DNA of 64,000 nucleotides from Eubacteriales bacterium (GTDB lineage: Bacteria; Bacillota; Clostridia; Oscillospirales; CAG-272), in the NCBI GenBank assembly GCA_045661185.1, contig JAZRFD010000039.1:12713-76712 (forward strand), read 5' to 3'. The notes beneath the pieces were generated by a model, which had not been told where the DNA came from, searched no databases, and saw only the letters and a list, made by a program, of their open reading frames with translations. Shown one piece after another: positions 1 to 64,000 of the stretch. Position numbers and translations under genes: made by a program. Within the stretch, counting starts at the first letter, position 1. Each line of letters opens with the position of its first letter.

Positions 1-615
1 GCTCTGCGTGAGGTTTCCGCCGCACGTAAGGAGGTGCCCGGCCGCCGTGGCTATCCCGGATATCTTTACACCGACCTTGCAACCATGTACGAGCGCGCGG
101 GCAGAAAGATGGGCTCTGACGGTTCGATCACCATGATCCCGATTCTGACCATGCCCGAGGACGACAAGACCCACCCGATCCCCGACCTGACGGGATATAT
201 CACCGAGGGACAGATCATTCTCTCGCGTGAGATGTACCGAAAGGGGTATCTGCCGCCCGTAGACGTGCTTCCGTCCCTGTCGCGTTTGAAGGACAAGGGA
301 ATTGGTGAAGGGAAGACCCGTGAGGATCACGCAAGCACCATGAACCAGCTTTTTGCCGCATACGCACGCGGTAAGGAGGCGAAGGAATTGATGGTGGTTC
401 TGGGCGAGGCGGCGCTCTCTCCCATTGACCGCCTGTATGCAAAATTTGCCGATGAGTTTGAGGCACAGTATATCAATCAGGGCTTCTATGAAAACCGCTC
501 GATCGAGGAAACCTTGGATCTGGGCTGGAAGCTTCTGTCCCTGCTCCCCAAGAGCGAAATGAAGCGTATCAAGCCCGAGATGATCGAAAAGTACTGGCCG
601 AGCGAGGGCAAGTAA
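1..615 (+). CDS. ntpB: V-type ATP synthase subunit B, C-terminal part (5' end outside window)
   Basis: Frame 1 is open from base 1. The translation [34 protein letters not shown]...LPSLSRL is the conserved A/V-ATPase B-subunit core. The next gene is subunit D. Confidence 0.93.
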
Positions 616-616
616 T

Positions 617-1294
617 ATGGCTGAGCTCAGAGTAAATCCTACGCGTATGGAAATGAAGCGCATTCAAACGCGCTATCAAACCGCACGCAAGGGTCATAAG
701 CTGCTCAAGGATAAGCGTGACGAATTGATGAAGCAATTCCTTGACGTTGTCCGCGAGGACAAGCTTTTGCGCGAGAAGGTCGAGGCAGCGCTGACTGACG
801 TTTACCGTTCCTTTACGGTCGCAAGCGCGGTCAGCAGCCCCAAGATGCTGGAGGAAGCCCTCATTTGCCCCAAAAAAGAGGGGGAGCTGGCGATGGATTA
901 TCAAAATATCATGAGCGTTACGGTTCCTGTGTTCCGCTTGCGCGTGCTTTCCGAGGGGAATAGCGACAGCTATAACTACGGCTTGGCATTCACGTCGGGA
1001 GAGCTGGATTCCTCTTTGCGAGAGCTTAGCGGGATCATGGAGGATCTGATGCGCATGGCGGAGCTTGAGAAAACGGCGCAGCTGCTTGCCGAGGAGATCG
1101 AGCGCACCCGCCGCCGCGTCAACGCACTGGAGTATATTTTGATGCCACAGTATCTGGCCACGATCAAGTCGATCAAAATGAAGCTTGACGAAAACGAGCG
1201 CGGCAACACGACGCGACTGATGAAGGTCAAGGACATGATGATCAAGGAGCAATTGGCGCAAAGCCGTCCCGATGCGGACGAGGAAGACGAATAA
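617..1294 (+). CDS. ntpD: V-type ATP synthase subunit D
   Basis: MAELRVNPTRMEMKRIQTRYQTARKGHKLLKDKRDELM is a typical NtpD/AtpD N-terminus. The start lies 1 nt after the ntpB stop. Confidence 0.92.
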   Translation: MAELRVNPTRMEMKRIQTRYQTARKGHKLLKDKRDELMKQFLDVVREDKLLREKVEAALTDVYRSFTVASAVSSPKMLEEALICPKKEGELAMDYQNIMSVTVPVFRLRVLSEGNSDSYNYGLAFTSGELDSSLRELSGIMEDLMRMAELEKTAQLLAEEIERTRRRVNALEYILMPQYLATIKSIKMKLDENERGNTTRLMKVKDMMIKEQLAQSRPDADEEDE

Positions 1295-1298
1295 AAAA

Positions 1299-1330
1299 GG
1301 CGCGGAAGGCAATTGCCTTCCGCGTTTTTC
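1299..1330 (+). terminator. Rho-independent terminator after ntpD
   Basis: CGCGGAAGGCAA/TTGCCTTCCGCG stem followed by TTTTT. Confidence 0.8.
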
Positions 1331-1464
1331 AATATATAAACCCGTTTTTTGCAAAAAAATCCTCAAAAATTGAACGATTTGCAAAAATACTGAACGATTA
1401 TATATTGCAATATGCGCGCAAATGGTTTATAATAAAGATGTATATGGCAAAAAGGGAGGCTCTT

Positions 1465-1647
1465 ATGGCACGTATATTTGACGAGCACGTCGTTCGTCGA
1501 GTTCAACCCTTGAATGGTGCGGATATGAATGCCAAGTCCGAGGAACTCTACGCGCTTTGCCGCCGCGTTGCCGACTGTGAGGAATCCAAGAGCGAGGCGA
1601 ACGGATATTACGATATCGCAATCTTTAAGGACGGCGTCACGCTGTAA
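1465..1647 (+). CDS. Hypothetical small protein (60 aa)
   Basis: AAGGGAGG Shine-Dalgarno sits 5 nt before ATG 1465. A TTGCAA-17-TATAAT promoter lies at about 1405-1433. I recognise no family. Confidence 0.4.
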   Translation: MARIFDEHVVRRVQPLNGADMNAKSEELYALCRRVADCEESKSEANGYYDIAIFKDGVTL

Positions 1648-1752
1648 GGGACGATTATGAATGTGTTTATCGGTCATACTACAAAGATTTTTTTACGTGT
1701 CATAAAGTAATTGGATTAGTTAAAAATAATAAATATATAAAGGAGAAAAATC

Positions 1753-3144
1753 ATGAGCTACATTACCAAAGATTTTCTTTTAAACAACGAAACCGCAAAG
1801 AAGCTGTACCACGGCTATGCCGAGGAAATGCCGATCTTCGACTACCATTGTCATCTGCCCGAAAAGCAGATCCTTGAGAACAAGCCCTTCTCCGACGTGT
1901 TCGAGATCTGGCTTGCAGGCGACCACTATAAGTGGAGACTGATGAGAAACTACGGCGCGGAGGAGAAGTATATCACGGGTGACGCTTCCAATAAGGAAAA
2001 GTTCATCACCTACTGCACTGTCCTCGGCACCGCGTTCGGTAACCCCCTGTACCACTGGTCTCAGGTAGAGCTGGAGCAGTTCTTTGGTTGCACCAAGGAG
2101 ATCAACGCCGACAACGCAGAGGCAATCTGGGATGAATGCAACGCATACATTCGTGCCAACAACGTCACGCCCCAGTCCCTTATCGAGGGCTCGAACGTGG
2201 CACACCTGTTTACCACCAACGAGGTGTTTGACGATCTTTCCACCTTTGAAAAGATCAAGGAAAAGGGCTACAAGTTCACGGTCGCTCCCGCATTCAGAGC
2301 GGATAAGATCATGAACATCGAGGCGCCCCTGTACCGCACCTTCCTCGGTAAGCTTGAGGAGCAGACCCACCCGATCAAGACCATCGCAGACCTTGAAAAG
2401 GCACTTGAGATCCGCCTGCAGGCGTTCTTAAAGGTAGGCGCGAAGGCAAGTGACATTGCCGTGGAGCGCATTCTGCCCGTCACCACCGCAGAAGAAGCCG
2501 AGGCAGTTCTTGTCAAGGTTCTGGACGGCAACGCCCCCACGCTTGCAGAGTCCGAGATCTTCAAGGGCTACCTGACCTATTTCCTCATGAAGATGTACGC
2601 GCGCTACAACATCGCAACCGAGGTTCACATCGGTGCTATGCGTAACAACAACGCCGTAATGCTTGCGCGTCTCGGCCTTGACACCGGCTTTGATACCATT
2701 TCCGATACCAACAGCATCACCAACCTCTCCCGTCTGTTTGACAAGCTCAACGACGAGGGCGCGCTTCCCAAGACCATCGTGTTCAACCTCAACCCGAAGA
2801 TGAACACCGAGATCATGACGCTCAACGGTTGCTTCCAGAGTGCGGAGGCAAGAGGTAAGATGCAGTACGGCCCCGCATGGTGGTTCCTTGATAACAAGGT
2901 GGGCATGGAGCAGCATCTGCGCGACCTGACCGCAACGGGTCACCTCGCAGTCTTTGTGGGCATGCTGACCGACAGCCGCTCGCTTCTGTCATATCCTCGT
3001 CACCACTATTTCCGCCGCATTCTGTGCAACTATCTCGGCACGATGATGGAAAACGGCGAAATGACGACGAACATGGACGTTGTCGGCGCTGTCGTACGCG
3101 ACATTTCCTTCAACAACTCCGTCAACTACTTTGGCATGAACTAA
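1753..3144 (+). CDS. uxaC: Glucuronate (uronate) isomerase
   Basis: MSYITKDFLLNNETAKKLYH...PIFDYHCHL is the UxaC signature N-terminus. Length is 463 aa, with an AAAGGAG RBS. Confidence 0.93.
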   Translation: MSYITKDFLLNNETAKKLYHGYAEEMPIFDYHCHLPEKQILENKPFSDVFEIWLAGDHYKWRLMRNYGAEEKYITGDASNKEKFITYCTVLGTAFGNPLYHWSQVELEQFFGCTKEINADNAEAIWDECNAYIRANNVTPQSLIEGSNVAHLFTTNEVFDDLSTFEKIKEKGYKFTVAPAFRADKIMNIEAPLYRTFLGKLEEQTHPIKTIADLEKALEIRLQAFLKVGAKASDIAVERILPVTTAEEAEAVLVKVLDGNAPTLAESEIFKGYLTYFLMKMYARYNIATEVHIGAMRNNNAVMLARLGLDTGFDTISDTNSITNLSRLFDKLNDEGALPKTIVFNLNPKMNTEIMTLNGCFQSAEARGKMQYGPAWWFLDNKVGMEQHLRDLTATGHLAVFVGMLTDSRSLLSYPRHHYFRRILCNYLGTMMENGEMTTNMDVVGAVVRDISFNNSVNYFGMN

Positions 3145-3153
3145 ACACAAAAA

Positions 3154-3205
3154 GGGGGTGAGTCAAATGCGAAAACGCATTTGGTACTCACCCCCGTCGT
3201 TTTTA
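3154..3205 (+). terminator. Terminator after uxaC
   Basis: GGGGGTGAGT...ACTCACCCCC stem with a nested AAATGCG..CGCATTT hairpin, then GTCGTTTTT. Confidence 0.75.
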
Positions 3206-3335
3206 CTTTGCGGCTAAACGCCGCAATTTTCGCCCATTGTTGGCAAAAAAATAGAGAAAGCAAGCGAAAACCGCAAATTCCGCGCATCAAAAAAGCCTAC
3301 CGTCGGCTTTTTTGTGCAGGTGCTGAGTCAATGAC

Positions 3336-4055
3336 TCAGCACCTTTTTTGCCCCGTAAATTTTTCAAGCAGGGCTTGTATTTTTTTGATTTTCAAAACGA
3401 AGAAGAGAATCGTCGCACCGCCCACGTTCAGAATCAGATCGTCCACGTCGCACGAGCCCACCATAAACGCAAACTGGAGCGCTTCCACCGCGGCAACGGT
3501 CAGAAGCATCGTGGGAAGAAAAACGTACCAACGCCGCTGAAGCGGGAAAAAGTAGGGTAGGAAAAGAGCAAACGGCATAAAGGCGCAAACGTTTCCCAAC
3601 AGATTGAGCAGAATATAATAGACGGGAATATATCCGTGAATAATGCTTTTGATATAGACCTCGTAAATGCTTTGGAGGGGACGGAGATTAACAAACCAGC
3701 GCAGATAATAGTCGCGATCGAATTGCAGACGGTCGGTACGCCCCATCCCCTTGTCGAGAAGCGTAAAATTGAGGATCAGATAAAGGTAGACCGCAAAAAA
3801 GAGCCACATCAGGCGCGAATAGACGCGACGGTCGCCCGTTCGGTCAACGCGCAACGCGCCGCCAAGATAAAACAGGGTGCAGATGAGAAGGGCAAGCGTG
3901 ATGCAAAGGAGGGGGGAGCGCGGAACGCGGTCGGCGTTAAGGTGCCCCAGAAGCTCCGACAGAGCAAACAGAAGCAAAAAAAGAGATGCCGCCAAAAAAA
4001 CACGCGCGTCGGCATACTTTAACGCATTCCGACACCGTTCGAGCAACTTTTTCAC
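3336..4055 (-). CDS. VanZ-like family membrane protein
   Basis: Multi-TM protein. The C-terminal EALQFAFMVGSCDVDDLILNVGGA matches the VanZ motif. I chose GTG 4055 as the start because AAGGAGG lies 7 nt upstream; the longer ORF to 4259 has no RBS. Confidence 0.7.
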   Translation of the reverse strand: MKKLLERCRNALKYADARVFLAASLFLLLFALSELLGHLNADRVPRSPLLCITLALLICTLFYLGGALRVDRTGDRRVYSRLMWLFFAVYLYLILNFTLLDKGMGRTDRLQFDRDYYLRWFVNLRPLQSIYEVYIKSIIHGYIPVYYILLNLLGNVCAFMPFALFLPYFFPLQRRWYVFLPTMLLTVAAVEALQFAFMVGSCDVDDLILNVGGATILFFVLKIKKIQALLEKFTGQKRC

Positions 4056-4200
4056 ATTCCCGCCTCCTTTCCAAGCTTCTAATAAAAGTATAACAGAAAA
4101 GCGCCGAAAAGTCCATAGGTTTCGCGAAAAAACAGGCTTTACAAATGCAAAAAAATATGGTACAATAAAGGTGCAATATAAATTTGAAAGGAATTGAAGC

Positions 4201-5088
4201 ATGGATACAACTCTGGTTATTCTCGCGGCAGGATTGGGGAGCCGCTTTGGCGGAAACAAGCAGATCTCTCACGTAGGCCCTCACGACGAGATCCTGATGG
4301 AATATTCCATCCGCGACGCGATCGCTGCGGGCTTTACGCAGATCGTTTTTATCCTGAAATCGGACATGGTGGACTTGATCCGCGAAACGGTTGGCAAGAA
4401 GATTGAAGGCCGTGTACGCGTGGATTATGCCGTGCAGGACGACACGACCCTGCCCACATGGTACACCCGCCCCGCCGATCGCACCAAGCCCTTTGGAACG
4501 GTTCATGCCGTGCTTTGCGCGCGTGACGTGATTCGCGGTCCGTTTGCAACCGTCAACGCGGACGACTACTACGGAAAAGAAGCCTTCAAAATCATGCACG
4601 GCCTCTTGACACGCCTTGGCTCCAAGCGTGACGCGGCGATCGTGCCGTATATCCTTGGTAACACCATGAGCGAAAACGGCGGCGTGACGCGCGGAATCTG
4701 CCGCGTGGAAAACGGAAAGCTGATGGACGTCGTGGAAACAAAAAATATCGAATACGCACCCGACAGAAGCATCATCAGTGACGGCGGCGCGCTCTCACCC
4801 GATGAAATGGTTTCTATGAATATGTGGGGCTTCCACAAGGATCTTCTTGACGATATGAACACCTATTTCGAGGACTTTTTGCGTGCGATCCCCGAGGGAG
4901 ACGTCAAGGCGGAATGCCTGCTTCCCATCATGGTAGGGGAATTTTTGGCGGCAGGGGAGCTGACCGTTACCGCAAAAACCTCGCCCGATCGTTGGTTTGG
5001 CATTACCTATCAGGCCGACCGCGAAGCCGTTATGGAAAGCCTCAAGGAGCTGCACGACAACGGCACCTATCCCGCACAGCTGTTTTAA
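4201..5088 (+). CDS. Sugar-phosphate nucleotidyltransferase family protein
   Basis: The N-terminal LVILAAGLGSRFGGNKQ matches the GxGxRf NTP-transferase loop. Substrate is unknown. Confidence 0.75.
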   Translation: MDTTLVILAAGLGSRFGGNKQISHVGPHDEILMEYSIRDAIAAGFTQIVFILKSDMVDLIRETVGKKIEGRVRVDYAVQDDTTLPTWYTRPADRTKPFGTVHAVLCARDVIRGPFATVNADDYYGKEAFKIMHGLLTRLGSKRDAAIVPYILGNTMSENGGVTRGICRVENGKLMDVVETKNIEYAPDRSIISDGGALSPDEMVSMNMWGFHKDLLDDMNTYFEDFLRAIPEGDVKAECLLPIMVGEFLAAGELTVTAKTSPDRWFGITYQADREAVMESLKELHDNGTYPAQLF

Positions 5089-5089
5089 T

Positions 5090-5126
5090 AAAAAAGACTT
5101 GGATCGTTTGATCCAAGTCTTTTTTA
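5090..5126 (+). terminator. Rho-independent terminator
   Basis: AAGACTTGGATC-GTTT-GATCCAAGTCTT stem followed by TTTTT. Confidence 0.85.
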
Positions 5127-5325
5127 TGGCGCATCTTGCTTCGACTCGCTTTGACAAAATCCATCAAAAAATTCAACGCCGAAGGGTGCTACGCAGTTTT
5201 ACGTGAGCAAATATTCGTCGGATACAAGGAAAAAAAGCGAAGCAATATAAGATATTGCAAGAATTTTTTCTGTAGCAGGCGCGGATATTTGCCACATAAA
5301 ACCGTATGAGTTCGGCTCTCTTCGG

Positions 5326-6858
5326 CTATAGCAATCCCCGCATCCAAGAAAGATCCTCGCGCTCCAAAGCACCCGTCAAGCGCAAAAGCAAAAGGTAGAG
5401 AAAAAGCACCATTAAGCAGTGAAGCGTGATCGAAAGAGGGGCGGATGGGATATGGAGGGGCAGGAGAGAGAGCAGCAGCCGCACGGCACAGGTTGCTCCC
5501 ACAATGGAAAGAAGCGGCTTGTAGACCCATTTTGCAAGACGAACAGTCGGGGCGCTGATCGAAAGCAGATGCGTGATGCTGAACACCGTGTTAAAGGTTT
5601 CGGAAAAATAGATGGTGAACAAATACCCGTCAATACCGTATCGGGGCACCAGAAAATACACGAGAATGACCGAGATCAGCGCGTCCGCAATGTTGATCTT
5701 CATCGAATAGACCTGCTCGCCCAGCCCCTTCATCATAGCGTCGGTTGCCGTGTCCACGTACATAATGGGGATCAAGGGCGCTAAAAGGCGGATATAGGTC
5801 GCGGCATCGGTCGCGGGGTAGAGAGCATTTCCAATCTCCTCCGAAAAGCAGATCAAAATGCCCGCCACACCGATCGAAAAAAACGCGGAGAGGGACCAGA
5901 CGCGTGAGATCATGTAGCGAATGTGACGGCGACTGTTTTGTATTTCCGCCTCGGCAAGCTCGGGCACAAGAAGCCCCGAAAACGAGGCGATCAGGGCGGC
6001 AGGGTAAAGGATGACGGGAAGCGCCATGCTTTGAATGCTTCCATAAGCGATCAAGGCGGCGGTGTGGCTGGCACCGCTGTTGCGAAGCCCCTCGGGGATC
6101 AGCACGTGCTGAAGCGTCAGAAGCCCCGAGCGCGCGTAGGTCGTCAGCGCAATGGGGAGCGTGATGGAAAGAAGCTTGCGCGTTTGAGAAACGCCGCACT
6201 CCGACCGCTGAAAGTGCTTTTTTCGGTCCCATTGGTAGAGAATCAGCTCGATCAAAAAGGAAAAGATCTCGGCAACAGCACCACCCAGCACCAAAAGACA
6301 GCAAACGCTCTCCACACTATCGGAAAAAAGGGCGGTCAGTAGAAGCATCGTCGCCGCAATTTTCGCGCCCTGCTCCAAAACCTGCACCGCGGCATTTTTG
6401 TAGGGGCGGCGAACGGCGGTAAAGTACCCGCCCCATGCCGAGGAGAGAGAAATGAGCGGAAGCGTCAGCGATAACAGGCGAAGCGAGGGGATCGTGCGCG
6501 CGTCCTTGAGCCACAGTAGCCCAATCGGTCGGGCGAGCGTGAGAAGAAGGGCGGAAGCAAGACAACCGAAAAAAAGCGCGTACAGCGTGGCGCGTCGCAT
6601 GGCGGGGCGAACGCGCTCGGGATGTCCGTCGCCCACGGCATCCACCACAAGGCGGGTCACGCCAAGGTGGATCCCCGAGGTGGCAAGCGTCAGGGCAAAG
6701 CCGTATACGCCCGAAAGCAGGGAAAACAGTCCCATGGCTTCTGCGCCTGCGCGGTTGGAAATATAGACCTGAAACGTAACACCCACCGTGCGCATCAGCA
6801 GGGAGGCCGCGGTCAGGAGCATTGCATTTTTAAAGAGCTGCTTGGCGTGAGATTTCAT
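5326..6858 (-). CDS. spoVB: Stage V sporulation protein B / MOP-family (MurJ-like) flippase
   Basis: 510 aa with about 14 TM segments. The N-terminus FKNAMLLTAASLLMRTVGVTFQVYISNRAGAEAMGLF is typical of SpoVB. Confidence 0.8.
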   Translation of the reverse strand: MKSHAKQLFKNAMLLTAASLLMRTVGVTFQVYISNRAGAEAMGLFSLLSGVYGFALTLATSGIHLGVTRLVVDAVGDGHPERVRPAMRRATLYALFFGCLASALLLTLARPIGLLWLKDARTIPSLRLLSLTLPLISLSSAWGGYFTAVRRPYKNAAVQVLEQGAKIAATMLLLTALFSDSVESVCCLLVLGGAVAEIFSFLIELILYQWDRKKHFQRSECGVSQTRKLLSITLPIALTTYARSGLLTLQHVLIPEGLRNSGASHTAALIAYGSIQSMALPVILYPAALIASFSGLLVPELAEAEIQNSRRHIRYMISRVWSLSAFFSIGVAGILICFSEEIGNALYPATDAATYIRLLAPLIPIMYVDTATDAMMKGLGEQVYSMKINIADALISVILVYFLVPRYGIDGYLFTIYFSETFNTVFSITHLLSISAPTVRLAKWVYKPLLSIVGATCAVRLLLSLLPLHIPSAPLSITLHCLMVLFLYLLLLRLTGALEREDLSWMRGLL

Positions 6859-7041
6859 GTTGAATGGGTACCTCGCTTTGATCTGTACATCATTCTATGA
6901 AAAACGCGCCCGAAATATTTTCTTTTTCGGTCACAAAGAGCACGGCAGCCGCATAAAACGGTAAAAAGCACGGAAAAATCAAACAAAGATATTGATATAT
7001 GATATTACATGCAAAATATAAAAGCAAAAAGGAGTATGCGT

Positions 7042-7227
7042 ATGACGGTCTACGTGTGTGAACTGTGTGGCTATGAGTACGATCCGCGTTTAGGCGACGT
7101 GGATGGCGGAGTAGAGGAGAATACGGATTTTGAAGACTTGCCCGAGAATTGGGTTTGTCCCTTGTGCGGCGCGGGAAAGGAAGACTTTGCAGAGGAAATT
7201 CGCGAGCTGGACGACGAGGATCTTTAA
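7042..7227 (+). CDS. Rubredoxin
   Basis: Two CxxC pairs (VCELCG ... WVCPLCG) with the YEYDP motif. GGAG lies 7 nt before ATG 7042. The ORF track's upstream ATG 7009 has no RBS. Confidence 0.9.
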
Positions 7228-7228
7228 T

Positions 7229-7638
7229 GAAAAAAGCGAGGCAAAAGGTACGTACTCTTAAGGACAGTTTTTGAAATTTAATAGAATACGTTACCTACCG
7301 ACAGGAGGATAGAGGATGTTTTATGTTCTCTGTCCTTTTGTTTATCTCGCGGAAGGTAAAAATAGCCTCCCTTGTGCAAAGGGAGGTGGCACGCGTTAGC
7401 GTGACGGAGGGATTGTAAAAGGTAGGATTTTCGCTAAAAACAATCCCTCAGCCGCCTTCGGCGTCAGCTCCCTTTACACAAGGGAGCCTTTTTTATGTTC
7501 ATCTATGACTTGTCAAATTTCCTGACAAGCACTGCTTTTGTGGACACAAAAGCAAAATACGGCATACCTCTTTTGAGATATACCGTATTCTTGCAAAACA
7601 GTCCTTTAGGGTACGACCCCAAGGCCTCGCTTTTTTTG
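7229..7638. repeat. Nested imperfect palindrome / multi-hairpin element in the convergent intergenic region
   Basis: Outer arms are AAAAAAGCGAGGC (7230-7242) and GCCTCGCTTTTTTT (7624-7637). The second layer is GGTACGTACTCTTAAGGACAGTTTTTG versus CAAAACAGTCCTTTAGGGTACGACC. Inside are at least 8 local hairpins. See findings. Confidence 0.7.
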
Positions 7639-7651
7639 TAGCGGTTTTACG

Positions 7652-8263
7652 TTATGCCAACGCGCCGAGCTGATACACCGCGTTTTCGGCACAGAGCACG
7701 CGACCGTGCTCGGAGAGATAGATCCGCAATAGCGTAGCATTTTCGATTGCTCCGTATTCCGTAATGAATTGCAGCTCATCGGGGGTGGAAAAGGGGCTTT
7801 CGGAAAGAATGGTCAGTAGCAGATAGTAACGGTCAGACACGTCAACGTAAGCGCTGTTGCTGCCTATGTAGCCGATTGCTGACAACCGATGACAGACCGC
7901 GAGAAGCGAGGAAAGATCGGGAAAGCGGTAGGCACATTCGCGGTGAAAGGCACCGCGCAGGCTTTTGGGGCGTAATTGCAGAGATTGTGTCTGCGGGCTC
8001 GCGCTTCGATCACAGCCGCTCGGCATTCGGCTGATGAACATTTCACACCCGCCCTCGCGTGAGGGGAAATATTGTACCGAGATCTGGTGATCGTCCGCCT
8101 CAAAGTCGGTCTGCTTTTTGATCTCCTCTAAAAGATGCTTGAAGGAGCGGTGCATACCTGCACTGTCCTCGGGGAAGGTGTCGGGGTTCAGCTCAAAGTG
8201 GCGCATATCCGTCGGAGTCAGCATGATTTTCAGTTTGCGGTCGCTGATACGTATCAGTTCCAT
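7652..8263 (-). CDS. mecA: Adaptor protein MecA
   Basis: MELIRISDRKLKIMLTPTDMRHFEL is the MecA N-terminal signature. AAAGGAG RBS present. Confidence 0.85.
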   Translation of the reverse strand: MELIRISDRKLKIMLTPTDMRHFELNPDTFPEDSAGMHRSFKHLLEEIKKQTDFEADDHQISVQYFPSREGGCEMFISRMPSGCDRSASPQTQSLQLRPKSLRGAFHRECAYRFPDLSSLLAVCHRLSAIGYIGSNSAYVDVSDRYYLLLTILSESPFSTPDELQFITEYGAIENATLLRIYLSEHGRVLCAENAVYQLGALA

Positions 8264-8422
8264 GCAAGGGTCACTCCTTTCGGTTTCGGGGCTCGGGGCC
8301 CCGTTCTTATATATATTATAATCCGTAAGCCGCCCAAAGGGAACCCCTAAAAATATGGTAATTTGTTGACAGAATGAACGGAGTGTGATAAAATATAGAA
8401 AAAGACGGAAAGGACTGGGACT

Positions 8423-9910
8423 ATGATACCGATCACAGACGTAAAAATCATGCGCGCGTGCGATGCCGCAACGATCGCGGGCGGTACCTCGGGGCGTGAG
8501 CTGATGCGGCGCGCGGGGGAAGGAATTCTAGCGGTGCACGATTGGACAGGACGCGTGGGGATCCTGTGCGGAAGCGGCAACAACGCGGGCGACGGCTACG
8601 TGCTGGCTCTTTTGCTCAACGCGCGCGGAGTCGACGTAACGCTCATTCTGCTCGGCAACCGCTTTTCCGAGGACGGCGAGTATTATTTCGCGCAGTGCCG
8701 TGACGCGGGCATTCCCACACAAGCCTATACAGAAAGCACCGATCTTTCAGCGTATGAAACGCTTGTCGATTGCATCTATGGAACGGGATTTTACGGAGAA
8801 CTCACGGGTCTTGTCGCACACGCGTGCCAAGCGATCAATCAAAGCGGCGCGTTCGTGATCTCGGCTGATATCAATAGCGGATTGAACGGTGACAACGGGC
8901 AGGGAACGCTTTGTGTGCGCTCGGGTCTGACGGTTTCGATCGGCACTTATAAAAGCGGTCTGTTTTTGGGGCGCGCCAAGGATGTCATCGGTGCGCGTAC
9001 CAACGTGGATATCGGAATCAAAATGTCCGAGCCAACGGTGTTTTTAGCACAGGCAGGCGATTTTAAACACATCTTAAGGGCGCGCCCCGGTACCTCTCAT
9101 AAAGGGAATTACGGCTATATAACGGTGATGGGCGGCTCGCGCGAATATGCGGGCGCTGCCAAGCTTGCCAACATGAGCGCGGCGGCTCTGCGGGCGGGGT
9201 GCGGTGTCGCGCAGCTGGCCGTACCGGAGTCCGTCGCCAATGCGGTGGCACCGTATCTTCTCGAAAGCACGCTGTTACCGATCCCATCGGATGAAACGGG
9301 GCATATGCAATACGTTCCCACACTGCTTGATGCAATGCTTTCGCGGCAGGCGGCAATTGCGGTTGGTATGGGTTGGGGAAAATCTGACTCGCATGCCAAA
9401 ATTTTAGAGTATCTTTTGCTAAACGGAAGCACGTCTCTCGTGATCGACGCCGACGGCCTCAACACCCTGGCGCTCATGGATAAAGAGATTCTTAAAAAAA
9501 CGGCTTGCCACGTAGTGCTAACACCGCATCTGAAGGAATTTGAACGACTTTCGGGGCTTTCAATAGATGAAATTTTGAAGGACCCGATCACCCACGCGCG
9601 CACGTTTGCCAAGGAATACGGCGTTGTATTGCTGCTCAAGGGTGCGTGCACGGTTGTGACCGATGGGGCACGCACGGTTTTGGTAGATCGCGGCTGCGCG
9701 GGTATGGCGACCGCAGGGAGCGGTGACGTCCTCTCGGGAATCTTGGCGGGGCTTCTTGGTTACAATGACGTTAGTGTCGACACCGTTGCCTGCGGCGCCT
9801 TTGTCGCGGGGCTGGCGGGGGAATTGGCACAGGCCGATACCAACGCGATCAGTATGCTCTCCTCGGATACCGTGGCGCATATTGCTTCTGCGGTGTCTTT
9901 GATGGTTTGA
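8423..9910 (+). CDS. nnr: Bifunctional NAD(P)H-hydrate repair enzyme (epimerase/dehydratase)
   Basis: N-terminal YjeF_N domain (GSGNNAGDGYV) followed by a C-terminal carbohydrate-kinase-like domain (GSGDVLSGI). A TTGACA-17-TAAAAT promoter lies upstream. Confidence 0.9.
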   Translation: MIPITDVKIMRACDAATIAGGTSGRELMRRAGEGILAVHDWTGRVGILCGSGNNAGDGYVLALLLNARGVDVTLILLGNRFSEDGEYYFAQCRDAGIPTQAYTESTDLSAYETLVDCIYGTGFYGELTGLVAHACQAINQSGAFVISADINSGLNGDNGQGTLCVRSGLTVSIGTYKSGLFLGRAKDVIGARTNVDIGIKMSEPTVFLAQAGDFKHILRARPGTSHKGNYGYITVMGGSREYAGAAKLANMSAAALRAGCGVAQLAVPESVANAVAPYLLESTLLPIPSDETGHMQYVPTLLDAMLSRQAAIAVGMGWGKSDSHAKILEYLLLNGSTSLVIDADGLNTLALMDKEILKKTACHVVLTPHLKEFERLSGLSIDEILKDPITHARTFAKEYGVVLLLKGACTVVTDGARTVLVDRGCAGMATAGSGDVLSGILAGLLGYNDVSVDTVACGAFVAGLAGELAQADTNAISMLSSDTVAHIASAVSLMV

Positions 9911-10090
9911 TGGCTTGAGGGTTTGAAGGTTTGTGGGGAGAGGGGGACTTCTTACGGAGAAGTCCCCCTCTCCCCACAAACCTCACCCTTCAAGACCATC
10001 ACAAAAGAACACTCCCCCGAGATTGACGCCTTAACAACGTCAATCTCGGGGGGTGTGTGCGCTTCTGCGAAGCGCATTTTGGGTGAGGAA
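9911..10090 (+). repeat. Modular intergenic repeat, copy A (full length)
   Basis: Module 1 is the hairpin GGGGAGAGGGGGACTTCT-TACG-GAGAAGTCCCCCTCTCCCC (9935-9975) plus CCTCACCCTTCAAGACC. Module 2 is the hairpin CCCCCGAGATTGACG..CGTCAATCTCGGGGGG. Module 3 is GTGTGCGCTTCTGCGAAGCGCATTTTGGG. Related copies lie at 17738 and 58519. Confidence 0.8.
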
Positions 10091-10114
10091 ATTTCACCGA
10101 AAAGCATTAAAATG

Positions 10115-10930
10115 TCAAAACATTAGCTTGTCAACATCATCCAGCGAATCAAAAATGAAATCGGGGCGGTCAACGGGATCGGCCGCTTCCACGTCGGCAG
10201 GTTGGGTCTCGCCTGAATAAACGAGAACCGAGGTAATGCCGTGACGCTTGCCGAGTGCGATATCGGTATAGAGTCGGTCACCAAAAATGCACATCCGATC
10301 GCGGTCAACGCCCGTCGCCTCGCAGATCATTTGCGCGGTCTGGGGGTAGGGCTTGCCGAAATAGGTCGGTGTGACACCCGTAGACGCGGTGATGAACGCA
10401 GAGATCGCGCCGCTATCAGGGATCGGGCCGTTTTTGGTCGGGCAGTTAAAGTCGGGATGCGTGGAGAGGTATTCCGCGCCAAGACGAACCAAACGGCAGA
10501 CGTTTTCCAATTTTTGATAGGTAAGGGTCGTGTCAAAGCTCGTAATGACGATATCGGCATCCTCACCGATGTCCACAAGATGGATGCCGTACCCTCGCAT
10601 ATTCTCCACAAGCTCATCCGTGCCCATCAGATACACGCGCTGCCCCTTGCGGTGACGTAGAAGAAACTCCGCGGTCACGTCGCCCGAGGTCATGATCTCG
10701 CTCTGTCGCGGATCAAAACCCATGCGGGTAAGACGGGTCAGGTAAAATTCGGGGGAGTGAGATGCGTTGTTGGTAAAGAAAAGAACCTTTTTTCCGTTGG
10801 CGCGCAGATTCTTGATAAAGCGGATCGCGTAGGGAAAAACGCTTTCGTCCAGATAGATCGTGCCGTCCATATCAAAGATAAAAAGCTCTTTTTCTTTGAG
10901 AAGGGAAATGTTCGGATTGGTAAAATTCAT
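10115..10930 (-). CDS. HAD-IIA family hydrolase (NagD-like sugar phosphatase)
   Basis: FIFDMDGTIY is the DxDGT motif, with FFTNNAS and GDRLYTDI also present. GGAGG lies 7 nt before ATG 10930. Confidence 0.85.
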   Translation of the reverse strand: MNFTNPNISLLKEKELFIFDMDGTIYLDESVFPYAIRFIKNLRANGKKVLFFTNNASHSPEFYLTRLTRMGFDPRQSEIMTSGDVTAEFLLRHRKGQRVYLMGTDELVENMRGYGIHLVDIGEDADIVITSFDTTLTYQKLENVCRLVRLGAEYLSTHPDFNCPTKNGPIPDSGAISAFITASTGVTPTYFGKPYPQTAQMICEATGVDRDRMCIFGDRLYTDIALGKRHGITSVLVYSGETQPADVEAADPVDRPDFIFDSLDDVDKLMF

Positions 10931-11181
10931 GCTTGGTCCTCCGTTTGTTGTTCTGCAATTATGATACCACAAAAATGGGGAAAGTCAACCCTTTGCGGGA
11001 AAATAGACAATTTTCCAATCAAAAAGTGAAAAAAGGAAAGAAAAAGCCAAAAAGAAATTCAAAAAAATAAAAAAAATAGAAAAAAAGTATTGCAATTTTG
11101 AAAGAGTTATGGTAAAATATTAAAAGTGATTGTGAGGTTTGGCAAATAACCAAACACGAAATAGAATTTTGGAGGTACACA

Positions 11182-11487
11182 ATGATTTATTCTCTCGCAG
11201 CGGCTGCTACCAACACCGCAAAAAAGCTGACCACCTTTGATTGGCTCCAGTACGTTCTGGGCGGCGCACTGATCCTGTTTTCCGTGATCCTTGTGATCGT
11301 GGTCCTGTTCCAGTCCGCAAAGGATAGAAGACTGTCCGGTGCGATTGCCGGCGGTACGGATACCTTCTTTGGCAAGACCAAGGGCAAGACGATGGACAAG
11401 GTTCTTTCCAAGTTGACTATTGTGCTTTCCGTTATCATTGTTCTGATCACGGTTGCACTCAACATCGTTATCAGCTATTGGAACTAA
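11182..11487 (+). CDS. secG: Preprotein translocase subunit SecG
   Basis: VVLFQSAKDRRLSGAIAGGTDTFFGKTKG closely mirrors the Bacillus SecG core (LLQSSKSAGLSGAISGG..LFGK). Two TM segments. Confidence 0.85.
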   Translation: MIYSLAAAATNTAKKLTTFDWLQYVLGGALILFSVILVIVVLFQSAKDRRLSGAIAGGTDTFFGKTKGKTMDKVLSKLTIVLSVIIVLITVALNIVISYWN

Positions 11488-11498
11488 TAGGTGAATAA

Positions 11499-11532
11499 AA
11501 GAAACGGTCAAGCCTTGGCTTGACCGTTTCTT
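11499..11532. terminator. Bidirectional terminator (secG / yegP-like)
   Basis: AAGAAACGGTCAAGCC-TTGG-CTTGACCGTTTCTT, A-rich before and T-rich after. Confidence 0.8.
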
Positions 11533-11539
11533 TATGTTC

Positions 11540-12661
11540 TTATTTGGCCTCCAGCTCGATGGATGCGGACACGATAAACTTTTTCACCGAGTCGATGATC
11601 TTTTCGCACTGGGGCTTGTTGTCGTAGGACTCACCGATAAAGGCGGGGGCAGAACCGATGTTCTTGAGCACGTAACGGTAGTTGTCAAACTTGTCGCGGT
11701 CAACAAAGAAGTTGCCGACGTAAGCCGCACGCTTGAAGGAGTCAACACCCTTGCGTGCCGCCGCCTCGGTTGCGTAGTAACGGCTGGAGTAGAGGATCTG
11801 ACCGTTGTTGGCAAGGAGGTAGAAGGTGAACTGATCGTCCTCCTGACAGATCTCAAACTTACCCATTCTGGGAGCTGCCTTTTCAGCGGCCTCAACCGCT
11901 CTCCAGTCAATATCGTCGGGGCGACGCTTTGCGTTCTTTGCCAATTCAAAAGCGGCGATCGCCTCCTTGGAGGGGGCATAGCGCAGGATCTTGGCGTTGT
12001 TCGCAAACTTCTTTACGGACTCCACGCACTTCTGGCATTGATCCTTGGTCTTGTAGTTTTCACCGTAATACTTGCGCTCCAGGACGAAGCGGAAGCGGTC
12101 GTACTTGTCGCGGTGGATCTCAAACGTGCCCTCCGCAACTGTCTTTTTAAAGGTTTCGATGCCCTTGAGAGCACCCAGAATGGTGGTAAAGCCGGGGCTG
12201 TCGAACAGCACCTGACCGTTATTTGCGATCAGATAGAAATGGAAGCCGTCGACCTCCAATTCAAACTCATACTTACCAACTGCCTTGGAGGGGGAGCGCA
12301 GGATCTGCGCGTCTGCCTCTGCGATTGCCTGATCGAACGCCAGACGAACGTCCTCCTCGGATTTTATAAAGAAGGGCTTCGTTACGGGAACGGCCGTCGT
12401 ATTGGGCTTTGCGGCCTTTGCGGGAGCCTTCGTAGGAGCCTTTGTGGGCGCTTTGGCAGGGGAAGCCTTGACAGCGGTTGCCTTGGGAGCTGCCTTTGCA
12501 GGTGCCTTCACGGGCGCTTTTGTGGGAGTGGCAGGAGCCTCGGCTGCAACGGGAACCTTTACGTCACGAATGGACGGCCCTTTCTTTTCAACAGCGGGCG
12601 TAGCCTCGACCTTTGCGTCGTTTTTCTTTTCATCTTTATTCTTTTTCTTAAAAAGTCCCAT
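11540..12661 (-). CDS. Four-repeat DUF1508 (YegP/UPF0339) protein with N-terminal Lys/Ala/Pro-rich tail
   Basis: Four YegP-like units are present, e.g. GKFEICQEDDQFTFYLLANNGQILYSSRYYATEAAARKGVDSFKRA and GKYEFELEVDGFHFYLIANNGQVLFDS. The start was chosen 5 nt after GGAGG; alternatives are 12664 and 12673. A TTGACA-17-TAAAAT promoter lies at 12694-12722 on the minus strand. Confidence 0.75.
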   Translation of the reverse strand: MGLFKKKNKDEKKNDAKVEATPAVEKKGPSIRDVKVPVAAEAPATPTKAPVKAPAKAAPKATAVKASPAKAPTKAPTKAPAKAAKPNTTAVPVTKPFFIKSEEDVRLAFDQAIAEADAQILRSPSKAVGKYEFELEVDGFHFYLIANNGQVLFDSPGFTTILGALKGIETFKKTVAEGTFEIHRDKYDRFRFVLERKYYGENYKTKDQCQKCVESVKKFANNAKILRYAPSKEAIAAFELAKNAKRRPDDIDWRAVEAAEKAAPRMGKFEICQEDDQFTFYLLANNGQILYSSRYYATEAAARKGVDSFKRAAYVGNFFVDRDKFDNYRYVLKNIGSAPAFIGESYDNKPQCEKIIDSVKKFIVSASIELEAK

Positions 12662-12809
12662 CATGACCTCCATATAATTTTATTTCTATGTTTATTTTAT
12701 CACAAATTTTTTTTGATGTCAACCGCATAAAAAAAACTTTTGGCGTTTTTTGAGAAAAATATAACTATTATATCCATATGTCAACGCCGCGGAAAATATT
12801 TGTGATTCT

Positions 12810-13775
12810 TTAAGCATCGAGGGCAGCAAAGATCTCCTTCCAAACGGTTTCGTCCTGCGCCGTCATGCGGTTCCAATCAAAGGACGCAACGAAGGCGGCA
12901 CGCTGCTCGGGTGTGGAGAGAAGTCCCTTGCGGAGCATTTTTCTTTGCATTTTCGTGTATTGTGCAAGATATTGCACGGCATCGGTGGTATAGTTGGGGT
13001 TGTGTCCCTTGTCGGGAACCTGCAAAAAGCGAATATTTTCTTTATCCGAAAGCCCCACCTTCAATAGATCAAAATGCGGATGTTTGCGGCACATTTGGTC
13101 GTTTTCCGAGTAAATTAAGAGCACTTTTGCGGTAGAGGCGGCAAGGGAATCCACCGCGTGAAAGTCTACAAATTTGGGGTTGGACGCACGCTCCAAATCC
13201 ATCACCGCGCGGCGGTAGCCCTTGAGAAGCCCTGCGAAAAAGGAGTTGACAAGAGTTTCAACGGAAACAAAGCCCGACATGACCACAACGTGGGAGATTT
13301 CGGGATGAAGCGCGGAAATATTCAGCGTTGAAAAGCCGCCCCAGCTGTGTCCCATAACGGAGAGGTCAAGACCGTCAAATTGCGCGTCGCTCTTGATCTG
13401 GTTCAGGCAATCGTTCAGATCGCACAGAGATTGCGCCATACCGTTCGGTGTTTCACCGCCCGATTCCATGCAACCCGTGTGGTCGTAGGCAAATACGCGA
13501 TAGCCGTGGCGGCAGAGCATTTCGATCTCCTTCATATAGGAGCGGTGACCGCCGAAAAAGCCGTGGTCAAAAATGATGAGCTGCGAGGGATCATACCCCT
13601 CATAGTGATAAATATACCCCTGCAAGGCGTGACCCGCCGAGGCGGTAAAGGGGTAGGGCGTGGCAGAGAGACCGGGGAAATCCTTTGCCGAAAAATAATA
13701 CGCGAGCCCCGCATCGTCACAGCGCGTGTACGCCATACCGCGATACATTCCAAGCACTTGCTTTTCAAAAATCAT
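12810..13775 (-). CDS. Alpha/beta hydrolase (serine hydrolase)
   Basis: GHSWGG nucleophile elbow and an HGFFGG oxyanion region. GGGAGG RBS before ATG 13775. Confidence 0.8.
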   Translation of the reverse strand: MIFEKQVLGMYRGMAYTRCDDAGLAYYFSAKDFPGLSATPYPFTASAGHALQGYIYHYEGYDPSQLIIFDHGFFGGHRSYMKEIEMLCRHGYRVFAYDHTGCMESGGETPNGMAQSLCDLNDCLNQIKSDAQFDGLDLSVMGHSWGGFSTLNISALHPEISHVVVMSGFVSVETLVNSFFAGLLKGYRRAVMDLERASNPKFVDFHAVDSLAASTAKVLLIYSENDQMCRKHPHFDLLKVGLSDKENIRFLQVPDKGHNPNYTTDAVQYLAQYTKMQRKMLRKGLLSTPEQRAAFVASFDWNRMTAQDETVWKEIFAALDA

Positions 13776-14063
13776 AATTGCCTCCCACTCTGACGCGGCA
13801 ACGCCGCATCGAATCATCTATATTATATCATATCGGATCAACAAAATCAAGGGAGCAACGCGCGACTTTTTGAAGCGGCTAAGACGTCACAGACAGTCCC
13901 GCACCTAAAATGATCTGAAATATTACTTTTTTTTCAAAAAGCCATTGACATATTCACTAAAATGTGGTATCATATACACAGAATAATTATGCAACTTTAC
14001 GCGATTTCTGTATCAAACGCGAAAAGTTGCTTTTTTGATCCTTACCGAGAAAGAGAGGAAAGT

Positions 14064-15173
14064 ATGAATAAAAAATACAGACTGTCCACCACGCTGGATA
14101 TAGATGACCTTTTGATGGAATGTACGAGCTACGCCATCAAGCTTGCAAACGAAAAGTACAAATTCGATCCCCCCATGACGATGTACGAAAAAGACCGCTG
14201 GGGAAAGATCGGCAAGAGAATCGACAGCATTTACCCCTATTTTAACGATGCCGAATTTTACCGTACACAGCCCGTATACGAGGGTGCCAAGGAATTTGTG
14301 CGTCGGTTGAGCCAAATGACCGAGGTGTTTGTCTGCACCGCCGTGCCGCCGCAGTTTATGGGAATCCGCGCGCAACGGATCATGGAGGAATTTCCCGAGA
14401 TCCCCATCGACCACATTTATATGGGCGCGCGCAAGGATAACATCCACACGGATATTCTGTTCGACGACGCAATGCACAACATCCTGAATTCCAGTGCCAA
14501 ATATCCCGTATTGATGCGTCGGCCGTGGAATCAGGAGGCAACGGGCATGCTCGCGGTCAACCATTACGATGAATTTTTGAAGATCGTGGAGATCATCGCG
14601 GCAAGCTATTCCACCAATCCCGGGGAGAACGATCCGAAGGAGTCCGATATCGTTGTGTTGGTCGGGCCGTCCGGCACGGGAAAATCCAAGATTGCCACGC
14701 GTTTTCTTGCGGAACACGAAAACTTCCAAAAGTTGCCCGGCTATACGACCAAGGATCCCACGGCGTTGGAGGAAAACCCGTGGTATCAGTATGTTTCCGT
14801 GGAGGATTTCCGCGCCATGTGCAACAGCGGAGAGATGCTGCAATCCACCATGTATGCAGGGCACGGATATGGCTCCAAAAAAGCGGATATCGAAGCAATT
14901 CTCGCAAGCGGCAAGCGTGTTTTGACAACGATGGATATTTGCGGCGCCATGTCGCTCAAAACGCAATTCAAACACGTGACGACGGTTTACACCAAGCGCG
15001 AAAAGCGTGCGTTGATGGCAAATATCATCAGCAAAAATTCCTCGGTCGAGGATAAGGTCAACCGCCTGTTGGCCTTGGAATACGTAGACAAAAACGCGGC
15101 GCTTTGCGACTACGTGATCAGCTTTGACAATTACGACGACGCGCTTGGCAGGCTGAACAAAATACTAAAATAA
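14064..15173 (+). CDS. Fusion protein: NT5C-type 5'(3')-deoxyribonucleotidase-like HAD domain + guanylate kinase-like P-loop domain
   Basis: The N-terminal half has LDIDDLL (DxD) and ILFDDAMHN motifs. The C-terminal half has VLVGPSGTGKSK (Walker A), GYTTKDP and YVSVEDF...GEMLQSTMYAGHGYG, a Gmk-like layout. It is a single uninterrupted ORF. Confidence 0.65.
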   Translation: MNKKYRLSTTLDIDDLLMECTSYAIKLANEKYKFDPPMTMYEKDRWGKIGKRIDSIYPYFNDAEFYRTQPVYEGAKEFVRRLSQMTEVFVCTAVPPQFMGIRAQRIMEEFPEIPIDHIYMGARKDNIHTDILFDDAMHNILNSSAKYPVLMRRPWNQEATGMLAVNHYDEFLKIVEIIAASYSTNPGENDPKESDIVVLVGPSGTGKSKIATRFLAEHENFQKLPGYTTKDPTALEENPWYQYVSVEDFRAMCNSGEMLQSTMYAGHGYGSKKADIEAILASGKRVLTTMDICGAMSLKTQFKHVTTVYTKREKRALMANIISKNSSVEDKVNRLLALEYVDKNAALCDYVISFDNYDDALGRLNKILK

Positions 15174-15181
15174 AAGCACAT

Positions 15182-15213
15182 AAAAAAGGGGAGTGAACCG
15201 CGGCTCACTCCCC
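15182..15213 (-). terminator. Terminator after rubrerythrin (minus strand)
   Basis: GGGGAGTGA(ACCGCGG)CTCACTCCCC stem with a T-run on the minus strand. Confidence 0.75.
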
Positions 15214-15224
15214 AATGCTATCCA

Positions 15225-15776
15225 TTATTTACCGAAGTATCTCTCAAGGAGTCCCTTGAACGCCTTGCCGTGGCGAGCCTCGTCGCGTGCCATTTCGTGA
15301 ACGGTGTCGTGGATGGCGTCGAGATTGAGCTGCTTTGCCATCTTTGCAAGCTCGAATTTGCCGGCGGTCGCGCCGTTTTCAGCCTCTACGCGAACGGTCA
15401 GGTTCTCTTTGGTGGAGGTGGAAACGCACTCACCGAGCAGCTCTGCAAACTTTGCTGCATGCTCTGCTTCCTCATAAGCCGCCTTTTCCCAGTAAAGACC
15501 GATCTCGGCGTAGCCCTCTCTGTGAGCCACTCTTGCCATTGCCAGATACATACCAACCTCGGTGCATTCGCCCTGGAAGTTCGCGCGCAGACCCTCAATG
15601 ATCTCAGCGGGAGCATCCTTTGCAACGCCAACGATGTGCTCGGCAGCCCAAGTCATTTCAGCGGACTCAACAACCTCTTCAAACTTTTCACCGGGTGCCC
15701 GGCACAGGGGGCACTTTTCGGGACGTACGTCAGACTCAACAATCTCACCGCAAACGGTGCATCTCCATTTTTTCAT
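15225..15776 (-). CDS. rbr: Reverse rubrerythrin (N-terminal rubredoxin-like CxxC x2, C-terminal ferritin-like diiron domain)
   Basis: WRCTVCGE...KCPLCRAP at the N-terminus, followed by ExxH diiron motifs ([18 protein letters not shown]). Confidence 0.88.
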
Positions 15777-15968
15777 ATGTGTATCTCCTTATTTTATATG
15801 TCGGGCGGACGTGTCCGCCTGTGCTTTTATTGTAACATAATTTTATGATGCTGTCAACTGATTTTAAACAGATTTTTTTACAAAATGTTTGGCAAAACGG
15901 CTTGACAAAGGAACGGTTTTCGGGTACAATTTTTAGTAGAAGTAACGAGAAAGCGAGGGAAGTGCTTG

Positions 15969-17111
15969 ATGGTCGAGAAATTGAATAAAAAACGTGAAAA
16001 GAAGAAGGATATCGAGCTGCTTCTTTCGATTTTTTTTATTGTCATGGGCGTGTTTGTGTTGCTTTTGACGACAGTCACGCTTCTGCGCGTTGTATTGGGT
16101 CCCGAGCCCGACCCCACAACGCCAACCACCGCGCCGCAAGGACCCATCACACCGCCCACCCCCACAAATGCGATCTTTACGGGCGGCAAGCTTGAACAGC
16201 TCCCACACGTCACGTCAAGCACAGCTGACGCGACCGCCGATATCAAATCCAACTATGCTGTTTTGATCGACGCGTCCAGCGGTGAGATTTTAGCGCAAAA
16301 GGGTGGGGACGCGCGCTTCAATCCCGCGTCCATGACCAAGGTCATGACCCTGATCGTGGCGTGCGAATACCTGACGGACGCAGACCTCGATCGCAAGCTG
16401 CAGCTTTCGCAGGCGGCGCACGATTACATGAGCACGGGCGCATATGCGGGCGCATCGACCTCTTTTATTAAGCAGAGCATTTACTTGAACGACTTCGCAT
16501 CGGTCAAGGATGTCTTGTATGCCATTGGCATTGCCTCGGCGGCGGACGCAACCTACTTGATCTGCGTGGACGTTGCGGGCTCGGAGGCGGCATTCGTGGA
16601 CCGGATGAACCAAAAGGCGGCCGCTTTGGAGCTTACGAACACGCACTTTGACAACGCGATCGGGCATGAGAGCGAAAACAACTATACCACGGCTGCCGAT
16701 ATGGCGGCGATTATGGCGTATGCGCTTCAGTGCGACCTGATCCGCGACATCCTTTCTTACGATCAAACCTATGCGTGCCCGGTCTATCGGGATGCCGAGG
16801 GCACACTCTATCCCGACAATTATCATTGGTATCTCAACAGCTCCTTGTTCAATACGAACCCGGAAGCGTCCAGCCGTTTTAAGGCGTATAAAACCTACTA
16901 CGAAAAGGATTTTGCGCTGAAGTCCGCGACCTTCGGCGGCGGAAAAACGGGCACGCTCGGTGATGGGAGCCCAAGCGATCCGTGGATCTATTCCCTGGTA
17001 TCCTACGCCACGCAGGACGGCAAAACCTACATTGCCGTAACGGGGGAAACGAATACGGGCGGCTTTGTGATGCGCGACGCCCAGGTGCTTTACGACAATT
17101 ACATCAAATAA
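15969..17111 (+). CDS. D-alanyl-D-alanine carboxypeptidase (peptidase S11-like) with N-terminal membrane anchor
   Basis: SMTK (SxxK) and KTGT motifs are present. The position of SxN reads SAAD. A TTGACA-17-TACAAT promoter lies upstream. Confidence 0.75.
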   Translation: MVEKLNKKREKKKDIELLLSIFFIVMGVFVLLLTTVTLLRVVLGPEPDPTTPTTAPQGPITPPTPTNAIFTGGKLEQLPHVTSSTADATADIKSNYAVLIDASSGEILAQKGGDARFNPASMTKVMTLIVACEYLTDADLDRKLQLSQAAHDYMSTGAYAGASTSFIKQSIYLNDFASVKDVLYAIGIASAADATYLICVDVAGSEAAFVDRMNQKAAALELTNTHFDNAIGHESENNYTTAADMAAIMAYALQCDLIRDILSYDQTYACPVYRDAEGTLYPDNYHWYLNSSLFNTNPEASSRFKAYKTYYEKDFALKSATFGGGKTGTLGDGSPSDPWIYSLVSYATQDGKTYIAVTGETNTGGFVMRDAQVLYDNYIK

Positions 17112-17172
17112 AATATCCCTCCTTGTGCTTTTTGCATATACTGCAAAGAGAAAATGCAAGGAGGGCTTTTTT

Positions 17173-17727
17173 ATGCTGATCACAAAACCTTACAACCGCG
17201 AGCGTGCCGTGGAATATGCTCGCACGTGGGCTCTGCGCCGCAATCCGCTTTTTATTGATTTTACGGGCATTGGTGGAAACTGTACCAATTTCGTTTCCCA
17301 AGCGGTGTTGGCGGGGAGCTGTACCATGAACTACACGCCCGATTTCGGGTGGTATTACATCTCACCCGAGGAGCGTGCCCCCGCTTGGAGTAGCGTGGAA
17401 GCGTTTTATGATTTTATCACGGGGCAGGGGGCTTTCCCGGAGCAGAACGGCGGTGCGGGGCCCTTTGCGCGCGAGGTGGCGCGTGAGGAGGCTGTGGTTG
17501 GAGACGTTGTGCAGTATGCGACAGCGGACGGGGACTGGTATCATACGGTTTTGATCACCCTGATCGAGAACGGTGAGATCTACGTCAGCGCACAGTCCGA
17601 CGACGCGCTCGACCGTCCGATCTCGTCCTACAATTTTGCGTCCGCACGGTTTCTCCATATTGAGGGCGTTCGCTTTGATCTTTCCGACGACGCCTGCTTC
17701 GAGGTGTTGCTGAACGGGGGAGTTTGA
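17173..17727 (+). CDS. Putative amidase-domain protein (Amidase_6-like)
   Basis: The motif GGNCTNFVSQAVLAG is typical of the 'putative amidase domain' family. AAGGAGGG RBS lies 8 nt upstream. Confidence 0.65.
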   Translation: MLITKPYNRERAVEYARTWALRRNPLFIDFTGIGGNCTNFVSQAVLAGSCTMNYTPDFGWYYISPEERAPAWSSVEAFYDFITGQGAFPEQNGGAGPFAREVAREEAVVGDVVQYATADGDWYHTVLITLIENGEIYVSAQSDDALDRPISSYNFASARFLHIEGVRFDLSDDACFEVLLNGGV

Positions 17728-17737
17728 ATGGAAGAAG

Positions 17738-17900
17738 AATTGTAGGGAGAGGGGGAGCTTTTTAAGGAAAAGCTCCCCCTCTCCCCACGCCCCTCACCCC
17801 CTAAAACCTTCCCATAAGGGCACGCCCCGCGCGTTTGTGTCTCAACAACACAAACGCGCTGCGCGTGTGCGCTTCTCTGAAGCGCATTTGGGGGTCAGAG
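17738..17900 (+). repeat. Modular intergenic repeat, copy B
   Basis: AGGGAGAGGGGGAGCTTTT-TAAGG-AAAAGCTCCCCCTCTCCCC (17743-17785), then CCTCACCCCCTAAAACC. The next hairpin is GCGCGTTTGTG-TCTCAACAA-CACAAACGCGC, followed by GTGTGCGCTTCTCTGAAGCGCATTTGGGGG. Confidence 0.8.
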
Positions 17901-18144
17901 TAAACAATCTGCCTCTGCCGAACAACGCAGCAACATGATTACGTGCGAGCGAGCGGCAGCGAGCTATAGGCGAGCGACGTAGAAACAGAGTCTGTACAAA
18001 AGAAAGACTTTCACCACGCACAAGCAATAGAGGGCGCACTATGTCGTGCGTTCTCCTATGGGAAAGCAATAACATGTTTGGTGAAAGTTTTTGAAGAGAG
18101 CGCGAGAGAAACTTTTTTCAAAAAGTTTCTCTCGCAAAAAACTC

Positions 18145-21100
18145 TTACAAACTATCAATCAACCCACAAAGGTTGTACACCACACGCTGAGGATCGCGCC
18201 ACCAGTCCATGCTCCAGATACGGCGGATGGTCCAGCCGCGGGACTCAAGGTATTTCTGGCGGTGGTAATCGCGTTCACGCGCGGAGGAGGGAACGCTGTA
18301 GAGCTTTCCGTCGCACTCGATGCCAAGCACGTACTTGCCGTTTTTACGTACGGCAATGTCGATGCGGTAGCCGCCGATGCCAACCTGCGTGTCGATCTCG
18401 TATCCCTTTTCGCGGAGCGCGTCGGCAACCTTTTGAGCAAACTCGGTTTCCAGAGGCGCCGCCACGATGCCGTAGCTCTCACCGAAGGAGCGGAGGATGA
18501 TCTCGGCCTCCTCCTTGTTACCGCTGCTGACGGCAAAGGCATATTCAAGATACTTCTTAAGAATCTTCGGGCCGTCGTTCTTCGCGTCGTCAAGAGACAG
18601 CTCGGAGGGGCGGAAGGAGGTCACGATATGGATCTTCTTCTTGGCGCGGCTGATGGCAACGTTGAGGCGGTTTTCGCCGCCCTTCTGGTTGAGCCAACCG
18701 AAGTTGTGGACGAGCTTACCGGAGGCATTCTTGGCGTAACCGATGGAGAACACGATCACATCGCGCTCGTCACCCTGTACGCTTTCAATATTTTTAATGA
18801 ACAGACCCGTGTCCTCACCGTTGTCCTTGCGCGCCATTTCGGCACGGACGGCAGTGGCAAATTTCGGGTTCTTCACGCCTTCCTCGTCGATCACGTCGTA
18901 GATCATGTCGCGCTGGGAGGCGTTGAACGCGATGATACCGATGGTTTCATTCTCGCGCCGTGTCTCAAAGAACTCTTTGAGGAGACGAACGACCTCCTCG
19001 GCCTCCTTGCGGTTGGCGCGTCCGAGCCACGTAGCACCGCTGACCTGATGCACCTCGATCGGAGGCTTTTCGGGCGTGTCGGTGTTGGGGGCTACGAACA
19101 GACGACCCTTATAGAAGGCGTAGTTGGAGAAGTCGATCAATTCCTCGTACTTGGAGCGGTAGTGCGTGTTGAGCAGCACGTCGGGATAACGGAAGCGCGC
19201 GAGGTCCAAAAGGCTTTCCTCCTCAAGCGCTGCCGAAATCTCCGCGTCCTCGTCGAGCAGATCCTCCATTTCAAAGCGTCCGTCACCAAGACTGGAGGGG
19301 CGGAGCTGCTTGTGGTCGCCCGCGATCACGACCTTTTTGGCGCGAACCAGAGAGGGGATCGCGCGCTCGATATAAAGCTGCGATGCCTCGTCGAAGATCA
19401 ACAGATCGAACAGATCGTTCTGCTGGGGCAGAATTTCGGAAACCGCGTCGGGTGTCATGAGCCATACCTTGATCGCCTTAAACAATTCAAAGTCGAACTT
19501 CTGAATGAACTTGCCAACGCTTGAGCGACGGCGGCTTTCGATCGCGCGGCGGATCTCGCCATAGCGCTTGGAGGTCTTGATATACTGAATATCCTCGGAG
19601 AAGAGCTTTGTAATACGCTGACGCGCCAGATTCTTCTTGATCTGAATGTTGTTTTCGATCGAGGAGATGATCTTGTCGAAGGAATCAAGCTTGGGGATGA
19701 GCGTGCGGTTTTCACTCTCAAACTTTTGAATGTACTCAAAGAGAATGGTGTTGTAGAGCTCGTCGTTCCACTCGCTCACCGTGCCACCGCAGATCTTGTG
19801 CACCTTGCGCAGTGCCGTCAGATAAAGCGTTTCGTTGGCGGTAAGACTGTTGACAACGGGCTTGAGATTTGCGTATCCCGCAGTAAACTCCTTCAAGCTC
19901 TGCTTGACCGCCTCGGGCTGCTCCATCATCAAGCGAACGAGGTAAGAGCCCGCAACCTTGCCAAAGTAATCCTTGGTCAGGGCCTGAATATCCTTGGTAA
20001 GGCGTCCCTTGGAGCTCATACGGGCAAAGAAGGGGCGGTTTCTCCATTCGTCGATCTTGAGGATCATCTCGTCGATTGCGTCGGAGAAAAGGATCAGATC
20101 GTAGTTGGACAGATCGTCCTTCATCTTAAGGAACCACGGATAGCGCTCGATGGTGAGCTGATAGTGGTCAAGGCTGTTGGTGAGCTGCCCGTTTGCGAAT
20201 CTCTTGTGGATCGCGTTGACCTCGTCGTATTTCAGCGCGAGAAGCTCCTCTGTCAGCACCGTGCGAATGGTTTTGTAGGTCTTGATCTGCTCGTGGTTTT
20301 GCAGATTGACGCGGCGGTTCTCCATGTACAGGTGATAGGGGGGAATGCCGAACTCGCCGGGCGTGAAGAGCTTGTTGGCAATCAATTCAAGCGTTGCCAC
20401 GTCTGCGTCGATCTCTGCCGAAATGGGGGAGAGGTCGGGCGCCTCGAGGGGTACGTTTGCGTCGGTATCACCAAGCAGCTTTTCCAATTGCGCGTAGAAC
20501 AGATTTTTGTTGTTGGCGTCGTCCATCATCATCGCGTAGCGCGAGAGATTGCCAAGGCGCGAATAAACGACGTCCAAAGCGGTCTTTTTCTCGGAGACCA
20601 TCAAAACGGTCTTGCCCTGATCGACGAACTGCGTGATCAGGCTGGTGATGGTCTGGGATTTACCGGTGCCGGGAGGACCCTCCACGACCAGCTCGTCCTT
20701 GGTATTCAGCGCGTGGAGGACCGCCTCCTGCGCCGAGTTGAGCGCGTTGATATAAACCAACGAATTCTCGGGGATCTCCAGCTTTTTTCCGGGGCTGTTC
20801 AATTCCTCCTGGCGGGAGGTGTGATCCGAATAGAAATCAATCGCGCCGTAGTCGGAGACAAGGTCGGAGACCAGACGGTTAATGAGCCCTTTGTTGAGCA
20901 GCTCCTCAAAATCACGCTGGATCGCGTTGGAATACGCGGGGAACTTACCGATCACAATGTTATGCACGAGCTTCAGCGTGCCTCGCGTGTAGTGCGGGAA
21001 GGATTCACCGGGGTACTCGGTGAACCTTTTGAGCTCGTCGCTGTCGTACTCGATGCGGATATCGTTCTTTTCGTAAAAATCAAGAAGATTTTGCAGGAAG

Positions 21101-21891
21101 GTGTCGGGGTTGACCTCCTCCAACACACAGTCGGGCAGCGGCGTGGTCAGACTGTTGAACTTGTCGTGCGCCAGGATCATTGTGCCGTTGTAGAGCACGT
21201 CGCGTGTGGGGTCGGGCTTGACCGTGATGTTTGAGGTGGAGCGGTCAAGTGTTACGGGAAAGAGGCAGAGCGGTGCGCGCAGCCCGAACTCACCGTTCAC
21301 AAGGCAGCCCTGTACAAAGGGATAGCCGATATAAAGGTCGTTCTGACCCTTGTCACGCATGTCGCGCACGGTCTCGCGGATCAGGGCTACCAGATTCTTG
21401 TAGCGCTCGCGCGCGGGATTGGTGCGCGGCAGATCTTGATCGGCCGCCTCCGCAATAACGGTTTCTCCCGTGGCGTTGAACAGAAGCTCCAAGGGATTGT
21501 AGCGTCCCGTGGAGTCAAACAGATCCACAGCATATTTGGGAGAGAGCTTGGGGAGAAAGAGCATGCGATTGCTCTTGTTGATATTGATCAGCTTTTTGGA
21601 GAGCTCGCGGAGCGTTCCCTCAACGTCAGCCTGCGTGCGAGGCTCGGTTTCGATCTGCTCGGGGCAGAGCAGATCCAAAAAATCCTCTGCGTAATTCTCC
21701 ACAAAGGCCTGTCCGATCCCCGCGATCGAGCGGAAATCCGACGGCTTACGCGGCATTAGACGCACCATTTCGTGAATCGCCTCATCGGGGCAGACCACGG
21801 GCGTGCGTCCGGTCTTTCTTTTTTCACGGTCGCGGATCCTTTGCCTCAGGGCAAACAGATCCTCCAAAAGTCCGTTCGGAGCTTGTTGCAT
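18145..21891 (-). CDS. HRDC - DUF4011-like - SF1 (Upf1-like, AAA_11/AAA_12) helicase - C-terminal PD-(D/E)xK (DUF559/Vsr-like) endonuclease
   Basis: N-terminal HRDC-like segment LFALRQRIRDREKRKTGRTPVVCPDEAIHEMVRLMPRKPSDFRSIAGIG. Walker A is VVEGPPGTGKSQT and Walker B is LIFDEASQ. Also present: GDHKQLRP, THYRS, VQGDERDVIVFS and NVAISRAKKK. The C-terminus GYRIDIAV...LGIECDG...RDYHRQKYLESRGWTIRRIW resembles DUF559. Confidence 0.85.
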   Translation of the reverse strand: MQQAPNGLLEDLFALRQRIRDREKRKTGRTPVVCPDEAIHEMVRLMPRKPSDFRSIAGIGQAFVENYAEDFLDLLCPEQIETEPRTQADVEGTLRELSKKLININKSNRMLFLPKLSPKYAVDLFDSTGRYNPLELLFNATGETVIAEAADQDLPRTNPARERYKNLVALIRETVRDMRDKGQNDLYIGYPFVQGCLVNGEFGLRAPLCLFPVTLDRSTSNITVKPDPTRDVLYNGTMILAHDKFNSLTTPLPDCVLEEVNPDTFLQNLLDFYEKNDIRIEYDSDELKRFTEYPGESFPHYTRGTLKLVHNIVIGKFPAYSNAIQRDFEELLNKGLINRLVSDLVSDYGAIDFYSDHTSRQEELNSPGKKLEIPENSLVYINALNSAQEAVLHALNTKDELVVEGPPGTGKSQTITSLITQFVDQGKTVLMVSEKKTALDVVYSRLGNLSRYAMMMDDANNKNLFYAQLEKLLGDTDANVPLEAPDLSPISAEIDADVATLELIANKLFTPGEFGIPPYHLYMENRRVNLQNHEQIKTYKTIRTVLTEELLALKYDEVNAIHKRFANGQLTNSLDHYQLTIERYPWFLKMKDDLSNYDLILFSDAIDEMILKIDEWRNRPFFARMSSKGRLTKDIQALTKDYFGKVAGSYLVRLMMEQPEAVKQSLKEFTAGYANLKPVVNSLTANETLYLTALRKVHKICGGTVSEWNDELYNTILFEYIQKFESENRTLIPKLDSFDKIISSIENNIQIKKNLARQRITKLFSEDIQYIKTSKRYGEIRRAIESRRRSSVGKFIQKFDFELFKAIKVWLMTPDAVSEILPQQNDLFDLLIFDEASQLYIERAIPSLVRAKKVVIAGDHKQLRPSSLGDGRFEMEDLLDEDAEISAALEEESLLDLARFRYPDVLLNTHYRSKYEELIDFSNYAFYKGRLFVAPNTDTPEKPPIEVHQVSGATWLGRANRKEAEEVVRLLKEFFETRRENETIGIIAFNASQRDMIYDVIDEEGVKNPKFATAVRAEMARKDNGEDTGLFIKNIESVQGDERDVIVFSIGYAKNASGKLVHNFGWLNQKGGENRLNVAISRAKKKIHIVTSFRPSELSLDDAKNDGPKILKKYLEYAFAVSSGNKEEAEIILRSFGESYGIVAAPLETEFAQKVADALREKGYEIDTQVGIGGYRIDIAVRKNGKYVLGIECDGKLYSVPSSARERDYHRQKYLESRGWTIRRIWSMDWWRDPQRVVYNLCGLIDSL

Positions 21892-22180
21892 TTGCGCGTT
21901 ATCCTTCTTTCTTCTAATGTTAGATATATATATTCATCATACAGTATACCATATTTTCGCAAAACCGTCAAGGCGTTTTTCAAAGTTCAACGATAGAAAG
22001 TTACAGCATTTTTCGACCGATCCTTTGTGCTTTTTTTCAAAAAAAGGAGCTTTTGAGAGGGGATTGATCGCCATGGCTCGAATATGGCGAAAAAAAGTTG
22101 AAAAAATTGAAAAAAATCGAAACTTTTTTTCAAAAACCCCTTGCGCATTTGTGAAAAATAGTATATAATATAGTTGCGCA

Positions 22181-22215
22181 GTGGTGGAAAGTGGAGCGAA
22201 ATGTTTTAAAGTGGA
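22181..22215 (+). promoter_or_regulatory. Candidate MraZ operator (phased GTGG repeats) downstream of the dcw promoter
   Basis: GTGG occurs at 22181, 22191 and 22211, giving 10/20-bp phasing. AAAGTGGAGC is repeated twice. It lies directly after TTGCGC-17-TATAAT (about 22140-22168). Confidence 0.55.
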
Positions 22216-22275
22216 GCAAATCGCACACGCAAACCACAAATCGAACGGATTTTGAAAGGAAAGGAGATCACAGAT

Positions 22276-22698
22276 ATGCTCGGTGGTGAATACCGTCACG
22301 GCTTGGACGCAAAAAACAGAATTTTTATCCCCGCAAAGCTGCGCGAGGAGCTTGGTGCTGCCTTTGTGATCGCCAAGGACATCCGTGAGAAATGCCTTAA
22401 GGTATATTCGCTGGCAGGGTGGGAGGCCTACATCGCACCGCTCCGCGAGCAAAAGAGAAAGCTTTCCGAAAAGATTATGCGCTTCCTGCATGCCTCCATG
22501 GCGCAGGCAACGCCCGACTCGCAGGGCCGCGTCGTGCTTCCCGTAGAGCTTGTCGAGCATGCGGAAATTGAAAAGGAGACCGTGATCGTCGGTTGCGGCG
22601 ATTATGCCGAGATCTGGGCAGAGAGCGTATACGATCAGCTCAAGAGCGAGATCGACGTTTCCGAGCTTATTGACGAGCTCGAGGAGCTGGGACTCTGA
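22276..22698 (+). CDS. mraZ: Transcriptional regulator MraZ
   Basis: MLGGEYRHGLDAKNRIFIPAKLREEL contains the DxxxR SpoVT-AbrB repeat, and a second repeat is present (DSQGRVVLP). AAAGGAG RBS. Confidence 0.92.
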   Translation: MLGGEYRHGLDAKNRIFIPAKLREELGAAFVIAKDIREKCLKVYSLAGWEAYIAPLREQKRKLSEKIMRFLHASMAQATPDSQGRVVLPVELVEHAEIEKETVIVGCGDYAEIWAESVYDQLKSEIDVSELIDELEELGL

Positions 22699-22706
22699 TT
22701 TTATAA

Positions 22707-23672
22707 ATGAAGGGAATGAATGGAATGGAGGAGCAGATCAATTTTTCGCACCGTTCAGTGCTCTTGGATGAATGCATCGAGGCTCTTGCCATTCGTCCCA
22801 ACGGAATATACGTGGACGGAACTGCAGGCGGTGCGGGGCACAGTAGTGTCATCGCTTCGCATCTTGGTGCGGGCGGCAAGCTGTTGGCGCTCGATCAGGA
22901 CGAAACCGCAGTCAAGGTTGCAACCGAACGCTTGTCGCGCTTTGGTGAGCGCGCAGAGGTGGTGCATACCAATTTTTGCAATATCGCGCAGGCGTGTGCC
23001 GAGCGCGGGATCGAGCGCATCGACGGGCTCCTTCTCGACCTTGGCGTATCCTCGTATCAGCTGGATACGGCAGAGCGTGGCTTTTCCTACAGAGCCGATG
23101 CACCGCTGGATATGAGAATGGACGTAAACAATCCGATCACAGCACAAAAAATCGTTAACGAATACAGCGAGGAGGATCTTCGCAGGATCTTCTTTGAATA
23201 CGGTGAGGAGCGTTTTTCCTCACGCATTGCATCAAACATTGTTCGCGCACGCGAATCGGCACCGATTAAGACCACCGGGGAACTGGTCGAGATCATTAAA
23301 CGCTCGGTTCCTGCGCCCGCAGGTAAGGGCGGACACCATCCGGCAATGCGTACGTTTCAGGCTTTACGCATTGAAGTGAACGCAGAGCTGGATGTGATCG
23401 CACCCGCGATCAAGTCCGCCGTTAGCCTGTTAAATCCGGGAGGACGGATCGCGATCATCACCTTCCATTCCTTGGAGGATCGTATCGTCAAGCAGACCTT
23501 CGCGTCGCTCACGGGCGGTTGTACCTGCCCCAAGAGCTTTCCCGTATGCGTCTGCGGAAACCGCCCGAAGATCAAGCCGGTCAACCGCAAGCCTATTTTG
23601 CCGAGTGAGGCGGAATTGGCAGAGAATCCGCGCTCGCACAGCGCAAAGCTGAGAGTTGCGGAAAAGCTGTAA
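22707..23672 (+). CDS. rsmH: 16S rRNA (cytosine1402-N4)-methyltransferase
   Basis: HRSVLLDECIEAL...YVDGTAGGAGHS...DLGVSSYQLD signature. The start is uncertain (22707 or 22725). Confidence 0.92.
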   Translation: MKGMNGMEEQINFSHRSVLLDECIEALAIRPNGIYVDGTAGGAGHSSVIASHLGAGGKLLALDQDETAVKVATERLSRFGERAEVVHTNFCNIAQACAERGIERIDGLLLDLGVSSYQLDTAERGFSYRADAPLDMRMDVNNPITAQKIVNEYSEEDLRRIFFEYGEERFSSRIASNIVRARESAPIKTTGELVEIIKRSVPAPAGKGGHHPAMRTFQALRIEVNAELDVIAPAIKSAVSLLNPGGRIAIITFHSLEDRIVKQTFASLTGGCTCPKSFPVCVCGNRPKIKPVNRKPILPSEAELAENPRSHSAKLRVAEKL

Positions 23673-23701
23673 CAAGAAATTTCAGGAAAGGAGTCGGATT
23701 C

Positions 23702-24574
23702 ATGAACACCGCCGTCAAGGAAGCGCCCACGGCTTTTACCGTAGAGGTCAGCGCAAGCGAGCAGATCAACGCCATTGCGGCGTCCTTTTCTGCGCGCGGA
23801 CTTTCTCGTGCGGTGCATACGGAGTGCGAGGCGCAAGAGACGCGCGAGGCGCAAACGCGTGCGGACGAGCCGCGCTGCTATCGCCTGACCGATGGCTCTG
23901 TGGCGTACTATCGCCACGGCAAGGACACCATGTCCTCCGACGATCTTCTTTCCTATATTAACGATACGCGCGCGATGCGCACGCGTAACGCGGATTTTTT
24001 AAGCCAAATCCCTGATGATGACGCCGTAATGGCGGGGGAGGGAGAAAAGGCACTTTGCGTGGCGGTACGCCACGAAGAGGAGCCGCACGTCAAGGAAAAG
24101 CTGATGGCCATCCCGGCGCGCGCGATGGCGCTGCCGCGCCGCGCGATCGAAACGGTGCGTACGTCTCATCACACCTGGTTTAACAGTGAAAAGGCGGACA
24201 CAACGGCGGAATCCCGTCGATTCCCGCTGTCGGCCCTGGCGGCCATCATCACCGTGGCGATTTCCTTGATGCTGATTGTGGCAGGTGCCGTCATGATCAC
24301 CGCGGGCGAGCGCGAGGTCGATGCGCTGACTCTGGAGGTGGAGGCGTTGAACGAGGACTTGAACGAGCTGGATTCCGACATCAACGTCAACACAAATCTG
24401 CTCCGTATTCGCGGCTTTGCGGTCAGCGAATTGGGCATGGTGAGCGAGGATTATTTGAAGATGGAATACCTGTCTGTCGAAAAGGGTGATTCGATCGAGG
24501 TATATGAGGAGGAAGCGGAGAGTCGGGTCGGTCTCTCCACGCTCCTGAGCGCGATCGGCATCAGATTCAAATAA
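23702..24574 (+). CDS. ftsL: FtsL-like cell division protein with long N-terminal cytoplasmic extension
   Basis: It sits after rsmH. It has a single TM (LAAIITVAISLMLIVAGAVMI) followed by the coiled coil LTLEVEALNEDLNELDSDI. The call rests on position and architecture only. Confidence 0.55.
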   Translation: MNTAVKEAPTAFTVEVSASEQINAIAASFSARGLSRAVHTECEAQETREAQTRADEPRCYRLTDGSVAYYRHGKDTMSSDDLLSYINDTRAMRTRNADFLSQIPDDDAVMAGEGEKALCVAVRHEEEPHVKEKLMAIPARAMALPRRAIETVRTSHHTWFNSEKADTTAESRRFPLSALAAIITVAISLMLIVAGAVMITAGEREVDALTLEVEALNEDLNELDSDINVNTNLLRIRGFAVSELGMVSEDYLKMEYLSVEKGDSIEVYEEEAESRVGLSTLLSAIGIRFK

Positions 24575-24681
24575 CGGCGGTGCGGTCATAACGTGGCCGC
24601 ACAGCGCATAGAATGAATAGGACAAGAGGGCAAACACGATCAGTTTTCGCTCTTTCTGAATCAACGGAAAGGAGCCGACGA

Positions 24682-27024
24682 ATGGAAGAAAAAGACCCCC
24701 AAAACACAAAGAGCAACGGCAATCTTCATCCCAAGGTAGTACACCGCGCGGCGGTTCTGCTGGGGCTTGCTGTGTTGCTCTTTTCCGCGCTTTTAGTGCG
24801 GGTTTTCGTCCTGCAGACCTTTCAGCATAGCCACTATAAGGAGAAGGTGCTCTCGCAGATCACCACCGAATCCCGCGTCAATGCAACGCGCGGAAACATC
24901 TACGACGCCAACGGAGCACTCCTTGCAACAAACGTCACGACCTACCGCGTTTTCATCTCGCCCTCAAGCATCAAATCGGCACAGAGCGAGCAGGATCAAA
25001 GCGGCACGGGAGTACGGCTTGATACCTTGATCGCGGAGAACTTATCCACCATTTTGAAGGTCGAATACGACTTCGCACTCAAGCAGACCACCTATACAAG
25101 CGTCCTGGACCGCACGATCAAGCGTGAGGTGAGCGAGGAGGACGCAACACGCGTTCGCGAATTTATCGCGGAATACGGGCTTGAGCAGATGATCTATCTC
25201 GAAAGCACGCACAGCCGTTACTACCCCTATTCCGATCTGGCGTCTCACACGCTGGGCTTTACGGGAAGCGACGGAACGGGCCTTTACGGGCTTGAATATT
25301 ACTATGACGAAATGCTGGCGGGCACCGACGGACGGTACGTGACCGCGCGCGACGCGCAGGGAAACGAGATGCCCTTTGGCTATAAGGAATATATCGAAGC
25401 GCAGGACGGCTATAACGTCAACACAACGATCGACGTATTCGTGCAATCGGCCCTTGAGGAGCAGCTTGCGGCGGCGTACATTGATTCGAATGGCGCAAAC
25501 CGTGCGGCGGGGATCGTGATGAACGTCCACACGGGCGAGATCCTTGGCATGGCGGTCTATCCCGACTTTAACCTCAACGCGCCGCGCGAGCTGGACGACC
25601 AATCGCTCTCCAAGCTTGCCTCCAGTGGCTTTGACCTTAACAGCGACGAATACCTTTCTCTCAAGCAGGAGCTGCAGGTCAATATGTGGGGCAATAAGGC
25701 GATCACCGAGTCGTATATCCCCGGCTCGACCTTTAAGGTTATCACCGCCGCCATGGCAGTGGAGGAGGATCTGGGGATTCTTAACAAGACCATTCGTTGC
25801 GTGGGCTATTACAAGCCCTGCGGTCAGACCGTTCGCTGTCACAAAACGGGCGGACACGGCTCCCTGACCTTTGCCGAGGGGATTCAGCAATCCTGCAACC
25901 CGTGGCTGATGCAAATCGGCGAAGCCCTCGGACGAGATACCTTTTACAGCTATCTCAAGGCGTTTGGGTACTTAAAAAAGACGGGCATTGACCTGCCCGG
26001 AGAGGGAAGCAGCCTATTTGCTACCGAGGAAGCCTTTACCGATCTTGACCTTGCGATTTACGCGTTCGGTCAGAACTTTAACGTCACGCTCATTCAGCAG
26101 ATCACCGCGATCAGCACAGTGGCAAACGGTGGATACGTTGTCAAGCCGCACTTGGTTTCAAGCGTGACCGACCAAAACGGAAATAAAGTCTATTCCTTTG
26201 ATACAAGCGCGCGCCGTCAGGTGATCAGCGAAGCGACCTGTGCCCGCGTGGCGGCCATTCTTGAAGAGGGCGTTTCGGGCAACGGAGGCGCGAAAAACGC
26301 ATACGTTGCGGGTTATCGCGTGGCCGCAAAGACCGGTACGTCCGAGAAAAAGGACGCGGGGAGCGTTGGCGAGTACGTTTGCTCGACCGTCGCGTTTGCG
26401 CCCGCAGACGATCCGCAATACGCGATCATTATCATCGTTGACGAGCCCTCAAGATCGGGACGCACGCCCTACGGAAGCACCGTGGCGGCGCCTTACGTCG
26501 GTAACGTTCTTGAAATCATCCTTCCGTATCTTGGCGTGGAGGCGGTTTACACCGACGCGGAGCTTGCGAAAAAGACCGTCACCGTCCCCGATCTCCGTTT
26601 TTGCACGGTGTCGTGGGTCAAAAAGAATTATCCCCACCTGAATCTGGAGGTGATCGGCAACGCCGACGGCATGATCTACAAGCAGTATCCCGAGGTGGGA
26701 ACGGTTGTGGAAAAGGAAACCAACCGTATCATCGTCTATACCGAAAGCGGAGCCGACCTGGAAACGACCACTGTTCCAAACGTCAAGGGGATGACCGCCA
26801 AGGCGGCCAATCAGACCCTGATCAACGCAGGGCTGAACATACGGATCCTCGGAACCTCCTCGCACTTAGGCGGTGAAACGCCAAAGGCGTACCTGCAATC
26901 CATTGAAGCGGGCACCGTGGTGCCGAAGGGAAGTGTGATCGAGGTCTATTTCCGCGAGGAGGACGGCCTTGAGGACTATGACGAGGCATGGAATCCTTGG
27001 GAGGACGTTGGCCTCGGCACGTAA
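24682..27024 (+). CDS. Class B penicillin-binding protein (SpoVD/FtsI/PBP2B type) with C-terminal PASTA domain
   Basis: STFK (SxxK) and KTGTSE motifs, an N-terminal TM anchor and a PASTA-like TVPNVKGMTAKAANQTLINAGLN. RBS GGAG before ATG 24682. Confidence 0.9.
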   Translation: MEEKDPQNTKSNGNLHPKVVHRAAVLLGLAVLLFSALLVRVFVLQTFQHSHYKEKVLSQITTESRVNATRGNIYDANGALLATNVTTYRVFISPSSIKSAQSEQDQSGTGVRLDTLIAENLSTILKVEYDFALKQTTYTSVLDRTIKREVSEEDATRVREFIAEYGLEQMIYLESTHSRYYPYSDLASHTLGFTGSDGTGLYGLEYYYDEMLAGTDGRYVTARDAQGNEMPFGYKEYIEAQDGYNVNTTIDVFVQSALEEQLAAAYIDSNGANRAAGIVMNVHTGEILGMAVYPDFNLNAPRELDDQSLSKLASSGFDLNSDEYLSLKQELQVNMWGNKAITESYIPGSTFKVITAAMAVEEDLGILNKTIRCVGYYKPCGQTVRCHKTGGHGSLTFAEGIQQSCNPWLMQIGEALGRDTFYSYLKAFGYLKKTGIDLPGEGSSLFATEEAFTDLDLAIYAFGQNFNVTLIQQITAISTVANGGYVVKPHLVSSVTDQNGNKVYSFDTSARRQVISEATCARVAAILEEGVSGNGGAKNAYVAGYRVAAKTGTSEKKDAGSVGEYVCSTVAFAPADDPQYAIIIIVDEPSRSGRTPYGSTVAAPYVGNVLEIILPYLGVEAVYTDAELAKKTVTVPDLRFCTVSWVKKNYPHLNLEVIGNADGMIYKQYPEVGTVVEKETNRIIVYTESGADLETTTVPNVKGMTAKAANQTLINAGLNIRILGTSSHLGGETPKAYLQSIEAGTVVPKGSVIEVYFREEDGLEDYDEAWNPWEDVGLGT

Positions 27025-27077
27025 ATGACAGAGCACTCTGTCGGGAAGTTCAAAAAAATTTCCGACGGGGGTAGCTT

Positions 27078-28589
27078 ATGAAGCTGAAATTACTTTGCGA
27101 TGGCGCGGGGATCGTGTGTCCCAAGCAGTTTTTGGAAACGGAGATCACGGGGATCGCTTCGGATTCCCGACGCGTCACAAAAGGCAGTATATTCGTGTGC
27201 TTGCGAGGAACACAAGCGGACGGACACGATTATATCCAAGCGGCGATCGAGCGTGGCGCGGTCTGTATCCTAACCGACCGCTATGCCGAGGACGTGCCGC
27301 ACAAGGGCGCGATCCTCTTGCGAGCTGCCGACACGCGTCGCGCGCTCTCATACCTTTGGAACACGTGGTACGGCTTTCCCGCAAAGCGTCTTAAGCTCAT
27401 CGGTGTGACGGGCACGAACGGAAAAACAAGCGTCACACATATGCTCCGAGCGATCCTTGAGGCCTCGTTGTATAAATGCGGGCTGATCGGAACGCTGGGC
27501 TGCGAGGTCGCGGGAAAGGGGATTGATTCCGCGTCCGACAATGCGCTCGCGAGTATGACCACTCCCGACCCCGAGGTGCTCTATCGGGTGCTTTCGGAAA
27601 TGGCGGAGTCTGGTGTGGAGTACGTTGTGATGGAGGTCTCCTCGCACGCTCTGGCGCTTGGGAAGATCGCGCCACTGCAATTTGAAGCAGCAATTTTTAC
27701 CAACCTGACCCCCGAGCATCTGGATTTTCACCATACGATGGAGCACTATGCCGATGCAAAGGCAAGGCTTTTCGAACAGGCGCGGATCTCGGTGATCAAC
27801 GGAGACTCTCCGTACGCCGCAATGCTTTCGGAGCATGCAAAGGGAAGATGTATCACCTGCACAGAGCGGGATCGCGATGCCGATTACGCAGCAGAGGACA
27901 TTTCCTTGCGGCAGGACGGAGTCAGCTACCGCTTGCGTTCCTTGCGAACAAGGCTGATGCTCTCCTGTCCCTTGCCGGGAGCCTTCAGCGTAACCAATTC
28001 CATGCAAGCGGCGATCTGCGCGTTGGAGCTTGGCTGCTCACCCGCCGTGATCAAGGCGGTACTGGGCTCACTTCCGCCCGTCAAGGGGCGGATGGAACGC
28101 GTGCGACTGGGGATCGACGCTGATTTTAAGGTGTTGATTGATTACGCGCACACCCCCGACGCAATGGAAAAAAGCCTTCGCACCGCACGGGAGCTTGTGG
28201 GGCGCGGCGGAAGGCTTACGGTGCTGTTTGGATGCGGCGGTGACCGCGACCGAACCAAGCGCGCCGTGATGGGGCGGATCGCGTCCGAGCTTGCGGACGA
28301 GGTGATCCTGACCTCGGATAATTCAAGAAGTGAGGAGCCCGAGGAGATCATCGCACAGATCCGCGCGGGCATGACAGAGAAAGAACCGATTGCCACCGTG
28401 CTTGACCGTCGCGAGGCGATCCGATGGGCGGTCGCACGAGCCGAAAAGGGGGATTTGCTCCTTCTTTGCGGCAAGGGGCATGAGGAATATGAGATCGGAA
28501 AAGAGGGAAAACGACCGTTTTGCGAGTGTGAGATCGTGCAGGCGGCGTTTCTCGGACGGAAAAATAACCGAACGGAGCCAACGACATGA
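27078..28589 (+). CDS. murE: UDP-N-acetylmuramoyl-L-alanyl-D-glutamate--2,6-diaminopimelate ligase
   Basis: ITGIASDSRRVTKGSIFVCLRG..DGHDYI, GVTGTNGKTS and the DNPR-like DNSRSE motif. Confidence 0.93.
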   Translation: MKLKLLCDGAGIVCPKQFLETEITGIASDSRRVTKGSIFVCLRGTQADGHDYIQAAIERGAVCILTDRYAEDVPHKGAILLRAADTRRALSYLWNTWYGFPAKRLKLIGVTGTNGKTSVTHMLRAILEASLYKCGLIGTLGCEVAGKGIDSASDNALASMTTPDPEVLYRVLSEMAESGVEYVVMEVSSHALALGKIAPLQFEAAIFTNLTPEHLDFHHTMEHYADAKARLFEQARISVINGDSPYAAMLSEHAKGRCITCTERDRDADYAAEDISLRQDGVSYRLRSLRTRLMLSCPLPGAFSVTNSMQAAICALELGCSPAVIKAVLGSLPPVKGRMERVRLGIDADFKVLIDYAHTPDAMEKSLRTARELVGRGGRLTVLFGCGGDRDRTKRAVMGRIASELADEVILTSDNSRSEEPEEIIAQIRAGMTEKEPIATVLDRREAIRWAVARAEKGDLLLLCGKGHEEYEIGKEGKRPFCECEIVQAAFLGRKNNRTEPTT

Positions 28590-30007
28590 AGATTCAATTT
28601 CACAATCGAAGCTATACTGCACGCGCGTTGGCAGAGATGTCGGCAGGGTCGCTGCACACCGAGGAGCTGGGTGACATTGCCGTACGCGGGCTTTGCACCG
28701 ATTCCCGTGAGGCGGATGCCGAAACCGCCTTTGTTGCGATGCGCGGCGAGCGTGTTAACGGACACGATTATATGGAAAGCGCACTGGCAAACGGTTGCCG
28801 TTGCTTTATTTGCGAACGAAATATCCAGCCCGTGGCGGATGCCAATGCCGCCGCCGTGGTTGTGGGAGACAGCGAAATGGCGCTCTCGCGCTTGGCGGAC
28901 GCCTATCGCAGAACGCTGACCCATAAGACTGTTGCCGTTACGGGAAGCGTGGGCAAAACGACCGCCAAGGAGATGATCGCGGCGGTGCTCTCACGCGCGA
29001 AAAAAACCTACAAATCCGAGGGAAATCATAATAGCGTCGTCGGCATGCCGCTTTCTATGCTCGAAACTCCCGCTGATACTGAGGTTTCGGTGCTGGAGAT
29101 GGGCATGAGTGCGTTTGGCGAGATCGAGCGTATGTCGATCACCGCACAGCCCGACGTTGCCGTCATTACCAATATAGGCTCGTCGCATATGGAAATGCTC
29201 GGCAGCCGCGAGAACATCTGCCGCGCTAAGCTCGAGATCCTTTGCGGGCTTGCCGACGGCGGAACGCTGATCCTCAACGGAGATGAACCGCTGCTTGCAA
29301 ACGTCAGCGGAAAAAGTTACCAAACGCTTTATGTGTCGCTTTCACGGCAGAACGCAGACTTTTTTGCACAAAATATCCGTATCGACCTTGATTCCACACG
29401 CTTTGACGTGGTATGGAAGGGCGGCGTTTGCCGTGATCTCGAGCTTCGCGTGCCGGGGCGTCACAACGTTTACGCGGCGCTATACGCGTTTGCGACGGGT
29501 ATTCTGATGGGACTGGATACGGAGCAGATCCGAGAGGGGCTTTTGGATTTTGAAGCTGCGGGAATGCGGCAAAACCGCTATTCTGTAAAGGATATTACCG
29601 TGATCGAGGATTGCTACAACGCGTCTCCCGAATCCATGATCGCGGCTTTGGACGTTCTTCGGCTGTATTCCCTGCAAGCAGGTGGCAGAAGCATTGCCGT
29701 GCTTGGGGATATGCTGGAATTGGGAGAGGGAAGCAGTGCCGCGCACCGCAAGGTTGGCGCGCACTTGGCCGATTGCGGGATCGACGACCTGATTGCCGTA
29801 GGGCTTGAGGGCGTGCAGATCTCCACGGGCGCGATGCAGCGCGGGATGTCTCCGTCGCGCATGGTGCGTGAGAATGACCGCGACGCGATCGAACGGATTG
29901 GCAATGCTCTGCTTGAGCGACTGCGCCCGGGCGACACGGTGCTGTTCAAGGCGAGCAGATCGGTACGCCTTGAGCGCGTGATCGCATATTTGAAGGAACA
30001 TTATTAA
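28586..30007 (+). CDS. murF: UDP-N-acetylmuramoyl-tripeptide--D-alanyl-D-alanine ligase
   Basis: VTGSVGKTTAKEM and a Mur ligase layout. ATGA overlap with the murE stop. Confidence 0.92.
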   Translation: MKIQFHNRSYTARALAEMSAGSLHTEELGDIAVRGLCTDSREADAETAFVAMRGERVNGHDYMESALANGCRCFICERNIQPVADANAAAVVVGDSEMALSRLADAYRRTLTHKTVAVTGSVGKTTAKEMIAAVLSRAKKTYKSEGNHNSVVGMPLSMLETPADTEVSVLEMGMSAFGEIERMSITAQPDVAVITNIGSSHMEMLGSRENICRAKLEILCGLADGGTLILNGDEPLLANVSGKSYQTLYVSLSRQNADFFAQNIRIDLDSTRFDVVWKGGVCRDLELRVPGRHNVYAALYAFATGILMGLDTEQIREGLLDFEAAGMRQNRYSVKDITVIEDCYNASPESMIAALDVLRLYSLQAGGRSIAVLGDMLELGEGSSAAHRKVGAHLADCGIDDLIAVGLEGVQISTGAMQRGMSPSRMVRENDRDAIERIGNALLERLRPGDTVLFKASRSVRLERVIAYLKEHY

Positions 30008-30031
30008 AGGACAGAGGAGAGGGGACCCGAT

Positions 30032-31027
30032 ATGACCGAATTTACCATTACGTTTGCCGTGGCAACGGTTGCCGTGTTTTTGCTGACCGTTCTGGCGGAG
30101 CATATCATGATCCCGATCCTGCGCTCGCATAAGCTCGGACAAAAGATCCTTGACATCGGCCCCCGTTGGCACAAATCCAAGGAGGGAACGCCGATCATGG
30201 GCGGCATCGGCTTTATTTTGGCCGCGCTCATCGTCATGGCTATCTTCTTTATCGTGCAGGCCGTCAAGGGTACGGCTGCCTATTACGTTCCCTTGGCGTT
30301 GACGCTGGCCTTCGCGGTCGGAAACGGCGCGATCGGCTTTGTGGACGATTACTGCAAGCTGGTCAAAAAGCAGAATGAGGGACTTACACGCAAGCAAAAG
30401 ACCGCGCTACAATTGGCAATCGCAACGGCGTACGTCGCAACCATGGTCGCAATGGGGCACATGGATACCGCGATCACCCTGCCTTTTACCGGTTACGTCT
30501 GGGATATGGGCTGGTTCTATTATCCCGCGGCGATCATCGTGCTGTACGGTGTGATCAACGGTGCAAACTTTACCGATGGAATCGACGGACTTGCATCCAC
30601 GGTTTCCTGCGTGATCGGCGTGTTTCTGGCTATTCTCGCGTTCACCGCGGTAAGCTGGATGCTCTCCATGCTCTCCGCGATCCTCATCGGGGCAACCCTT
30701 GGATTCCTGATCTACAATTTCCACCCCGCCCGCGTATTTATGGGTGACACGGGCTCGCTCTTTTTGGGGGCGCTCGTCATCGGTGCGGCATTTGCCGCGG
30801 GGCAGGAGATCGCGGGGCTTTTCATTTCCTTGCTCTTTATTCTTGAGCTGCTCTCCAGCGGCTTGCAGATCGTTTATTTCAAGCTGACGCACGGCAAGCG
30901 CCTGTTCAAAATGGCGCCCTTCCACCATCATTGCGAGAAATGCGGATGGGGGGAGATCAAGATCGTTGTGATCTTTTCGCTCTTTGAGGCAGCTTGCTGT
31001 ATCGCCGCATGGCTCATGACACATTAA
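30032..31027 (+). CDS. mraY: Phospho-N-acetylmuramoyl-pentapeptide transferase
   Basis: KEGTPIMGGI, NFTDGIDGLA, GDTGSLFLGA and APFHHH motifs. Confidence 0.95.
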   Translation: MTEFTITFAVATVAVFLLTVLAEHIMIPILRSHKLGQKILDIGPRWHKSKEGTPIMGGIGFILAALIVMAIFFIVQAVKGTAAYYVPLALTLAFAVGNGAIGFVDDYCKLVKKQNEGLTRKQKTALQLAIATAYVATMVAMGHMDTAITLPFTGYVWDMGWFYYPAAIIVLYGVINGANFTDGIDGLASTVSCVIGVFLAILAFTAVSWMLSMLSAILIGATLGFLIYNFHPARVFMGDTGSLFLGALVIGAAFAAGQEIAGLFISLLFILELLSSGLQIVYFKLTHGKRLFKMAPFHHHCEKCGWGEIKIVVIFSLFEAACCIAAWLMTH

Positions 31028-31055
31028 AATTTTTTTGAAGAAGGGAGGGAGTCGA

Positions 31056-32258
31056 ATGAATCGGAAAACGCAAACCATGCTTCAGTCCAACGTCAATGGG
31101 GAAGCTGCCGACAGTTCGATCTCCATTCCCAAAAAGGGCGCTGTCGACGTGCCGATGCTGCTCATCACCGCCACGCTGATCCTGTTCGGCTGCGTGATGA
31201 TCTACAGCGCGTCCTACGTCTTTGCAACCCAGCATCACGATGAGTCCACCTATTTTATCACGCGACACTTGCTGTTTCTGCTCTTGGCGGTCGGGTTTAC
31301 AACGGCGGTCGTTATGTTCTGCACCCCCAGCTTTTGGCGTGATTTCAGCTACATCTTTTACGGCATCGCCATCTTTTTGCTGCTTTTGGTCATGACCCCC
31401 CTGGGTTCGGATCTGGGAAGTGGCGCGCGCCGTTGGATCGACCTCAAAATTTTTACGATCCAGCCCTCGGAGCTGGCAAAGCTTGCCTTGGTGCTCTCCC
31501 TCGCACGCTTTATGTCTACGCACGAGAAAAAGGTGCTTTCCGACCATCGCTTTGGAGGGAACTTCCTTTACGGTGTTCTTTATCCGGGCCTTATGATCGC
31601 GGCGGTCGGTGGACTTGTCGCACTTGAAAAGCACATTTCCGGCCTTTTGATCATCGGAATGCTTGGCGTGTCGGTCATGTTTTTGGGTGGCACCAAAATG
31701 CGCTGGCTGGCGCTGATAGGCGGCGTGATCGCCACGGCGGCGTGCATCCTGATCCTTGTGTTCCCATACGCCTTTGCGCGCGTGGATACGTGGATCAACA
31801 TTGAAAATGCCGACCCGCAGGGACCGGCATGGCAGACCCTGCAAGGACTGATGGCAATCGGCTCGGGCGGGCTCTTTGGTACGGGGCTTGGAAACAGCCT
31901 TCAAAAGTACGGTTACGTTTCCCAGCCGCAAAACGACTTTATTTTTACCATCGTTTGCGAGGAGCTTGGCTTTGTGGGCGCACTCCTTGTTCTCGGACTT
32001 TTTACGGCCTTCGTCTGGCGCGGCTTTTACATCGCGCGTCACGCGCCCGACCGTTGCAGCGCGCTGATGGTCTACGGGCTTACGTTCAAGGTGGCGCTTC
32101 AGGTCATTCTGAATATCGCCGTGGTCACAAACTCCATGCCTAACACGGGTATCTCGCTGCCGTTCTTCAGCTACGGCGGCACGTCCCTGATGCTACAGGT
32201 TTTTGAGGTTGGCATCATTCTTTCCATCTCTCGCTACGCATCTCACAAGAAAATATAA
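31056..32258 (+). CDS. ftsW: SEDS-family peptidoglycan glycosyltransferase FtsW/SpoVE
   Basis: IQPSELAKLALVL, QPQNDFIFTIVCEELGFVGA and SLPFFSYGGTSL motifs. GGGAGGG RBS before ATG 31056. Confidence 0.92.
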   Translation: MNRKTQTMLQSNVNGEAADSSISIPKKGAVDVPMLLITATLILFGCVMIYSASYVFATQHHDESTYFITRHLLFLLLAVGFTTAVVMFCTPSFWRDFSYIFYGIAIFLLLLVMTPLGSDLGSGARRWIDLKIFTIQPSELAKLALVLSLARFMSTHEKKVLSDHRFGGNFLYGVLYPGLMIAAVGGLVALEKHISGLLIIGMLGVSVMFLGGTKMRWLALIGGVIATAACILILVFPYAFARVDTWINIENADPQGPAWQTLQGLMAIGSGGLFGTGLGNSLQKYGYVSQPQNDFIFTIVCEELGFVGALLVLGLFTAFVWRGFYIARHAPDRCSALMVYGLTFKVALQVILNIAVVTNSMPNTGISLPFFSYGGTSLMLQVFEVGIILSISRYASHKKI

Positions 32259-32275
32259 CAGAAAGGAATCGCAAC

Positions 32276-32578
32276 ATGAAAAAAATCAAAACCAGACAGT
32301 TTTTTAAAGCGCTTTATACATCCCTCGGCGTTTCCGCCGCATTCCTTCTGTGGCTGCTGATATTTGGTAGAAGTCTTGCCGCCAATCATTTTGAAGGCGT
32401 TAGTGGCATCGTGTTCACGTTTCTTGCCGTGGCGGCGATCAGCTTTCTGGCATTTTGCTTTTTGCCGTACTTCAAGGGGGATCGGCGTTGGTTTGCCATT
32501 CCGTCCCTTCTGACCGTTGTGTTCTTTATGGGTACCGCCATTCTCTGGCAGGTGCCGACCTACGGAATGGTGGGCTGA
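32276..32578 (+). CDS. Small hypothetical membrane protein (100 aa, about 3 TM) inserted between ftsW and murG
   Basis: RBS AAAGGAA. Three hydrophobic segments. The stop TGA lies 1 nt before the murG ATG (TGAtATG). Confidence 0.5.
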   Translation: MKKIKTRQFFKALYTSLGVSAAFLLWLLIFGRSLAANHFEGVSGIVFTFLAVAAISFLAFCFLPYFKGDRRWFAIPSLLTVVFFMGTAILWQVPTYGMVG

Positions 32579-32579
32579 T

Positions 32580-33707
32580 ATGAGAGTTCTTTTAACGGGC
32601 GGTGGCACGGCGGGGCATATCAATCCCGCGTTGGCGATCGCTGAGACCGTCCGCGCAAATGACCCGGCATCGGTGATCGAGTTCGTCGGCATTGAAACGG
32701 GGAAGGAGACCGATCTTGTCCCCCGCGAAGGATATCGCCTGCATTTTGTGCACTCACAAGGCATCAAGCGTTCGCTCTCGCCCTCTAATTTCAAGGCTGT
32801 GTGGCTGGCGCTCACCTCACCGCGCAGCGCAGAGACCGTGACCATTATCCAGGAATTTGCCCCCGATATCGTCATCGGTACGGGCGGATTTACCTGCTGG
32901 CCCATTATGGCGGCGGCGGCACGCATGGGGATTCCCACCGCGTTGCACGAATCCAATTCCTTGCCGGGGCTTGCCGTTCGTATGCTGCAAGGCAAGGTAG
33001 ACCGTATCTGGACCAATTTCCCCTCAACCAAGAAAAAGCTGCTCGCCAAGAAAAAGGTGATGCACGTGGGGAACCCCTTGCGCGCGGGCTTTGGAATGCT
33101 TTCCAAGGCCGAGGCGCGCCGCAAGCTCGGTGTAAACGAGAATCAAACCCTGATCCTCTCCTTTGGCGGAAGCCTTGGTGCCCCGCTTGTCAATGCGGCG
33201 GCCATGGAGCTGATGAAATCACTCGTCAAAGGAAACAACACGCTCTTGCACGTCCACGCAACGGGCGCGCGCGCCTATGAGGCATGCACGGAGCGTGCCG
33301 CGGAGCTGGGGCTTTGCGGCGTTGAAAACTGCGTGCTGACCGACTATATCTACGACATGCCGACCTATATGGCGGCGGCAGACCTGGTCATCTCCCGCGC
33401 GGGAGCTATGAGCGTGTCGGAGCTGGCACGTATGCAAAAGGCAAGCATTCTGATCCCATCACCGAACGTGACCGATAATCATCAATACAAAAACGCCAAG
33501 GAGCTGGCGGACGCGGGCGCGGCATCGCTGATCGAGGAAAAAACGCTGCCTGCGGGAGCGCTTCGACGTGAGGTCGAGCGCCTGCTGGCATCCCGCGAAG
33601 CGAGAAAGAGCTACGAGCAAAATATTGCCGTATTTGCCAAGACAGACGCCAACCGCGTGATCTGGGAGGACATTCAAGGCCTTGTAAGAGGGGCAGAAAG
33701 GACGTAA
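32580..33707 (+). CDS. murG: Undecaprenyldiphospho-muramoylpentapeptide beta-N-acetylglucosaminyltransferase
   Basis: MRVLLTGGGTAGHINPALAIA is the MurG N-terminus, with RAGAMSVSEL later in the protein. Confidence 0.93.
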   Translation: MRVLLTGGGTAGHINPALAIAETVRANDPASVIEFVGIETGKETDLVPREGYRLHFVHSQGIKRSLSPSNFKAVWLALTSPRSAETVTIIQEFAPDIVIGTGGFTCWPIMAAAARMGIPTALHESNSLPGLAVRMLQGKVDRIWTNFPSTKKKLLAKKKVMHVGNPLRAGFGMLSKAEARRKLGVNENQTLILSFGGSLGAPLVNAAAMELMKSLVKGNNTLLHVHATGARAYEACTERAAELGLCGVENCVLTDYIYDMPTYMAAADLVISRAGAMSVSELARMQKASILIPSPNVTDNHQYKNAKELADAGAASLIEEKTLPAGALRREVERLLASREARKSYEQNIAVFAKTDANRVIWEDIQGLVRGAERT

Positions 33708-33711
33708 ATTC

Positions 33712-34584
33712 ATGAACCGCGAAAAGACGAAGCAGAGCATGCATACGGGCGACAATATCCTGTCTCCCGATCACCGCCCGAAGGCGGTTCGCAAAAGACC
33801 CAATCGAAAAACGGTTCTGGGCCTCTTTTTGGGAATGCTGATCAGCAGCGCGCTGATCGTAATCCTCGGCCTTTTGCTTCTGATTCTGCCAATGTTCAGA
33901 GTTCAAAAGGTGGAGATCGAGGGCTTGGAGCATTGCACGTACGAGGACGTCCTTGTCGCCTCGGGGATCGAGATCGGTGATGAGATCCTGTCCTTAAACT
34001 CCTATGAAATCATTGAGCGGATCTATAACGATGAGAATTGCCAATGGATCGAACGCTGCTCCATTGTCAAAACTCCGTTTTCGGTAAAGATCATCGTAGA
34101 GGAGAGAAAGGATATTAAAACCGTCGCGCAAGGGGACTACACGATCGTTTTTGACCGTGATTTTCTCGTGCTGCAAATTTTAAAAAACGGGGAAGCGCCG
34201 CCTGCGGCGTTTCTCCGTGTTGATTTACCCGCATACGGAACGGTACGGGTGGGGGAGAAGCTTCGCTTTTCGGACGCAGATGCCGATTTCTCTTATATCA
34301 ACCGTCTGTGCGACGCGCTGAAGGTGCAAGGCTGGTACAGTGACGTGACCTATGCCGATTTTTCGGAACGCACGGCCGTCGCCTTTATCTACCGCGACCG
34401 TATCCGCGTTGAGCTTGGAACAACGCGGGATCTGGAGACAAAGCTACTGTTGGCAGAGGAGATCATGAAGGAGCAAGAGCAAAGCGGCGTGGATCTGGAT
34501 TCGGTTTACGCGATCCTTGACGTCCATAGCATAGAGGAGCATAGCTGGAGACTTCGTGAGAAGCTTGAAGATTTGTATCAATAA
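33712..34584 (+). CDS. ftsQ: Cell division protein FtsQ/DivIB (POTRA domain)
   Basis: It has a TM anchor followed by [35 protein letters not shown] (POTRA-like), and sits after murG. Confidence 0.8.
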
Positions 34585-34616
34585 CGGGATTTTCGATGAG
34601 AGATCCCGTTTTTTTG
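34584..34616 (+). terminator. Terminator after ftsQ
   Basis: ACGGGAT-TTTCGATGAGAG-ATCCCGT followed by TTTTTT. Confidence 0.75.
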
Positions 34617-34793
34617 ACGAAAAAATCGTGTTTTTTGAAAATAAATGCGAAAATATCAAAAAAATTTCAAAAAACATCTTGCAAAAAAATGAAAAACATA
34701 GTATTATATTATATAGAGTATTTTTTCTATGCTCCCAAAGACTGGGAAATGACAGAAAAAAGAATGAATTGTAAAGCTCGGGAGGAAGAAACC

Positions 34794-35975
34794 ATGATTT
34801 TTGAACATGATGATAACCTTGAATGCGGCGTAAATATTAAGGTTATCGGTGTCGGCGGCGGCGGAAATAACGCTGTCAACCGAATGATCGTAACCAATAT
34901 CCGCGGCGTTGAATTCGTGTCCGTCAATACGGACCGCCAGGCGCTCCGTAAGTCCGAAGCACCCAGCCAGCTTGTTATCGGTGAAAAGATCACCCGTGGC
35001 TTTGGCGCAGGTGCAAATCCTCAGATCGGCGCACGTGCTGCAGAGGAATCCATTGACGATATCCGCACCATCCTCGAGGGCACCGATATGGTGTTCATCA
35101 CCGCAGGTATGGGAGGTGGTACCGGTACGGGTGCCGCTCCCGTTGTGGCACGCGCCGCACGCGAGATGGATATTCTCACCGTCGGTATCGTAACCAAGCC
35201 CTTCGCATTTGAGGGAAAGAGAAGACTGGAGCAGGCAGAGGCAGGTATTGCAGAGCTGGCTCAGTACGTCGACTCTCTCATCGTCATCCCCAACGAAAGA
35301 TTGAAGCAGGTGTCCAACCAGAAGATTTCTCTGGCAAACGCCTTCATCATTGCCGATGATGTTCTCCGTCACGGTGTACAGAGCATCTCTGACCTCATCA
35401 ACGTCACAGGTGTCATCAACCTTGACTTTGCCGACATCACCAGCGTCATGGCAAACGCAGGATACGCACATATGGGCGTTGGCTCCGCTACGGGTAAGGA
35501 CAAGGCAGAGCAGGCAGCAAGAGAAGCAATCTCCAGCCCGCTGCTCGAGACCTCTATCAAGGGCGCGAAGGGCATCCTGATGAACATCTACGTTTCTCCC
35601 GACGTGGCTCTGGAGGACGCAGAGCTGGCATCCACCCTCATCGCGCAGGAAGCAAATCCCGACGCAAACATCATCTGGGGTGTTACCTTCGACGAGAACC
35701 TCGACGACGAGATGCGTATCACCATTGTTGCTACCGGCTTTGAGAAGAAGCCCGAGGACGCAACCCGCGTGATCAATAAGGTTGAAACCAACCACAATTC
35801 TCCTTTCCCCAAGAAGGACGCAGCACCGGCTCCTCAGGCAGCTCCCAAGGCAGAAGCACCCGCTGCAAAGCCCGCGGCTCCCGCCAAGAAGCCCATGCCG
35901 AAGCCCACACCCAAGGCACCCGCCAAGGACGATGACGACTTCGACGATCTGTTTGATTTGTTCAAGAAGAAGTAA
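34794..35975 (+). CDS. ftsZ: Cell division protein FtsZ
   Basis: [17 protein letters not shown] and [15 protein letters not shown] signatures. GGGAGG RBS. Its own TTGCAA-17-TATTAT promoter lies at about 34678-34706. Confidence 0.96.
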
Positions 35976-35978
35976 TAT

Positions 35979-36014
35979 AAAAAAGAAGAAACCCAATTGG
36001 GTTTCTTCTTTTTT
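35979..36014. terminator. Bidirectional terminator
   Basis: AAAAAAGAAGAAACCCAATTGGGTTTCTTCTTTTTT is a perfect palindrome with A and T flanks. Confidence 0.85.
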
Positions 36015-37017
36015 ATATTTGCTTCAAATCCAGCGTTTTTAAAAACTTGTCGCCGAGCAGCGTTTCGGGCGCTACACCGCGCAGCTGAAGGGGGGATTCG
36101 GGATCGGTGATCCGCGCCCATACCATGTGCCGCAGAACCGAGAGGAGCGAGGGCTCGATCCAGTAGTCAAAGCGCGTAGTGGGGGAGAGGGATTCGTACT
36201 TGCGCAGGCGCAAATAAAGCGGCAATCCATCCGAGGGATCATGCCAGATGTCCGAGAAAATATAGTCATAGCCCTCGCACGGCATTTGGTGCTCCATGTA
36301 GGCAAATGCATCCGCCTCGATCACACGGAGCTTTTCGCGGTGCGGGAACTGCGGCAGGATATGCTCGCAAAAGAGCTTGATCACCGACGAATCCTTTTCC
36401 ACAACCGTCACACTTGTAACCGTGTCTTTTTGGGCGGCGTGAAAGGCAAAATAGCCAAGTCCCAACCCAAGAGTCAGCACCTTTCCGCGCGCGTGCGCGA
36501 TCGGTTCGCGCATCGTTTCCACCTCGTTGGGCGTTACCGTCATCCACTCGATCCCGTTTTCCAGGACTGACGGAAAGCGAAATTCCTCGTTAAAATATCC
36601 GATCTGCGGAATTTCGCGAAAGTCCTCGGTCACGGTGGGGTGGTTCCACACAAACGGCTCGTAGGGGGCGTAGAAATGCTCGCACAGCTCCCATTTTCCA
36701 AGCCTTTTCGATGGGAAGCGAATCGTTTTTACATAATCGTCCGCAAGATACGGCGCGGGGTCTAATCGGCGCACACCGGGCAAAAAATAACATTTTTCCA
36801 AATGTCTGTGCCAGCGGTCGTCTACCGTATCAAGGCCGCAGGCGGCGCAAAGAAGCGTGCGGAAGGCTTCGTCCGAGGACACCTCGCATTCCCGTGCAAG
36901 ATCTTCCACCATCTTGCTTGAAAGAAAGCGCGGGCGGAGATTGATATATTCACTTAACACACGCACAATGGCGTCGTTGTCGTTCATAATCGTCGCTAAT
37001 TCTTTAATGGATGCCAT
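36013..37017 (-). CDS. Class I SAM-dependent methyltransferase / spermidine-synthase-like protein
   Basis: VLTLGLGLGYFA is a GxGxG-like motif, followed by VVEKD and IFSDIWHDP, a spermine/spermidine synthase-like layout. Function uncertain. Confidence 0.55.
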   Translation of the reverse strand: MASIKELATIMNDNDAIVRVLSEYINLRPRFLSSKMVEDLARECEVSSDEAFRTLLCAACGLDTVDDRWHRHLEKCYFLPGVRRLDPAPYLADDYVKTIRFPSKRLGKWELCEHFYAPYEPFVWNHPTVTEDFREIPQIGYFNEEFRFPSVLENGIEWMTVTPNEVETMREPIAHARGKVLTLGLGLGYFAFHAAQKDTVTSVTVVEKDSSVIKLFCEHILPQFPHREKLRVIEADAFAYMEHQMPCEGYDYIFSDIWHDPSDGLPLYLRLRKYESLSPTTRFDYWIEPSLLSVLRHMVWARITDPESPLQLRGVAPETLLGDKFLKTLDLKQI

Positions 37018-37246
37018 ACCGCCCTCCCATATTTCTTCCTATCTATTATACACTCTTTTTGCGCCGTGCGCAAGTCCTTTTTGAAAATTTGAAGCCTTTT
37101 GGGATATCATTGACACAAACAATATCCACCGTGTGGAGGATATTGTTTGTCAAAGGTAACTTGGTGGAGCGCGTGTGTTGTGGGGCCCAAGTGCTTGTGG
37201 GAGTACCTGTGGAGTAGGGCACTAAATCCCCCACAAAAAACACCAT

Positions 37247-38044
37247 CTACCCCAACGCCACGTCCAACAGCATCATCAGGGCAAAGCCGCAAACAATCCC
37301 CATCGTGGCAAAATAGGGGTGTGCGTCTTGGTTTTGCTGACACTCGGGGATCAGCTCGTGCACCGCCACAAGGATCATCGTGCCCGCCGCAAAGGCGAGC
37401 GCAAAGGGCAGGATCGTTTCCATGTGGATCACGGCGACAGCACCGATCACACCCGCCACGGGCTCCACCATGCCCGAGAGCTGACCCAGAAAAAAGCTTT
37501 TGCGACGGGAATAGCCCTCACGACGCAAGGGAACCGAGACCGCCGCCCCCTCGGGAAAGTTTTGCAGACCAATCCCCACAGCGATCGTCAAAGCCCCCAT
37601 AAACGCCTCGGTAGAAAAGCCCGTGCGATGCAAAGCACCGAACGCGACGCCAACCGCCAGTCCCTCTGGAATGTTGTGAAGAGTGATGGAGAGGATCAGC
37701 ATCAAAATACGGTTGCCGCGCTTGGAGGGGGACGCAATATTCGCGCGCCGCCGTGCGTATGTCACGATCTTGTCGGAGAGCCACATAAAAAGGGCGCCAA
37801 ACAGAAACCCCACGGTCGCCACAAGATAGGCGGGGGCGCGCAATGCCGCCTCGGCACGCTCGATCGCGGGCTGAAGAAGCGACCAGAAGCTTGCCGCGAT
37901 CATCACACCCGCCGAAAAGCCCAGCATCAGATTCAAGGCCTTTTGGTTAGGGTTTTTAAAAAAGAAAACGGTCGATGCGCCAAGCGCGGTCACGAGCCAC
38001 GTGCCGCATGTCGCAATCAGAGCCGAAACGACAACAAAATCCAT
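37247..38044 (-). CDS. ZIP family metal (zinc) transporter
   Basis: Multi-TM protein with HNIPEGLAVG and the LQNFPEGAAV ZIP signature. Confidence 0.85.
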   Translation of the reverse strand: MDFVVVSALIATCGTWLVTALGASTVFFFKNPNQKALNLMLGFSAGVMIAASFWSLLQPAIERAEAALRAPAYLVATVGFLFGALFMWLSDKIVTYARRRANIASPSKRGNRILMLILSITLHNIPEGLAVGVAFGALHRTGFSTEAFMGALTIAVGIGLQNFPEGAAVSVPLRREGYSRRKSFFLGQLSGMVEPVAGVIGAVAVIHMETILPFALAFAAGTMILVAVHELIPECQQNQDAHPYFATMGIVCGFALMMLLDVALG

Positions 38045-38179
38045 AATCTCACCTCTGTTCCCATTTTATGACAGGGCGGGGAAAAGGGTGAAATTTGTGC
38101 AATGCGTATATTTTGAGGCCATATTGACAGGATGCTGATTGAACATTTTAACAAAAATATAAAAAATATGAAAAGGGGA

Positions 38180-38234
38180 TTGACAAAAAACGCCTTTTCC
38201 TTTATAATATTATACGGTTAGTTAATGCTAACCG
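38180..38234 (+). promoter_or_regulatory. feoA promoter (TTGACA-17-TATAAT) with overlapping palindromic operator CGGTTAG-N6-CTAACCG
   Basis: TTGACA at 38180-38185, TATAAT at 38203-38208, and the palindrome at 38215-38234 right at the predicted transcript start. Confidence 0.7.
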
Positions 38235-38271
38235 ACCAAAACACGTCGCGTGCAAGCATAGGGAGAATGAT

Positions 38272-38484
38272 ATGACTTTGGCAGATGCAGAGGTTGGAAA
38301 GGAATACGTCATTCGCGCCATCGAAACCGATGACGAGGAGCTGGATGCGTTTCTGTTTTCTCTCGGCTGCTACAGCGGCGAGCCGATCACCGTCGTTTCC
38401 CGTCGCAAAGGCAGTTGCGTGGTGGCGATCAAGGACGGTCGTTACAGCATCGACAGTCAGCTCGCGGAAGCGATTTTAATTTAA
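38272..38484 (+). CDS. feoA: Ferrous iron transport protein A
   Basis: 70 aa with an SH3-like FeoA pattern (L.D...G..Y.I..I......LG...G..I.V). Confidence 0.88.
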   Translation: MTLADAEVGKEYVIRAIETDDEELDAFLFSLGCYSGEPITVVSRRKGSCVVAIKDGRYSIDSQLAEAILI

Positions 38485-38517
38485 AAAATAATCGAAGGAT
38501 TATTTTTTTGCCAAATA

Positions 38518-38535
38518 GTTAGCCTTGGCTAACCG
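38518..38535 (+). promoter_or_regulatory. Second GTTAG-N6-CTAACCG palindrome, between feoA and feoB
   Basis: GTTAGCCTTGGCTAACCG. It is preceded by a weak AT-rich hairpin plus T-run (AATAATC-GAAG-GATTATTTTTTT, 38487-38510). Confidence 0.55.
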
Positions 38536-38600
38536 TTCGCGTTTAAGCAGCAACGCTGCCAAAAATAAAAGATTTTATCATTACGAGGGGGAAAACCAAA

Positions 38601-40643
38601 ATGAGAATTGCCTTAACGGGTAATCCTAACAGCGGCAAAACGACCATGTACAATGCATTGACCGGGCAAAACGAAAAGGTTGGCAACTGGGCAGGCGTTA
38701 CCGTTGAAAAGAAAGAGCATCCGATCAAAAAGAGCTTTTGCAAGGGTGTGGGAGCGGAGCTGATCGCGGTCGACCTGCCGGGTGCGTACTCGATGTCGCC
38801 CTTTACGTCGGAGGAGAGCGTTACCAGCTCTTACGTCAAAAACGAGCATCCCGACGTCATCATCAACATCGTTGACGCTACGAACCTCAGCCGAAGCCTG
38901 TTCTTCACCACGCAGCTCTTGGAGCTTGGTATTCCCGTGGTCGTTGCGCTGAATAAGGCAGACGTCAATAAAAAGAAGGAAACCACGATCGACACCGCGG
39001 CACTCTCCCAAAAGCTTGGCTGTCCCATCGTGGAAACGGTCTCCACCTCTGCAAACGGACTCAAGGACGTTGTTGCAAAAGCGATCGAGAGCATCGGAAA
39101 GGGCCAGATCGCACCTTATGTGCAGGGGGATATTAACCTGACCGACAAAAAGATCGTTGAGGCAGCGGACAGAAAAAGATTCGCATTCGTCAATGAGATC
39201 GTCGATGCGGTTGAGACCCGCAAGGTTTTTACCAATCGGGAAAACAAGCAGGATGAGGTAGACAAGATTCTGACCAATAAGTGGCTCGGTATTCCGATTT
39301 TTGCGGTTGTCATGTTCCTTGTGTTCCAAATCTCGCAGGCATGGCTCGGCGCGTGGATTGCTGAAGGCGTGACGATTGGCTCGCTTGAAATTTCCGGTCT
39401 TGTCACCTTGATTGAGATGTTCGGTGAATGGGTCAGCGGGCTGATGGAAAACGCAAACCCCATCATCGCATCAATCGTTGTCGACGGTATCATCGGCGGT
39501 GTCGGTGCGGTCGTCGGATTCTTGCCGCTGGTCATGGTTATGTACTTCCTCATCGCACTTCTTGAGGATTGTGGCTACATGGCGCGCGCAACCGTCGTGC
39601 TTGACCCCATCTTCAAAAAGGTCGGTCTTTCCGGTAAATCCGTGATCCCGTTCGTTGTTGGTACAGGCTGCGCGATCCCCGGCGTTATGGCGTGCCGCAC
39701 CATCCGCAACGAGCGTGAGCGCCGTGCCACCGCAATGCTTGCCCCCTTTATGCCTTGCGGTGCAAAGCTTCCCGTAATCGCTTTGTTCGCAGGTGCGTTC
39801 TTCAAGGATTCTCCTTGGGTTGGAACCGCTATGTATTTTGCAGGTATCATCCTGATCCTTCTTTGCGCGCTTCTTATTAATCTTCTCACGGGGAACAGAA
39901 ATAAAAAGTCTTTCTTTATCATGGAGCTGCCCGAATATAAGGTGCCCTCCTTTGCAAAAGCAACCTTTTCCATGCTCCAACGCGGTTGGGCGTACATCGT
40001 CAAGGCAGGAACCATTATTCTCGTTTGTAACTTTGCAGTGCACCTGATGCAGACCTTCGGGTGGAACTTCCAGCCTGCCTCGGATGCAAGCAGCTCCATT
40101 CTCGCAACCATTGCAACGCCGGTTGCATATCTTTTTGCTCCCATTGTGGGGGTTGTTGCTTGGCAGCTCGCAGCGGCGGCTATTACAGGCTTTATCGCAA
40201 AGGAAAACGTCGTGGGTACGCTGGCAGTCTGCTATGGATTTATGATCAATGAGGCTCTGGAAGCGGTCAGCGGCGCGGCAGACATCAAGAGTGCCATTGG
40301 CATCGGCGCCGTTGCGGCACTTGCATATCTGATGTTCAACCTTTTCTCGCCCCCATGCTTTGCGGCAATCGGTGCTATGAACGCAGAGCTTCAAAGCCGT
40401 AAGTGGCTCTGGGCAGGTATTGGACTTCAGCTCGGTGTCGGCTACTCCCTCGGCTTTTTGACCTTCTTCTTCGGCGCACTCTTTACCCGCGAGGGCTTTC
40501 ACTCAGTTTGGATGCCCATCGTTGGTTGGGCAATCGTTGCTCTCTTTGCGGTGATCCTTGCGGTGCTCATTATCAAAAAGAACCGTCAGCTCAAGGCAGA
40601 ATATACCCTTGGCAACAAGAAAAAAGCAACTGTAAAGGTTTAA
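38601..40643 (+). CDS. feoB: Ferrous iron transporter FeoB
   Basis: N-terminal G-domain (ALTGNPNSGKTT, DLPG, NKAD) followed by a polytopic membrane domain. Confidence 0.95.
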   Translation: MRIALTGNPNSGKTTMYNALTGQNEKVGNWAGVTVEKKEHPIKKSFCKGVGAELIAVDLPGAYSMSPFTSEESVTSSYVKNEHPDVIINIVDATNLSRSLFFTTQLLELGIPVVVALNKADVNKKKETTIDTAALSQKLGCPIVETVSTSANGLKDVVAKAIESIGKGQIAPYVQGDINLTDKKIVEAADRKRFAFVNEIVDAVETRKVFTNRENKQDEVDKILTNKWLGIPIFAVVMFLVFQISQAWLGAWIAEGVTIGSLEISGLVTLIEMFGEWVSGLMENANPIIASIVVDGIIGGVGAVVGFLPLVMVMYFLIALLEDCGYMARATVVLDPIFKKVGLSGKSVIPFVVGTGCAIPGVMACRTIRNERERRATAMLAPFMPCGAKLPVIALFAGAFFKDSPWVGTAMYFAGIILILLCALLINLLTGNRNKKSFFIMELPEYKVPSFAKATFSMLQRGWAYIVKAGTIILVCNFAVHLMQTFGWNFQPASDASSSILATIATPVAYLFAPIVGVVAWQLAAAAITGFIAKENVVGTLAVCYGFMINEALEAVSGAADIKSAIGIGAVAALAYLMFNLFSPPCFAAIGAMNAELQSRKWLWAGIGLQLGVGYSLGFLTFFFGALFTREGFHSVWMPIVGWAIVALFAVILAVLIIKKNRQLKAEYTLGNKKKATVKV

Positions 40644-40649
40644 TACGCT

Positions 40650-40853
40650 ATGGAATTGATTGACTATATTGTACTCGGTATCATTGCTTTGATCATTGGC
40701 GGAGCGGTGGCTTACATCATCAAGGCCAAGAAAAGCGGCAAAAAGTGCATCGGATGTCCCGACGGCGGGGCATGCTCCTCTAAATGCGACGGAAGCGCTT
40801 GCTCCTGTTGTAGTGGTTGCCATACCGACGCCGACAATGAATCAAGCAACTGA
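40650..40853 (+). CDS. FeoB-associated Cys-rich membrane protein
   Basis: One TM followed by the Cys-rich tail CIGCPDGGACSSKCDGSACSCCSGCH, immediately after feoB. Confidence 0.8.
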   Translation: MELIDYIVLGIIALIIGGAVAYIIKAKKSGKKCIGCPDGGACSSKCDGSACSCCSGCHTDADNESSN

Positions 40854-40855
40854 AT

Positions 40856-40930
40856 CAAAAAAATCGCCCTGCGGTTTAGCGTGATACTCCGTTAAGAGTA
40901 TCACGTTAAACCGCAGGGCGTGATTTTTTA
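40856..40930. terminator. Long bidirectional terminator
   Basis: CGCCCTGCGGTTTAGCGTGATACTC...GAGTATCACGTTAAACCGCAGGGCG, flanked by an A-run and a T-run. Confidence 0.85.
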
Positions 40931-42346
40931 TAAGCCGCCAAAGAGATTGAAGGCTTGCAGGAGAATGAGAACAAGGAGTATCGGGCAAACGAATTTAATC
41001 ATCACCACGAAAAGCCTTTCACGGTAGAAGGGCTTGTTCTCCTGCCCGAGCTTTACCTCGTCAAGCACACTTTTGGGCTTGCAGACCCATCCCACAAGCA
41101 CGCAGGTCAGAAGCGCTACGATCGGCAGCATGATGCTGTTGGAAACATAGTCCAGCAGATCAAGGATCTGTCCCGACGTTCCGTTGGGAAGCGGAATATT
41201 ACAGAAGAATACGTTGTAACCGAGGCAAACGACAGCACCGATCGCGGTGGAAAGTGCAAAACAAAGTCCCGTTGCGCGCGAGCGCTTGAGATGGAAGCGG
41301 TCGATCAGACTGGCGGTCACGGTCTCCATCAGGGAGATCGAGGAGGTCAGCGCCGCAAAAAAGACCAGAACGAAGAAAAGCGCCCCCACAACGTGTCCCA
41401 AAAAGCCCATTTGCTCAAACACACTCGGCATAGAAACGAACATCAGGCCGGGGCCGGAGCTGGAAAGCCCCTCGACGCCCTGGAAAACGAACACCGACGG
41501 AATGACGATCAATCCGGCCAGAATTGCAACACCCGTATCAAAAAGCTCAATACGGTTGATTGAGGTGAGCAGGTCGCTGTCTTTTTTTGCGTAAGAGCCG
41601 AAGGTGATCATAATACCCATGGCAACGCTGAGGGAGTAGAAAAGCTGCCCGACGGCATCCAGAAGGATCGTAAAGAATTTGCCGACCGTCAACCCCTTAA
41701 AGGAGGGAACCAAGTAGATCTTGAACCCCTGCCATGCTGTGCGCGTTTCACCGCTTGCATCGGTGTGCTTGAGTGTCAGCGAATAGACCGCAATACCGAT
41801 AATCATGATAAAAAGAACGGGCATCATGATCTTGGAGGCCTTTTCAATGCCTTTTTCAACGCCCAGAAGCACGATCACGGCAGAAAGCCCCATAAAGATC
41901 AGGAAGCAAATGAGGGGAGCCCAGGTGTTTGTAATAAAGCCGTCAAAAAACGCGCCCGTTCCAACCTTGTAAATATCCCCCGCGCCGCCGCGCAGATAGG
42001 TGAAGGCGTATTGCACGATCCAGCCGCCAATAACGCAGTAGTAGGGAAAGATGATCACGGGAACGGTGGTTGCGATCCAACCCAAGAACCCGAAGCGCTT
42101 GTCCATTTGTTTGTACGCCTGAAGGGGACCTATGCCCGTTTTGCGCCCGATCGCAATCTCGGCAGTCATGAGCGTGAAGCCGAAGGTCAGAACCAAAAGA
42201 ACGTAGATCAGAAGAAAGAGGCCGCCCCCGTCCTTTGCGGCAAGGTAGGGGAATCGCCAAAGGTTACCAAGACCGATGGCCGAGCCCGCCGTTGCCAGAA
42301 TGAATCCAAGGCTGCCTGTAAAATGTCCGCGTGTGTGTTTTTCCAT
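40928..42346 (-). CDS. Sodium-dependent transporter, neurotransmitter:sodium symporter (SNF) family
   Basis: LATAGSAIGLGNLWRFPYLAAKDGGG is the NSS signature. Confidence 0.92.
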   Translation of the reverse strand: MEKHTRGHFTGSLGFILATAGSAIGLGNLWRFPYLAAKDGGGLFLLIYVLLVLTFGFTLMTAEIAIGRKTGIGPLQAYKQMDKRFGFLGWIATTVPVIIFPYYCVIGGWIVQYAFTYLRGGAGDIYKVGTGAFFDGFITNTWAPLICFLIFMGLSAVIVLLGVEKGIEKASKIMMPVLFIMIIGIAVYSLTLKHTDASGETRTAWQGFKIYLVPSFKGLTVGKFFTILLDAVGQLFYSLSVAMGIMITFGSYAKKDSDLLTSINRIELFDTGVAILAGLIVIPSVFVFQGVEGLSSSGPGLMFVSMPSVFEQMGFLGHVVGALFFVLVFFAALTSSISLMETVTASLIDRFHLKRSRATGLCFALSTAIGAVVCLGYNVFFCNIPLPNGTSGQILDLLDYVSNSIMLPIVALLTCVLVGWVCKPKSVLDEVKLGQENKPFYRERLFVVMIKFVCPILLVLILLQAFNLFGGL

Positions 42347-42473
42347 AAGATACCTTTCCGTGGCCGATTCCGCAAATTGGAAGTTAATAACTCGCTTATT
42401 ATACCATAAAAAACGAAAAAATGCAAGATACTAACAAGGATTTATCATAGTATTTGTTGAAACGAGGTGTTTT

Positions 42474-43586
42474 ATGAAGATCTTGCACGTAATCAGCGAT
42501 CGGAACGTGGGCGGCGCGGGAGTGCTGCTTTGCAATCTGCTGCGCCATTTTGACGCATCGGTTGAAAGCGTTGTGGCCTTACCGCGCGGAAGCGCTCTTA
42601 CGGCACGGCTGGATGCCTTGGGCGTGGTGAACGTGCCTTTGCGGTATCCGTGTGATCGCTTGTCGGCGGCATCTGTCAGGGAGATAGGTCAGGTGATCCG
42701 TGAAAGCGGCGCAGAGCTGGTGCACGCCAATGCCGCCATCTGCGCGCGCGTAGCGGGAAAGCGCGCGGGGGTGGGGGTACTGTTTACACGGCATTGCTGC
42801 TTTCCGCCGACAGGACTTTTACGCGTGGCTCCCGTGCGTTGGTTGGCGGGGCGCTTGAACCGCGCCTTGAGTGATGCCGCGATCGCAACGGCCGAGGTTG
42901 CCGCCGATAACCTACGTGCCTATGGGATCCCCGAGCGGGAGATTCACGTTATCATCAACGGCTCGGACGCGGTGCGAACGGTACCCGAGGCGGAGCTTTC
43001 CGCATTTCGGGAGCGGTACGGCATTGACACCGACGAGTACGTCATCGGCATTTGCGCGCGCCTTGAAGCCTGCAAGGGGCAGGACGTCTTTTTGCGTGCT
43101 GCCAAGCGCCTGATCGAGGTGTTTCCGCAAGCAAAGCTCCGATTTTTAGTTGTAGGAGGCGGCTCGGAGGAGGGAAGATTGAGATTGCTTGCCGACCGTT
43201 TGGGGATCGCGCGTCGGGTTACGTTTACGGGATTTTTGGAGGACATGGCACCCGTATACCGCCTTTTGCGGGTCAACGTCAACTGCTCGCGAGGCACCGA
43301 AACCTCTTGCTTGGCGCTTTCCGAGGGCATGAGCGCGGGGGTGCCGATGGTGGTCAGCGACTACGGTGGCAATCCCGCAATGATCGGGGAAAGTCTTGCG
43401 GGATTTTTATTCCGCGCGGAGGACGACGCGATGCTTGCCGAGGTGCTTGGACGGATTATCCAAACCCCCAGATTGGAAAAGCAGATGCGCGCGGCGGCCT
43501 TGGAGCGGTATAAAAATCATTATACCACAGAGCGGATGACCGAGCGCGTGACAGCACTTTATCAAGCTTTGCTCCAAAAGAAATAA
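42474..43586 (+). CDS. Glycosyltransferase family 4 (GT-B)
   Basis: N-terminal MKILHVISDRNVGGAG and a C-terminal EGMSAGVPMVVSDYGGNPAMI (E-x7-E-like) motif. Confidence 0.85.
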   Translation: MKILHVISDRNVGGAGVLLCNLLRHFDASVESVVALPRGSALTARLDALGVVNVPLRYPCDRLSAASVREIGQVIRESGAELVHANAAICARVAGKRAGVGVLFTRHCCFPPTGLLRVAPVRWLAGRLNRALSDAAIATAEVAADNLRAYGIPEREIHVIINGSDAVRTVPEAELSAFRERYGIDTDEYVIGICARLEACKGQDVFLRAAKRLIEVFPQAKLRFLVVGGGSEEGRLRLLADRLGIARRVTFTGFLEDMAPVYRLLRVNVNCSRGTETSCLALSEGMSAGVPMVVSDYGGNPAMIGESLAGFLFRAEDDAMLAEVLGRIIQTPRLEKQMRAAALERYKNHYTTERMTERVTALYQALLQKK

Positions 43587-43623
43587 AAAGAGATGCGCGC
43601 GACAAAGTCGCGCGCCACGTTAT

Positions 43624-45021
43624 TTATATTCCCAAAAGTGCCGATGCGATGGCAAAATAGATCATCAGCGTCACCGTGTCAACAATGGTCGTGATGAACG
43701 GAGATGCCATTACGGCGGGGTCAAGACCAATCCGCTTGGCACCAAGCGGCAGAAGCGTGCCCACGATCTTTGCAAAGATGATCGCGCCAAACACCGTTGC
43801 GCAAATGATTGCGGCAATGATCAGATTATTCTGTACGTCACCGCCCCCTAAGGGTGTGTATGCCTGAAAACGGAAGTCGATCGCCATGACCTTAATAAAG
43901 GTTGCCGCCGCCAAGGTGATACCGCAGAACAAGCCCACGCGGATTTCTTTCCAAAGCACGCGAAAGACGTCGCGCAGAGCGATCTCGCCAAGTGAAAGCC
44001 CTCGAATGATCGTGACTGACGTCTGTCCGCCCGCGTTTCCGCCTGTGTTCATCAGCATCGGCAGGAACGCTGTCAAAATGGCGTAAGTACCGATAGCCCC
44101 CTCGTAGTGTGTGATGATCGCGCCTGTAAAGGTTGCGGTCACCATCAGTAAAATCAGCCACGGCACACGTTGCTTCCATACCTCCCAAACGCTCGTTTTG
44201 AGGTAAGGCTTCTCGCTTGGTAGCATCGCCGCCATTTTTTCAATGTCCTCGGTTGCCTCGTTCTGGAGCACGTCCAATGCGTCGTCGACCGTAACGATGC
44301 CCACAAGGCGTTGCTCCTTATCCACGATCGGAAGCGCGATCATGTCGTAATGTGAAATAAGCTGGGCCACGCTTTCGCGGTCGTCGTGGGTGCCGGCATA
44401 GATCACGTTTGTGTCCATCAGGTCACCGATCATGTCGGTCGGTTCGGCGAACAGAAGATGCTTGAGCTCGATCACACCCTGCAAGACGCGCGCGTTGTCG
44501 GTGACGTACGCCACGTACACGGTTTCCTTTTCAAGACCGATCCGTCGGATGCGTGTAACAGCCTCCTCGCACGTCATAGAACGGCGCAGATCAATAAATT
44601 CGCTCGTCATCACGCTTCCCGCGCTTTCATCGGGGTAGGCAAGATAGCGGTTGATCACGCTGCGCGTTTCGGGCGTCGCGTTTTTCATGATCCGTGTCAC
44701 CACCCCCGCGGGCATCTCCTCAAGCATGTCCACTGCGTCGTCGGTGTAGAGCTCCTCGATCATTAGTGTGATCTCGCGGTCGGAAAGTCGTTCGATCACC
44801 GATTGCTGGATCTCGGGGTCAAGCTCGGCAAATATTTCGGCGGCGGCATCCTTTTTCAGTAATCGGAACACCAGCGCACGCTTGTCCTCCGACAGCTCCG
44901 CGAAAAAAGCGGCGGCGTCGATCGGATTGAATTCGTCGATCCGCCCCATAAACGTCGAATACTGCCGTTTGTTAAGCAATTCCATCAGTTCTTCAAATTC
45001 CAGCATCAGCTTTTCGGTCAT
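43624..45021 (-). CDS. mgtE: Magnesium transporter MgtE
   Basis: N-domain, tandem CBS domains and a membrane domain (NTGGNAGGQTS, ASPFITTIVD). GGGAGG RBS before ATG 45021. Confidence 0.93.
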   Translation of the reverse strand: MTEKLMLEFEELMELLNKRQYSTFMGRIDEFNPIDAAAFFAELSEDKRALVFRLLKKDAAAEIFAELDPEIQQSVIERLSDREITLMIEELYTDDAVDMLEEMPAGVVTRIMKNATPETRSVINRYLAYPDESAGSVMTSEFIDLRRSMTCEEAVTRIRRIGLEKETVYVAYVTDNARVLQGVIELKHLLFAEPTDMIGDLMDTNVIYAGTHDDRESVAQLISHYDMIALPIVDKEQRLVGIVTVDDALDVLQNEATEDIEKMAAMLPSEKPYLKTSVWEVWKQRVPWLILLMVTATFTGAIITHYEGAIGTYAILTAFLPMLMNTGGNAGGQTSVTIIRGLSLGEIALRDVFRVLWKEIRVGLFCGITLAAATFIKVMAIDFRFQAYTPLGGGDVQNNLIIAAIICATVFGAIIFAKIVGTLLPLGAKRIGLDPAVMASPFITTIVDTVTLMIYFAIASALLGI

Positions 45022-45081
45022 AAAAATCACCTCCCATGGGGAAATAGAGGGGAAAGCATATATTTCTTTCCCCGTAGATCA

Positions 45082-46797
45082 TTAAATCATGCTACTCAGC
45101 GTTTCCTTGTAGCTTGCAAGCTTTCTCTCCGCGTCAGCTCGGTCGTTTGCCTCCAGCATGTAGTAAAACTTAATCTTCGGCTCGGTTCCCGAGGGGCGCG
45201 CCACGATCACGTCACCGTTGGTAAGCTTGTAGTAGAGCACGTTGGACGAGGGCATACCCGTTGGACGCACCTTGTCGCCCTCGGTGATCGTTCCAAGCTT
45301 ATAGTCGCCAACCAGCGCAACCGCCACGCCGCCAAAGCTCGTGGGCGGATCGTTGCGGAGCGAGCTCATCAAGGCCTCCATGCGGGCAGGACCCTCCAGA
45401 CCCTCCATATAGATCTCCACGTTCGTTTCATAGCAGAAGCCGTACTTTTCAAACAAAGCGGACAGCGCATCCGAAAGCGTCATACCCTTGGCCTTATAGA
45501 ATGCGGTCATCTCGCAAATGAGCATGGATGCCACCACAGCGTCCTTGTCACGCGCATACGTGCCCTTGAGGTAGCCGTAGCTTTCCTCAAAGCCGAACAG
45601 GAACGAGCCGTCACCGCTCTTTTCGTAGTTTTTGATGACCTCGCCGATGAACTTGAAGCCCGTCAGCACGTTGTGCATCAGAACGCCGTTCTCGCGGCAG
45701 ATTTTGGCCGCAAGCTCGCTGGTTACAATGCTCTTGACCGCATAAGGGTTCTTGGGCATCGTGCCGGTTTCCTTGTAGGCCGTAATGATATAATCAATGA
45801 GGAGCGCCCCCATCTGGTTACCCGTGATGGTGGTAAAGGACCCGTCGGGGGTACGGGTCATAACCCCCACGCGGTCAGCGTCGGGGTCGGTTGCCACGAT
45901 CAAGTCGGAGCCGACCTCGTTGGCGATCTTGATTCCGATCGAAAATACGTCGGGATATTCGGGGTTGGGCTTTTTCACGGTGGGGAAGTTACCGTCGATC
46001 ACCATTTGCTCATCCACGGTGTAAAGATGCTTAAGACCTATGCGACGCATAATCTCGGGAACGAGCTTGTGTCCCGTTCCGTGGAGCGGACTGTAGACGA
46101 TCTTGAGGTCGTCCGCCACAGCGCTCACCGCGTTGGGGTTGACCGCCTGCGCCTGCACATTGGCAAGATATTTTTCATCCATCTCCGCGCCAAGCATCTC
46201 GATCATGCCGCAAGAGACTGCTTCTTCATAGTCAACGGTTTTGACGTCCGTAAAAATGTCCAGCGCATTTATCGCGGCGGAAACCGTATCGGCGTGCTCG
46301 GGCGGCAGCTGTGCGCCGTCCTCCCAGTACGCCTTGTAGCCGTTGTATTCCTTGGGGTTGTGTGAGGCGGTGATGTTGATCCCCGCCACACATCCGCATT
46401 CGCGGAGCGCAAAGGAAAGCTCGGGAGTGGGACGGAGGGAATCAAACAAATAGACCTTGATACCGTTTGCAGCAAGCACGCACGCGGCGGTTTTCGCAAA
46501 GAGCTCAGAATTGTTGCGACTGTCATATGCCACGGCAACGCCGTCTCCCTCGCGACCCTCCTGCAAAATCAAAGTGGCGAGACCTTGGGTCGCGTGTGCC
46601 ACGGTGTGGCGGTTCATCGCGTTCATGCCGGTCTTCATTGTGCCGCGCAAGCCCGCCGTTCCAAAGGAAAGAGACGAGGAAAAGCGCAGCTCGATCTCGG
46701 TTTCATCATTTGCGATCGCGCGCAATTCTGCCTTTTCGCAGTCGGAAAGCGCATCGGCAGCAAGCCACTTTTGGTAGTTTTCAAGATATTGTTTCAT
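45082..46797 (-). CDS. Phosphoglucomutase/phosphomannomutase (alpha-D-phosphohexomutase family)
   Basis: TASHNPKEYNGYK is the active-site Ser loop, and the Mg loop DPDADR is present. GGAGG RBS before ATG 46797. Confidence 0.9.
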   Translation of the reverse strand: MKQYLENYQKWLAADALSDCEKAELRAIANDETEIELRFSSSLSFGTAGLRGTMKTGMNAMNRHTVAHATQGLATLILQEGREGDGVAVAYDSRNNSELFAKTAACVLAANGIKVYLFDSLRPTPELSFALRECGCVAGINITASHNPKEYNGYKAYWEDGAQLPPEHADTVSAAINALDIFTDVKTVDYEEAVSCGMIEMLGAEMDEKYLANVQAQAVNPNAVSAVADDLKIVYSPLHGTGHKLVPEIMRRIGLKHLYTVDEQMVIDGNFPTVKKPNPEYPDVFSIGIKIANEVGSDLIVATDPDADRVGVMTRTPDGSFTTITGNQMGALLIDYIITAYKETGTMPKNPYAVKSIVTSELAAKICRENGVLMHNVLTGFKFIGEVIKNYEKSGDGSFLFGFEESYGYLKGTYARDKDAVVASMLICEMTAFYKAKGMTLSDALSALFEKYGFCYETNVEIYMEGLEGPARMEALMSSLRNDPPTSFGGVAVALVGDYKLGTITEGDKVRPTGMPSSNVLYYKLTNGDVIVARPSGTEPKIKFYYMLEANDRADAERKLASYKETLSSMI

Positions 46798-46847
46798 TGG
46801 GTTCCTCCGTTTTGTATGTAAGTAAATGCTCCACAAGATAGGATATG

Positions 46848-47102
46848 TTATTTATTCTCGAGATATGCGCGCAGAGCAGTTGCAAGCTGATCGGGGCAGG
46901 AGGTGGACTTGAATCCGCAGCGAATGCCCGCAAGACGCTCAATAGCGTCCTCGATTTTCATGCCGCGCACCAAAGCCGCGACCCCTTGCGTGTTTCCCGA
47001 GCAGCCGCCGTGATAGGTGACCTCGAGAATCATGCCGTTTTCAACGGCGATGTCAATTGAGCGCGAGCAAACGCCGCGCGTCTGGTAAGTAAAGCGTTCC
47101 AT
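46848..47102 (-). CDS. TSCPD-domain protein (TIGR03905-like, 4-Cys)
   Basis: MERFTYQTRGVCSRSIDIAVENG.I..V.Y.GGCSGNTQG...L..G pattern. The start lies 2 nt after the upstream stop. Confidence 0.7.
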   Translation of the reverse strand: MERFTYQTRGVCSRSIDIAVENGMILEVTYHGGCSGNTQGVAALVRGMKIEDAIERLAGIRCGFKSTSCPDQLATALRAYLENK

Positions 47103-47104
47103 TA

Positions 47105-48028
47105 TCAGGTTCCTTTCCGTTTCAGGTGGGGATACAGACCGATCGGCGTGTAATGCGGCGCTTCCATAGCAAGATAAAGCAGGAAGGAGCGCAGATCGGC
47201 TTGATCGGTCAAAAAGCAGATGTGCGCCGCAAAGGCGACGTCCGTATTGGCTTGTGGCAGGGAATTGATGCGATAAAGGCGCAATCCGCACGCTTGCGCG
47301 GCGGTGAGCAGATCAGACACCTCCGGCGGATATCCCTGCGGAATCGTGCATTCAAAAAAGTACGTGGCATTGGGGGCTTCAATCACGGGCAGCATCCGAC
47401 GTCGCAGAAGCGCAAAGCGCGTTGAGCGCGCCGTGGCGTTTCCCATGATCTCGCAGGAGGCGGCGATCTTCAACTCATACCGATCAATCAAGCGCGAAAA
47501 GGCGCTCAATTCACCCTCCACGGAGTTTTCGAGTGGCAGAATACAGTACTCGCACTCACCGTTATATACCGCCTCGCAGGACGCGTGAAAGCTATGCGTG
47601 TAGGCCGCCTGCGGATTGGGAAGGAGGGAGGCGAGGAGAAGATAGGCCTCGTCCGTGTAGCTGCTTTTTTGGTAGATGATGCGTTGTGACGCATCGGTGT
47701 CCGGGGGCTCACCGTCTATAAAAAACGCACCGATGGGAAACGGCTTTTGTGCCGTCAAGCGTGCCGCGAGCGCCATGCAAAGCCGCACGCTTTGCTCTGT
47801 GGCATGTCCGCGCAACAGCGGATCCGCACCCGCCTCCGCTATCGCGGGAGGGCGGTGATCGGGAAGTGCTGAAAGAAGCTCATCAAGCGACTCCGCCTGT
47901 GCCAGCTCCTCCGCCAATTCACACAAATGTGCCCACTCCTGCTCTCGCAAAGCCCCAAAGCGCTCGGTGCTCTCGCGCAGATTGGCGGTGATGATATCGG
48001 TGGAGGAATAAACGTGAAAATCCTTCAT
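47105..48028 (-). CDS. Prephenate dehydratase-like protein (PDT + ACT-like) with about 110-aa N-terminal extension
   Basis: ILPLENSVEGEL (compare VPIENS.EG), the STRFALL (TRF) motif and a C-terminal ACT-like segment. It is divergent, so the call is tentative. Confidence 0.55.
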   Translation of the reverse strand: MKDFHVYSSTDIITANLRESTERFGALREQEWAHLCELAEELAQAESLDELLSALPDHRPPAIAEAGADPLLRGHATEQSVRLCMALAARLTAQKPFPIGAFFIDGEPPDTDASQRIIYQKSSYTDEAYLLLASLLPNPQAAYTHSFHASCEAVYNGECEYCILPLENSVEGELSAFSRLIDRYELKIAASCEIMGNATARSTRFALLRRRMLPVIEAPNATYFFECTIPQGYPPEVSDLLTAAQACGLRLYRINSLPQANTDVAFAAHICFLTDQADLRSFLLYLAMEAPHYTPIGLYPHLKRKGT

Positions 48029-49875
48029 TAAAGCAGATCCAGAACAGCGTAGCTGTCAGAGAGGAACGCTTGCAGCTCCTCAGCGCTCAGCTTTCTCTGC
48101 GAGAGGCGCGCGAGCGCGTAGAGATACGCCGCGGTCTTTTCCTGCCGCGCTCCCTCCATCGCACAGAGCTTTTGAATCAGAGGAGAGGCGTTGTTAACGG
48201 TGAGCGTTTCCTCTGTCGGGAAGGTGTCTCCCATGCTCATGCCGCTCATCGCGTACAGCTTCATCATCTCCTCCATACGGCGAGATTGCTCCGAAACGGT
48301 CAAGAGAACGGGAACACCCGCGTCCTTGAGGGAGGCAAATTCGACCTTGAGCTTTTCGTTGCCGGACACCTTGATAAAGAGCTTGGAGAGCTCCTCGTTG
48401 GCGGTACTGTCACCGTCGCCCTTCAATGCACCCGCCACGTCCGCGTCAATACGCACGTATTTGACCTCGGGGGCATAGGACTCCACAAAGGAGAGGAACT
48501 GCGTATCCAGCTGCCGTTCAAAGAGCGCCACCGACATGCCTTGTGCCTCAAACATAGAAATATACTGGGTTTGCGCTGCCTTATCGGAGGCGTAGTACAC
48601 GGTGTTCTCATGCGTTTCCTTTGCTTTTTCCAGATAATCGGATACGGTCAGATAAGAGCCGTCGGTCAATTCCAAAAGCAAGGAATCCTTTACTCTGTCA
48701 TAGAACTTGCGGTCGCGCATGCAGGCGTATTCCACAAAGGTGCGGATATCGTTCCATACCTTTTCGTATTCCTCGCGCTCGGTGTTGCAAAGAGAGGTGA
48801 GCTTGTCTGCTACCTTTTTGACAATGTGTGCCGAGATCTTGGCAACGTAGGAATTGTTTTGCAGATAGCTGCGCGAAACATTCAAGGGAAGCTCGGGGCA
48901 ATCCAATACACCCTTGAGCATCAAGAGATACTCGGGGATCACCTCCTTGATGTTGTCCGCAACAAAGACCTGATTATAATAAAGCTTGACCTGACCCTCG
49001 ATGGATTCGTATTCGTTGGTCAGCTTGGGGAAATAGAGAATCCCGCGGAAGTTGAGGGGATAATCGGCATTGATGTGGATCCAGAATAAGGGCTCGCGGA
49101 AATCGTGAAAGACCTTGCGATAGAAGTCCTTGTATTCCTCGGGCGTGCAATCCGACGGATTTTTGAGCCAAAGAGGAAGGGTATCGTTGATCGGTGCGGG
49201 AGCAGCGGGCTCCTCACTGCCCTTTTTCTCCTCCTCCGTGCCGTCCGAGAAGTAGATCTCCACGGGCATAAAGGAGCAGTATTTATCAAGGATCTCCTCG
49301 ATCTTGGCTTTTTCAAGATACGCTGTCTCCTCGTCCGAAATGTGCATGATCACAGTCGTGCCGTGCGTATCGCGCTCACCGCCGCTCGTTTCATACTCAC
49401 CCTCGGCGTTGCAGATCCAGCGAAGCGCGGGCGTGCCCGTGTAGGATCTTGTGATCAGCTCCACCGTGTCGCTGACCATGAAGGACGAGTAAAAGCCAAG
49501 ACCGAAATGTCCGATAATACCGTTGCTCTTGTTATCGCCCTCGTATTTTTCAACGAATTCGAGCGCGCCCGAAAGCGCGATCTGGCAGATATAGCGATCC
49601 AGCTCCTCCGCGGTCATACCGATGCCGTTGTCCGAAACGGTCAGCGTCCTAGCATCCTTGTCGAGCGTGACGTCCACGCGATAGCTCTCACCCTTGGAAT
49701 CGTACTGACCGAGCGAATCCAGACGCTTGAGCTTTGTGACCGCGTCACACGCGTTTGAAACGATCTCACGCAGGAAAATATCCTTTTCGGAATAGAGCCA
49801 TTTTTTAATAACGGGGAAAATGTGTGCGGTTTCAACCGAAATGCCGCCTTTTTTGTTCAATGCTTCGTTGTTCAT
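48028..49875 (-). CDS. htpG: Molecular chaperone HtpG (Hsp90)
   Basis: SEKDIFLREIVSNACDA, GHFGLGFYSSFMV and the overall 615 aa length. Confidence 0.95.
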   Translation of the reverse strand: MNNEALNKKGGISVETAHIFPVIKKWLYSEKDIFLREIVSNACDAVTKLKRLDSLGQYDSKGESYRVDVTLDKDARTLTVSDNGIGMTAEELDRYICQIALSGALEFVEKYEGDNKSNGIIGHFGLGFYSSFMVSDTVELITRSYTGTPALRWICNAEGEYETSGGERDTHGTTVIMHISDEETAYLEKAKIEEILDKYCSFMPVEIYFSDGTEEEKKGSEEPAAPAPINDTLPLWLKNPSDCTPEEYKDFYRKVFHDFREPLFWIHINADYPLNFRGILYFPKLTNEYESIEGQVKLYYNQVFVADNIKEVIPEYLLMLKGVLDCPELPLNVSRSYLQNNSYVAKISAHIVKKVADKLTSLCNTEREEYEKVWNDIRTFVEYACMRDRKFYDRVKDSLLLELTDGSYLTVSDYLEKAKETHENTVYYASDKAAQTQYISMFEAQGMSVALFERQLDTQFLSFVESYAPEVKYVRIDADVAGALKGDGDSTANEELSKLFIKVSGNEKLKVEFASLKDAGVPVLLTVSEQSRRMEEMMKLYAMSGMSMGDTFPTEETLTVNNASPLIQKLCAMEGARQEKTAAYLYALARLSQRKLSAEELQAFLSDSYAVLDLL

Positions 49876-49905
49876 AGGGATCTCCGATTTCTTTTATGGG
49901 TAAAT

Positions 49906-51351
49906 TTACGCTTCGGTTGTCTGCTGGGACGCCTCCGCAGTGTTTTCTTGTTTCTGCGTACGGGTATATTCCGCCGCAAACGCGTCAAACGCTTCGTCTG
50001 TGCAGGAATCCATTGCGCCGTGCTTATAGGCAAGCGCATACGCGCGCAGCTTGGTGCGCTCCTCCTCGGTCAGGTCGCCAAGACCTCCGGTGTGAAGGGA
50101 AGCGCATTCTTTTTTGGGACGGCGCTTGACACGCGGGCTTTCGGCACTTGCCGACACCGCCTTGGTGACCTCTTTTGTGCCGTAATAATGGTGTGTGTCC
50201 ACGGGCAAGCCCTTCTTTTCCAGTCGCTTGTTGATAAAGCTGCCGGAGAGCGCAAGAATGGTCGCAAAGAGGGGGACCGCCACGATCATACCGACAAATC
50301 CCCAAACGGCACCAAGCACTGTGATGGCGATCATGACGCACAGGGAGCTGACGCCCGTGTTTTCGCCAAGGATCTTGGGAGCGATGATGTTACCGTCGAT
50401 CTGCTGGACCACAAGGATGCAGAGCAGGAAGGGAATGACCTTGATCGGGTCGGTTAAGAGGATGATGATCGCAGAGGGAATGACACCGACAAAGGGGCCG
50501 ATGATCGGAACGATGTCAGTGATCGCAATGATGACCGCGATCAAAAGGGGGTAGGGGATCTTGAGAATGGAAATGAGGATAAACACAAGTACGCCTACGA
50601 TCGAGGAATCCAGTATTTTGCCGCGCAAAAATCCGCCAAAGGATTTGTCGGCAATGCCGACGATGTTGGAAAGACGGTCATTAAAGTCGTTGCTGAACAG
50701 TGCACGCCGCCAACGCATTACCTGCGCGTAGATACGCTCCTTGGAAAGAAGCACGTAAAGCGAGATAAACAGTCCAAAGAAGATATCCGCAACCAAAAGG
50801 AACACTCCTTCAAGTGCTTCAAAGAGTGCCGCCAGATTGGAATAGGTCAGCTGACTGTCCAAAAAGCTTTGAATTTCAAGCTTTTCAAAGAAATTACCAA
50901 TGCTTTTTTGAATTTCCGAGGCGTTGAGGCTCGGGATGCTCCACGAGATCATGGAATTAATGCCGTCGATCATTCCGTTGATGCTGTTGACCGCACCGGA
51001 AATATAGGATTCGTAGTTATCCAAAAAATCCTGCACGCTCGCGACAAGCTGAGGAACGATCAGCATGATCAGTAAAATGACGATCAGGAACAGAACGATA
51101 TAGGTCAGAAGCAGGGACAGAAATCTACGGAAGCCGTGCGCGCGGATGCCTGCAAGGAGCTTGCGCTCAAACAGTCGGAACAAGGGATTGAGCAGGTATG
51201 CAAGCACAAAGCCGATGATAACGGGGCGCAGGATGAACAGAACGCTTCCGAGCCATGCGTTCAGGCTGTCAAGGCGAAGAACGACGAACAAGAGCAGAAC
51301 ACAGATCAGAAATGCGATGATGCCGATACGGCGCTTGGATTGAACTGACAT
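49906..51351 (-). CDS. AI-2E family transporter (PerM/YhhT-like) with long C-terminal tail
   Basis: Polytopic protein with the conserved ITDIVPIIGPFVG...P block. The start is ATG 51351 or GTG 51360 (GTGA overlap). Confidence 0.85.
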   Translation of the reverse strand: MSVQSKRRIGIIAFLICVLLLFVVLRLDSLNAWLGSVLFILRPVIIGFVLAYLLNPLFRLFERKLLAGIRAHGFRRFLSLLLTYIVLFLIVILLIMLIVPQLVASVQDFLDNYESYISGAVNSINGMIDGINSMISWSIPSLNASEIQKSIGNFFEKLEIQSFLDSQLTYSNLAALFEALEGVFLLVADIFFGLFISLYVLLSKERIYAQVMRWRRALFSNDFNDRLSNIVGIADKSFGGFLRGKILDSSIVGVLVFILISILKIPYPLLIAVIIAITDIVPIIGPFVGVIPSAIIILLTDPIKVIPFLLCILVVQQIDGNIIAPKILGENTGVSSLCVMIAITVLGAVWGFVGMIVAVPLFATILALSGSFINKRLEKKGLPVDTHHYYGTKEVTKAVSASAESPRVKRRPKKECASLHTGGLGDLTEEERTKLRAYALAYKHGAMDSCTDEAFDAFAAEYTRTQKQENTAEASQQTTEA

Positions 51352-51356
51352 GCCGA

Positions 51357-52883
51357 TCACGCTCCCTTCTCGTCCGATTCATCCGTGTCATGGGGAATCG
51401 GCTCGTCCAAAAATACGTGGCGTGAAAGCTCATCGCGCATGCGCGCGGATTCGCGCGCGATCTGCCGTTCTGCCTCCTCTGCCGCGAATTGCGTCAGAAT
51501 ATCGGGCGGCGTAGCCTTCACGATGCGAAGCTTTTTAAATAGGGCATACGTGCGCACTGCCATGCGGTCAACGCTCGTCAATTGATCCTCGTGACCGCCT
51601 TCGATCAGTGCTTGCGCGTGCAGATTCCGCTTTTCCAATTGGCGGATCAGCTTGCCGTTCTCGGAAGCAAACGTATGCACAGGATCTATGATGGGGTCGG
51701 GCGCATAATAGTTTTCCACGTCGTCGGGCAGTCGCTTTTGCTGCAAACGGCGGTGGATAAAGGTGTCCGAAAGCTCAAGTATTGTTGCAAAAAGCGGAAC
51801 GCCGAGCAGCATACCGACAAGCCCCCAGAGAGTGCCGAGGGTGCAGATCGAAATAATGACCCAAAGCGCGCTGATGCCCGTGTTGTTCCCAAGGATCTTG
51901 GGGCTGATGATGTTGGCGTCGATCTGATAGATGACGAACATGATCAAAAGAAACGTCAGGATTTTTTCGGGGGTCGAGAGCGCTACGAGGATCGTGGTGG
52001 GGATCAGGCTGGAAAGAAATCCGATAATGGGAATGATGTTAAAAATTGCCGTGATAGTCGCAATCAGGATCGCGTAGGGAATGTCAAAAATCGAGGTGAC
52101 GATATAAGTCAGGGCCAACACGATTAGGGAATCAAGGAGCTTGCCCTCAAGAAATTTACCAAAGGAGCGGTCTGCGGTGGTGCAAAGCTTGGTAATGCGC
52201 TTGTTGGTGACGTCGCTGAAGATGGCGTGGCGCAGCTTCATAACCTGCGCGTAGCGCTTTTCCTTGGAGGCCAGAAGATAGAGCGAGATAAAGAGCGCGA
52301 AAATAATGTCGGTGATAAAGGAGAACGCATCGGAAATGGTTGCGGTGAGAAGCTCGGGGTCGGTCTGCTCGACGATCTCGGAAAGAATGCGATAGAATAC
52401 GTCGAAGATCTGCATGCCGTTGATCGGCTCAAAGATATCGCCCGAGCCGAAGAATGCGTCGGAGGTATCGTTGATAAACGCGAAAAAGCCGTTGATCTTG
52501 TTGACCGCGTCGTTGACGTGCGTTTCGTAGTTGTCAACGAAGGAAACGATGCTTTCAAAGAGCTGGGGCAAGATCAAGGCAATAATCAAAATGACGATCC
52601 CGAACAGCACGAGATAAGCCGCAAGGAGGGAAAGCGCGCGGCGCAGAGCCGCGGGGCGCAAGCGCGAGAAGAGCCGCCTTTCAAAAAGGCGGAACACGGG
52701 GTTGAGCAGATACGCAATAAGCAGTCCGATCAAGACGGGACGGAACAGGTCAATGATCGAACCGAAAAAAGCGGAAAGCTCGGTATAGTAAGATATAACG
52801 ATCAAGGTGAAAAAGATCGCGACGTAAGCGATAATGCCTGTGACCGTTTTTTTGGTAAATATCTTCTTTCCTTCCTCGGACAT
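51357..52883 (-). CDS. AI-2E family transporter, tandem paralog
   Basis: Same architecture (IFNIIPIIGFLSS..P) and a long charged C-terminal tail. Confidence 0.85.
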   Translation of the reverse strand: MSEEGKKIFTKKTVTGIIAYVAIFFTLIVISYYTELSAFFGSIIDLFRPVLIGLLIAYLLNPVFRLFERRLFSRLRPAALRRALSLLAAYLVLFGIVILIIALILPQLFESIVSFVDNYETHVNDAVNKINGFFAFINDTSDAFFGSGDIFEPINGMQIFDVFYRILSEIVEQTDPELLTATISDAFSFITDIIFALFISLYLLASKEKRYAQVMKLRHAIFSDVTNKRITKLCTTADRSFGKFLEGKLLDSLIVLALTYIVTSIFDIPYAILIATITAIFNIIPIIGFLSSLIPTTILVALSTPEKILTFLLIMFVIYQIDANIISPKILGNNTGISALWVIISICTLGTLWGLVGMLLGVPLFATILELSDTFIHRRLQQKRLPDDVENYYAPDPIIDPVHTFASENGKLIRQLEKRNLHAQALIEGGHEDQLTSVDRMAVRTYALFKKLRIVKATPPDILTQFAAEEAERQIARESARMRDELSRHVFLDEPIPHDTDESDEKGA

Positions 52884-53047
52884 GTGCTGGGCACTCCTTT
52901 AAAATATACTCTGTATATAATTTTATACTAATTTTACCCATTCGTCAATAGGTTTTGTACCGAATTTTTATTTTATTTCAAGGAAATGTTGCAAATGCGT
53001 CAAAAATGTGATACAATAGCGGTGAAAAACAGGAAAGTGAGAAGGAC

Positions 53048-53938
53048 ATGAAGACCGAACGTGCCAACGCAAAGATCAATGTGTATCTTGACGTAACCTC
53101 GCGCCGTGAAAACGGCTATCACAATATCGTCAGCATCATGCAGACGGTTTCCGTGTGTGACCTCGTATCGGTCGATTTCCGACCGACGGAGCACACCTCG
53201 ATCCGCCTTGAGGCATCGGGAAATGACCGCATGCCCACCGATTGCCGCAATCTTGCGTGGCGTGCTGCCGAAAAATTCCTGCAACGCACAGGGCGGCAGG
53301 GTGAAGTGCGCATCGTCATCGAAAAGCACATTCCCATGGCCGCCGGAATGGCGGGAGGCAGCACCGATGCAGCAGCCGTTTTGCGCGCCCTGAACCGCTT
53401 GTGCGGCTCTCCCTTGACCGTGGACGAGCTTTGCGCGCTTGGCGCGACGCTTGGCGCCGACGTGCCGTTTTGTATCGTTGGCGGCACGGCTCTTGTGACG
53501 GGGATCGGTGAATGCATGCAGGAGATCACTCCCATGCCGCAGGGAATTTTGCTCGTTGCCTGCCGCGGAGAGGGTGTTTCCACCCCCTGGGCGTACGGTG
53601 AGCTGGATCGAAAATACAACGATTTCAAAGACCCGAAAAACGACGATAATCGCCCCACGTACATCGAAAACGCGTGGAAAAGCGGTGATCTCGCGGCTTC
53701 CTGCGCGCATTTCTTCAACCTGTTTGAAGAAGTTATTCCCGCAGCGCAAAAGGACGTTGATGAGATCAAGCGCGTGATGCTTGAAAACGGCGTGATCCGT
53801 TCTATGATGAGCGGCAGCGGCCCATCCGTGTTCGGTGTGTTTGCCGACGTGGCGAGCGCGGAGCGTGCTTGTACTGTTCTGCGCGAGAGCGGCGCGGTAG
53901 CGTATATCTGCCATCCGTGCGGAAAATATAAGCTTTAA
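53048..53938 (+). CDS. ispE: 4-(cytidine 5'-diphospho)-2-C-methyl-D-erythritol kinase
   Basis: AKINVYLDV and the GHMP motif IPMAAGMAGGSTDAAA. Confidence 0.92.
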   Translation: MKTERANAKINVYLDVTSRRENGYHNIVSIMQTVSVCDLVSVDFRPTEHTSIRLEASGNDRMPTDCRNLAWRAAEKFLQRTGRQGEVRIVIEKHIPMAAGMAGGSTDAAAVLRALNRLCGSPLTVDELCALGATLGADVPFCIVGGTALVTGIGECMQEITPMPQGILLVACRGEGVSTPWAYGELDRKYNDFKDPKNDDNRPTYIENAWKSGDLAASCAHFFNLFEEVIPAAQKDVDEIKRVMLENGVIRSMMSGSGPSVFGVFADVASAERACTVLRESGAVAYICHPCGKYKL

Positions 53939-54018
53939 AGGCCCGCTTGTTCATATGCAGTTCACATATAAAGTGTATGATATAGAGTAATTTGTTGGAC
54001 TTAGGAAGGTAAAATACG

Positions 54019-55152
54019 TTGAAAGATAAGAATCAAGTCACCGCGTGTCGCAGAAAGACCTCGATCGGGGGGCAGGCGCTGATGGAGGGCATTATGATGC
54101 GCGGCCCCAAGATGACCGCCATGGCAGTTCGCAACACCAAGGGCGAGATCGTCATGGAGGAATTTGAAACCAAGGGCGCAAAGCGCCCCGCCTTTTGCCG
54201 TTGGCCCATCATCCGCGGCGTGTTCGGTTATATCGACAGCATGACGCTGGGATACAAATGCCTGATGCGCTCGGCAGAGCTTTCGGGCCTTGAGGACATC
54301 GTTGAGGAAAGCCCCCGCAAAAAGAAAAAGCGTCTTGAAAAAGAGGCCAAGGAGGCCGCAGAGCGTGGAGATGCCGCGCCCGTCGCAGCAGAAGCGGAAA
54401 GTGAACCCACCGATGCGCCTGCACAAGAATCTGCCGATGCACCCGCAGAGGAGAAAAAGGACGATGAAAAGCTGCCTGCTTGGGTAATGAGCGTCACAAT
54501 GGTCGTTTCGGTTGTGCTCGGATTGGCTCTGGCGCTTGGCCTTTTCATGTTTCTGCCCACGTTTTTGTATAATCTCGCGGCCGATCACATTGGCTTTTTG
54601 AGCCACAGAAATATGGCAGTCAATTCCTTGATCAAATCAGCCTTTGAGGGTGTTTTGCGTATCCTGCTTTTGGTGGGATACATGGCGGCGATCTCTTTGA
54701 TGAAGGATATCCGCCGCACCTTTATGTACCACGGAGCAGAGCATAAGACCATTTTCTGCTATGAAGCAGGGGAGGAGCTGACCGTGGAAAACGTACGGAA
54801 GCAGCGCCGATTCCATCCCAGATGCGGAACCTCGTTCCTCATCGTAATGCTCCTGGTCAGCATCTTTATTTCGTTTTTCATCGACCCCATCGCGTGGCTG
54901 ATCATGAAAGAGCCGTTGCCGATGCTGTGGCGTGTGCTGGTCAAGTTTTTGCTGATCCCCCTGATCGTGGGCATCGGCTACGAGGTGATCAAATTCGCGG
55001 GCAGACACGACAACTGGTTTACGCGTCTGATCTCGCTCCCGGGCGTATGGCTCCAGCACATCACCGTGTTTGAGCCCACCGACGACATGATCGAGTGCGC
55101 GATTACGGCCGTCAAGCGTGTGATCCCCGATGACGACAGCGACAATTGGTAA
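54019..55152 (+). CDS. DUF1385 (YqhQ-like) membrane protein with internal Lys/Glu/Ala-rich insert
   Basis: IGGQALMEGIMMRGP and YHGAEHK motifs. TTG start. A low-complexity insert lies at about 54290-54480. Confidence 0.8.
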   Translation: MKDKNQVTACRRKTSIGGQALMEGIMMRGPKMTAMAVRNTKGEIVMEEFETKGAKRPAFCRWPIIRGVFGYIDSMTLGYKCLMRSAELSGLEDIVEESPRKKKKRLEKEAKEAAERGDAAPVAAEAESEPTDAPAQESADAPAEEKKDDEKLPAWVMSVTMVVSVVLGLALALGLFMFLPTFLYNLAADHIGFLSHRNMAVNSLIKSAFEGVLRILLLVGYMAAISLMKDIRRTFMYHGAEHKTIFCYEAGEELTVENVRKQRRFHPRCGTSFLIVMLLVSIFISFFIDPIAWLIMKEPLPMLWRVLVKFLLIPLIVGIGYEVIKFAGRHDNWFTRLISLPGVWLQHITVFEPTDDMIECAITAVKRVIPDDDSDNW

Positions 55153-55165
55153 GCGAGGAAAAAGA

Positions 55166-55702
55166 ATGGAACACATCAAAAAGCAGGCAAGAGAAGCGGT
55201 TTTGGAGCTGATCGAAGCCGCACAGCTTAAAAAAGGACAGATCCTTGTCATCGGTTGCTCGTCTTCCGAAATCATTGGCGAGGTCATCGGACACGGCTCC
55301 AGCTTTGAAACCGCGCAGGCGGTGTTCGGGGAGATCTATCCGATTTTGAAGGAAAAGGGAATTTACTTGGCGGCACAATGCTGCGAGCATCTCAACCGCG
55401 CCCTGATCATTGAGCGTGCATGCGCCGAGGCGTACGGGCTTGAGGAGGTGTGCGTGATTCCGCAGCCCAAGGCGGGCGGCTCCTTTGCAACGTCGGCATG
55501 GGGCGCGTTTGATGCTCCCGTAGCAGTTGAGCATATCCGCGCGCATGCGGGGCTCGATATCGGCGGGACGCTTGTCGGCATGCATCTGCGCGAGGTCGCA
55601 GTGCCGGTCCGTTTGTCGGTCAAAAAGATTGGCGAAGCACCGATTTTAGCGGCTCGTACCCGCCCGAAATTTATCGGCGGAATCCGCGCAAGGTATGAAT
55701 AA
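55166..55702 (+). CDS. TIGR01440 / UPF0340 (DUF436) family protein
   Basis: GQILVIGCSSSEI and AAQCCEHLNRAL motifs. Confidence 0.8.
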   Translation: MEHIKKQAREAVLELIEAAQLKKGQILVIGCSSSEIIGEVIGHGSSFETAQAVFGEIYPILKEKGIYLAAQCCEHLNRALIIERACAEAYGLEEVCVIPQPKAGGSFATSAWGAFDAPVAVEHIRAHAGLDIGGTLVGMHLREVAVPVRLSVKKIGEAPILAARTRPKFIGGIRARYE

Positions 55703-55879
55703 TTTCCACTTTTTGGGGTAAATCCTTGGTTTGGAGCGTTTATTTATTCACAAAACGGCAAAAAATCTGTTTTTTCTATTGACAATTTGTGTCTGTTTGT
55801 GGTATAATATTAGGGAAATCTTGTTGCACGGCAGTAACACGAATTTTGACCGACCAAAAAGAAAGGGGCGACCGAACGA

Positions 55880-56326
55880 ATGGAAATTGCTATCATTGCA
55901 CATGACCTGAAAAAAGAACTGATGACGCAGTTCTGTATTGCATACTGCGGAATTTTAAGTAAGCATAATCTTTGTGCCACCAATATCACGGCAAAATATA
56001 TATCGGAAGCTACCGGACTTGAAATTGAGCGGTTGCTTGCGGGCATGCAGGGAGGCAAGCAGCAGATCGCCTCGCGCATCTCCTGCAACGAAATTGACGT
56101 GCTTCTGTATTTTAAGGACACGCGCCCCGATGCTAAAACCGACGAGGTCGAAATGGAGCTTTTGCGCCTGTGCGACCTTTACAACGTGCCGGTTGCAACC
56201 AATATTGCAACAGCGGAGGTTATTGTCACCGCGCTCGATAGGGGAGACTTGGATTGGCGCGAGATCATGAATCCGCGCTCGGCATACAATATGAAGCAGC
56301 GCGCCAAGGCAAACGCCGAGGCGTAA
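55880..56326 (+). CDS. Methylglyoxal synthase-like (MGS-like) protein, catalytic residues not conserved
   Basis: It is collinear with MgsA (IAIIAHDLKK..., LLRLCDLYNVPVATNIATAE), but GGDQQ is GGKQQ, PHEPD is KTDEV and ATGTTG is ATNITA. Confidence 0.7.
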   Translation: MEIAIIAHDLKKELMTQFCIAYCGILSKHNLCATNITAKYISEATGLEIERLLAGMQGGKQQIASRISCNEIDVLLYFKDTRPDAKTDEVEMELLRLCDLYNVPVATNIATAEVIVTALDRGDLDWREIMNPRSAYNMKQRAKANAEA

Positions 56327-56359
56327 TGCAAAACGGAAAAGACACGTTCTGCACTTCAA

Positions 56360-56536
56360 ACTGCCACCAGAGAATGGCTCGATTCGAACGAATCGCTGGA
56401 AGAGCCTTGGCAGAGGGCACAGGGTACCACTTTTCTATGATAATTTCATACCAATGAAGTAAAACGTCCGGGTGGAACCGTGCGGAATCATTCCACACCC
56501 CGAACAGGCAAGACCTGTCGGGGTGTGGTTATTTTT
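56360..56536 (+). promoter_or_regulatory. T-box leader (Thr specifier) with terminator, upstream of thrS
   Basis: The T-box sequence AAAACGTCCGGGTGGAACCGTGCGG lies at 56461-56485. Stem I carries an AGAGA element, and the candidate specifier is ACC at 56426-56428. The terminator is CCACACCCCGAACAGG-CAAG-ACCTGTCGGGGTGTGG plus TTATTTTT. Confidence 0.88.
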
Positions 56537-56574
56537 ATCTATTATTTTCTACATATAGAAAGGAAAACGAAATC

Positions 56575-58503
56575 ATGAAAATCAAAATTATGGATCAGGT
56601 TCGCGAATACGACGCACCCGTTACGGTGTACGACGTCGCAAAGGACATGGAGATCGTCACGCGCGCACACATCGGTGCCGAGATCGACGGTAAGACCGTG
56701 GCGCTGACGCAGGAGTTGACGGCTGACACCGAGGTAAAGCTGTTGACCTTTGAGGACGCCGCGGGAAAGCACCTGTTCCGTCACACCGCATCGCACATTC
56801 TCGCGCAGGCGGTCAAGCGTCTGTATCCCGATGCAAAGCTGACCATCGGTCCCGCTGTTGAAAACGGATTTTATTATGATATCGACTCCGACGTGACCTT
56901 CACGCCCGACGCGCTTAAGGCTCTTGAGGGAGAGATGAAGAAGATCGTCAAGGAGAACCTTAAAATTGAAAGATTTGAGCTGCCCCGCGCCGAAGCGATT
57001 GCGCTGATGCAGGAAAAGAACGAGCCTTACAAGGTTCAGCTGATCGAGGAGCTTCCCGCGGATGCGGTCATCAGCTTCTATAAGCAGGGCGAGTTTACCG
57101 ACCTTTGCGCGGGCCCGCATTTGTTTACCACGGGCGCGGTAAAGGCCTTCAAGCTGACGCAGTGCACGGGCGCGTATTGGAAGGGTGACCAGAACAACAA
57201 GATGCTGCAAAGAATTTACGGTATCGCGTTCCCGACCAAGGACGAGCTCAACGCATACGTTTTGCAGCAGGAGGAGGCGCTCAAGCGCGATCACAATAAG
57301 CTTGGACGCGAGCTGGAGCTCTTCACCACCGTTGACGTCATCGGTCAAGGGCTTCCCGTACTGCTTCCCAAGGGCGCGCGTATGATCCAGACCCTGCAGA
57401 GATGGGTAGAGGACGAGGAGCAGAAGCGTGGCTATCTGCTTACCAAAACGCCGCTGATGGCAAAGAGAGAGCTGTACAAGATCTCGGGTCACTGGGATCA
57501 TTATCTGGACGGTATGTTCATTTTGGGCGACCCCCACGACGAGACCAAGGAGTGCTTTGCGCTCCGTCCCATGACCTGTCCCTTCCAGTATCAGGTATTT
57601 CTGAACAAAAAGCGCTCCTATCGCGACCTGCCCATGCGTTTGGGTGAAACCTCTACGCTCTTCCGTAACGAGGATTCGGGCGAGATGCACGGTCTCATCC
57701 GCGTGCGCCAGTTCACCATTTCCGAGGGTCACCTGATCCTGCGTCCTGATCAGCTTGCAGAGGAGTTCAAGGGCTGCCTTGACCTTGCGATGCATATGCT
57801 GGAGACGCTGGGGCTCAAGGAGGATTGCTCCTTCCGCTTCTCCCAGTGGGATCCCGCACGTACCGACAAGTACGAGGGCACGCCCGAGCAGTGGGACGAG
57901 GCACAGGGTATCATGAAAGAGCTCCTGGATGCCAACAAGATCGACTATACGATCGGTATCGACGAGGCGGCGTTCTACGGACCGAAGCTTGACATTCAGA
58001 TCAAGAATGTATTCGGGAAGGAGGATACGCTGATCACGATTCAGATCGACATGCTGCTGGCGAAGAAGTTCGGTATGGAATACGTTGATTCCAACAACCA
58101 GCTCGTAACGCCTTATATCATTCACCGTACGTCCATGGGATGCTACGAGAGAACACTGGCGCTCCTGATCGAGAAGTACGCAGGCGCGTTCCCGCTGTGG
58201 CTTGCTCCCGAGCAGGTACGTCTGTTGCCCATTGGCGATGAGCACGTGGACTATGCAAAAGCAGTCAAGGAAAAGCTTGACGCAGCAGGATTGCGCGTCA
58301 CGCTGGACGATTCCTCTAACACCATCGGCTACAAGATCCGCAATACTCAGCTTCAGAAGGTGCCGTATATGCTGATCATCGGCGGCAAGGAGGTCGAGGA
58401 GGGAACCGTTTCCGTGCGTAACCGCGCTGGCGAAACCGTTTCCAAGCCCGTTGACGCATTCCTTGCAGAGGCTCTTGTAGAGGTTGCTACGAAGAAGAGA
58501 TAA
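56575..58503 (+). CDS. thrS: Threonine--tRNA ligase
   Basis: TGS, editing, class II core and anticodon-binding domains in order. Motifs include RHTASHILA, FRNEDSGEMHGLIRVRQFT and the HRT..G..ER pattern. Confidence 0.96.
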   Translation: MKIKIMDQVREYDAPVTVYDVAKDMEIVTRAHIGAEIDGKTVALTQELTADTEVKLLTFEDAAGKHLFRHTASHILAQAVKRLYPDAKLTIGPAVENGFYYDIDSDVTFTPDALKALEGEMKKIVKENLKIERFELPRAEAIALMQEKNEPYKVQLIEELPADAVISFYKQGEFTDLCAGPHLFTTGAVKAFKLTQCTGAYWKGDQNNKMLQRIYGIAFPTKDELNAYVLQQEEALKRDHNKLGRELELFTTVDVIGQGLPVLLPKGARMIQTLQRWVEDEEQKRGYLLTKTPLMAKRELYKISGHWDHYLDGMFILGDPHDETKECFALRPMTCPFQYQVFLNKKRSYRDLPMRLGETSTLFRNEDSGEMHGLIRVRQFTISEGHLILRPDQLAEEFKGCLDLAMHMLETLGLKEDCSFRFSQWDPARTDKYEGTPEQWDEAQGIMKELLDANKIDYTIGIDEAAFYGPKLDIQIKNVFGKEDTLITIQIDMLLAKKFGMEYVDSNNQLVTPYIIHRTSMGCYERTLALLIEKYAGAFPLWLAPEQVRLLPIGDEHVDYAKAVKEKLDAAGLRVTLDDSSNTIGYKIRNTQLQKVPYMLIIGGKEVEEGTVSVRNRAGETVSKPVDAFLAEALVEVATKKR

Positions 58504-58518
58504 TGATAGGATGAATAT

Positions 58519-58590
58519 GGGGAGAGGGAAGCTTCTTGAGGAGAAGCTTCCCTCTCCCCCTACCCCTCACCCTTCAAGACCTTTACAAAA
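58519..58590 (+). repeat. Modular intergenic repeat, copy C (module 1 only)
   Basis: GGGGAGAGGGAAGCTTCT-TGAG-GAGAAGCTTCCCTCTCCCC followed by CCTCACCCTTCAAGACCTTTACAAAA. It begins 16 nt after the thrS stop. Confidence 0.8.
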
Positions 58591-58669
58591 ACAGATCAAT
58601 GGATTGTCTTTAAAAAGTAAAGTGTGAAATTCTACAGAAATATAAAAATCCTACACGAAAGGAGCGGTC

Positions 58670-59449
58670 ATGCTTTTTTTACACAGACGACACTCGAAGC
58701 GCCCTTTTGCCGCTTTACGTGATCACGGCGGGAAGCTACTACGATCAACCGCGCGTTGACCGTCCCGAGGGCTTCTGGGCGCATCACGTTTATTGCGTGG
58801 AGGAGGGGAGCGGCGTGTTTGAAACGCCTGACGGACGCGTCACGCTGGACGCGGGAGCAGTCCTCTTTATCCGCAAGGGCTATCCCACATCCTACTATCC
58901 CGCGGGAAACACCTTCAAGGGCGGCTTTCTCACCTTTGATGGGGAGGCGGTAGATCATATGCTGGAATATTGGCGTGCCGAGGATTTTTGCTATTTCAGG
59001 AGCGACGCCTTGGTTTCTATGATCGGACACGTGGCACGCCTTGGCGCGCGGAACGGCACCCCCGCTCAGCTTTCCTGCGCGCTTTATGAGCTTTTGGCGC
59101 GCTTTTTTGCGGAGCGGAACGGAAACAGGACGACGCCGAGCTTTATGCGCGCGAAAAATTACATTGAGCAGCATTGCTGTGAACCGGAGCTTTCGGTTTC
59201 CGAGGTGGCGCGCGAGGCGGGGATCTCACCCTCGCTTCTGTTCCGACTGTTTCGCGAGGAGGAGCACACCACGCCGACAGATTTTCTGCGTCGCACGCGT
59301 ATTCGCTGCGCCAAGCAAATCTTATTGCAGCGCGGATCGGTGACGTCGCGGTGCGATGCGGATTTTCCAACGCCGCCTATTTTTGCAAGGTGTTCAAGTC
59401 GCTGACCGATATGACACCCAAAGAATTTGTTTCTATTTATACTTTCTGA
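58670..59449 (+). pseudogene. AraC/XylS family regulator, apparently disrupted by two frameshifts
   Basis: ATG 58670 has a good RBS (AAAGGAG) but leaves the main frame within a T7 run (58674-58680). The main frame 58707-59405 carries a cupin-like N-terminus and the first HTH. The second HTH (GDVAVRCGFSNAAYFCKVFKSLTDMTPKEF) continues in another frame to TGA 59447-59449. Confidence 0.6.
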
Positions 59450-59596
59450 CGGCTTTTTTGTGCATTTTGGCCCGATTGCCCAAAAGAACGGTGCAAAAAC
59501 GCCTTGACCGACGAATAAATATATGTTATAATAAGATGAGTTTTTTTCTTCGACACGCTTCGACGAAAACGAAACGAAAGGATAGGAAATTCATCT

Positions 59597-60484
59597 ATGT
59601 ATTACATTCTGTATAATCCGCTTTCCGGCAGCAAGCAGGGCGAGGCGCTTGCAAAAGCCCTTTCCGAAAAGCTCGGCAACGAGGAGCACACCTACGTGAA
59701 TCTGCATACCGTCACCGATTATTCCGCTTTCTGGAGCGGGGTGGATCTTAAGAATGATACTGTCATTCTGTCCGGTGGTGACGGTACGCTCAACTGCTTT
59801 GTGAACGAAAACGAGGGGCTTGCGCTTCCCGAAAAGCTTTACTATTACGCCGCAGGCAGCGGAAACGATTTTAAGGCGGATGTTTCGCCCGATTCCAACG
59901 AGCTGATCCCTCTGCATCAGTACATCAAGGATCTGCCCGTGGTTACGGTCAACGGCAAGGATTACCGCTTTGTCAACGGTATTGGCTTTGGCATTGACGG
60001 ATATTGCTGCGAGGTAGGCGACAAAATGCGTGCAGCCTCGGATAAGCCCGTCAACTATACCGCGATCGCGATCAAGGGGCTCCTTGGCAAGTTCAAGCCC
60101 GCAAACGCAACGGTCACGGTCGACGGCGAGACCAAGTCCTACAAAAAGGTATGGATCGCGCCCACGATGAAGGGAAGATATTACGGTGGCGGCATGAAGG
60201 TCACCCCCCTGCAGGATCGCTTTGATCCCGAGGGAAAGGTCTCTTATTGCATGTTCCACGGCTCAAGCGCTTTGAAAACGCTGATGGTGTTCCCGTCGAT
60301 CTTCAAGGGCGAGCACGTCAAGCACGCCGAATGCGTCACGATCGGCTCGGGTCATGAGATCACCGTCACCTTTGATTCGCCCAGATCCTTGCAGATCGAC
60401 GGCGAAACCGTTCTCGGCGTGACCTCTTACACGGTCCGCACGGGTAAAAAAGCGGTAAAGGAAGAGCCCGTAGCCGCAAAATAA
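59597..60484 (+). CDS. Diacylglycerol/lipid kinase family protein (YegS/BmrU-like)
   Basis: ILYNPLSGSK and the ILSGGDGTLN catalytic-domain motifs. A TTGACC-17-TATAAT promoter lies upstream. Confidence 0.85.
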   Translation: MYYILYNPLSGSKQGEALAKALSEKLGNEEHTYVNLHTVTDYSAFWSGVDLKNDTVILSGGDGTLNCFVNENEGLALPEKLYYYAAGSGNDFKADVSPDSNELIPLHQYIKDLPVVTVNGKDYRFVNGIGFGIDGYCCEVGDKMRAASDKPVNYTAIAIKGLLGKFKPANATVTVDGETKSYKKVWIAPTMKGRYYGGGMKVTPLQDRFDPEGKVSYCMFHGSSALKTLMVFPSIFKGEHVKHAECVTIGSGHEITVTFDSPRSLQIDGETVLGVTSYTVRTGKKAVKEEPVAAK

Positions 60485-60496
60485 TTGAGGTAAACA

Positions 60497-61309
60497 ATGC
60501 TTTGTTACATTTTTTTGGTGCTTTCCGCTCTTGGTGGCGTTGGCATCACGCTGTTAGCGGATATCCATATTCTGTGGGCGCTCCCGATCTTTTTGGGGCT
60601 CTACGTTTTGATCAATCCGTTGTATTTCTGCCTGCTTTGGCTTTCCACGATCTTTCTTCCCAAGAAGAATAAGCCGATCAAAAAGCCCTTGCGCGGCGTC
60701 TATTTCATGATCCAATTCAGCTGTGAGTGGCTGCTGACGCTCTTTGGCGTTCGCGTACACTTTAAGGGAATGGAAAAATTCCCGAGCGAGCCCTTTGTGC
60801 TCGTGTCAAACCACCTTTCCAACTTCGACCCCATCGTGGTGCTTTCCAAGGTAAAGGGCCGCAAGATCGCGTTCATCTCCAAGGAATCCAACTTCAAGAT
60901 CCCCGTGGCAGGCTCCTACGTTCACAATGCAGGCTTTCTGCCGATCGACCGAGAGAACCCCATGCGGGCCATGCGTACGATCAAGCGCGCGGGGGAATTG
61001 ATGGTGAGCGAGCAGATGATCATGGGTATCTATCCTGAGGGCACGAGAAGCAAATCGGGCGAATTGCTGGAATTTAAAGAAGGCGCATTTCTCCTTGCAA
61101 AGCGCGCGAACGCTCCCATCGTTGTGATCACCACCAAGGGAACCAACAGGATCTCCAAGCGCGCGCTCCGCGGATTTACGCGCGTCGAGCTTGAGGTGAT
61201 CGAGGTGATCGACAAGGAGACCGTTAAGGAGCAGTCCCTGTCCGAGATCTGTGCACACGTGCGTGAAACGATTGAGAATGGACTCAAGGAGAACGCAAGC
61301 AATGGCTGA
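60497..61309 (+). CDS. plsC: 1-acyl-sn-glycerol-3-phosphate acyltransferase
   Basis: NHLSNFD (HxxxxD) and YPEGTRS motifs, with N-terminal TM segments. Confidence 0.88.
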   Translation: MLCYIFLVLSALGGVGITLLADIHILWALPIFLGLYVLINPLYFCLLWLSTIFLPKKNKPIKKPLRGVYFMIQFSCEWLLTLFGVRVHFKGMEKFPSEPFVLVSNHLSNFDPIVVLSKVKGRKIAFISKESNFKIPVAGSYVHNAGFLPIDRENPMRAMRTIKRAGELMVSEQMIMGIYPEGTRSKSGELLEFKEGAFLLAKRANAPIVVITTKGTNRISKRALRGFTRVELEVIEVIDKETVKEQSLSEICAHVRETIENGLKENASNG

Positions 61310-62126
61310 TATCCTTGTAAAAACGAATTTGCACACACATACGCGCTTTTGTGACGGTAAGCATACCGCAGAGGAGGTCGTGCTGGCGGCAATCGACGCC
61401 AACATGGAGATACTCGGCTTTTCCGAGCATTGCTGCTCCGGGGTTGACGGTGTGTTCGGCATGAAGGCAGAAAACGTGCCGCTTTACCGCGCCGAGATCG
61501 AGCGGCTGAAGCGGGAATACCGCGACCGCATCCACATTCTGCTCGGGATCGAGCAGGATATTTACGCCGGGACGCCGACCTTGCCTTACGAATACGTGAT
61601 CGGCTCGGTTCATTACGTGTATGCGGATGGGGAATATTGCCCCGTGGATTATTCTGCCGAGCACACGGTAAAGACCGTGAACGAGCACTACGGCGGTGAT
61701 ATTCTTGCGTATGCGCGTGCATACTATGAAAGCGTTGCGCGTGTGGCAGACGTAACGAGCTGCGATATCGTCGGACACTTTGACCTTTTGATAAAGTTTA
61801 ACGAGGACGGTCGCATGATCGACGAGAGCGATCCCAAATACGTTCGATACGCGCTGGAGGCATTGGATGCACTCCTTGAAAAGGACGTCGTGTTCGAGGT
61901 CAATACAGGCGCGATCTCGCGCGGATACCGCCAAACACCCTATCCCTCGCCCTTAATCCTGAGACGGATCGCGGAGAAAAAGGGAAGAGTGACGCTCAGC
62001 TCCGACGCGCACAACAAGGATCACCTGCTTTGTGCGTTTGACGTAGCTCTTGAGCGTGTTCGCGCATGCGGATTGCGCTCGATCGTGAAAATGACCGCAA
62101 ACGGTTGGAAAGAACAAAAAATTTAA
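61302..62126 (+). CDS. Histidinol-phosphatase, PHP (HisJ) family
   Basis: [17 protein letters not shown] and HFD motifs. ATG overlaps the plsC stop (ATGGCTGA). Confidence 0.8.
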
Positions 62127-62157
62127 AATAATATACCCCGAAAGAGAGGAACCCAAA

Positions 62158-63396
62158 ATGAATTTTTTTGATGAGCTGATGAATTACGACAAGGAAGTCT
62201 ACGACGCTTGTGCGCTGGAGCTGAACCGCCAGCGCAACAACATCGAGCTGATCGCATCCGAAAACATCGTGTCCAAGGCAGTGCTTCTGGCGGCCGGCAC
62301 GGTGCTGACCAACAAGTACGCAGAGGGCTTTCCCGGCAAGCGCTACTACGGCGGCTGCCAGTACGTGGATATCGTAGAGGATATCGCACGCGAGAGGGCC
62401 AAGAAGCTCTTTGGCGCGGAGCACGCAAACGTGCAGCCTCACTGCGGTGCGAGCGCAAACCTTGCAACCTTTTTTGCGTTCCTTGAGCCCGGCGACACCG
62501 TCATGGGCTTGAATCTGGCTCACGGAGGACACCTCTCTCACGGCTCTCCCGTCAATATTTCGGGTAAGTATTTCAACGTCGTTCCGTATAGCGTGTCTGA
62601 CGAGACCGAAATGCTGGATTACGAGGATATCCGTCGCGTAGCACTTGAGTGCAAGCCCAAGATGATCATCGCGGGAGCGAGCGCATACTCCAGAACCATT
62701 GATTTTGCAAAGATTCGCGAGATCGCCGACGAGGTGGGCGCGATCTATATGGTCGATATGGCGCACATCGCAGGTCTCGTTGCGGCAGGCTTGCATCCCA
62801 GCCCCGTTCCGCACGCGGACGTCGTTACCACCACCACGCACAAGACGCTGCGCGGCCCTCGCGGCGGTCTGATCCTTTGCCGTGAGCAGTACGCAAAGCA
62901 GATCGACAAGGCGGTATTCCCGGGTACGCAGGGTGGCCCCTTGCTGCACATCATCGCGGCAAAGGCAGTAGCGCTTGGTGAGGCCATGACCGATGAATTC
63001 AAGGACTACCAGACCCAGATCGTCAAAAACGCAAAGGTTCTTTGCGCGGCACTCAAGGAAGCGGGCTTCCGCATCGTTTCGGGCGACACCGACAACCACC
63101 TGATGCTGATCGACCTGCGTCCCTTTGGCATTACGGGTAAGGAAATGGAGAAGCGCCTTGACGAGGTGCACATCACCGTCAACAAGAACGCGATCCCCAA
63201 CGACCCCGAGAAGCCCTTTGTTACCAGCGGTATCCGCGTGGGTACTCCTGCCGTGACCTCTCGCGGCTTTAAGGAAGCGGAAATGCTCAAGATCGCGCAG
63301 TGGATGAAGGACGTGGCGTCCGATTTTGAGGCAAACCGCGAGCGCGTGAGCGCCGAGGTCGTGGCTCTGTGCGAAAAATTCCCGATCTACGATTGA
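62158..63396 (+). CDS. glyA: Serine hydroxymethyltransferase
   Basis: [18 protein letters not shown] and [14 protein letters not shown], which contains the PLP lysine. Confidence 0.97.
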
Positions 63397-63432
63397 TTTA
63401 AAAAAAAAACGACAAAAAATTCCATAAGGGCA

Positions 63433-63461
63433 TTGACAAGCCCGTGAAAGTATGTTATAAT
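63433..63461 (+). promoter_or_regulatory. Sigma-A type promoter for the lysine riboswitch-dapA unit
   Basis: TTGACA (63433-63438), a 17-nt spacer, then TATAAT (63456-63461). Confidence 0.75.
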
Positions 63462-63474
63462 AGCAACCAATAAT

Positions 63475-63704
63475 GATAGAGGCGCACCTATATAAGAGTA
63501 GCCGCTGCGAAATAGCCTGCGCGGGCGTTGCAGCGGGAAAAGGATTGGGTGCCGAAGGACGGGAGGGGCGCGTTCCCGATCCTGGCATTGCGGACAAGAT
63601 CCGCCGTGCTGTCGCAGAAATGCGGAGTGCTATCTTCAACCCGTCATATTCGGATTTTTATTCGAAGGGGCAGAGAAATGCGCTTGCTTTCTCTGCCCGT
63701 TTTG
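63475..63704 (+). promoter_or_regulatory. Lysine (L-box) riboswitch with terminator
   Basis: Conserved L-box blocks appear in order: GATAGAGGCGC, AGAGTAGCC, GGGAAAAGGA, GGGTGCCGAAGG, CTGTCGCAG and GGAGTGCTATC. The terminator is GGGCAGAGAAA..TTTCTCTGCCC plus GTTTTG (63667-63704). The downstream gene is dapA. Confidence 0.88.
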
Positions 63705-63730
63705 ATTGTTTCAAGGAAAGGACGAACAAC

Positions 63731-64000
63731 ATGAAAAAGACGATTTTTACAGGCGCGGCAACCGCGATCGTGACCCCCTTCAAGAATGGGGAGGTCGACT
63801 ACGAGCAATTCGGACGCCTCATTGAGTGGCAGATTGCAGAGGGCATCGACGCGATCGTTGCCTGCGGCACGACGGGTGAGGGCTCGACCCTGACCGACGA
63901 GGAGCACCGCGAGGTCATCCGCTATGCTGTGGAAAAGGTGGCGGGTCGTGTGCCCGTGATCGCGGGAACGGGCTCAAACGACACCGCATATGCGATCGAC
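63731..64000 (+). CDS. dapA: 4-hydroxy-tetrahydrodipicolinate synthase, N-terminal part (runs off window)
   Basis: [55 protein letters not shown] is the DapA signature. The frame is open to the window end. Confidence 0.9.

Follow-up and report, generated by a model that had tools for sequence, protein, structure and literature searches.

Organization of the rubredoxin-mecA locus

In the window (the whole stretch of DNA that was analysed, 64 kb in length), a rubredoxin gene and a mecA gene are convergent, with a palindrome of about 410 bp between them. The features of the locus, read as argued below, are as follows (position, strand, description):

7042-7227, plus: rubredoxin gene (Pfam PF00301, E = 1.5e-20); its stop codon ends 2 nt before the A-run
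7230-7242, plus: left half of the host bidirectional terminator, predicted left attB half; A-run 7230-7235 and stem GCGAGGC 7236-7242
7244-7245, plus: AA at the left junction, predicted crossover dinucleotide; corresponds to AA at -7/-6 in left-type ends
7246-7271, plus: left putative recombination arm; AGGTA and terminus CGTACTCTTAAGGACAGTTTT (7251-7271), an exact match to the family pattern
7272-7346, plus: left-end module; conserved TGAAATTTAATAGAATACGTTACCTACCGACAGG, inward terminator hairpin 7300-7342, then TTTTGTTT
7359-7494, plus: DUF559 gene frame without the ORF, consisting of the five hairpins h1-h5
7366-7386: h1, minus-strand terminator
7390-7403: h2, frame hairpin
7407-7416 paired with 7440-7449: h3, Shine-Dalgarno arm and codons of the former C-terminus
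7452-7463: h4, contains the stop codon in gene-bearing copies
7467-7487 and T-run: h5, plus-strand terminator; terminator of the DUF559 gene
7495-7594, minus: right-end module; hairpins 7509-7529 and 7533-7554, inward terminator 7591-7554, then TTTTGCTTTTG
7595-7620, minus: right putative recombination arm; terminus CGTACCCTAAAGGACTGTTTT (7615-7595) and GGGGT (7620-7616), together forming a small terminal hairpin
7621-7622, plus: AA at the right junction, predicted crossover dinucleotide; corresponds to TT at -7/-6 in right-type ends
7624-7637, plus: right half of the host terminator, predicted right attB half; stem GCCTCGC 7624-7630 and T-run 7631-7637
7652-8263, minus: mecA adaptor gene (Pfam PF05389, E = 1.1e-23); 14 nt separate its stop codon from the T-run

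A repeat finder returned the outer and inner arms as a single pair (7230-7271 versus 7595-7636; 42 nt, 79% complementary, 323 nt between them) and the core palindrome as a second one (7359-7388 versus 7465-7494, 87%). Local hairpins were found at 7366-7386, 7390-7403, 7407-7449, 7452-7463, 7467-7487, 7509-7529, 7533-7554 and 7556-7589. All repeats named in a first-pass annotation of the sequence (arms, core palindrome and every local hairpin) were thereby recovered. The AAGG pair that it had reported as a possible duplication exists as well, at 7245-7248 and 7621-7624 rather than at 7247-7250 and 7620-7623; the bases of meaning shared by the two junctions are AA, at 7244-7245 and 7621-7622. 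Folding, suggested as a check at the time, confirmed an extreme stability on both strands: the 421-nt region folded as RNA at -182 kcal/mol (plus strand) and -179 kcal/mol (minus strand), compared with -109 and -100 kcal/mol for dinucleotide shuffles (z = -13.4 and -14.2, respectively). The palindrome region is present in a single copy in the 64-kb window and has a G+C content of 43%, versus 53% overall. Searching it against Rfam at relaxed and gathering thresholds gave best E values of 1.5-3, far under the gathering scores. Note that the sole curated RNA found by the Rfam scan of the window is a lysine riboswitch at 63469-63640.

A 27-codon sORF at 7316-7399, noted in the first-pass annotation, is present but not conserved. 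We considered it as a gene, for example for a type I toxin, and rejected it because its start sits in the variable loop of a family hairpin and is lost in relatives; the first ATG is missing in L026, the closest relative.

Related loci were reached through MecA homologues. Rubredoxin and mecA converge directly in L003, where 107 bp lie between their ordinary terminators; in L002, L004 and L005 a gene for an MBL-fold protein is located between the two genes. The palindrome is absent between rubredoxin and mecA in all four of these relatives. The possibility that it is a decayed copy of the MBL-fold gene was discarded, as there is no similarity. With a 98%-identical strain, L001, homology starts at position 7624, the exact inner edge of the right outer arm, and covers only the sequence to the right; L001 has other genes on the left, and its mecA terminator has just a 5-bp stem, with a right half that is the same as that in the window. 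Exact-protein look-ups found no identical protein on record for the MecA, MurJ-like or rubredoxin proteins of the window, and a metagenome scan with a mecA-side anchor for other strains or empty sites gave no match. A true same-strain empty site was not found by these approaches, nor through the host gene beside the element in L127 (see below), where the contigs stop short of the junction.

A widespread cassette family shares the inner arms

The inner arms share CGTACYCTWAAGGACWGTTTT, a pattern that occurs 2 times in the window, where 0.01 occurrences would be expected. A scan of one genome per species for the pattern CGTACNCTNAAGGACNGTTTT gave more than 119 loci with the terminus pattern, versus ~17 expected by chance (our own estimate, based on pattern complexity). 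The termini of this family are the inner arms, CGTACYCTWAAGGACAGTTTT. Among the matches listed, all came from Oscillospiraceae/Clostridia MAGs of animal and human guts, and for many of the loci a contig end is no more than a few hundred bases away. Inward-oriented matches have one of two interior types, the same as those on the left and right sides of the window element. Variant interiors have a terminator followed by the promoter-like TGTTATAAT.

When opposite termini were paired, 44 complete elements resulted, with lengths of 270-3011 bp. The window copy contains no ORF with a family match; copies at unrelated sites, those of L026 and L105, share 83-86% identity with it. Long members carry varied cargo: a BspA-type LRR protein, MatE with a ROK regulator, an Ig-like protein, HTH regulators, an XhoI restriction-modification pair, an AbiU2 HEPN protein, methyltransferases, a GNAT acetyltransferase, DUF4429-SHOCT and SF0329. 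Other members have no cargo gene at all. Among the ORFs of the elements, no transposase or recombinase was found inside the cassettes, and no protein recurred widely among those of at least 150 aa. A DDE transposase was seen in none of ~120 loci. Plasmid and phage collections returned no annotated match, merely ~50-nt pieces in two unannotated fecal contigs, and our literature search found no description of terminator-loop cassettes with replacement terminators.

The search for copies elsewhere, as proposed in the first-pass annotation, thus placed the interior of the palindrome in a large family spread across other genomes. The window copy belongs to a widespread family of mobile cassettes in gut Clostridia that is apparently new to description. 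Taken by itself, this locus is a mobile element that has decayed or is non-autonomous, and the greater interest lies in the family to which it belongs.

The outer arms are the halves of a split host terminator

The segment 7230-7242 is perfectly complementary to the 7624-7637 stretch. In L002, the rubredoxin stop codon is followed by an intact orthologous terminator, AAAGCGGGG-TGCCTG-CCCCGCTTTTTTT; 7230-7242 is orthologous to its 5' half and 7624-7637 to its 3' half. The window counterpart reads AAAAAAGCGAGGC-(381 bp)-GCCTCGCTTTTTTT, and its stem differs from that of L002 by a compensatory change, G:C to A:T. Note that the L002 terminator is that of another species and that its loop, TGCCTG, does not contain AA.

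The flanks of the family follow the same plan. An A-run of at least 5 nt lies outside 103 of 119 termini among the matches listed, compared with 7.5% of random control positions, and is followed by 7-10 copy-specific bases. Comparing the left flank with the reverse-complemented right flank, we found an exact run of at least 10 nt in 23 of 44 end pairs, versus 2% of mismatched controls. Further pairs match with one mismatch, the run always stopping 7-9 nt before the terminus, and matching flanks are missing in about one third of the pairs. Most complete copies thus lie in the loop of a split host terminator, whose A-run and copy-specific stem precede the element and whose reverse-complemented stem and T-run follow it. 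Given the intact terminator of L002 and this flank pattern, the first-pass reading of the outer arms as two halves of one bidirectional terminator is correct and holds as a rule across the family, and its suggestion of a MITE-like insertion into a terminator loop was essentially right.

Both neighbours could be assigned for 23 elements: 12 of these separate convergent genes, 10 co-directional genes and 1 divergent genes, and the stop codons of neighbours are often only 0-15 nt away. Natural terminators nearby have the same architecture, for example AAAAAAGCACCGACC-AAAC-GGTCGGTGCTTTTTT in L004, and some of the outer stems contain G.U-type mismatches (L089, L065).

Both end modules carry predicted inward terminators

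The left-end module is kept in ~65 family termini, where the sequence of its hairpin varies and the pairing is retained. In the window, this hairpin has a folding energy of -24.3 kcal/mol (z = -5.5) and is followed by UUUUGUUU on the plus strand. The right-end module is kept in right-type termini and was flagged on the minus strand by a terminator scan; its inward hairpin (-25.2 kcal/mol, z = -8.0) is followed by UUUUGCUUUU on the minus strand. Nearly all copies have two mismatches in the right hairpin that appear as G.U on the inward-reading strand and as C.A on the opposite one. Both end terminators appear to face inward and would stop rubredoxin and mecA transcripts, so that transcription of the two genes would still be terminated despite the split terminator.

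The core is a DUF559 gene frame that has lost its ORF

In the core, the hairpins that frame a DUF559 endonuclease gene are present without the ORF. At 7 loci (L046, L025, L122, L027, L032, L021 and L092), a full 121-aa ORF is present in the same frame; its product is a DUF559 protein (PF04480; NCBIfam PRK09767-like). In these gene-bearing copies, the 5' arm of h3, GGAGGGATTGT, is the Shine-Dalgarno region and the 3' arm, ACAATCCCTC, encodes ...EQSL. The window copy has 23 nt where the DUF559 ORF would be. The outward-facing, terminator-like core hairpins recognized in the first-pass annotation are h1 and h5 with its T-run. Its statement that no protein-coding explanation fits has to be qualified, the core being the frame of a protein-coding gene whose ORF the window copy lacks.

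A covariance model of 7355-7500 detected ~30 further modules, sometimes 2-4 at a locus. In the window and in the 4 full-length copies with clearly readable downstream sequence, the module runs straight into right-end sequence. Across 26 modules, 23 of 36 base pairs change on both sides and 87% of cells are paired, a level of covariation that was reached in 0 of 500 shuffles; controls with slid partners paired at 44-59%. On the sense strand, G.U outnumbers A.C by 54 to 27. The pairing check proposed at the outset therefore revealed strong covariation across homologous modules, and together with the excess of G.U this indicates that selection acts on the core hairpins as structures, rather than that they follow passively from a palindrome in the DNA.

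No internal component of the family other than the DUF559 ORF or its empty frame is recurrent, and many cassettes lack the module. Our literature search found nothing on DUF559 as part of a mobile element or with transposition activity. In contrast to REP/BIME-REPIN sequences, which are scattered extragenic palindromes served by an HUH transposase (RAYT), the hairpin modules lie within bounded elements and the gene that they flank is DUF559, not RAYT. The nested appearance of the palindrome arises because symmetric layers are stacked: terminator halves, putative recombination arms, two inward terminators and the gene frame, itself bounded by two similar outward-facing terminators. As a separate observation, the recurrence of a DUF559 nuclease beside the right end is not accounted for by the recombinase model set out below.

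Junctions resemble serine recombinase sites

Left-type ends have AA at -7/-6 from the terminus in 44 of 63 cases; in 17 of 27 right-type ends these positions hold TT, equivalent to AA on the common strand. At ~30% of ends, AA is missing at the exact position. The dinucleotide is followed by N-G-G-G-N, giving half-sites of the form NGGGN + CGTAC.... A direct repeat of fixed length, as in a target-site duplication, was not found: AA alone is common to the junctions, and the flanks are inverted. The right boundary could be placed exactly, after ...GTACGACTCTAA, from identical recombinase-bearing copies at different sites, as beyond this point the identical large elements diverge into different half-stems and T-runs.

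With the ends shared up to ...GTACGACTCTAA and AA fixed, joined ends would read ...GTACG-NCCCT-AA-WGGGN-CGTAC..., corresponding to two inverted half-sites of ~26 nt around a 2-bp core, ~54 bp in total. The predicted joined junction is ...GTACGACCCT-AA-AGGGACGTAC... (54 bp) and the predicted circular junction ...CCTTTAGRGTACG-RCYCT-AA-WGGGN-CGTACYCTWAAGG.... When the element is removed and one AA kept, loops of 3-6 nt result (GAAA, CAAA, TAAT; AAAG in the window). Note that this reconstruction fixes the loop alone, the stems being mirrored by construction. At the window locus, the empty site would be AAAAAAGCGAGGC-AAAG-GCCTCGCTTTTTTT, in restored form TAATGAAAAAAGCGAGGC-AAAG-GCCTCGCTTTTTTTGTAGCGG. 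A crossover at GA, directly beside CGTAC, was rejected because the base preceding CGTAC is not conserved. The junction pattern fits a serine recombinase crossing over at AA, the predicted position.

A DUF4368 serine recombinase lies at the same right end

In larger relatives, the gene for a protein of 560-570 aa with Resolvase, Recombinase, Zn_ribbon_recom and DUF4368 domains ends 50-70 nt inside the right-type terminus (L033, L121, L085, L061, L127-L133, L137 and L138), and truncated remnants of it are present in L077 and L140. The neighbouring genes encode ParB, a MobA/VirD2-type relaxase, NikA-like, ALP_N and Cys_rich_VLP proteins, the gene content of an integrative mobilisable element. The recombinase-bearing element is demonstrably mobile: the element with the identical recombinase P0133 was found at at least three sites (L127, L131 and L132), with >99.7% identity between copies. 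A fourth site is provided by L133, in which the recombinase is P0125, a close relative. The elements end sharply on the right, next to a half-stem and T-run that differ from site to site.

Recombinase-bearing elements match the cassettes at the right end, including the flank architecture. Common to both subtypes of these elements and to the cassettes are just the last ~27-30 nt before the junction, roughly as much as a recombinase half-site would occupy. A left end was not found within 10 kb in L127, L133, L138 or L140, using the terminus pattern with up to 5 mismatches or a matching stem. No recombinase is present within the 64-kb window, and a search of viral contigs with the recombinase returned a 54%-identical relative that lacks the family ends.

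The DUF4368 domain marks a multi-targeting, TndX-like clade of large serine recombinases (Durrant et al. 2022, PMC10083194), one member of which has 21 attB sites, a TT core and T/A-enriched ends (PMC10083194). Serine recombinases of the Tn4451 family act at 2 bp of identity, do so without needing a directionality factor and show low specificity (PMC5704250). Taken together, the shared right end, the presence of P0133 at several sites and these reports make mobilisation in trans by such a recombinase the best-supported mechanism, and a DUF4368 recombinase probably moves the small cassettes.

Proposed mechanism and alternative explanations

We propose that 7243-7623 is a non-autonomous, cargo-less miniature of the integrative cassette family, located in the loop of the rubredoxin/mecA terminator and probably moved in trans by a DUF4368 recombinase (probability roughly 0.6). 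The window element, 381 bp between the stems, would sit in the loop of a bidirectional intrinsic terminator common to rubredoxin and mecA. The next arms would be two recombination half-sites of ~26 nt each (5 nt plus CGTACYCTWAAGGACAGTTTT) flanking the 2-bp AA core. As mobiliser we envisage a large serine recombinase of the DUF4368 type (TnpX/TndX-like and multi-targeting) acting in trans, presumably supplied by the larger relaxase-bearing elements with the same right end. A recombinase dimer would bind each site, with strand exchange at AA in the terminator loop, and palindromic terminators with A- and T-runs may offer it two symmetric half-sites. From sequence we infer that the window copy is mobilisable or was so in the past; our verdict is a MITE/CIME-like non-autonomous element.

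The main rival for the mobility function is the DUF559 protein. In that case the family would be moved by its own DUF559 endonuclease (Vsr-like, PD-(D/E)XK-fold), homing or nicking at terminator hairpins or cruciforms; gene-less copies would be non-autonomous, and the recombinase elements would merely share the end. The absence of a transposase or recombinase inside the cassettes speaks for this, as do the recurrence of the module as the sole internal component (7 full genes and ~30 frames), its informative downstream sequence running into right-end sequence and the selection acting on the frame hairpins. However, many cassettes and the recombinase-bearing elements show the same junction architecture without the module, symmetric half-sites around a 2-bp core are a signature of serine recombinases, homing leaves the many unrelated insertion sites unaccounted for, and the literature search returned no report of transposition activity for DUF559. 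We consider this explanation unlikely. A classical MITE or mobile insertion cassette, moved by the DDE transposase of an unsampled IS with the same inverted repeats, has a still slimmer chance: the 21-nt terminal inverted repeats, small size, lack of coding capacity and many copies, often at contig ends, are as expected, but a DDE transposase was found in 0 of ~120 loci, there is no target-site duplication beyond AA, and the gene that abuts the shared end is a serine recombinase.

Might the outer stem have arisen with the element instead of being a pre-existing terminator, either made upon insertion as an inverted copy of the flank or covarying as a part of the element? Stems are often perfect, A-runs are near-universal on both sides, and the mecA terminator of L001 has the same right half with a 5-bp stem alone. 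Against this, the corresponding position after rubredoxin is occupied in L002 by an orthologous terminator that is intact, L089 and L065 have G.U-type mismatches as in drifting natural terminators, the insertion sites are gene 3' ends, and natural terminators of the same form are found nearby. An origin of the stem with the element is therefore improbable. Least probable by far, and largely refuted, is the view that one functional structured RNA or ssDNA structure (an origin, for instance) evolved in place here, or that the region is a local inverted duplication. Its extreme fold stability on both strands and the covarying core hairpins would agree with a structured RNA, but Rfam gave no match, other loci contain the modules singly or combined differently, and neither L003 nor L002 has the palindrome at the locus. 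The first-pass annotation had listed a large structured RNA and an inverted duplication among its candidates. The nested symmetry now resolves into stacked modules rather than one large RNA, and the left and right interiors are no copies of each other but different conserved end modules, common to copies in other genomes.

Implications

A broader reading, which we put forward tentatively and consider doubtful as a whole, is that the DUF4368 recombinase of gut Clostridia recognises intrinsic terminators by shape and A/T-runs rather than by sequence. It would thereby drive an integron-like dispersed system of hundreds of small cassettes (defence, surface and regulatory genes) that sit in terminator loops with their own replacement terminators, and the conserved DUF559 nuclease module would be a second part of the machinery. 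Should the proposed model be right, transcription terminators, present after most operons, would be a general landing pad for a serine recombinase that is defined by structure, and the elements would avoid harm by bringing inward terminators to replace the split one. The wide spread of restriction-modification, Abi, acetyltransferase, transporter and surface-protein cassettes in uncultured Oscillospiraceae would be explained. A compact attP (~54 bp) and attB (~36-40 bp) with predictable natural targets would also be available for genome engineering of gut Clostridia. For annotation, the family would account for long, seemingly impossible palindromes between convergent genes and for many contig breaks in MAGs.

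Relationship to known mobile elements

Tn4451/Tn4453 and Tn5397 are mobilisable or conjugative transposons of Clostridia that are moved by large serine recombinases (TnpX and TndX, respectively), with GA as the core. The larger relatives are likewise small relaxase-bearing elements, and at one of their ends is a recombinase with all four domains (Resolvase, Recombinase, Zn-ribbon and DUF4368); the recombinase is absent from the window copy. Also shared are the many insertion sites, one and the same P0133 standing beside at least three different flanks, and a 2-bp core at both junctions between inverted half-sites. In contrast to TnpX/TndX elements, the core is AA, the targets are terminator hairpins with copy-specific stems, and the ends carry replacement terminators. 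Moreover, unlike Tn4451, most members of the family are tiny cassettes without a recombinase; we know of no such cassettes described for Tn4451. The TT/AA core and the A/T-rich outer flanks resemble those of one member of the DUF4368 clade (PMC10083194).

CIMEs (cis-mobilisable elements) are decayed integrative elements that keep attL and attR, and as a rule each is a lone copy at its one specific site. The family described here, in contrast, comprises many copies at many sites with varied cargo and looks like an amplifying non-autonomous lineage. The window element, like CIMEs, lacks recombinase and transfer genes, and its right end matches that of the recombinase-bearing elements, whose left end was not found within 10 kb. 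By the definition of a CIME, namely loss of the recombination and transfer genes with both ends kept (PMC5704250), it would be one, comparable to an element of the Tn4451/Tn5397 type of which little more than the ends is left.

MITEs and mobile insertion cassettes, of which MIC231 of Bacillus cereus is an example, are similar to the family in their short length, terminal inverted repeats and long-hairpin fold, and in that relatives carry passenger genes without a transposase. The window element is 381 bp long and non-coding, with 21-nt termini at 7251-7271 and 7595-7615. It is not a classical MITE, however, as there is no DDE partner and no target-site duplication and the junctions have the symmetry of a serine recombinase site.

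Integron cassettes likewise are small mobile units of one or two unrelated genes (defence, surface or resistance-like), bounded by structured imperfect palindromes and without a recombinase of their own. The cassettes differ from these in being dispersed at many terminators and in having two inverted ends, with no attI array and no attC R/L boxes; a tyrosine integrase (IntI) was not seen in the family loci. IS1397 and ISKpn1 are DDE elements of the IS3 family that insert in the loops of REP/BIME palindromes, a repeated-sequence target. The insertions described here likewise lie in the loops of palindromes outside genes, at gene 3' ends, and leave the arms as inverted flanks. Their targets, however, are terminators unrelated to one another, and a serine recombinase is the probable enzyme.

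Variability of the rubredoxin-mecA interval

In the 98%-identical strain (L001, positions 713-1030), homology to the window stops exactly at 7624, where the right terminator arm has its inner edge. Left of this point, L001 carries genes for a Zn-ribbon protein and NAD synthase in place of rubredoxin, as well as a 290-bp run of small hairpins, one of which (GGCTCCCTTGACACAAGGGAGCC) resembles h5, the plus-strand terminator hairpin at 7467-7487 in the window. The end of homology at 7624, together with the different genes and the hairpin chain on its left, suggests a rearrangement whose breakpoint would be this same site.

Three relatives contain a gene for an MBL-fold hydrolase in the rubredoxin-mecA interval, with a Pfam match to the anti-Pycsar protein Apyc1:

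L002 3653-4423, MBL-fold hydrolase gene
L004 3651-4430, MBL-fold hydrolase gene
L005 955-1734, MBL-fold hydrolase gene

This gene is missing from the interval in the window and in a further relative, L003. Thus, the rubredoxin-mecA spot is variable for further reasons too. The mecA-side terminator of L003 (3686-3620, minus strand) is nested, AAAAAGGACC-[GTAATGAAGTGAAC..GTTCACTTCACAA]-GGTCCTTTTTT, and may contain a small insertion or footprint within the terminator loop.

Clustering and long-range pairing of DUF559 frames

The core hairpins h1-h5 form a frame that encloses a 121-residue DUF559 ORF at several loci (DUF559 frames). Multiple frames, with or without the ORF and in both orientations, lie near one another within a single element at three loci:

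L046 2021-2952, clustered DUF559 frames
L035 542-684, 3354-3487 and 4001-4142, clustered DUF559 frames
L122 5548-6525, clustered DUF559 frames

In the DUF559 gene, codons close to the 3' end are complementary to the gene's own Shine-Dalgarno region, ~350 nt away:

L046 2072-2085 with 2425-2437, Shine-Dalgarno/3'-codon pairing (equivalent positions in L025, L122, L027 and L032)

This pairing covaries between lineages and could serve in translational self-control or be an inverted repeat that delimits the ORF as a unit.

Defence cargo and other non-coding elements

Some cassettes of the family include defence genes among their cargo (L015 5706-7966; L038 1196-3003), the types being an XhoI-type endonuclease with N6/N4 methylase and an AbiU2 HEPN protein. 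In GenBank, 50-nt pieces of the core module (~89% identity) were found in two unannotated human-fecal 'Bacteriophage sp.' contigs (MT839611.1 2497-2550; MT836162.1 8493-8543).

A window-wide Rfam scan returned a lysine riboswitch aptamer (63469-63640, plus strand; 85 bits versus a gathering score of 30) and no other family. A stretch of ~200 bp between convergent genes, at 5129-5330 in the window and 4929-5131 in L002, is without an Rfam match. It is 94% identical between the two, whereas the adjoining coding DNA shows just ~78-80% identity. In L002 it lies at the opposite end of a MurJ-like gene and in reversed relative orientation, and a weak match occurs at 2177-2258 of L121, a locus with a recombinase-bearing element. 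This stretch may represent a further mobile or conserved non-coding element.
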